From contig OZ024740.1 of NCBI GenBank assembly GCA_964016885.1, positions 270,320,001 to 270,384,000 of the forward strand: DNA of 64,000 bases, read 5' to 3'. Source of the DNA: Eledone cirrhosa. Taxonomy: Eukaryota. Of this stretch, positions 1 to 64,000 are shown piece after piece. Both the position numbers and the translations under genes were made by a program. The notes below the pieces were generated by a model, which worked only from the letters and a program-made list of their open reading frames with translations, did no database searches and had not been told where the DNA came from. The stretch's first letter is position 1, and the number at the start of each line of letters is the position of its first letter.

Positions 1-13849: not shown

Positions 13850-14105
13850 CAGGGAGTAGGCAGAGTCGGATAGAATACTTTATGGTACTCGTTCCGGCTC
13901 TCTACTCTCTGTGTTCAAATCCTGCCAAGGTCAACTTTGCCTTTCATCCTTTCCCGGTCGATAAAAAAAAAGGTCCAGTCATTCTTCCTCTATATCTCTT
14001 TCTCACTTCCTGTTTCTCACTTTCTATCCTTCTCTAAAATAAATATCCTGTGTTCAGACCTGGAGAGGGTTGGGCTCTGCCAGGCTTAAAATGCCCAAGA
14101 AAGTC
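13850..14105 (+). mobile_element. Old SINE-family-1-related repeat (inverted partner of 13126-13400)
   Basis: gttcaaatcctgccaaggtcaactttgcctttcatcc core plus tail gagggttgggctctgccaggcttaaaatgcccaag. Confidence 0.7.
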
Positions 14106-14434
14106 TGTATGCCACTACACTGTTCCTACGATTCCCACTGGAGTTACAGGATCATATCATATCACCGTTACTACAACGGCCTCTGCAACCCGGCGGCACT
14201 CCCTCTTCACTCATCCCTCCTCCCCTTATTATCCATATTGTGTCCAGCACGCAAGAGCCCGCAAAAAGTAATTTGCATTAAATAACTCGATCAACAAGAG
14301 GTTAACTATGTCTACTGAAGACGACTATCCCGGAATTTTTAGGATCATGTTAAAAGACTTAAGAAATTGGAATAGCGAATTGAATATTTAAACTGATGCA
14401 ATTTGCTTTTGTCTTTGCTGCATTATGAATAGTA

Positions 14435-14661
14435 CAGGGTAAGCCAGAATTCATGACTCGCTTCTTAGTTATATTTCTTAACATGTTTATATTTTATTGT
14501 TATTGTATTGTTTTAATTTATTATTTTATTTCTTAATATGCTTAGCAGGTTTCTTAATTTATATTTTTATTTCTTAATATGTCTCACAGGTTTCTATTTA
14601 CTTTTTCTCAATTAATAGATCTATAAATAATCAAGTGAGTCATGAATTCTTGCCCACCCTT
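14435..14661. mobile_element. Tc1/mariner-type MITE
   Basis: About 28-bp imperfect TIRs (cagggtaagccagaattcatgactcgctt / aagtgagtcatgaattcttgcccaccct) flanked by TA on both sides. Confidence 0.75.
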
Positions 14662-14683
14662 TATATTGAGTTGATTTACGCGA

Positions 14684-14800
14684 AGGCTCGTGGCTTAGTG
14701 GGTAAAGAGTTTCATTCGCAATCGTGAGGTTGTGGGTTCATTTCTTGGACCGGGTGATGCGTTGTATCCTCTAGTAAGACACTTTATTTCACGCTGCTCC
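14684..14800 (+). mobile_element. tRNA-derived SINE head (family 3)
   Basis: A-box-like tggcttagtgg and B-box-like gggttcatttc, then gttgtatcctctagtaagacact. Confidence 0.65.
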
Positions 14801-15041
14801 TTCTGCCAGGAGTTGCCACTTGCAGATAGTATCAGCAATGGAAAGACTAATGGAAACATTGTTTCCTTGGTCCAATTTGACGAGGTCCACCCCACTCGGC
14901 AAGCGAGTGAGGTCTGAGATCTTATCGATCAATCAGAGTGAGAGTGTGGATTTAAATGTATGTGTTTTACGGTAATATATAAGGACACAATTTCTGTATA
15001 TAAATTCTTTACAATACTTTAAAATGTTTATATCCTCTTAC

Positions 15042-15248
15042 AATTCTGCTGCAATTAATCACTGATGCCAACCCTGAATCCTTCACAATAAAACAAAAAT
15101 CCGCTCTGTCCTGCAGCAACGATGAAATTGAAATTGATGATGAAATTAAATTTGAAGATTGCAAATGTTTGTGAGTGATGATGACTAATTTGATATTGAA
15201 GATGGTGAAATTAAGGTTGATAGTTACGAATGTGGGGGGTGGGGACCT
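15042..15248 (-). CDS. Possible isolated host-gene exon (207 bp, phase 0, 69 aa, unknown product)
   Basis: Bounded by cag and gtaag on the minus strand; open frame RSPPPTFVTINLNF...LLQDRADFCFIVKDSGLASVINCSRI. Weak polypyrimidine tract; no family recognised. Confidence 0.2.
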
Positions 15249-17074
15249 CTGTGTATATGTATCAATAATTGCGAACCAGTGTATATATGTGTTTCTGTGT
15301 TTCAATAATACTCTACGCATAGTAGAATGTCATTTACATTTATCAGAACAGAGCCTTCTCTGCGTATTTGGCACTTGAGCTATTGTATCTCTGCTAGTTT
15401 ATGATCTTTAGCAGCAATGTTAAACTAACTTTAACTCATTGGCCAAAGCGTGATTTACTTTAGTTATGTGATTTATTTTTTTTAAATACTGATTAGTATC
15501 CATTAATCCATTATCGAACGTTCCACCCCATATGCTGCTTTTACTAATATTATTATAAAATATATTGTATTGAACTGAAAGGCTTAAGATTACTAAAATA
15601 TTTTTACTGTTATTTATTTTCACAATACATTAGAACGCAGATAGATAACGGGATAGAATAGTATATAGCATTCATTTCTTTCCTAGCATATATAATCTTA
15701 AGCGATCTTTCCCATGAAAACAATGCTAATATCCACTTTATAGGTTTGCCTTTCTCTTCATATCGTTTATCTGATAGCGTTTTTTCATGAAGAACTGAAC
15801 GACTATTCTGTTCAGCATTGACCAAAGAAATATTATTCTTAATCTTAATGAGTTGTTTTATTGGAAACACTGCAGTCAATCAGTATCATACTCGTGCAAC
15901 ATATATGATGCAAAGGTTACCAGATAATATTAACTTATTATATTCATATCTTGCGTTTCAATGTATTCTATTATTCTCATTGCCATGAAGAGTTTTCATG
16001 GCAAAGAGAATAACAGTAAAGCCAATTCTGCTATTTCATAATTTCCAAAATAGAAATTCGTCGATTCCTGACATAAACTCACACGTAGTAGTGTAGAAGC
16101 ATCACTCGTTAACACTTTTATAAACAGATTTAATGTGTTAGGGCTTCAGATATTTTACAGACTTCACTTTCGTCTTTTATGGATATTAAACATAGAATTG
16201 TGTACATTATAAGAGTACATAATTCTCATAACATTAAAATCAAATATGCTCAGGTGTTCCTGATTTAGACGTGCATAGATAATTTAGAAATATATCCTAT
16301 CTACACTATATTCATTACTGTATATACACTTCATTGGCAAAAGCAGTTTAACATTGTGTTACATCCCTGCGTGTTTTTATTTAAATTATCGCTCAAATGT
16401 TGTGGGTAGTGGCGGTTGTAGTAGTTTTTTGGTGGTACTGGTGGTGCTAGCATTTGTAGTTTTGGTGGGTTTGGAGTTGTTGTAAGTGTGTCTGTATTTG
16501 TTGTAGGTGTGTTTTCTGTGGGTTTTTTTTTTTTTTGGAGTGTGTGGACAGATCGAGGGAATTGTGGCAACTGTTATCATAAAGCAAGTAAAATAATTGG
16601 TTACAAAAGAAGGGCATGAACAATTAACATCGAGGTGGGAGCAGAAATCTCTGCATGGCAAATACGTGACCGGTAGCAAACATAATGATGTTAACCAGAA
16701 GCATCTATCGGTGGCTATGTAGCTCAGGGCTAAAAGGCAAATAGTGAAGCTGCCCAAGATCAAAGCTTATTAACTCAGAACTATCAAACCAAAATGATGA
16801 GAAATGGAGTAGATCTAACGTGCCGATTCTGCAATGATGCAGAATTGTAGACCACAATCTCTGGATGTAACGCTTTAGTTCCAGTAGATGATCAATCAAA
16901 GTATGACATAGATTTAGCCAACTACATTGGTTAATATGTTGGAATTATAAAATCAAAACTGTTGACAAGTGGTATAGGAATCACGTTGAAGCTGTAACTG
17001 GGGGAGAAAATGTAACGATACTTTGTGATTTTTCTGCACATACAGACAGAACGATCAAATCTATTAGACAGGTT

Positions 17075-17560
17075 ATTATTAAGAACCAAACATTCACAAA
17101 GTAGTTTATTGCTTGATATGAGCATCCCATGTGATTGCAATATTGAGGCAAAAGAATTTGACAAGCTTAGAAAATATAAAGGCTTACAGATTTAAATTGA
17201 TAAAATGTAAAATCTAAAGGTGGTCACAATACCAGTGATTGTAGGAGCATTAAAAATAATAATAAACAAGTTCTTCAATTACTAACGAAAGGTGGGACTA
17301 TGAAAACTAAGCCCATCCCAATCAACATTTCAAGGGGACTTCCTATCACCACTGCTTTTCTGCCTAGCACTGTTATCAGAAACACTAAACAGAGCTTGAC
17401 TGGGATATAAATGCTACAAGAAAATCAACCAACTCCTGTATATGGGTTATCCAAATCTGTATGCTGCAGACGAGAACAACTCGAAACATTGCTACAGACA
17501 GTGTATGGATTCAATAAAGAAATAGACATGAAATTTGAACTAGAATAATAAGCTAAGACA
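17075..17560 (+). mobile_element. Heavily decayed R4/Dong-type (RLE) non-LTR retrotransposon remnants
   Basis: LLLDMSIPCDCNIEAKEFDKLRKYK...KVVTIPVIVGAL (RLE domain), then KINQLLYM...LYA...DMKFEL (RT), i.e. out of the normal order. Confidence 0.65.
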
Positions 17561-17761
17561 ATTTTATATAAAAATGAGGACAGTAATATAGGATTTTTAA
17601 AATATATTTAATGACATGTTTTAAAATTATATGTACATTAGCGCACAGAATATGTAATTAATTATTAAAAAATACACAACAATTAAAAAAAAAAATTATT
17701 ATTTATTTGGAAAATAAACCGTATTATACATTTTTGGTTTCATTATGAAATGTGTATCATA

Positions 17762-17949
17762 TGGCGGTGGATTGGCAGTATCGGTAGAGGGTCGGACGCC
17801 ATGCTTTGCAGCATAGAGTTACGGCCCTTGCCATTCTGAGTTCAAATTCCGCCGAGGTTAACTTTGCCTTTCATCCTTACGGGGTCGATAAAATAAAGTA
17901 CCAGTAATGTACTGGGATAATTGCTGGCCTTGTGCCAAAAGTAGAAACA
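17762..17949 (+). mobile_element. SINE family 1
   Basis: Full-length; 20-bp TSD attatgaaatgtgtatcata at 17742-17761 and 17950-17969. Confidence 0.93.
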
Positions 17950-18746
17950 ATTATGAAATGTGTATCATAGTTGTATAATTTGTATTTCAATATAAGAAAT
18001 CAAAATAATAAGATTTGGCTTAGAAAAGAACATTAAACTACAGGACAATACCGGATGGATTACAGATAACAATTATAAAAAGCACATGATTTCGATTGAA
18101 TTTTAATGAAAGCGTATCTTTTCAGTTCTATGAATTTCCTTTATAAAAAGTACAATTGAAAAATATGCTGAGATTAACTAAAGAAGACTTTTTCTTTTTC
18201 TTCGTATTACAACACAGTGGGAATGATTTGACAACTGGATAATTTGATGTTGACAACTGAACAATATAAAGTTGATCTTTTTTTTAAAGCATTTGAAGTT
18301 TCAAAGGAGAAGGTAAAGAAAAAAATTAGGAGCATGATAATATTGTTAAATGATGGGAAATTAATCTCGGCTTTTTAGAGTCAAGCGACGTAAATTCTTT
18401 GTAATCCATTTTCTAAATAACAGTTCAACGAGTTGATAAACCCACTATTGAATGTGGAAATATTTGACTGGAAATATTTCACTAAAATTCTGATGATAAA
18501 AAACATCTGGGTTATATAGAAAGTTGGGAATAGTTTAGGTGATATATATTATGATAAAACGCAATTAAGTGCGCATTTTGAAATACACAGGATACATTTT
18601 GTATTGTCAAAAGAGACTTTATAACTTTTAGGGTTCAATTTATATATACACGAATAACCGCATCTAGTTAATAAATCTGATTCAAGTTACAAAAGACATC
18701 TACATACACTCGGAATACGATACGCGCACATACAAACAGACATCAG

Positions 18747-19249
<503 letters not shown>

Positions 19250-19252
19250 GTG

Positions 19253-19286
<34 letters not shown>

Positions 19287-19540
19287 CAATATCTGCAGTT
19301 GTGAAAAAGAAAAAGGAAACCAGTGATTAATCGGGAAGCGAGAAGAAATATTATATTATGTATTTATGTTCATGCATGGAACAAAAGCGCTACCAAAGGT
19401 ACCAAGGCCCAATATTGACCACACCTCAAGAATGCAAGAGTTATCAGAATTGTAACCTATCCTCAAGCGCTTATGCGAATTTATAAGTAATGCTTGCTAA
19501 AAACGCTAGTTTACGAAATACATATTATATCAAAGGTAAA

Positions 19541-19681
<141 letters not shown>

Positions 19682-19699
19682 AGGTAAACAGAAATAACA

Positions 19700-20930
19700 A
19701 AGCAAACGACACAATAGATGGAAAAGATATATTAGTTTAACGCTTGAAATAGCAGGAAGAGGCTCTTAACTTTTGGGACACTAGTCCTTCATAAGGTAGA
19801 GTTAAAAATAGAAGATGAAAAATTGAGTTCTGCTCGGTCCTGGTATTAGTGGCTGTGAATCCGCGTTGGTAAAGAAGGCCTGAGACAGTGAGGTGTTGAT
19901 TAGAGTGATTGGGAAAACAGAAGTGACGTACAACAGGAGTGTCTTTATTTAGTCGTATGTCCCTTAGGTGTTCGGGGAATCGGTCCGATAGACAGTGGCC
20001 TGCCTGTCCATGTAAATTGACCCACAAAGGCAACACCGGAGAGCGTAGACGACGTTGGTGGAGGTACAAGTAAAGAAGTGACAAATGCGAAAAAGATGGT
20101 TCGTACCTGTGAGAGTGGTAAGGCATGTTATGTAGGGACAGTTGCTGCAGCGGGAGCGAGAACAAGGGCAGGGGCCAGGAGAGATCATAAGGGAGGAGGA
20201 GGAGGAGGAGGAGGAGGAGGAGGAGGAGGAAGCAAGTGCATAAGAAGGTCACAGAGATTACATGCGACCTTAAAGGCAGTGAAGGGTGGGTTGGGAAAGA
20301 AGCAAGAAGTGACCGGGTCGAAAACGAGGGTTCGTAGACAATGAAAGATGGAGCGAGGTAGTGGTCAAGTAAACGGGTGGTAGGTGAAGCGGAAAGGAAG
20401 GTGGGTTCTGAGGGGTGGTTAGTGGGTGAGAGGGATGCGGTGCGCTCCGTATTACGGACGCGGGTAAGGACAGATTCACTCAAGGTGGGTGGATATTCCC
20501 GCTGGATGAAGTGAGAAGCCATACGTTGACACTGGATCTCCAAATCATGTTCCTGGCTGCAGAGCCGGCGACGAGGGTGTAATTTGGAGTAGGGTATAGA
20601 GAGTTTGGTGCGGATGGGGTGGAAGGAGGTGGTGTCGAGATTGGAGTGGAACTCTGTGGGTTTGTAGAAGATGGAAGTAGAGAGGGTGGGGGTGAATGGG
20701 ATCGATAGAGAGAGGTGTCGAGAAATTGGACGGAAGAATTGGAAACGGAGGTGGTGAAGGTGAGAGCTGGATGAAATGACTGGATGAAGGAGAGAAAGTA
20801 ATCGAGAAGCTCGCGGGAGAGAGAGAGGTGGTGCCAATACAGCCATCAATGTAACGACTGTGGGCCTCGAAGTAGCCAACAAACAAGTTGGTATAGTTCG
20901 TACCCATTCTAGTACCCATGACTTCACCAG
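19700..20930 (-). mobile_element. Penelope-like element (Neptune-like), decayed RT + GIY-YIG
   Basis: MGTRMGTNYTNLFVG, RYIDG, TSIFYKPT, SIPYS, FTCTSTNVVYALRCCLCGSIY, LSDRFPEHLRDI...PVVRHF; dead HHR remnant near 19768-19795. Confidence 0.85.
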
Positions 20931-21028
20931 AGATCTGCTGGTAAAAAACTATAGAAAAAGGAAAACATTTGAGAGTGAAAACAAGCTCAGCAAGACAGAG
21001 GAAAGTAGATGTGCTAAAGGTGTAGGAG

Positions 21029-21090
<62 letters not shown>

Positions 21091-21955
21091 GTATAGATAT
21101 GTATATATATTCGCTACAATATCGAATAAAATATCCCTGGGAACAAAACCGAGATTTTCTGACGCCGTGATCATTGTACATATATATGTGAGTTTGTGTG
21201 TAAGACGTACTCCCTTTGTACTCTTTCTCTATCCATCTCTCTTTCTCTGTCTCCTCGTGTTCTCGTCTACGCACAATTATTAAGAGCATAAATGATTCTT
21301 AGAAATCAAATTTACATTGATTTGGGATTAAGCCATTTTTAACAATGATCAACAATCAATTGGAATGAAATGTATTTACGTGCTGACACATCTACATTAT
21401 TTTCATATTTAAATATATTCGTCGTTTTGTTTGCTCTGTCGTCACATCTCACTAGAAATACTATGATGAATCGTGCTCATTATACGATTTGCATTTATAG
21501 AACCACTTCACAACTATAATAAAACCATGAATTTCACTACTTCGCATATTCTACTATGGAACGGATTAGATTTAAAATTTTTTTATTTTTTTACTATATA
21601 AGAATATCTACAAAAGTTGTAAAATGCAGTTTCTTTGTTCGTTGTCAACAAAAATTGATTGAAGCAAAGGAAGTTTCGGAAGATGGAGAGTTTCGCGAAA
21701 TGTGTTTCCTGTGTATTAATATGGCATACGTGAAACGAAATTACAAAAAAATTAATACTGCATATATATAGAATCTTAACTACTGATGTGTAAATATCTA
21801 AGTGGCAGTATGGATACGAAATCACTCAGTTTTGGGGTTCAATCAGACAATCAGCCATCTTCAGAAAGTGTCATCTCAAATGCTGCCATAGATTCAAGGA
21901 GACAAAATACTTATGAATGAGATATGGCAGACAGAGGCCAGATAGTGGAGACAGG

Positions 21956-22013
<58 letters not shown>

Positions 22014-24034
22014 GAAAAAGTGAAGAATAACATGGTCAACAGTACAAAAAAGGGGATTTATTTACAGTCTAACAAAGTTAACTTCTTAGATTTATCGCTC
22101 AACCTTAACACAGGTCTTATAGAACCCTTCCATAAAAATAATGAAAATTTAGCTTACATTGATTATAACACTAATCACCCTCGATCCATAATTAACTCCA
22201 TAGCACATAGTATATCCCTTATAATCTCGCGCCTATCTTCTAACCTAGAGATTTTTAACGAACACGGTAACTACTACAACATAGCTTTACTTAAGGCAGG
22301 CCATAAAGAGAGACTCAAATACATACCAGATACAAATACTAACAACACACTTAATATTAATAACACTATCCACACCAATAGAAGCAACAAATCTAGGACT
22401 AAACATAGAAATTGGCAACAAGCACGTAAATTAATTGAACAGAATACTAATATAAAGACCACTAATAACTATAGAAGATGCAGATATAGAAACTACTTAT
22501 GGTTCAATCCAGTGTTTAACTCCTCTATAAAAACAAAACTACCTTACACTTTCTTCAAATTGATTGACAAACACTTCCCTAAAATTCAAAAATATCATAA
22601 AATCTTTAATAGAAAAACTATCAAACTATCATACTCACCTGCCAACAACATAGAATCACACATACATAAAATTAACTATAAAAGAATTTATAATACAAGT
22701 AGCCCGCAAATAAGTACCATAACACCAAATACAAAACATAAGCATATAACATCATCACAACCAAACACATGTCTGAACACATCACCACAATACATCAACA
22801 AACCCAATACTCAGCCCGTACATAGCAACCTACAAAACCATATCGAAGAACCGGCACATAGAAAAGCATCTAAATCTAACTGCCATCTACCTGACAAATG
22901 CCCTTTACAAAACAGATGCCTAGAGACAAATATAGTATACCTATGTACTATAAATTCAGGTAGCATTACATTGACTCCACACTCTATGATTAACAGGAAC
23001 CTCTTAAATACAACGACTCTCGCCAATAAAATCTGGCAACTCAAGGATGCAAACATGGAATATAAAATCAGCTTGACGAAGCTATCAAAAGCAACGGACT
23101 ATCAAATTGATATGTCCCACTGCGGTCTCTGTAATATGGAACTTTTCCAAATTTTAAATTACAACAAAATGCTTCTTAACAGTAACATTGAAAGAACTAT
23201 TTTCTGTCGGCATAAAGCGGCCACTAAATTTCAGAACTTTAGACCAGCTTAATTTCATCTTATCTATTCCATAACCCAAATTGTACCACTTAGATCTATT
23301 ATAATATCACATTATCATCATCATCATCATTATTATTATAATTGCCATCATCTATCAATGAACAACATCAAAACCTCTTACATTTACATTCTTATTTTAT
23401 ATATCTCTATCTTTCACTCTCTATCTCTATATTTCTCTCCCTAAATTTATTTCATCTCTGGCATTTTATTTTATCATATAATATAACTTACAACTAATTA
23501 AATAAATTTATTTATTTATTGAAATAACCAATACACACATAAATATATTTAACATCATCATATTTATATCTTCGTATCTCCCTATATTTTAGCCACTCTC
23601 AAAAATTCATTAATCTTAATATGTTTAAATTTTCTTCATACATTTTTACTTTTTTACTTATTTATTTTCATATTTTCATTTTTCATTTCTCACATTTTGT
23701 ACCATTCGGTATCATATTAGATGTAATTTATTTATTTATTTATTTTTATTTTTATTTACATTTATTCATGTATTAACGTTTATTCATTTATTGTTGATAT
23801 CATTATTTTCCCTCTCTTTTTCTTTCTCTCCTACGTTATTTCTCCTTATGCGTGTCTCTCCTCTTTCTATCATCATTTATCCATATATTTTCTTCTCTCT
23901 ATATTTTTCTCTGTATTCATTTCTCCTTTGTTGTTTTTGTTTTTGTTTTTGTTTTTTCTTTCTTTCCTTTATCTATCTCCCATTCTTTCTTTCTTTTCTC
24001 TATCTTTATTATTAATATTATTATTGATGATGTA

Positions 24035-24218
24035 GGGCGGTGGATTGGCAGTATCGGTAGAGGGTCGGACGCCATGCTTTCCAGCATAGTTACGTCCCTT
24101 TACCATCTGAGTTCAAATCCCGCCGAGGTTGACTTTGCCTTTCATCCTTACGGGGTCGATAAAATAAAGTACCAGTAATGCACTGGTAATTGCTGGCCTT
24201 GTGCCTAAAGTAGAAACA
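24035..24218 (+). mobile_element. SINE family 1 in the PLE 3'UTR
   Basis: 18-bp TSD attattattgatgatgta at 24017-24034 and 24219-24236. Confidence 0.93.
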
Positions 24219-24277
24219 ATTATTATTGATGATGTAATTTGAATTTGTAAATTTGCCGGTTATATATATTTTTTGTA

Positions 24278-24389
24278 ACAGTTTCTGATGATCTGATTGA
24301 GCTAGCATCGTATTTGAAATTGAGTGGCACTGCTCCAAGTGTTCAGCAATTTTTAGACAACTTAATCAGAGAAACAATTGTTAAACTGT
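24278..24389 (+). ncRNA. Type I hammerhead ribozyme (canonical core, long stem II)
   Basis: acagttt-CTGATGA-tctgattgag...cttaatcaga-GAAA-caattg-TT-aaactgt; 7-bp stem I. Confidence 0.85.
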
Positions 24390-24759
24390 AAATAAATCCC
24401 CTTTTTTGTACTGTTGAACATGTTATTCCTCACTTTTTCAATTTTATTACTCCAACATAAACTTACATAGGAATACAAGTGAAATCACAAACTCGTCACC
24501 TACGTAAACCTCTTGTTGAGTCAAATAATGCGGTACGCTAAAACTATCCATAATAAGATGTATTCACAACCTCTAACTGGATTACCTATAATGATATTTT
24601 GTTATCCCTTATATATTATATTATATATATAATGAGATATGGCAGATAGAGGATATATATATATATAGGAGTTGTGGTAAGGAACCAGATGGACCATAAC
24701 GCACCAGAGTACTCAATACTTAGGGTAGTAGAGTGGGTAATAGGAGAAAGTAGTGGGCA

Positions 24760-25508
24760 GACTAATTTGCATAGAGCGTGAGTACGTACCGGTTCAGCGG
24801 AGACGATAAAAACAAATAACGAAACGAAATTAAATTTCGTTTCGTTTGTAACTCACTTTTGTATGACTGACGCTTAAACAATTAAGTTAAAAATGTACAT
24901 CCACATATGTATACTGAAATACTAGTATGCATATGAATACACACACGTGTACATATGTAGATGTACCGAGTTTTTCACTGGACACTTTACTGTGAGTGTC
25001 CAGCTATTCTGTATGTAAACACACAGACAAACCGGTTTTTAGAGTCATACTGGTTTTCGAGGAAACACCTTTCCTCTATTCTCCAGAAAGCCCACTACTA
25101 ATTTTCATAGAAAAAGCATATAACGATATGTGCTTTTACGATTCTCTAGAAAGGCCGGAAGATAGGTAAATATTGCTGATGAGATGTAACAACATCGAAA
25201 CTAGTCCAATATTCCTTGTCTGGCTTTCTGGAGAATAGAGGAAAGGTGTTTCCTCGAAAACCAGTATGACTCTAAAAACCGGTTTGTCTGTGTGTTTACA
25301 TACAGAATAGCTGGACACTCACAGTAAAGTGTCCAGTGAAAAACTCGGTACATCTACATATGTACACGTGTGTGTATTCATATGCATACTAGTATTTCAG
25401 TATACATATGTGGATGTACATTTTTAACTTAATTGTTTAAGCGTCAGTCATACAAAAGTGAGTTACAAACGAAACGAAATTTAATTTCGTTTCGTTATTT
25501 GTTTTTAT
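24760..25508. mobile_element. Non-coding HHR-bearing element (retrozyme-like subfamily C) as a fold-back
   Basis: 287-bp arms 24806-25092 and 25222-25508 around a 129-nt spacer holding the HHR; distant similarity to the 49-53 kb units. Confidence 0.75.
25169..25213 (+). ncRNA. Minimal type I hammerhead ribozyme
   Basis: aatattg-CTGATGA-gatgt aaca acatc-GAAA-ctag-TC-caatatt; all stems pair, GUC cleavage triplet. Confidence 0.93.
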
Positions 25509-25515
25509 ATATATA

Positions 25516-25555
<40 letters not shown>

Positions 25556-25810
25556 TATATAATATATATATATATAATATATATATATAATATATATATA
25601 TATAATATATATATATATAATATATATATATAATATATATATATATAATATATATATATATATATAATATAACATATATATATATATATATAATATATAT
25701 ATATAATATAATATATATATATATATATAATATATATAATATAATATATGTATATATATATATATATATAATATATATATATACAATATATATATAATAT
25801 ATATATACAT

Positions 25811-25863
<53 letters not shown>

Positions 25864-26283
25864 TATAATATAATATATATATATATAATATAATATATAT
25901 ATATAATAAAATATATAATATATATATAATATATATATATAATATAATATTATATATATATATATAATATATATAATATATATATTTAATATAATATATA
26001 TATATATGATATAATATATATATAATATATATGTATAATATAATATATATATATAATATAATATATATATAATATATATATATAATATATATATATAATA
26101 TATATATATAATATAATATATATATAATATAATATATATATAATATATATATATAATATATATATATAATATATATATATAATATAATATATATAATATA
26201 ATATATATATAATATAATATATATATATAATATATATATATAATATAATATATTATAATATAATATATATATATAATATAATA
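25509..26283. repeat. Degenerate (TA)n/(TAA) microsatellite tract; similar tracts at about 30.7-31.8, 34.3-35.3, 37.0-38.5, 44.6-46.9 and 60.8-62.3 kb
   Basis: Directly visible; these tracts produce the Y/I-rich spurious ORFs. Confidence 0.97.
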
Positions 26284-26480
26284 GTTTTGCGAGGTTTTTT
26301 ATATGAAATCGTGTGTCGAAACAAATATTGTTATACTTGGGGAGGGTCATATTTGTGTAATATTGCCAGAATTAATAACAGAACACACTCACTGTTTGGT
26401 TGGTTTTCGCTTTTCGCTTCTGTGTCTTTTATATCGGCAATCTAATTTATTCGGTCCTCAATGTTGCCATTGACTGACCG
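26284..26480 (+). mobile_element. pLTR-like fragment (same family as 38858-39160)
   Basis: Near-identical to 38858-38995 and the reverse complement of 39000-39150; contains only an HHR 3' half (gtc GAAA caaatattg TT). Confidence 0.6.
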
Positions 26481-26489
26481 ACGGTCAAA

Positions 26490-28580
26490 AATAATACAGA
26501 TACAATATAGACACAAACACATATATATAGTTTATCATAAATCTTTCCTTGCACATCTACAACATCGTCAGTGGTGCTATTGTTTCCTCCCGTTACATTG
26601 TATGTCTACGCCATTTTTATTTAGTCTGTCTGTATATTTATTTATTTATTTGCTTGTTTGTTTATTTTATTTTGTCTTCTTTGCGCATGCATTTGCGTGT
26701 ATGTATAGTGTTTTGTTTGATGTGTGTTCGTGATTGGGTGACTAGTGTGTCTTTATATGTGTTTGTTGTTATTGTGCTTGTGTATGTATTCATTTATTTA
26801 TTTATCTATGTATTTATTTATTTATACTTCTCTTAGGTCAGTGTTGTTTGTTTGGGTGTTGTTGTTATTCCATTCATTCTTTCTGTTTCGTCTTGGCCTT
26901 CTAAGTTCTATTTCACTGGCCTCTCTGATTTGCCTATCTGCTGGGTCATTTCTATGTTTAGATGTTATTCTAATTTCTATGTTGTCTATGTTACCGTCGT
27001 GTTGTTGTCTGGCATGTTCGTATAGTACTGACACGTTTTTTCGTCCTTTTAGTTCCCCCCAGTGTTGGTCTATCCTTTCACCTATGCTACGAGCTGTCTC
27101 ACCTATGTATGTTGTTGTCATGTTTCTGCAAGTACCCTCTGTACATCTTATGCTATAGACTACGTTTCTAGTTTTACAGTTTATCCGGGGGTTTACCTTA
27201 CATATGATACATTTCCTATTAGTACAGTGGGTTTTCTTAAAAGGCTAGGTTTGGCTGATCAGGGATTTTATGGTGGTTCCTGGCTTTTCTGCCACCTTAA
27301 TCTTTAAGTGGGTCTTTCTCAGGGCCTTTCTACACTGGTTAGCTAATTTCCCTCCAGGGGTAGCGTCCACGAACATGACACTCTGGTATCTCTAATTGTC
27401 GTACCATTAGGTGGCTTTCCCTATCTTATGTCTAGCCCTATCTAAGCTATTCCATGATTTGCTCCTGTATAATGGACAAATTCCTTTCATGTCCAGTTCT
27501 ATGATGGTCTTATACCTCTCCATGGCTCCTTCGTATACTCTGACTCTGTCTCTTTGGTTGTAGCCAGAGAACTGCATGCGGTTGATGAAGTGTTGGATGT
27601 GTCTTTCCATTTCTGTTGGGTCGCACATGCGGGACACATTCGTCATCACTCGTACCAAATCTGCGATCAGAATATTAAACTTAGCACTACTGGACATTGC
27701 TGAGTTTTTGAGTATTAGGTATTTGGAGGCCATGGGTTTAGCGTAGTGTGAGTGGAGAATTTGGGCTCTCTCGTCTATAGTGTTAATCCAGAGTTCCGTG
27801 TCTAATACAGGTAGTGTATTGTTAGGGTGTTTGGAAGGGAAGTCGATAGTTAGAGTTATACTATGGTGTACGGAATTAGCTATCTGCTGGATGCTTTCCA
27901 TTGTGCTACGTTCTAAATCAAACTTGTTAGTGCTCTCTAGTGGGGATGTTCTTATAACTATATTGATATCGTCTACATAACGAGAGTACATGATGAGGTC
28001 TACGGAGCTCTCATTAAGGAGATCTTTAAGTCTCCTTTCCCACCATACCATGAAAAGGTTGGCAACATCACCAGCTATGCTGACGCCAATGGCTGCTCCC
28101 TCATTTTAGTTGTAGATCTTCTCGTTGAACTTGAATATGTGGCCCTTTAGGGTAGTTTTGATACTAGCCCCTATTGCATGTGCGACCATTTTTCTTACCT
28201 GATCATTGTTTTGGGGGGTCCGTATGGCTTTGGTCCACCCAATCCACCTTCCCATGGGAGTCTTTTTTGCCATTGAGGTTATGGTGTGGGGTCTACCTCT
28301 TATGGGTCTACTAGGGCAGAAACGTCTAAGGTCATGGCTGTCTAGGTAGTCAGTGTCGTAGGTAAGTCTAAGTTGGAGGCCCAGTTCGTCTGTGTCGACG
28401 TCGCAGAACTCCGCCTCACTCTCAATGATCATATTTCACACATTTTTCCACAGCAAAATTTTGCGAACACACATCGAACAAAACACTATACACACACGCA
28501 AACGCATGCGCAAAGAAGACAAAATAAAATAAACAAACAATCAAATAAATAAATAAATATATGGACAGACTAAATAAAAT
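26490..28580 (-). mobile_element. Penelope-like element with inverted terminal pLTR piece
   Basis: HIFKFNEKIY, GAAIGVSIAGDVANLFM, YSRYVDD, LPVLD, YAKP (RT); YIGETARSIGERIDQH...RQIREA (GIY-YIG). 28465-28580 is the reverse complement of 26616-26730. Confidence 0.9.
26533..26576 (-). ncRNA. Degenerate type I hammerhead in the pLTR
   Basis: cacca-CTGACGA-tg ttgta gatg tgcaa g-GAAA-gatt-TA-tgata; stems I and III carry transition mismatches. Confidence 0.5.
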
Positions 28581-30670
28581 CTCTATACAGGTTGAGGCCA
28601 ATCTCTCGGTCGTTAATTACCTCGACGTTACCCTCACATTATTGAATGGGTTGTATTACCCGTATAGAAAGCCGAATGATACGCTTAATTACATAAGTAA
28701 GCATTCCAACCTTACTGCCAGCATAACCAAGAACCTGGTAAGAAACGTTTCGTTGAGGCTTTCCCGTCTTTCCACCAACGAGCGTATTTTCAACGACCAT
28801 TCCATTTATTAGAATGAAGCTCTTGCTCGAAGTGGATTTGTCGATAAGATACCATATATAGAGTACGAAAATAGACCTAGAAGAAATAGATCCCGTCGCA
28901 TTTGTTGGTATAACCCACCACATAATATGGAGGTGGCCACACCATTAGCTAAGATCTTTCTTTCCCTTATTACGAAGCATTTTCCCCCTACACATAAATA
29001 TAGTAAACATTTAAAATAGAAATACTATTAAAATTTCTTACTCTACGACTCCTAACTTTGCACATAACATGACAGCTTCAAATTCAGCTAAACTACCTAG
29101 CCGTAGGAACACGTGCAACCCTGTAGTTAGTACTAACTGTAATTGGAGGAATCGGGTTGATTGCCCCCTATCCGGGAAATGCCTCTCCAGTAACATTGTC
29201 TACAAATGTAAGGTTGTAACACCCACGTCCCATAGGACCTACATAGGGTTAACCGCCAATAGATTCAAGAAGCGTCTTTACGTGCATACCCATTCTTTTC
29301 GTTACCCTCTAAGAAGGAATATGACGTCACTTTCAGCTTATATCTGGAGTCTAAAAGACAACCACACCCAATATAAGTTACACTGGGAGATCCTAGTTAG
29401 GGCTAGATCGTATAACGGAAATAAAAGACCATGTGACCTCTGCGCCGCTGAGGCCCTGGAAATACTCTACGCCACAGACCACATCTTAAACAAAATATCT
29501 GAGGCAATTTCGGCTTGTAAACATAAATTGCACAAAACTTTCCTGTATTACAGCCCCACGTTATACCCTAACGGATAGTACGATCTATACGTGGATATTT
29601 TACGTCTTGATGTGGGAGCTAAGTATATGTTTTGTTTATACCTTTACTTATTTGCATAGGTAAGTATATATTACCCGTATGTTTTGTGAAGGTACGTATA
29701 CCTTCTCGTACGTATATTTGATAGTTATGGCGTATAATTTTATATATTCTGGTACATATCGTTTGGCTATGTGTATACGGGAGTTTTGCGTCTGTGTGAG
29801 TATGCAGGTTCGTACGTATGTAGTGTGTGTGTATATGTGTACATCATGTTTTGGTTGACTTACGTCTCCGAACATTCGTGAATTTACATGTAGGTATGTG
29901 TGTGCGCTTGTTATATACGTATTTATTTATTTATATACGTTTATATAATTATTTATTTATTTGTATACACGCATACACACACACACATATTTATATGTGC
30001 ATGGTTTTGTATACCTATGGTAAGTTTTTGCGTATGCTTGTGTATGTACGTATTTGTTTGCGTGTATGTATTTATTTATTTCTATTACTTCTGAATTGTA
30101 TTTATTTACTTTATTCTTAACTTTGTAGCGGAGATTCATTCGGTCTCCTAGTTAGAATTTTAGTCTACGACTTCTGCTATACCGTTTAAGTGGTTTGGTT
30201 TTTGCGTGCTATTGTTCTCTACGCACCACATATGACGTATTATCTTCGTTTTTTTTGTTCATTGCCAGAGAACGTCTCTATGCACCACCTAAGAGAACAT
30301 TAGTCTACGACCTCTTTTATACCATAAACGTGGTTCTGTCCTTGCGCGTAATTGTTTTTCACCGTTCCTATTAATGACGTATTATTCGTTTTTTCCCGTT
30401 CTTCGCCAGCGAACGTTTCCATGAACCAAAGTATCGTCTTCCTGTCTTCCTCCGGTTGCAACGTTTTTTGAAATATCCAGATCTGCGTTTACAGATTGAC
30501 TTTGTTAGTTTCAGAAGATCCCGTTAAGGGTGAAAGCAGCGATTCCTTGCTTAAACTTTCATCTGTTATTTTAATAAATATTTGCTCTACGATTCTTATA
30601 TATTTGATATATATTTATCCTTATCGAGCCCTCTTTGGATTTTAGTCTTCAAATTTATTATTACTACTAT
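28581..30670 (+). mobile_element. Penelope-like element, 5'-truncated
   Basis: VNYLDVTL, YPYRKPN; ORF 29069-29578 CPLSGKCLSSNIVYKC...YIGLTANRFKKRLYVH...CDLCAAE...CKH (GIY-YIG); pLTR ends in (TA)n. Confidence 0.92.
30507..30557 (+). ncRNA. Hammerhead-like motif with CAGAAGA (U4A) core; also 35283-35333(-), 36812-36862(+), 38296-38346(-)
   Basis: agttt-CAGAAGA-tccc gttaa gggt-GAAA-gcag...ttgc-TT-aaact. Confidence 0.7.
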
Positions 30671-30780
30671 AATATATATATATAATATTTATATATATAT
30701 AATATATATATATATAAATAATATATATATAAAATATATATATATATATAATATATATATATAATATATATATTTATATA

Positions 30781-30952
30781 TGCCACAAGGCCATCAATTA
30801 CCCAGTATATTACTGGTACTTTATTTTATCGACCCCGTAAGGATGAAAGGCAAAGTTAACATCGGCAGGATTTGAACTCAGTCCGTAAAGGGACGTAACT
30901 ATCCTGGAAAGCATGGCGTCCGACTCTCCACCGATACTGCCAATCCACCGCC
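30781..30952 (-). mobile_element. SINE family 1 in an AT tract
   Basis: Matches the family consensus by eye. Confidence 0.9.
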
Positions 30953-31202
30953 ATGTTATATAAATATATATAATATATATATATAATATATATAATATAT
31001 ATATATATATATAATATATATATATATAACATATATATATATAATATATATATATATTTAATATATATATATATATATAATATATATATAATATATATAT
31101 ATTTAATATATATATATAATATATATATATATATAATATATATATATATATATAATATATTGTATATATATATATAATATATATATATATAAATAATATA
31201 TA

Positions 31203-31233
<31 letters not shown>

Positions 31234-31426
31234 ATTATATATATATTATATATATATTATATATATATATATATTATATATATTTATATAATATATATAT
31301 AATATAAATATATATAATATATATATATATATATATAATATATATATAATATATATATAATATATATATATATATAATATATATATATATAATATATATA
31401 TTATATATATAATATATATATATATA

Positions 31427-31458
<32 letters not shown>

Positions 31459-31496
31459 ATATATATATATATATATAATATAAATATATATAATAT

Positions 31497-31539
<43 letters not shown>

Positions 31540-33567
31540 TATATAATATATATAATATATATATATATATAATATATATATATATAATATATATATATAT
31601 ATAATATAATATATATATAAAAAATATATATATATATATATATAAATAATATACAATATATATATTATATATATATATAAAATATATATATATATAATAT
31701 ATATATGTATAATATATATTTAATATATATATATAATATATATATATAATATATATATATATATAATATAATATATGTAGGAGGTGAGTTTTATTGTAGT
31801 ACAATAAAGCAAATTGCAACATAGTTAACCTTAATATTATTAAGAACAATATACGTAATCTCTTTAACCAACATAACTTAAAAATTGAATTTGATAACAG
31901 CATGAAACTAGCTAATTTCTTGGATGTATCTCTTAATTTTGACACTGACCTATATTACCCTTACCATAAAAACAATGAGAACCTAAATTATGTTAATTTT
32001 AGATCTAACCACCCCACTAATATTAAGAATGCTATAGTTAGTAATATTGGAAAAAGAATATCTAACCTATCTTCTAATAAAAAATATATTTGATGCTAAC
32101 GCCAATTACTATAATAACGCGCTTTCTAAAGCCGGCTATCCTGATAAAATCAAATATAGTAAAGAAACAAATTCTAGAAGATCTTACAGTAGAATAATTA
32201 ATCATGATCATTCCAATAACTTTAATAAAAGACCTAGAGACAAAAACATAATCTGGTATGATGCTCCTTTCTCCATCTCTATTAATAATAATATTCCTAA
32301 ATTATTCTTTAGTGCCTTAAATAAATGCTTCCCTCCCTCACATATCTATAGTAAAATATTTAACAAACACACTATAAAATTTTCCTATTCGACCTCCTCC
32401 AACATTTCCAACATTATCTCTAAACACAACAATAAAATACTAAATACTATATCTCTTCCTTCCAACACTGAATATCATAATAATAGTAATAGTACTCCCG
32501 ACGTCATTGTAAACTCTAGGCTAATTTCTGCAAACCCAAATACAACGTCAAACACAACTTCGCTAAATGTTCTTAATCCCATTCTAAATCAAGAAACTAT
32601 TATTCCTCTCGCAAATAACTTCTCCAATCCAATTCCTTCTATAGATAACACTAGGTCACTCGTTAATAATCTCTCTAATCGACATTGCAATTGCCCTGTT
32701 AAAAATATATGTCCTCTCAACAACCATTGTCTTGATAAAAACTTAATCTACGAATGTAAAGTTATAACTGACACCAATTCCTTCACCTATTTTGGCTCCA
32801 CTTCCACCTCCTTTAAAGCTCGTCTTTATAATCATCATTCTTCTTTTAAATACCAACTTAAAAGAACTCATATGGTCCTTGAAAGACAAAAATATTAAAT
32901 ATAACATCTCTTGGAAAAAGGTTTCTTCTGCTTCTCCATACTTGAACAGTTCTCTATCCAAGACTTGCAATCTCTGTCTAAATGAAAAATTTACCATTAA
33001 ATCTAATTTAGATTCTATAATAAATAGACGCACTGACTTGTTTTCTCTCTGCTTGCATAAATTCCACAGAACATTCCATAAAGTATACAGCTAATATCCA
33101 ATACTTTATCAATTTAGAATCCTTTTCTCAAAGGCACATATATCTATATATATATATACTTCTTTAAAAATATACCCATCTTTCTACCTTATTTCAAAGT
33201 TATATATTATACATTATATAATACTAGTTACTCATTCTATATCACTCCTATTTATCACTTCCCTTTCTTCCTTTTCCTTTTCTTTTCTTTTTCTTTTAAT
33301 TTCTAACCCCTAATCTGTACCTTTTCTCACTGTGCCTAACATAGAAACAATTATTACACAATACAATATATTCTTACTTTATATCACCTTGAAAAAATCC
33401 TTCGTAAACATAAATATTTTTTTGACGTTAGATTATTCATCCTCAATTCATTATTTTTTCTCACTTTCATGCTCATCTAACTTATTCAAGCTCATCTAAC
33501 TATTTCATCCTATCTTCTACTTCTTTCACAATATATCCTTACTTACATTACTTTTGCTATTTTTAAT

Positions 33568-33800
33568 AATACATATCAACAATTTCTTTCCATCGCACAT
33601 ATTATTAAACGCTAAAATATTATTCTTAATACATACTAACATTTTCTTTCCATCGCACATATTATTAAACACTTAAATATTATTCTTAATACATATTAAC
33701 ATTTTCTTTCCATCACATATATTATTAAACCCTTAAATATTATTCTTAATACATATTAACAATTTCTTTTCATCGCACATATTATTAAACCCTTCAATAT
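33568..33800 (+). repeat. 60-bp minisatellite, about 4 copies, in the PLE 3'UTR
   Basis: Unit aatacatattaacattttctttccatcgcacatattattaaacccttaaatattattctt. Confidence 0.9.
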
Positions 33801-34156
33801 ACAAACCTTAACTTTACATTATTTTTCTCTTCGTTAATTTTCAAATTCTTTTAATTTATACATTATCTTCCAACGGTTTTTCAACCTCTCTATGTAAAAC
33901 AATACATTTTTCTCAGTTATAAAAGCTATCTCTCTCTCTCTATCACCCATCTCTCCTCCTATCTCATCCTTCCATTATACTCCTCCCCCTCCACATTTTA
34001 CTCTCATCTCCTCCTCTTTTTAATCCTTTCCACCCCCCAGCCCCGCTCAAAAAATTTTTTTACCAGTATCAAACATCAATCTAAAACTACTTTTCATATG
34101 TTGATTTAAAAATGCACTATCCACAAGTGTTTTTTAACCTTCATATCATGTCTTCC

Positions 34157-34227
34157 TATTTTATCTGATGAAAACACAAATATTATTGCATGATGATGTT
34201 TGTTTTTGAAATGCGCATAATAAAATA
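34157..34227 (+). ncRNA. Type I hammerhead ribozyme
   Basis: tattttat-CTGATGA-hairpin stem II-GAAA-tgcgca-TA-ataaaata; 8-bp stem I. Confidence 0.9.
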
Positions 34228-34312
34228 CATGGAACTCTTTTAACCATCTTTTGATCTTATATATTTTAATATAATATATATATATGTATAATATATATTA
34301 TATATATATAAC

Positions 34313-34358
<46 letters not shown>

Positions 34359-34548
34359 AATATATTATAAATATATATATAATCTATATATATATATAAT
34401 ATATAATATATATATATAATATATATATATATATAATATATATATATAATAAATATATTATAAATATATATATAATCTATATGTATATATATAATATATA
34501 ATATATATATATATATAATATATTTTTATATATATATATATATAATAT

Positions 34549-34582
<34 letters not shown>

Positions 34583-34636
34583 ATATATATATATAATATA
34601 TATATAGTATATATATATTTAATATATATATATAAT

Positions 34637-34681
<45 letters not shown>

Positions 34682-34695
34682 TATATATTGTATAT

Positions 34696-34727
<32 letters not shown>

Positions 34728-34786
34728 CAATATATATATATAATATATATATAATATATATATATATAATATAAATATATATATAT

Positions 34787-34825
<39 letters not shown>

Positions 34826-34829
<4 letters not shown>

Positions 34830-35012
34830 GTTTCTACTTTAGGCACACGGCCAGCAAATACCCAGTGCATCACTGGTACTTTATTTTATCGACCCCGTAA
34901 GGATGAAAGGCAAAGTCAACCTCGGCGGGATTTGAACTCAGATCGTAAAGGGAAGTAACTATGTTGGAAAGCATGGCGTCCAACCCTCCACCGATACAGC
35001 CAATCCACCGCC
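34826..35012 (-). mobile_element. SINE family 1
   Basis: Full-length match to the family. Confidence 0.9.
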
Positions 35013-35060
35013 ATATTATATATATATATTATATATATATATATAATATATATATATATA

Positions 35061-35093
<33 letters not shown>

Positions 35094-35259
35094 ATATATA
35101 TATAATATATGTATATATAATATATATATATATAATATATATATATATAATATATATATATATAATATATATATATATATAATATATATATATATAATAT
35201 ATATATATATAATATATATATATATAATATATATATATATAATATATATATAATATATA

Positions 35260-36975
35260 TATTAATTAAAATAACAGATTAAAGTTTAAGCAAAGAATCG
35301 CTGCTTTCACCCTTAACGGGATCTTCTGAAACTAACAAAATCAATCTGTAAACGCAGAACTGGATATGTCAAAAAACGTTGCAACCGGAGGAAGACAGGA
35401 AGATGATACTTTGGTTCGTGGAAACGTTCGCTGGCAAAGAACGGGAAAAAACGAATAATACGTCATTAAAAAGAGCGGTGAAAAACAATTACGCGCAATG
35501 TCTACAAGTGTAAGGTTGTAACACCCACGCCCCGTAGGGCCTACATAGGGTTAACCGCCAATAGTTTCAAGCAGCGTCTTTACATACATACCCATTCTTT
35601 TCGTTACCCTCTAAGAAGGAATATGACGTCACTTTCAGCTTATATCTGGAGTCTAAAAGACAACCACACCCAATATAAGTTACACTGGGAGATCCTAGCT
35701 AGGACTAGATCGTATAACGGAAATAAAAGAACATGTGACCTCTGCACCGCTGAGGCCCTGGAAATACTCTACGCCACAGACCACATCTTAAACAAAACTT
35801 CTGTCGCAATTTCGGCTTGTAAACATAAATTGCACAAAACTTTCCTGTATTACAGCCCCACGTTATACCCTAACGGATAGTACGATCTATACGTGGATAT
35901 TTTACGTCTTGATGTGGGAGCTAAGTATATGTTTTGTTTATTCCTTTACTTATTTGCATAGGTATGTATATATTACCCGTATGTTTTGTGAAGGTATGTA
36001 TACCTTCTCGTACGTATATTTGATTGTTATGGCGTATAATTTTATATATTCTGGTATTTAGGGTTTGGCTATGTGTATACGGGAGTTTTGCGTCTGCGTG
36101 AGTATGCAGGTTCGTACGTATGGTGGGTGTGAGTATATGTGTACTTCCTGTTTTAGTTGACTTACGTCTCCGAACATTCGTGTATTTATATGTAGGTATG
36201 TGCGTGCGCTTGTTATATACGTTTTTATTTACTTATATACGTTTATATAATTATTTATTTATTTGTACACAAGCATACACACACACACATATTTATATGT
36301 GCGTGGTTTTGTATACCTATGGTAAGGTTTTGCGTATGCTTGTGTATGTACGTATTTGTTTGCGTGTATGGATTTATTTATTTCTATTACTTCTGTATTG
36401 TATTTATTTACTTTGTTCTTAACTCTGTAGCTCAGATTCATTTGGTCTCCTAGTTAGAATTTTAGTCTACGACTTCTGCTATGCCATTTACGTGGTTTTG
36501 TCTTTGCGTGCTATTGTTCTCCACGCTCCACATATGACTTATTATCTTCATTTGTTCGTTCATTGCCAGAGAACGTCTCTATGCACCACCTAAGAGAACA
36601 TTAGTCAACGACCTCTTTTATACCATAAACGTGGTTCTGTCTTTGCGCGTAATTGTTTTTCACCGCTCCTATTAATGACGTATTATTCGTTTTTTCCCGT
36701 TCTTTGCCAGCGAACGTTTCCACGAACCAAAATATCGTCTTCCTGCCTTCCTCCGGTTGCACCGTTTTTTGAAATATCCAGTTCTGCGTTTCCAGATTGA
36801 TTGATTTTGTTAGTTTCAGAAGATCCCGTTAAGGGTGAAAGCGGCGATTCTTTGCTTAAACTTTAATCTGTTATTTTAATTAATATTTGCTCTACGGTTC
36901 TTATATATTTGATATATATTTATCCTTATCGAGCCCTCTTTGAGTTTTAGTCTTCAATTTTATTATTATTACTAT
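35260..36975 (+). mobile_element. Second copy of the 28.6-30.7 kb PLE family, with inverted pLTR at its 5' end
   Basis: 35498-36975 is closely similar to 29197-30670; 35260-35497 is the reverse complement of about 36643-36885. Confidence 0.92.
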
Positions 36976-36986
36976 ATATAATATAT

Positions 36987-37028
<42 letters not shown>

Positions 37029-37126
37029 AATATATAAATATATAAATATATATATAATATATATATATATATAATATATATATATATATAATATATAAAT
37101 ATATATATAATATATATATATGTATA

Positions 37127-37163
<37 letters not shown>

Positions 37164-37189
37164 ACAATATATATATATATAATATATAT

Positions 37190-37232
<43 letters not shown>

Positions 37233-37251
37233 CAATATATATATAGATATA

Positions 37252-37283
<32 letters not shown>

Positions 37284-37323
37284 CAATATATATATATATA
37301 ATATATATATATATATAATATAT

Positions 37324-37359
<36 letters not shown>

Positions 37360-37419
37360 CAATATATATATATATAATATATATATATATAATATATATA
37401 TATAATATATATATATAAT

Positions 37420-37451
<32 letters not shown>

Positions 37452-37611
37452 ATATATATATAATATATATATAATATATATATATAATATATGTATATAT
37501 AATATATATATATATAATATATATATTTATATATAATATATATATATATATAATATATGTATATATAATATATATATATATATAATATATATATATATAT
37601 ATAAGATATAT

Positions 37612-37643
<32 letters not shown>

Positions 37644-37791
37644 ATATATAAATATATAAATATATATATAATATATATATATGTATAATATATATATATA
37701 TATATATATATATCATATATATATACAATATATATATATATAATATATATATATATATAATATATATATATATATATTATATATATACAAT

Positions 37792-37835
<44 letters not shown>

Positions 37836-37855
37836 ACAATATTTTATTATTATTA

Positions 37856-37965
<110 letters not shown>

Positions 37966-38025
37966 ATATATATATATTACATATATATACAATATATATA
38001 TATATATAATATATATATATATAAT

Positions 38026-38092
<67 letters not shown>

Positions 38093-38131
38093 ATATATAT
38101 ATATATATATATAATATATATATATATATAT

Positions 38132-38182
<51 letters not shown>

Positions 38183-38186
<4 letters not shown>

Positions 38187-38348
38187 TAATAATAATAAAA
38201 TTGAAGACTTAAATCCAAAGAGGGCTCGATAAGGATAAATATATATCAAATATATAAGAACCGTAGAGCAAATATTTATTAAAATAACTGATTAATGTTT
38301 AAGCAAATAATCGCTGCTTTCACCCTTAACGGGATCTTCTGAAACTAA
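38183..38348 (-). mobile_element. Solo pLTR fragment of the same PLE family
   Basis: Reverse complement of about 36810-36975. Confidence 0.85.
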
Positions 38349-38445
38349 TATAATATATATATATATATAATATATATATATATATAATATATATATATAT
38401 TATATATATAATATATATATATATAATATATATATATAATATATG

Positions 38446-38494
<49 letters not shown>

Positions 38495-38499
38495 ATATA

Positions 38500-38690
38500 T
38501 AATTGTTTCTACGTTAGGCACAAGGCCAGCAATTACCCAGTGTATTACTGGTACTTTATTTTATCGACCCCCGTATGGATGAAAGGCAAAGTTAACCTAG
38601 GCGGGATTTGAACTCAGAATGGCAAGGGCCGTAACACTATGCGTCAAAGCATGGCGTCCGACCCTCTACCAATACTGCCAATCCACCGCC
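38500..38690 (-). mobile_element. SINE family 1
   Basis: Full-length match. Confidence 0.9.
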
Positions 38691-38822
38691 TTATAATATA
38701 TGTATGTATGGGTATAGTATATAATATATAGATATATATATATAAAGATATATATATACTATATATATATATAGTATGTATATATATTATATATATATAA
38801 TATATATATATATAATATATAT

Positions 38823-38855
<33 letters not shown>

Positions 38856-38857
38856 TG

Positions 38858-39160
38858 TAATACTTGGGGAGAGTCATGTTTGTGTAATATTGCCAGAATT
38901 AATAATAGAACACACTCACTGTTTGGTTGGTTTTCGCTTTTCGCTTCTGTGTCTTTTATATCGGTAATCTAACTTACTCGTTCCTCAATGTTGCCATTGA
39001 CCGATATAAAAGACACAGAAGCGAAAAGCGAAAACCAACCAAACAGTGAGTGTGTTCTGTTATTAATTCTGGCAATATTACACAAATATGACCCTCCCCA
39101 AGTATAACAATATTTGTTTCGACACACGATTTCATATAAAAAATCTCGCAATACTAATTC
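38858..39160. mobile_element. pLTR-like fold-back
   Basis: Arms at about 38860-38965 and 39000-39105; same family as 26284-26480. Confidence 0.7.
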
Positions 39161-39164
39161 ATCG

Positions 39165-39351
39165 CCGTTCAGTGGATTGGCAGTTTCGGTAGAGGGTCGG
39201 ACGCCATGCTTTCCAGCATAGTTACGCCCTTTACGATCTGAGATCAAATCCCGCCGAGGTTGACTTTGCCTTTCATCCTAACGGGGTCGATAAAATAAAG
39301 TACCAGTAATGCACTCGGTAATTACTGGTCTTGTGCCTAAAGTAGAAACAG

Positions 39352-39352
<1 letters not shown>
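39165..39352 (+). mobile_element. SINE family 1
   Basis: Near full-length match. Confidence 0.9.
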
Positions 39353-39421
<69 letters not shown>

Positions 39422-39644
39422 TATATATATAATATATATATAATATATATACATATAATATATATATATAATATACGGGGTAACAGATTATTGTTATAGG
39501 TTGTGCACTTAAGTGTAGTCCAATTATGGTACTCCGGGTAGTGGATGATATCAACGCTTGGCTAATTTTGACTCAACAAGGCGTTTCCATAGTGATGTTG
39601 CGAGTACGCTGTAATTCCTATGTTGTAAACACTTGGAGTAATGA

Positions 39645-40800
<1,156 letters not shown>

Positions 40801-40805
40801 TATAT

Positions 40806-40837
<32 letters not shown>

Positions 40838-41223
40838 ATATAAAGACCAATGGAAACATTGTTTCCACGGTCCGATTTGACGAAAGTCGATCGACTGTCG
40901 ATATATATATATATAATATATAAATATATATAATATATATATATATATAATATATATATTTATAATATATATATTTATAATATATATATAATATATATAT
41001 ATATAATATATATATATAATATATATATATATACATATAATATATGATTTGGCGCCCATCGTATTACCCATAGGCAGATCTCACACAATGCAGCCTCGAC
41101 AGATGAATACTGCTTGATTATGACTGACAATTGATACACCCAGGACACCATAGTGAAATACCAATATATGGAACATTACATTATGTAACATTCTCTCCTT
41201 ATCTTAATTTATATTCCTTTGAA

Positions 41224-41344
41224 GTTCCGATGAGCCGCTCTGTTTTTAAATATGTTAATTATTTTCAACTGAACCAGATCAATAATGATATATTTATTCA
41301 TTTGATCCAGAAATATTATATGGAGTAGCGAAACAATTGTAAAC
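41224..41344 (+). ncRNA. Hammerhead-like motif with CCGAUGA (U4C) core, separate family
   Basis: gtt-CCGATGA-gccgctctgt...atggagtagc-GAAA-caattg-TA-aac; stem I extension tcc/gga. Confidence 0.7.
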
Positions 41345-41371
41345 GGACATTATTATTATTAATATTATTAA

Positions 41372-41505
41372 GTTACGGCCCTTGTCATTCAGAGTTCAAA
41401 TCCCGCCGAGGTTAACTTTGCCTTTCATCCTTACGGGGTCGATAAAATAAAGTACCAGTAATATACTGGAATAATTGCTGGCCTTGTGCCAAAAGAAGAA
41501 ACAAT
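41372..41505 (+). mobile_element. 5'-truncated SINE family 1
   Basis: Flanked by the duplication attattattaatattatta. Confidence 0.85.
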
Positions 41506-41943
41506 TATTATTAATATTATTATTATTATACTCTACATACCTTACATCAAACTAAAATATTTGACAATCTTTTAATAATGTCTTCCTTGTGAAATTTGTG
41601 ATCTTGTTTTGCTTAACTAATGAATATATATATAATATATATATATATAATATGTATATATATTTTTATGTTACGATAATTTAACCGTCATTATACTGTT
41701 TCTATTGCATAATGTATTTTAAACTGTTCACTTACAGGTGTGTTTTTATATATGTATATGTTGTAGCACTTTTGTGTGTGTGTAGGCAGATGTGCATGCG
41801 TGCAGGTGTATGCATTTGGAAACACGTATGCGTATGCATGTGTTGATGTATGTATATCGGCATATGCGTGGGTATTTGTATGTATATGTGTGGATGGGCG
41901 TACGCATGTTAAGTTGTCCCTTTTCTTTTCTTTTGTGTATATA

Positions 41944-42013
<70 letters not shown>

Positions 42014-42702
42014 TGTGTGTGTGAGTGAGTGTGTATGTACGCGTGTAGGTAATGTTTATCTACGTATATGTATTCGTATGTATGTGTGGACACGTGTGAG
42101 TATACATTTACGTATATACGTGTGTGTGTGTATGTATGTATGTATGTGTGTGTGTATATATAACCTGTCAAAGGGCAAAGGAGCTCTTAAGAGTCAATGG
42201 CCATCCAAAATCACCGGGAGAGATGACCCCTTAGCCTTTGTCAAAGCAGAATTCTAGGAGAAGGAAAACTCTGATGTAACACCTGCAACCCTGATGGTAT
42301 CCAATGATATTGACTTGTTCTTCTTTTTGGTAAATATCTTCTTGGTTAAGAGAGTGGGACTGGCTTTGTGCTGGGCCTTTGCTCACTATAAAAGCTTCAC
42401 GGCACAGGCATTGCTTTATATCTGGAGATCTCTCTGCACTTGTCGTCACATGGTACCATGGGCCCAGCACTATGTGTCAATAATTGTCACAAGTGTAGTG
42501 TTTGTACCAGAGTTTTCAAGTCGCTGGCTGGACTAAAAAGTCACACTCGTTCAGCGCATCGGTAGGGGTTCTCCTACATGGGTATAAAGTAGTGGCCGTA
42601 CTCGAAAACGAGTTGGCAGCCACCATATATATGTGTATACACATGTGTGTATATATGTATGTATGGGTATGTATGTGTTTATGTATATATGTGTGTGTAA
42701 GA

Positions 42703-42754
<52 letters not shown>

Positions 42755-56484: not shown

Positions 56485-58933
56485 ATATATTAAGAAATGG
56501 AAACTATATTTATAAAACCATATTTATTTCATTATACATATTTCAGGGACACCAAGTTAAATTATGGTGTGCTTTCATCAGATAAAATATAAAATAGTGC
56601 AGTTTGATAAATAAATATTGACATACCCTTAAAGAATGCGACCATTTCTGTTGGAAGTTCCCGGATAGTGGGATTATAAAATTATTTATATGAAACCTAA
56701 AATTAATATGAAGGATCACAAAAGGAACTTTGAAACTGATTTACCAGTCAGATTAATTGCACTATCTAAATCAGACCTTGGCAGACTTAGCAAGAATATT
56801 TTAGTCAGAATAATACCACAAATTAAGGAATTATCTTATTTAAAATTATGGAAAGGAACTGGTGAAGTTATCGATTAGCTTAAGGAAATTATATATAACT
56901 ATAATAATAAATTTATTCAATTGGATATTGCAAATTTTTACTCATCCATCATTCCTAATCTACTTAATAAAGCACTAACATAAGCATTTAAATATACAGA
57001 CTTAACTAGTAATGAAATGCACAGTATATTATCGGCAGAGAAAACATTAATAGAATTTAATAACCAACTCTGGACTAGAGCAGATAGAAATAATAACTTT
57101 GATATAACTATGGGATCATCCAATTCCGCTCAGGTAACGGATCTTGTGGGCCTCTTTATAAATAATTCTCTACATAGGAAAATACCTGAGATGACCGGAG
57201 GTTTATATCGTGACGACATGCTTTTGCTTATCGAAAATAATAACTGTGAATTAAATAGGAAAAAAAAGAAATTATACAATCCTTTAATTACCTTAATCTA
57301 AAAGTAGAAATAGAGAATAACCATAAAATAGTTAACATATGTCTTCATTATCCATTTCACAAACTAAACGAGAACTTAAACTACGTTAATTTTAACTCTA
57401 ATCACCCCAGATCCGTTAAAAATACTATAGTGAATTCTGTACAGCAACGTATTTCTAGAATTTCAGCTAATTAGAATATATTTGATGATAAAGCACATTA
57501 TTACAACGAAGCGTTAGGTAGAGCTGGGTATAGAAATAAAATTAAATACATTGATAATAATAATATGACAACAAACCATAATCTTAACAATTTTAACAAT
57601 TTTAACAATTTTAACAACTATAATAGAAAACCTTACAATAATTCAGAAAACAAAAAAAGAAATAGTACTAGGAATATATTATGGTTCGCTCCTCCTTTCT
57701 CATTAAATATTAAAACCCCTATTGCTAAACTATTCTTTAAAGCTCTTGACAAATGCTTCCCTAGAACACATAGATATTACTCAATTTTTAATAGACATAC
57801 TATAAAATTAACTTATTCATCCACCAAAAAATTAGCGCAAAATATTAATAGAATAATAATAGAAATTTAAAACCTAACCAAAATACCACTAATAACCCCA
57901 GCAATTTCCAATTTGATAAATGTAACTGTAGAAATAAATCTAACTGTCCGTTAAATAACAATTGCTTAGCTAAAAATATAGTATATAATTGTAATGTAAA
58001 AACTAATTTAAATTCATTTAATTATGTTGGATCTACTTCCACAGATTTTAAATCCCGTTTCAATAACCATAAAAACTCTTTTACACATCTAAACAAAAAA
58101 TCTTCAAATTCTCTATCTAGTTTATTATGGGACCTCAAATTAAAGAACGTCAAATATTCGTTGCTTTGGAATATTATTTCAAAAGCTACTCCTTTTAACT
58201 CCTCTTCCGAAAATTGTGATCTTTGTATAGAGGAAATATTCTTTATATTAAAGAGCAAAAATTCCCTGAACCTAAGGAACAATTTATTCAGTTGCTGCAG
58301 ACATAGATTGAACTCAACGTTTAAATATAAATTTAAAATGTAATATATAATTAATTAATTAATTCTATTAATATATTGAACCTATCGATAAATCATTAGA
58401 TTCCTTCATTTGACTGCTTAATCTCTCAAGTTAAAATTTTTTTTTCCTAAATATAAATAAAAATAAAAAATTCTTCTAGAGAAACATACTGAAAGCTCTT
58501 AAAAGGGGAAATATTTTATTTGAAAGTTTCTCTTTTGAAAGTTTCTCTTTTGAAAGTTTCTCTTTCTTTTTCTTATGGCTATAAAATTAAGTTAAACATA
58601 CCGTGAACTAAATATTATATAGAAAATTTAAATTTTTATACTGAATCTATTAAACATATTCTTATTTTCAAAATTATAACTTGAAATATTCTATAATATT
58701 TTTTTGATTATATTGATTTTTTTTTTAAGATTATATTGATTTAAAGTTATATTGTTTATAATTATATTTCCAAATCGTAATGTAAATCATTTTTATTTTT
58801 TATTTTATTTTATTTTATTTTATTTTATTTTATTTTATTTTATTTTATTTTATTTTATTTTATATTATATATATTATGTACTTCAATTATACTATGTACT
58901 GTATTTATATATATATCTCTCTCTATATGTATG

Positions 58934-58970
<37 letters not shown>

Positions 58971-60312
58971 GTGTATGTATGTATATATATATGTGTGATG
59001 CATATCTACCTATATGTGTAAGTACGTCTATGTGTATCTATGTGGGGATTGTGTGTATATATATATGCATTCAATTCGAATGCACTCGTTTATAAGGATT
59101 TTCTTAAGGTTCGTGATAAACAAACTTATATAATCACAGTCACAACTTTATAACAGGTGGTTTTATTAGATATAAAACATATATTAAAATAAATTTGTAT
59201 AATAACATAAGATTTGTATAACCTAAAATTTCCTTTACTATCTTTACATTTGTAACATTTAATATAAGTAAATAACTTAATTTCCTTCACGCTGTTTCGA
59301 TATTACATAGAAATGATTTTCTCTATTTTTTCTAAGATTTTCTCCGAAAAATCTATTAGTTTATGAAAATTCCTATATCTTAAATTAAAAAAACCTTTAT
59401 TATTTGTATGTATATGTATCTATATGTAGGTATATGTATATATATTTATATGTATATATATCTGTGTGTGCGTATGTATATATATGAATATAATCTTTTA
59501 ATAATATATAGATTTTTTAATAATATATTGTCTTAATAATATATAGATTTCGTAATTATATATAGATCTCAATTTTTTAATGTATAGATCTCAATAATCT
59601 AATTCATAAACTAAACATTTAATCATATTTAAACAATGGTTAAATTCTCCTATTATTTATGTATTTTCCATTCACGCTTATTTAAACTTGTCTACTCATC
59701 CATTAAATATTTATTCTTTCACTTCATCTCAAAAGTTAAGCTAATACAACAACCTATCACTTAGAGCTTTCGCTTTCTCGTTTCTTTTTTGTTTTTTCTT
59801 TCTTCATTTTTCTTCTCTTTCTCCTTTTCTTATTTTTCTTATTTTCCACTTAGAGTTGGCTCATGTTTTCTCTTTTTTCTCTTTTTTCTCTTTTTTCTCT
59901 TTTTTCTCTTTTTTCTATCTTTCTTTTGTTTTTCTCTCTCTCTTTCTCCATAACCCAACGGCTTATTTAAATCTACTCTGATTTAAAAATATCCGAAACT
60001 AATTTACATAATAGTATAAATAATTTATAATCCCACTATCCGGGAGCTTTCAACAGAAATGGTCGCATTCTTTAAGGGTATGTCAATATTTATTTATAAA
60101 ACTGTTCTATATTATATTTTATCTAATAAAAGCACACCATATTTAACTTGGTGTCCTTGAAATATGTATAATGAAATAAATATGGTTTTTTAAATGTAGT
60201 TACCATTTGTTAATATATTGTATTTTTACTCCAATAATTTGTTGAGTGCTTTATATCAGTTATAAAAACATTTTCTTGTTGTATCCCAACAATTTAAATA
60301 GAACTTCTACAT
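56485..60312 (+). mobile_element. Penelope-like element with inverted 5' pLTR
   Basis: KPKINMKDHK...PVRLIALSKSDLGRLSK, FDITMGSSNSAQVTDLVG, GGLYRDD, WFAPPFS, CPLNNNCL, YVGSTSTDFKSRFNNH, CDLCIEE...CCRH. 56485-56684 is the reverse complement of about 60021-60222. Confidence 0.92.
56526..56588 (-). ncRNA. Type I hammerhead in the inverted pLTR (sense copy at 60116-60177 has a dead CTAATAA core)
   Basis: attttat-CTGATGA-aagc acacca...tggtgt ccct-GAAA-tatgta-TA-atgaaat. Confidence 0.8.
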
Positions 60313-60339
60313 ATATATAATATATATATATATATATAT

Positions 60340-60830
60340 AATTGTTTCTATTTTAGGCACAAGGCCAGCAATTACCCACTGCATTACTGGTACATTATTT
60401 TATAGACCCCGTAAGGATGAAAGGCAAAATCAACCTCGGCGGGATTTGAACTCAGATCGTAAAGGGACGTAACTATGCTGGAAAGCATAGCGTCCGACCT
60501 ATAAATAATATATATATATAATATATATATATATAATATATATATATATATTATATATATAATATATATAATATAATATATATAAAATATAAATATATAT
60601 AAGATATGTAATATATGTATAACATATAAATATAATATATATATAATTGTTTCTACATTTGGCACAAGGCCAGCAATTATCCAGTGCATTACTGATACTT
60701 TATTTTATCGACCCCGTAAGGATGAAAGGCAAAGTTAACCTCGGCAGTATTTGAACTCAGATCGTAAGAAGACGTAACTATGCTGGAAAGCATGTCCGAC
60801 CCTCTACCGATACTGCCAATTCACCGCCGT
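60340..60830 (-). mobile_element. Two tandem SINE family 1 copies (60340-60500 partial; 60645-60830)
   Basis: Family consensus matches separated by an AT spacer. Confidence 0.88.
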
Positions 60831-61365
60831 CATAAAATAATATATATAATATATATAAATATAATATATACATATATAATATATAATATATATATATATA
60901 ATATATATATAATATATATATAATATATGTATATATATAATATATATATATTATATATATAATATATATAATATATATATATATATATATAAAATAGATA
61001 TAATATATATATATATAATATATAATATATAATATATATAATATATATATTATATATATATATATAATATATATTATATATATATAGATAATATATATAT
61101 ATATAATATATATATAATATATAATATATATAATATATATATATATACAATATATATATATATATAATATATATATATATATAATATATATATATATAAT
61201 ATATATATATAATATATAATATATATAATATATATATATAATATATAATATATATAATATATATATATATACAATATATATATATAAATATATAATATAT
61301 ATAATATATATATATATATAATATATATATATAATATATATAATATATATATATATACAATATAT

Positions 61366-61399
<34 letters not shown>

Positions 61400-62323
61400 A
61401 TATATATATATATAATATATATATATAATATATATAATATATATATATATACAATATATATATATATATAATATATATATATATATAACATATATAATAT
61501 ATATAATATATATATATATAATATATATATATATAATATATATATATATAATATATATATATATATAATATATATAATATATATAATATATATATATATA
61601 ATATATATATAAATAATATATATATATATAATATATAATATATATATATAATATATATATAGAGATAATATATAATATATATATATATAATATATATAAT
61701 ATATATATAATATATATATATAATATATTTATAGAGATAATATATAATATATATATATATAATATATATAATATATATATAATATATATATATAATATAT
61801 ATATATAATATATATATATATATAATATATATATATATACAATATATACAATATATATATATATAATATATATATATATATAATATATATAATATATATA
61901 TATAACATATATAATATATATAATATATATATATATAATATATATATATATATAATATATATATATATAATATATAATATATATATATAATATATATAGA
62001 GAGATAATATATAATATATATATATATAATATATATAATATATATATAATATATATATAAAATATATATATATAATATATATATATATAATATATATATA
62101 TAATATATATATATATAATATATATATAATATATATATATATAATATATATATATATAATATATATATAATATATATATATAATATATATATATGTATAA
62201 TATATATATATGTATAATATATATATAATATATATATATATAATATATATATATATATATAATATATATATATATATATAATATATATATATATATATAA
62301 TATATATATATAATATATATATT

Positions 62324-64000
62324 ACTCTTTTACTCTTTTACTCTTTTACCTGTTTCAGCCATCCGGCTGAGGCCATGCTGGGGCACCGCCCTTGTTGCTA
62401 CACATTTTATCTCCAGCCTGTATAGGTTGGCCACTGGTGTAGGAGGGAGTTTGTTGCTGCTGCCCTTAGGTTTCCCTCGTGTCTTGCTGTGGGCTCATCC
62501 GGGATCCTGGATAACAAGGTGTCGAGATGTTTCTTAAAGACATCCACCTCCACGTCATGCAAGTCTCGCAGATGCCTCGGCAGCCTGTTGAAGAGTTGAG
62601 GGCCCTTGAATCCCAGGCTATTGCAATACCTGCTCCTTATTCTAGATGTGGAAGACGGGACCTTTGGCACCACACAGTGACGTCCTGTTCGACGGTTGGT
62701 CCAGCTCCCAATGCCAAAGTTTGGTGCTAGTCCCACCAGGATTTTCCACATGTAGATCACTGCGTATCTCTCCCGTCTTCGCTCCAAGGAGTAGAGGTTC
62801 AGTTCCTTCAGCCTCTCCCAGTAGCTTGTCTCCCTCATCTTGGCAATCCTCTTGGTGTAGCTTCGCTGGATTGCCTCAAGCTCCGTGGTTAGTTTGACAC
62901 TATGGGGTGACCACAGCTGGGAGCAGTAGTCCAGGCGGCTTACGACAAAAGTCCTCCACAGTGTCAACATGGTGTCTCGATCTCTTGTAAGGAAAGTCCT
63001 CAAGATCCAGCCAGCGAATCGTCTACATGCTGTCGCCACCTTCATGATGTGTGAAGAAAAAGATGCATCATCGCTCATGTCTATGCCCAGGTCTCGTATC
63101 GATTTTGACACGGGGATATCGGTCCCTCCTGGTCCTGTGTAGCTGTGTTCCGCTATATTTGTGTTTGTGCTTGCAGGTTTGTATTGTAGGGCTTGGAATT
63201 TGCCAGCATTAAACTGCATGTTGTTTTCTTCCGCCCATCTGTATATGGCATCCAGATCCTGCTGTAAGAGGGCAGCGTCAGCCGGGTTTTTGATTGCCTG
63301 TGCTACCTTAGTGTCATCAGCATAGCTAGTGAGGGATGTTGTTGCATGCACCACAGAGGGCATGTCCGAGAGAGCCACCAAAAACAGTAGTGGTCCCAGG
63401 ACTGTCCCCTGAGGCACCCCACTTGTTATCGGTGTTTCCCTCTAGAGGGCCCCATTTGCTGCGACTGCCTGGCTTCTGTCCCTTAGGAAGCCATGCAGCC
63501 ACTCACCTACTTTTCCAGTTATGCCGAGTCCGTGTAGTTTGTGACATATGATTCCACGGTCGACCTTGTCAAAGGCCTTCGCAAAGTCAAGATATATCAC
63601 GTCTACATGTGAGCTGTCTAGTAGTTGTCTCAGTACCCAGTCGTAGTGATGTAGCAGCTGTGTAAGGCAGCTTCTTCCTGGGCGGAAGCCATGTTGCGTG
63701 CTAGTCAGGCGGTCATTTTCTTCGAGGAAAGTGATTAGTTTCTTTCTGACGACTCGCTCCATGACCTTACTGATATGCGACGTCAGGGAGACTGGCCTAT
63801 AGTTCTTGGCCTCCGCTCTACTACCTCCTTTATGGATAGGGCATATCGTGCCTTCTTTCAGCTCCCTGGGTAGTACACCGCTAGCCAAGGAGCTTCTGAA
63901 GAGCATCTTCAGTGGAGTTGCTAAGGCCCGCTTACATATTTTTAGGAGAACTGCTGGGAATCCATCAGGTCCAGCAGCCGAGTCTGTTCTAATTTCATTA
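62324..64000 (-). mobile_element. Young CR1-group LINE, 3' part (RT to tail), running off the window
   Basis: NYRPVSLTS, QHGFRPGRSC, YLDFAKAFDKV, SGVPQGTVLGPLLF, YADDTK, LYSLERRRER. One in-frame TAG at 63442-63444; ORF stop at 62407; (GTAAAAGA)n tail. Confidence 0.93.

What the first reader, a model, noticed from the sequence alone, without database searches (positions are those of the whole stretch)
24760..25508. Third, distant subfamily of the same HHR unit: 287-bp inverted arms with a perfect hammerhead in the loop
Seen: arms 24806-25092 and 25222-25508 look identical by eye. The 129-nt spacer holds aatattg-CTGATGA-gatgt/acatc-GAAA-ctag-TC-caatatt. Motifs shared with the 49-53 kb units (aatttgcata, acgataaa, gaaacgaaatt, cact.tt.gta.g.ctg) indicate common ancestry. 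Stems I and II have been replaced while the core and ACUAGU are retained. Inference: long-term selection on ribozyme function and a recent insertion.
Basis: partly seen in the sequence, partly recalled or inferred. Interest (0 to 1): 0.75.

Follow-up and report, generated by a model that had tools for sequence, protein, structure and literature searches.

The report
Two-armed hammerhead retrozyme, Penelope footprint
This is one young copy of a 466-base, protein-free repeat with a predicted self-cutting RNA motif; such copies sit as back-to-back arms ending at two fixed sites, one of each, a footprint likely left by a Penelope-type jumping-gene enzyme copying the RNA from both ends of a DNA cut.

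Summary
In detail: 287-nt perfect arms and a type I hammerhead core are there, and the unit aligns end to end with the 49-53 kb units (60%). It is no designed hairpin. It is two 5'-truncated copies of a 466-bp tandem unit joined head to head; the 'loop' is the part only one copy covers. The family is young and dispersed (1,630 exact cores). Of 44 two-armed loci, 39 end at unit site ~302 on one side and ~230 on the other, none at the same site twice; 60 further loci agree. Targets are (TA)n, with 12-13-bp duplications. This is the known Penelope layout, here on a non-LTR retrozyme. Stems were changed in place, not replaced; helix III is minimal, so this single copy likely cannot cut alone. This locus's left end is atypical, and its own junction was not seen in independent reads. 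The scan noted this footprint before on other families of this genome. New member of a known kind.

The parts
24749..25092 (-). Left arm: 5'-truncated copy of the 466-bp unit pointing left (unit positions 16-359, position 1 = base after the predicted cut); holds no hammerhead; outer end is not at either usual site
   Evidence: 100% identical to a unit of locus L027 over 344 nt
25090..25508 (+). Right arm: 5'-truncated copy pointing right (unit 350-466 then 1-302), ending at the long (tailed) site
   Evidence: 100% identical over 419 nt
25090..25092 (.). Head-to-head junction, 3-nt overlap (GCC) shared by both arms
   Evidence: 13 of 24 clean joins have 2 or more shared bases against 18% expected
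25170..25212 (+). Type I hammerhead: helix I 25170-25175/25207-25212, core CUGAUGA 25176-25182, helix II 25183-25187/25192-25196, GAAA 25197-25200, minimal helix III on ACUAGU 25200-25205, predicted cut after C25206
25434..25439 (+). Short-end site (unit 228-233): where the opposite arm ends at most other loci; internal here
25440..25508 (+). Tail between the two end sites (69-74 nt), with a 13-bp hairpin at 25468-25496
25509..26282 (.). (TA)n-rich target microsatellite
24667..24752 (.). Tail piece of an unrelated, very abundant repeat, fused to the left arm through AGTA (24749-24752)
49107..49939 (.). Related subfamily (B): antisense array with short end at left, sense stub with long end at right
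   Evidence: ends read by eye from the alignment
51369..52147 (.). Related subfamily (B): short end at left, atypical right end
53034..53697 (.). Related subfamily (A): short end at left, long end at right, hammerhead on + at 53367

Best explanation
The stretch is one insertion of a young 466-bp, non-coding hammerhead repeat (a non-LTR retrozyme), built of two 5'-truncated copies joined head to head, and it was likely made by a Penelope-type enzyme that would cut AT-rich DNA on both strands and prime reverse transcription from both DNA ends. Shown: unit, copy number, two-arm layout, two fixed outer end sites used one each per insertion, 12-13-bp target duplications, microhomology at the inner join, young RT + GIY-YIG elements in the same genome. 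Inferred: a staggered cut gives two 3' ends; one primes at unit ~302 and the other at ~230 of the same RNA or of two RNAs held by one asymmetric complex; each cDNA runs through one or more ribozyme sites on a multimeric or circular template and stops at random; the two cDNA ends are joined by end-joining. The ribozyme is predicted to cut only as a dimer in tandem transcripts; this locus has one copy and is probably a dead end. Its left end lost, or never had, the short site.
For: Unit and arms. 1,630 exact 32-nt cores, control 0; 1,995 long-end/TA junctions, control 0. 44 of 62 mapped loci are two-armed; 39 of 44 long+short, 0 long+long, 0 short+short, 4 with one odd end (this window is one), 1 unresolved; in the 28 consecutive loci of contig C1 19 long+short, 6 single, 2 short+odd, 1 unresolved. 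Of 60 more loci picked for a long end, the far end is a short-end arm in 30 (two are duplicates of each other), a short-end stub in 7, odd or absent in 19, unresolved in 4, never a resolved long end. 74 of 87 outer flanks are TA runs. 12-13-bp duplications at L031, L033, L037, L044, L085, cross-locus control 4-7. Arms of one locus differ by a median 0.27% against 2.1% to arms of other loci, 61 loci. 74 of 78 arms cross a cut site. One inverted RT + GIY-YIG pair (L130) also has a long and a short end about 60 nt apart. Literature: inverted 5'-truncated copy and one-sided tail (PMC8557442, passages), both strands cut and extended, two internal start sites define the tail (PMC11167929, parts 1-2 of 4).
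Against: No driver found: 50 GIY-YIG loci show no terminal homology to the unit, tail-region scores 10-33. A second inverted RT + GIY-YIG pair (L129) has two alike ends. The window's own left end breaks the rule. The one-molecule step is weak: in-register sharing of unit-specific variants gave p 0.025 in the first 9 informative loci but p 0.85 in 4 new ones and 0.048 combined; 148 such variants are in one arm only against 14 shared; the own arm is closer than the nearest foreign arm in 28 loci, equal in 14, farther in 19. No A>G excess on the ribozyme strand (29 against 33 T>C). The tail is about twice the 30-40 bp described for Penelope elements.
Confidence: 0.8

Rival explanations
1. Same element and enzyme, but every insertion is copied round and round from a one-unit RNA circle, as proposed for retrozymes.
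For: Arms are non-integer multiples up to 15.8 units; 10 loci carry rare variants in all units of both arms; the circular unit folds far better than shuffles (z -9.9); model in PMC7229834 (passages).
Against: At L055 and L051 a three- and a two-change haplotype occur only in that locus genome-wide, in both arms at the same unit from the end and not in neighbouring units: a one-unit circle does not give this without later conversion. Long arrays also show irregular repeats of variants (L040), so later shuffling is real and blurs the test both ways.
Confidence: 0.4
2. LINE-type twin priming or fold-back of one cDNA made the inversion.
For: Microhomology at the joins; LINE-like RT fragments lie in the window.
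Against: Classical twin priming (recalled) gives adjacent, non-overlapping pieces; here long-arm 5' ends are spread from 9 to 433 and arms overlap. Fold-back needs one arm class always to be the longer: long-end arm longer in 19, short-end arm in 20. No poly(A) or fixed 3' end at the cut site.
Confidence: 0.07
3. The perfect inversion is an assembly or library artefact.
For: Arms are 100% identical; the window holds other perfect palindromes; this junction was not recovered from other runs.
Against: Artefact palindromes would not end at two fixed, different sites or carry target duplications; arms of older loci differ slightly; five antisense-to-sense joints of other copies stand in short-read contigs at depth 7-16, though with under 30 letters on one side.
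Confidence: 0.03
4. A host-selected hairpin RNA that presents a ribozyme in its loop, or a MITE/foldback DNA transposon.
For: A + strand transcript could form a 287-bp stem with the hammerhead unpaired.
Against: Copy is identical to the mobile unit, so no time for host selection; loop position differs at every locus; arms are internal unit sequence, not fixed terminal repeats; one ribozyme copy with helix III unfavourable as a monomer (-0.9 against -6.8 kcal/mol without it).
Confidence: 0.04

Closest known systems
Metazoan non-LTR retrozymes (Cervera and de la Pena 2020, PMC7229834, passages; Li, Clavereau and Pollet 2026, 10.64898/2026.07.22.740005, parts 1-3 of 5)
   Same: Tandem, low-GC, non-coding units with one type I hammerhead each; strongly self-paired; target duplications above 4 bp; helix III of one pair on a palindromic tetraloop as in axolotl HHR_Amex1; Penelope elements in the same genome.
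   Different: Unit slightly above the 150-450 bp range of 2020 (within the 51-972 bp of 2026). The passages read describe no two-armed inverted insertions or fixed paired ends; their link to Penelope rests on ribozyme type, co-occurrence and pLTR homology, here on the insertion footprint. RNA and cleavage not shown here.
Endonuclease-bearing Penelope-like elements (Craig et al. 2021, PMC8557442, passages; Frangieh et al. 2024, PMC11167929, parts 1-2 of 4; Cervera and de la Pena 2014, PMC4209133, passages)
   Same: Partial tandems, inverted 5'-truncated copy at the 5' end, tail at one end only, AT-rich or (TA)n targets, two internal start sites, minimal dimer-type hammerhead.
   Different: No ORF; tail 69-74 nt rather than 30-40; the two sites are used strictly one each per insertion, whereas in vitro no strand difference in start site was seen and the papers say only 'often'.
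Rfam Hammerhead_HH9 (RF02275)
   Same: Type I topology and core, E 2.5e-6.
   Different: 38.9 bits against a gathering score of 52; short helices II and III.

Membership tests
Metazoan non-LTR retrozyme | Type I hammerhead in each unit | tested here: met
   Core intact at 229 of 234 sites located by their flanks; pairing and covariation
Metazoan non-LTR retrozyme | Head-to-tail tandem units of a few hundred bp, GC under 50% | tested here: met
   466-bp period; GC 36.5%; 45 of 62 loci have two or more tandem ribozymes. The window's own locus has one.
Metazoan non-LTR retrozyme | No protein coding | tested here: met
   No frame of 130 aa within the element apart from frames that run into the TA tract
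Metazoan non-LTR retrozyme | Target duplication longer than 4 bp when present | tested here: met
   12-13 bp at five loci with readable flanks, control 4-7; none readable at the window locus
Metazoan non-LTR retrozyme | Expressed as linear and circular RNA | not testable with these tools
   No RNA holder listed
Metazoan non-LTR retrozyme | Self-cleavage | not testable with these tools
   Needs a bench assay, monomer against dimer
Penelope-like element (autonomous) | ORF with RT and GIY-YIG endonuclease | tested here: not met
   None in the element; present elsewhere in the genome
Penelope-type insertion footprint | Inverted 5'-truncated copy at the 5' end | tested here: met
   44 of 62 loci
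Penelope-type insertion footprint | Tail at one end only | tested here: met
   39 of 44 two-armed loci, none with alike ends; longer than the published 30-40 bp
Penelope-type insertion footprint | AT-rich or microsatellite target | tested here: met
   74 of 87 outer flanks
Penelope-type insertion footprint | Terminal homology to an autonomous element | tested here: inconclusive
   None in 50 loci taken from the 150 scored of 10,597 GIY-YIG candidates
MITE or foldback DNA transposon | Fixed terminal inverted repeats round a fixed core | tested here: not met
   Arm lengths and junctions vary freely and the two ends differ
Rfam Hammerhead_HH9 | Score at or above gathering threshold | tested here: not met
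   38.9 against 52 bits

The most novel reading that the evidence does not exclude
Penelope enzymes integrate by priming both ends of a 12-base staggered cut on one and the same RNA molecule, at two sites that flank a hairpin, which explains the one-sided tail and the inverted copy at once; and the retrozyme RNA copied is, at least at times, an uncut multimer or dimer circle rather than the one-unit circle of the standing model.
Probability: 0.3. Interest if true: 0.7.

Novelty: new member of a known kind. Interest (0 to 1): 0.42.

Why it matters
How Penelope elements make their tandem and inverted copies is described as undefined (PMC8557442), and that they carry animal retrozymes is proposed but not shown mechanistically (PMC7229834; 2026 preprint). 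This family gives two exact RNA start sites, a 12-13-base stagger and a strict one-of-each rule, which an existing in vitro Penelope assay could test directly. The single locus itself is an ordinary, probably inactive copy, and the same footprint was already noted on other families of this genome.

Tried and rejected
Independent check of this junction: contigs of X1-X3 and raw RAD reads of X22 gave no listed record across 25090-25093, and X1-X3, X6 none across the left fusion; a hole proves nothing, the sample may be another individual. DNA search with the spacer alone returned nothing because common words are skipped. Idea that 5' truncations cluster at the cut site: ends are spread round the unit; the apparent recurrence of the window's junction came from the query. 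In-register sharing of variants did not replicate in new loci. No donor array for the L055 or L051 haplotypes. No RNA-editing bias. No driver element among 50 GIY-YIG loci. Rfam microRNA hits are palindromes and TA runs, all under threshold. The bacterial promoter scan is not meaningful for this genome. Paper searches for the paired-end rule or inverted retrozyme insertions showed none in the listings; no supplements were seen, and Fig. S9 of PMC7229834 and Fig. S2 of PMC11167929 may bear on it. Older Penelope papers outside the library were not read.

Full report
Observation. The arms (24806-25092, 25222-25508) are 287 nt and fully complementary. The spacer holds a type I hammerhead core; Rfam HH9 matches at E 2.5e-6 but under its threshold. 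A natural unit from 51.6-52.0 kb aligns along its whole length at 60% (278 of 463 columns; score 170, best of 100 shuffles 47); the 53 kb type is 64% alike over 358 nt. The hammerheads of all three subfamilies align without gaps: 95% of cells pair, 5 of 15 pairs change on both sides, slid controls pair at 33-44%. With three subfamilies these are few independent events, but the stems were altered in place, not replaced.

What it is. A search of the window's genome gave 376 matches in 40 scored places, mostly tandem arrays of period 466. Against one such unit the window is an antisense piece (24749-25092, unit 359 to 16) and a sense piece (25090-25508, unit 350 through the cut site to 302), both without a difference, overlapping by 3 nt. 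The 'loop' is only what one arm covers alone. The exact 32-nt core occurs 1,630 times and the long end fused to TA 1,995 times, controls 0. The unit is 36.5% GC, non-coding and strongly folded (z -9.9 as a circle, 40 shuffles). The host is a 3-Gb genome that looks like a cephalopod to me (recalled from repeat style, untested).

Architecture of the family. I mapped 62 loci: the window, 37 from the ranked search (biased to young copies, the first seven to the window's layout) and 24 more that complete a run of 28 consecutive loci on contig C1. 44 are two-armed, always antisense then sense with 3' ends outward. In 39 one outer end lies at unit 296-303 and the other at 226-234; none has two alike ends; 4 have one odd end and 1 is unresolved. 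Among the 18 others, four show a short-end stub of a few bases at the far side. In 60 further consecutive loci picked for a long end the far end was a short-end arm in 30 (L171 and L172 duplicate each other), a short-end stub in 7, odd or absent in 19 (some are chaining failures of my script) and unresolved in 4 (L193, printed as long, was mis-oriented and runs off the stretch). Outer flanks are TA runs in 74 of 87 cases. Where flanks can be read, 12-13 bp are duplicated (L031, L033, L037, L044, L085; also L035, L039 in imperfect TA; cross-locus control 4-7; the test windows included 8 nt of element), while loci with one broken end show none. Inner joins lie anywhere on the unit; 17 of 41 carry extra bases, and 13 of 24 clean joins share 2 or more bases against 18% expected (p 6e-5). 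Read by eye, the 49 kb and 53 kb relatives end at the homologous two sites.

Mechanism. Papers on Penelope elements describe exactly this layout: partial tandems, an inverted 5'-truncated copy, a tail often at one end, microsatellite targets (PMC8557442, passages). A purified Penelope protein cuts and extends both strands of AT-rich DNA and starts at two internal RNA sites that bound the tail; ribozyme cleavage was not needed (PMC11167929, parts 1-2 of 4). Young RT + GIY-YIG elements exist here (ORFs to 1,096 aa, 94-99% alike within families), and one of two inverted pairs seen has a long and a short end (L130; L129 does not). I therefore infer double-ended priming by such an enzyme. Arm lengths exclude fold-back of a single cDNA and classical twin priming (19 against 20). 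No driver was identified.

One RNA or two, circle or multimer. The strict pairing needs either one RNA with two sites or an asymmetric complex. Arms of a locus always belong to the same subfamily (0.27% against 2.1%, 61 loci), but are not clearly closer than the nearest foreign arm (28 closer, 14 equal, 19 farther). 74 of 78 arms read through a cut site, so templates were circles or uncut multimers. Two loci carry haplotypes unique in the genome in both arms at the same unit and not in the next, one with period two, which a one-unit circle does not give. The general test is weak: p 0.025 in 9 loci, 0.85 in 4 new ones, 0.048 together, and long arrays show later shuffling. I leave this open.

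The ribozyme at this locus. Helix III is one pair on CUAG; forming it costs about 6 kcal/mol in a monomer while ACUAGU pairs with itself. Such motifs cut well only as dimers (PMC4209133 and PMC7229834, passages), and 8 of 9 frog dimers tested did not cut at all (2026 preprint). This locus has one copy, so it is predicted inactive in cis; 45 of 62 loci have tandem copies.

The odd left end. The left arm starts at unit 359, fused through AGTA to the 86-nt tail of another abundant repeat that shows the same long/short layout at 18876-19213 and 42751-42891. Two insertions followed by a deletion, or a template switch in one event, both fit; I cannot tell them apart.

Reality check. This junction was not recovered from public runs. 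Five other antisense-to-sense joints were seen in short-read contigs, and fixed ends with target duplications are not what artefacts give.

Novelty. Retrozymes, their proposed Penelope link and the Penelope layout are in print; six paper searches showed no report of the paired-end rule (listings only). Earlier notes of this scan describe the same footprint on other families of this genome; none matched this sequence. My reading was fixed before those look-ups. Verdict: new member of a known kind, interest 0.42.

Noticed in passing
window 18876-19213, 42751-42891, 24667-24752: An unrelated, very abundant repeat with the same layout: inverted arms in (TA)n, one end about 80 nt longer than the other. 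No hammerhead looked for.
   Followed up: partly
window 47661-47856, 38904-39061: Further near-perfect palindromes in AT-rich sequence; they cause the sub-threshold Rfam microRNA hits and may be arms of other such families.
   Followed up: no
window 26571 (-), 47010 (-), 56109 (+): Other hammerhead-like cores of different sequence; like motifs recur in L116, L120, L126, L129, L131, L132.
   Followed up: no
window 3916-4770 (+) and 62407-63441 (-): Reverse transcriptase fragments (PF00078), probably LINE remnants.
   Followed up: partly
window 24030-24235, 7671-7889, 52300-52680: Copies of a SINE-like repeat; two form a 219-nt, 94% inverted pair.
   Followed up: no
L082 (G000:C1:95651500-95661000): Array of more than 20 units of a subfamily 10% diverged, ends outside the stretch.
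   Followed up: no
L088 1772-8074: Two copies face away from each other 5.5 kb apart with mirror-image inner flanks: a larger inverted duplication or an assembly feature.
   Followed up: no
L130 and L129: Inverted pairs of RT + GIY-YIG elements; L130 ends 591 and 530 nt after its ORFs, L129 ends alike on both sides in CA-rich sequence, so clades may differ in the end rule.
   Followed up: partly
L171 and L172 (G000:C1:55.97-55.99 Mb): Two identical insertion patterns 17.7 kb apart, a segmental duplication.
   Followed up: no
L136 5938-6157: A minimal 220-bp insertion of this family, short end left and long end right, without the ribozyme.
   Followed up: partly
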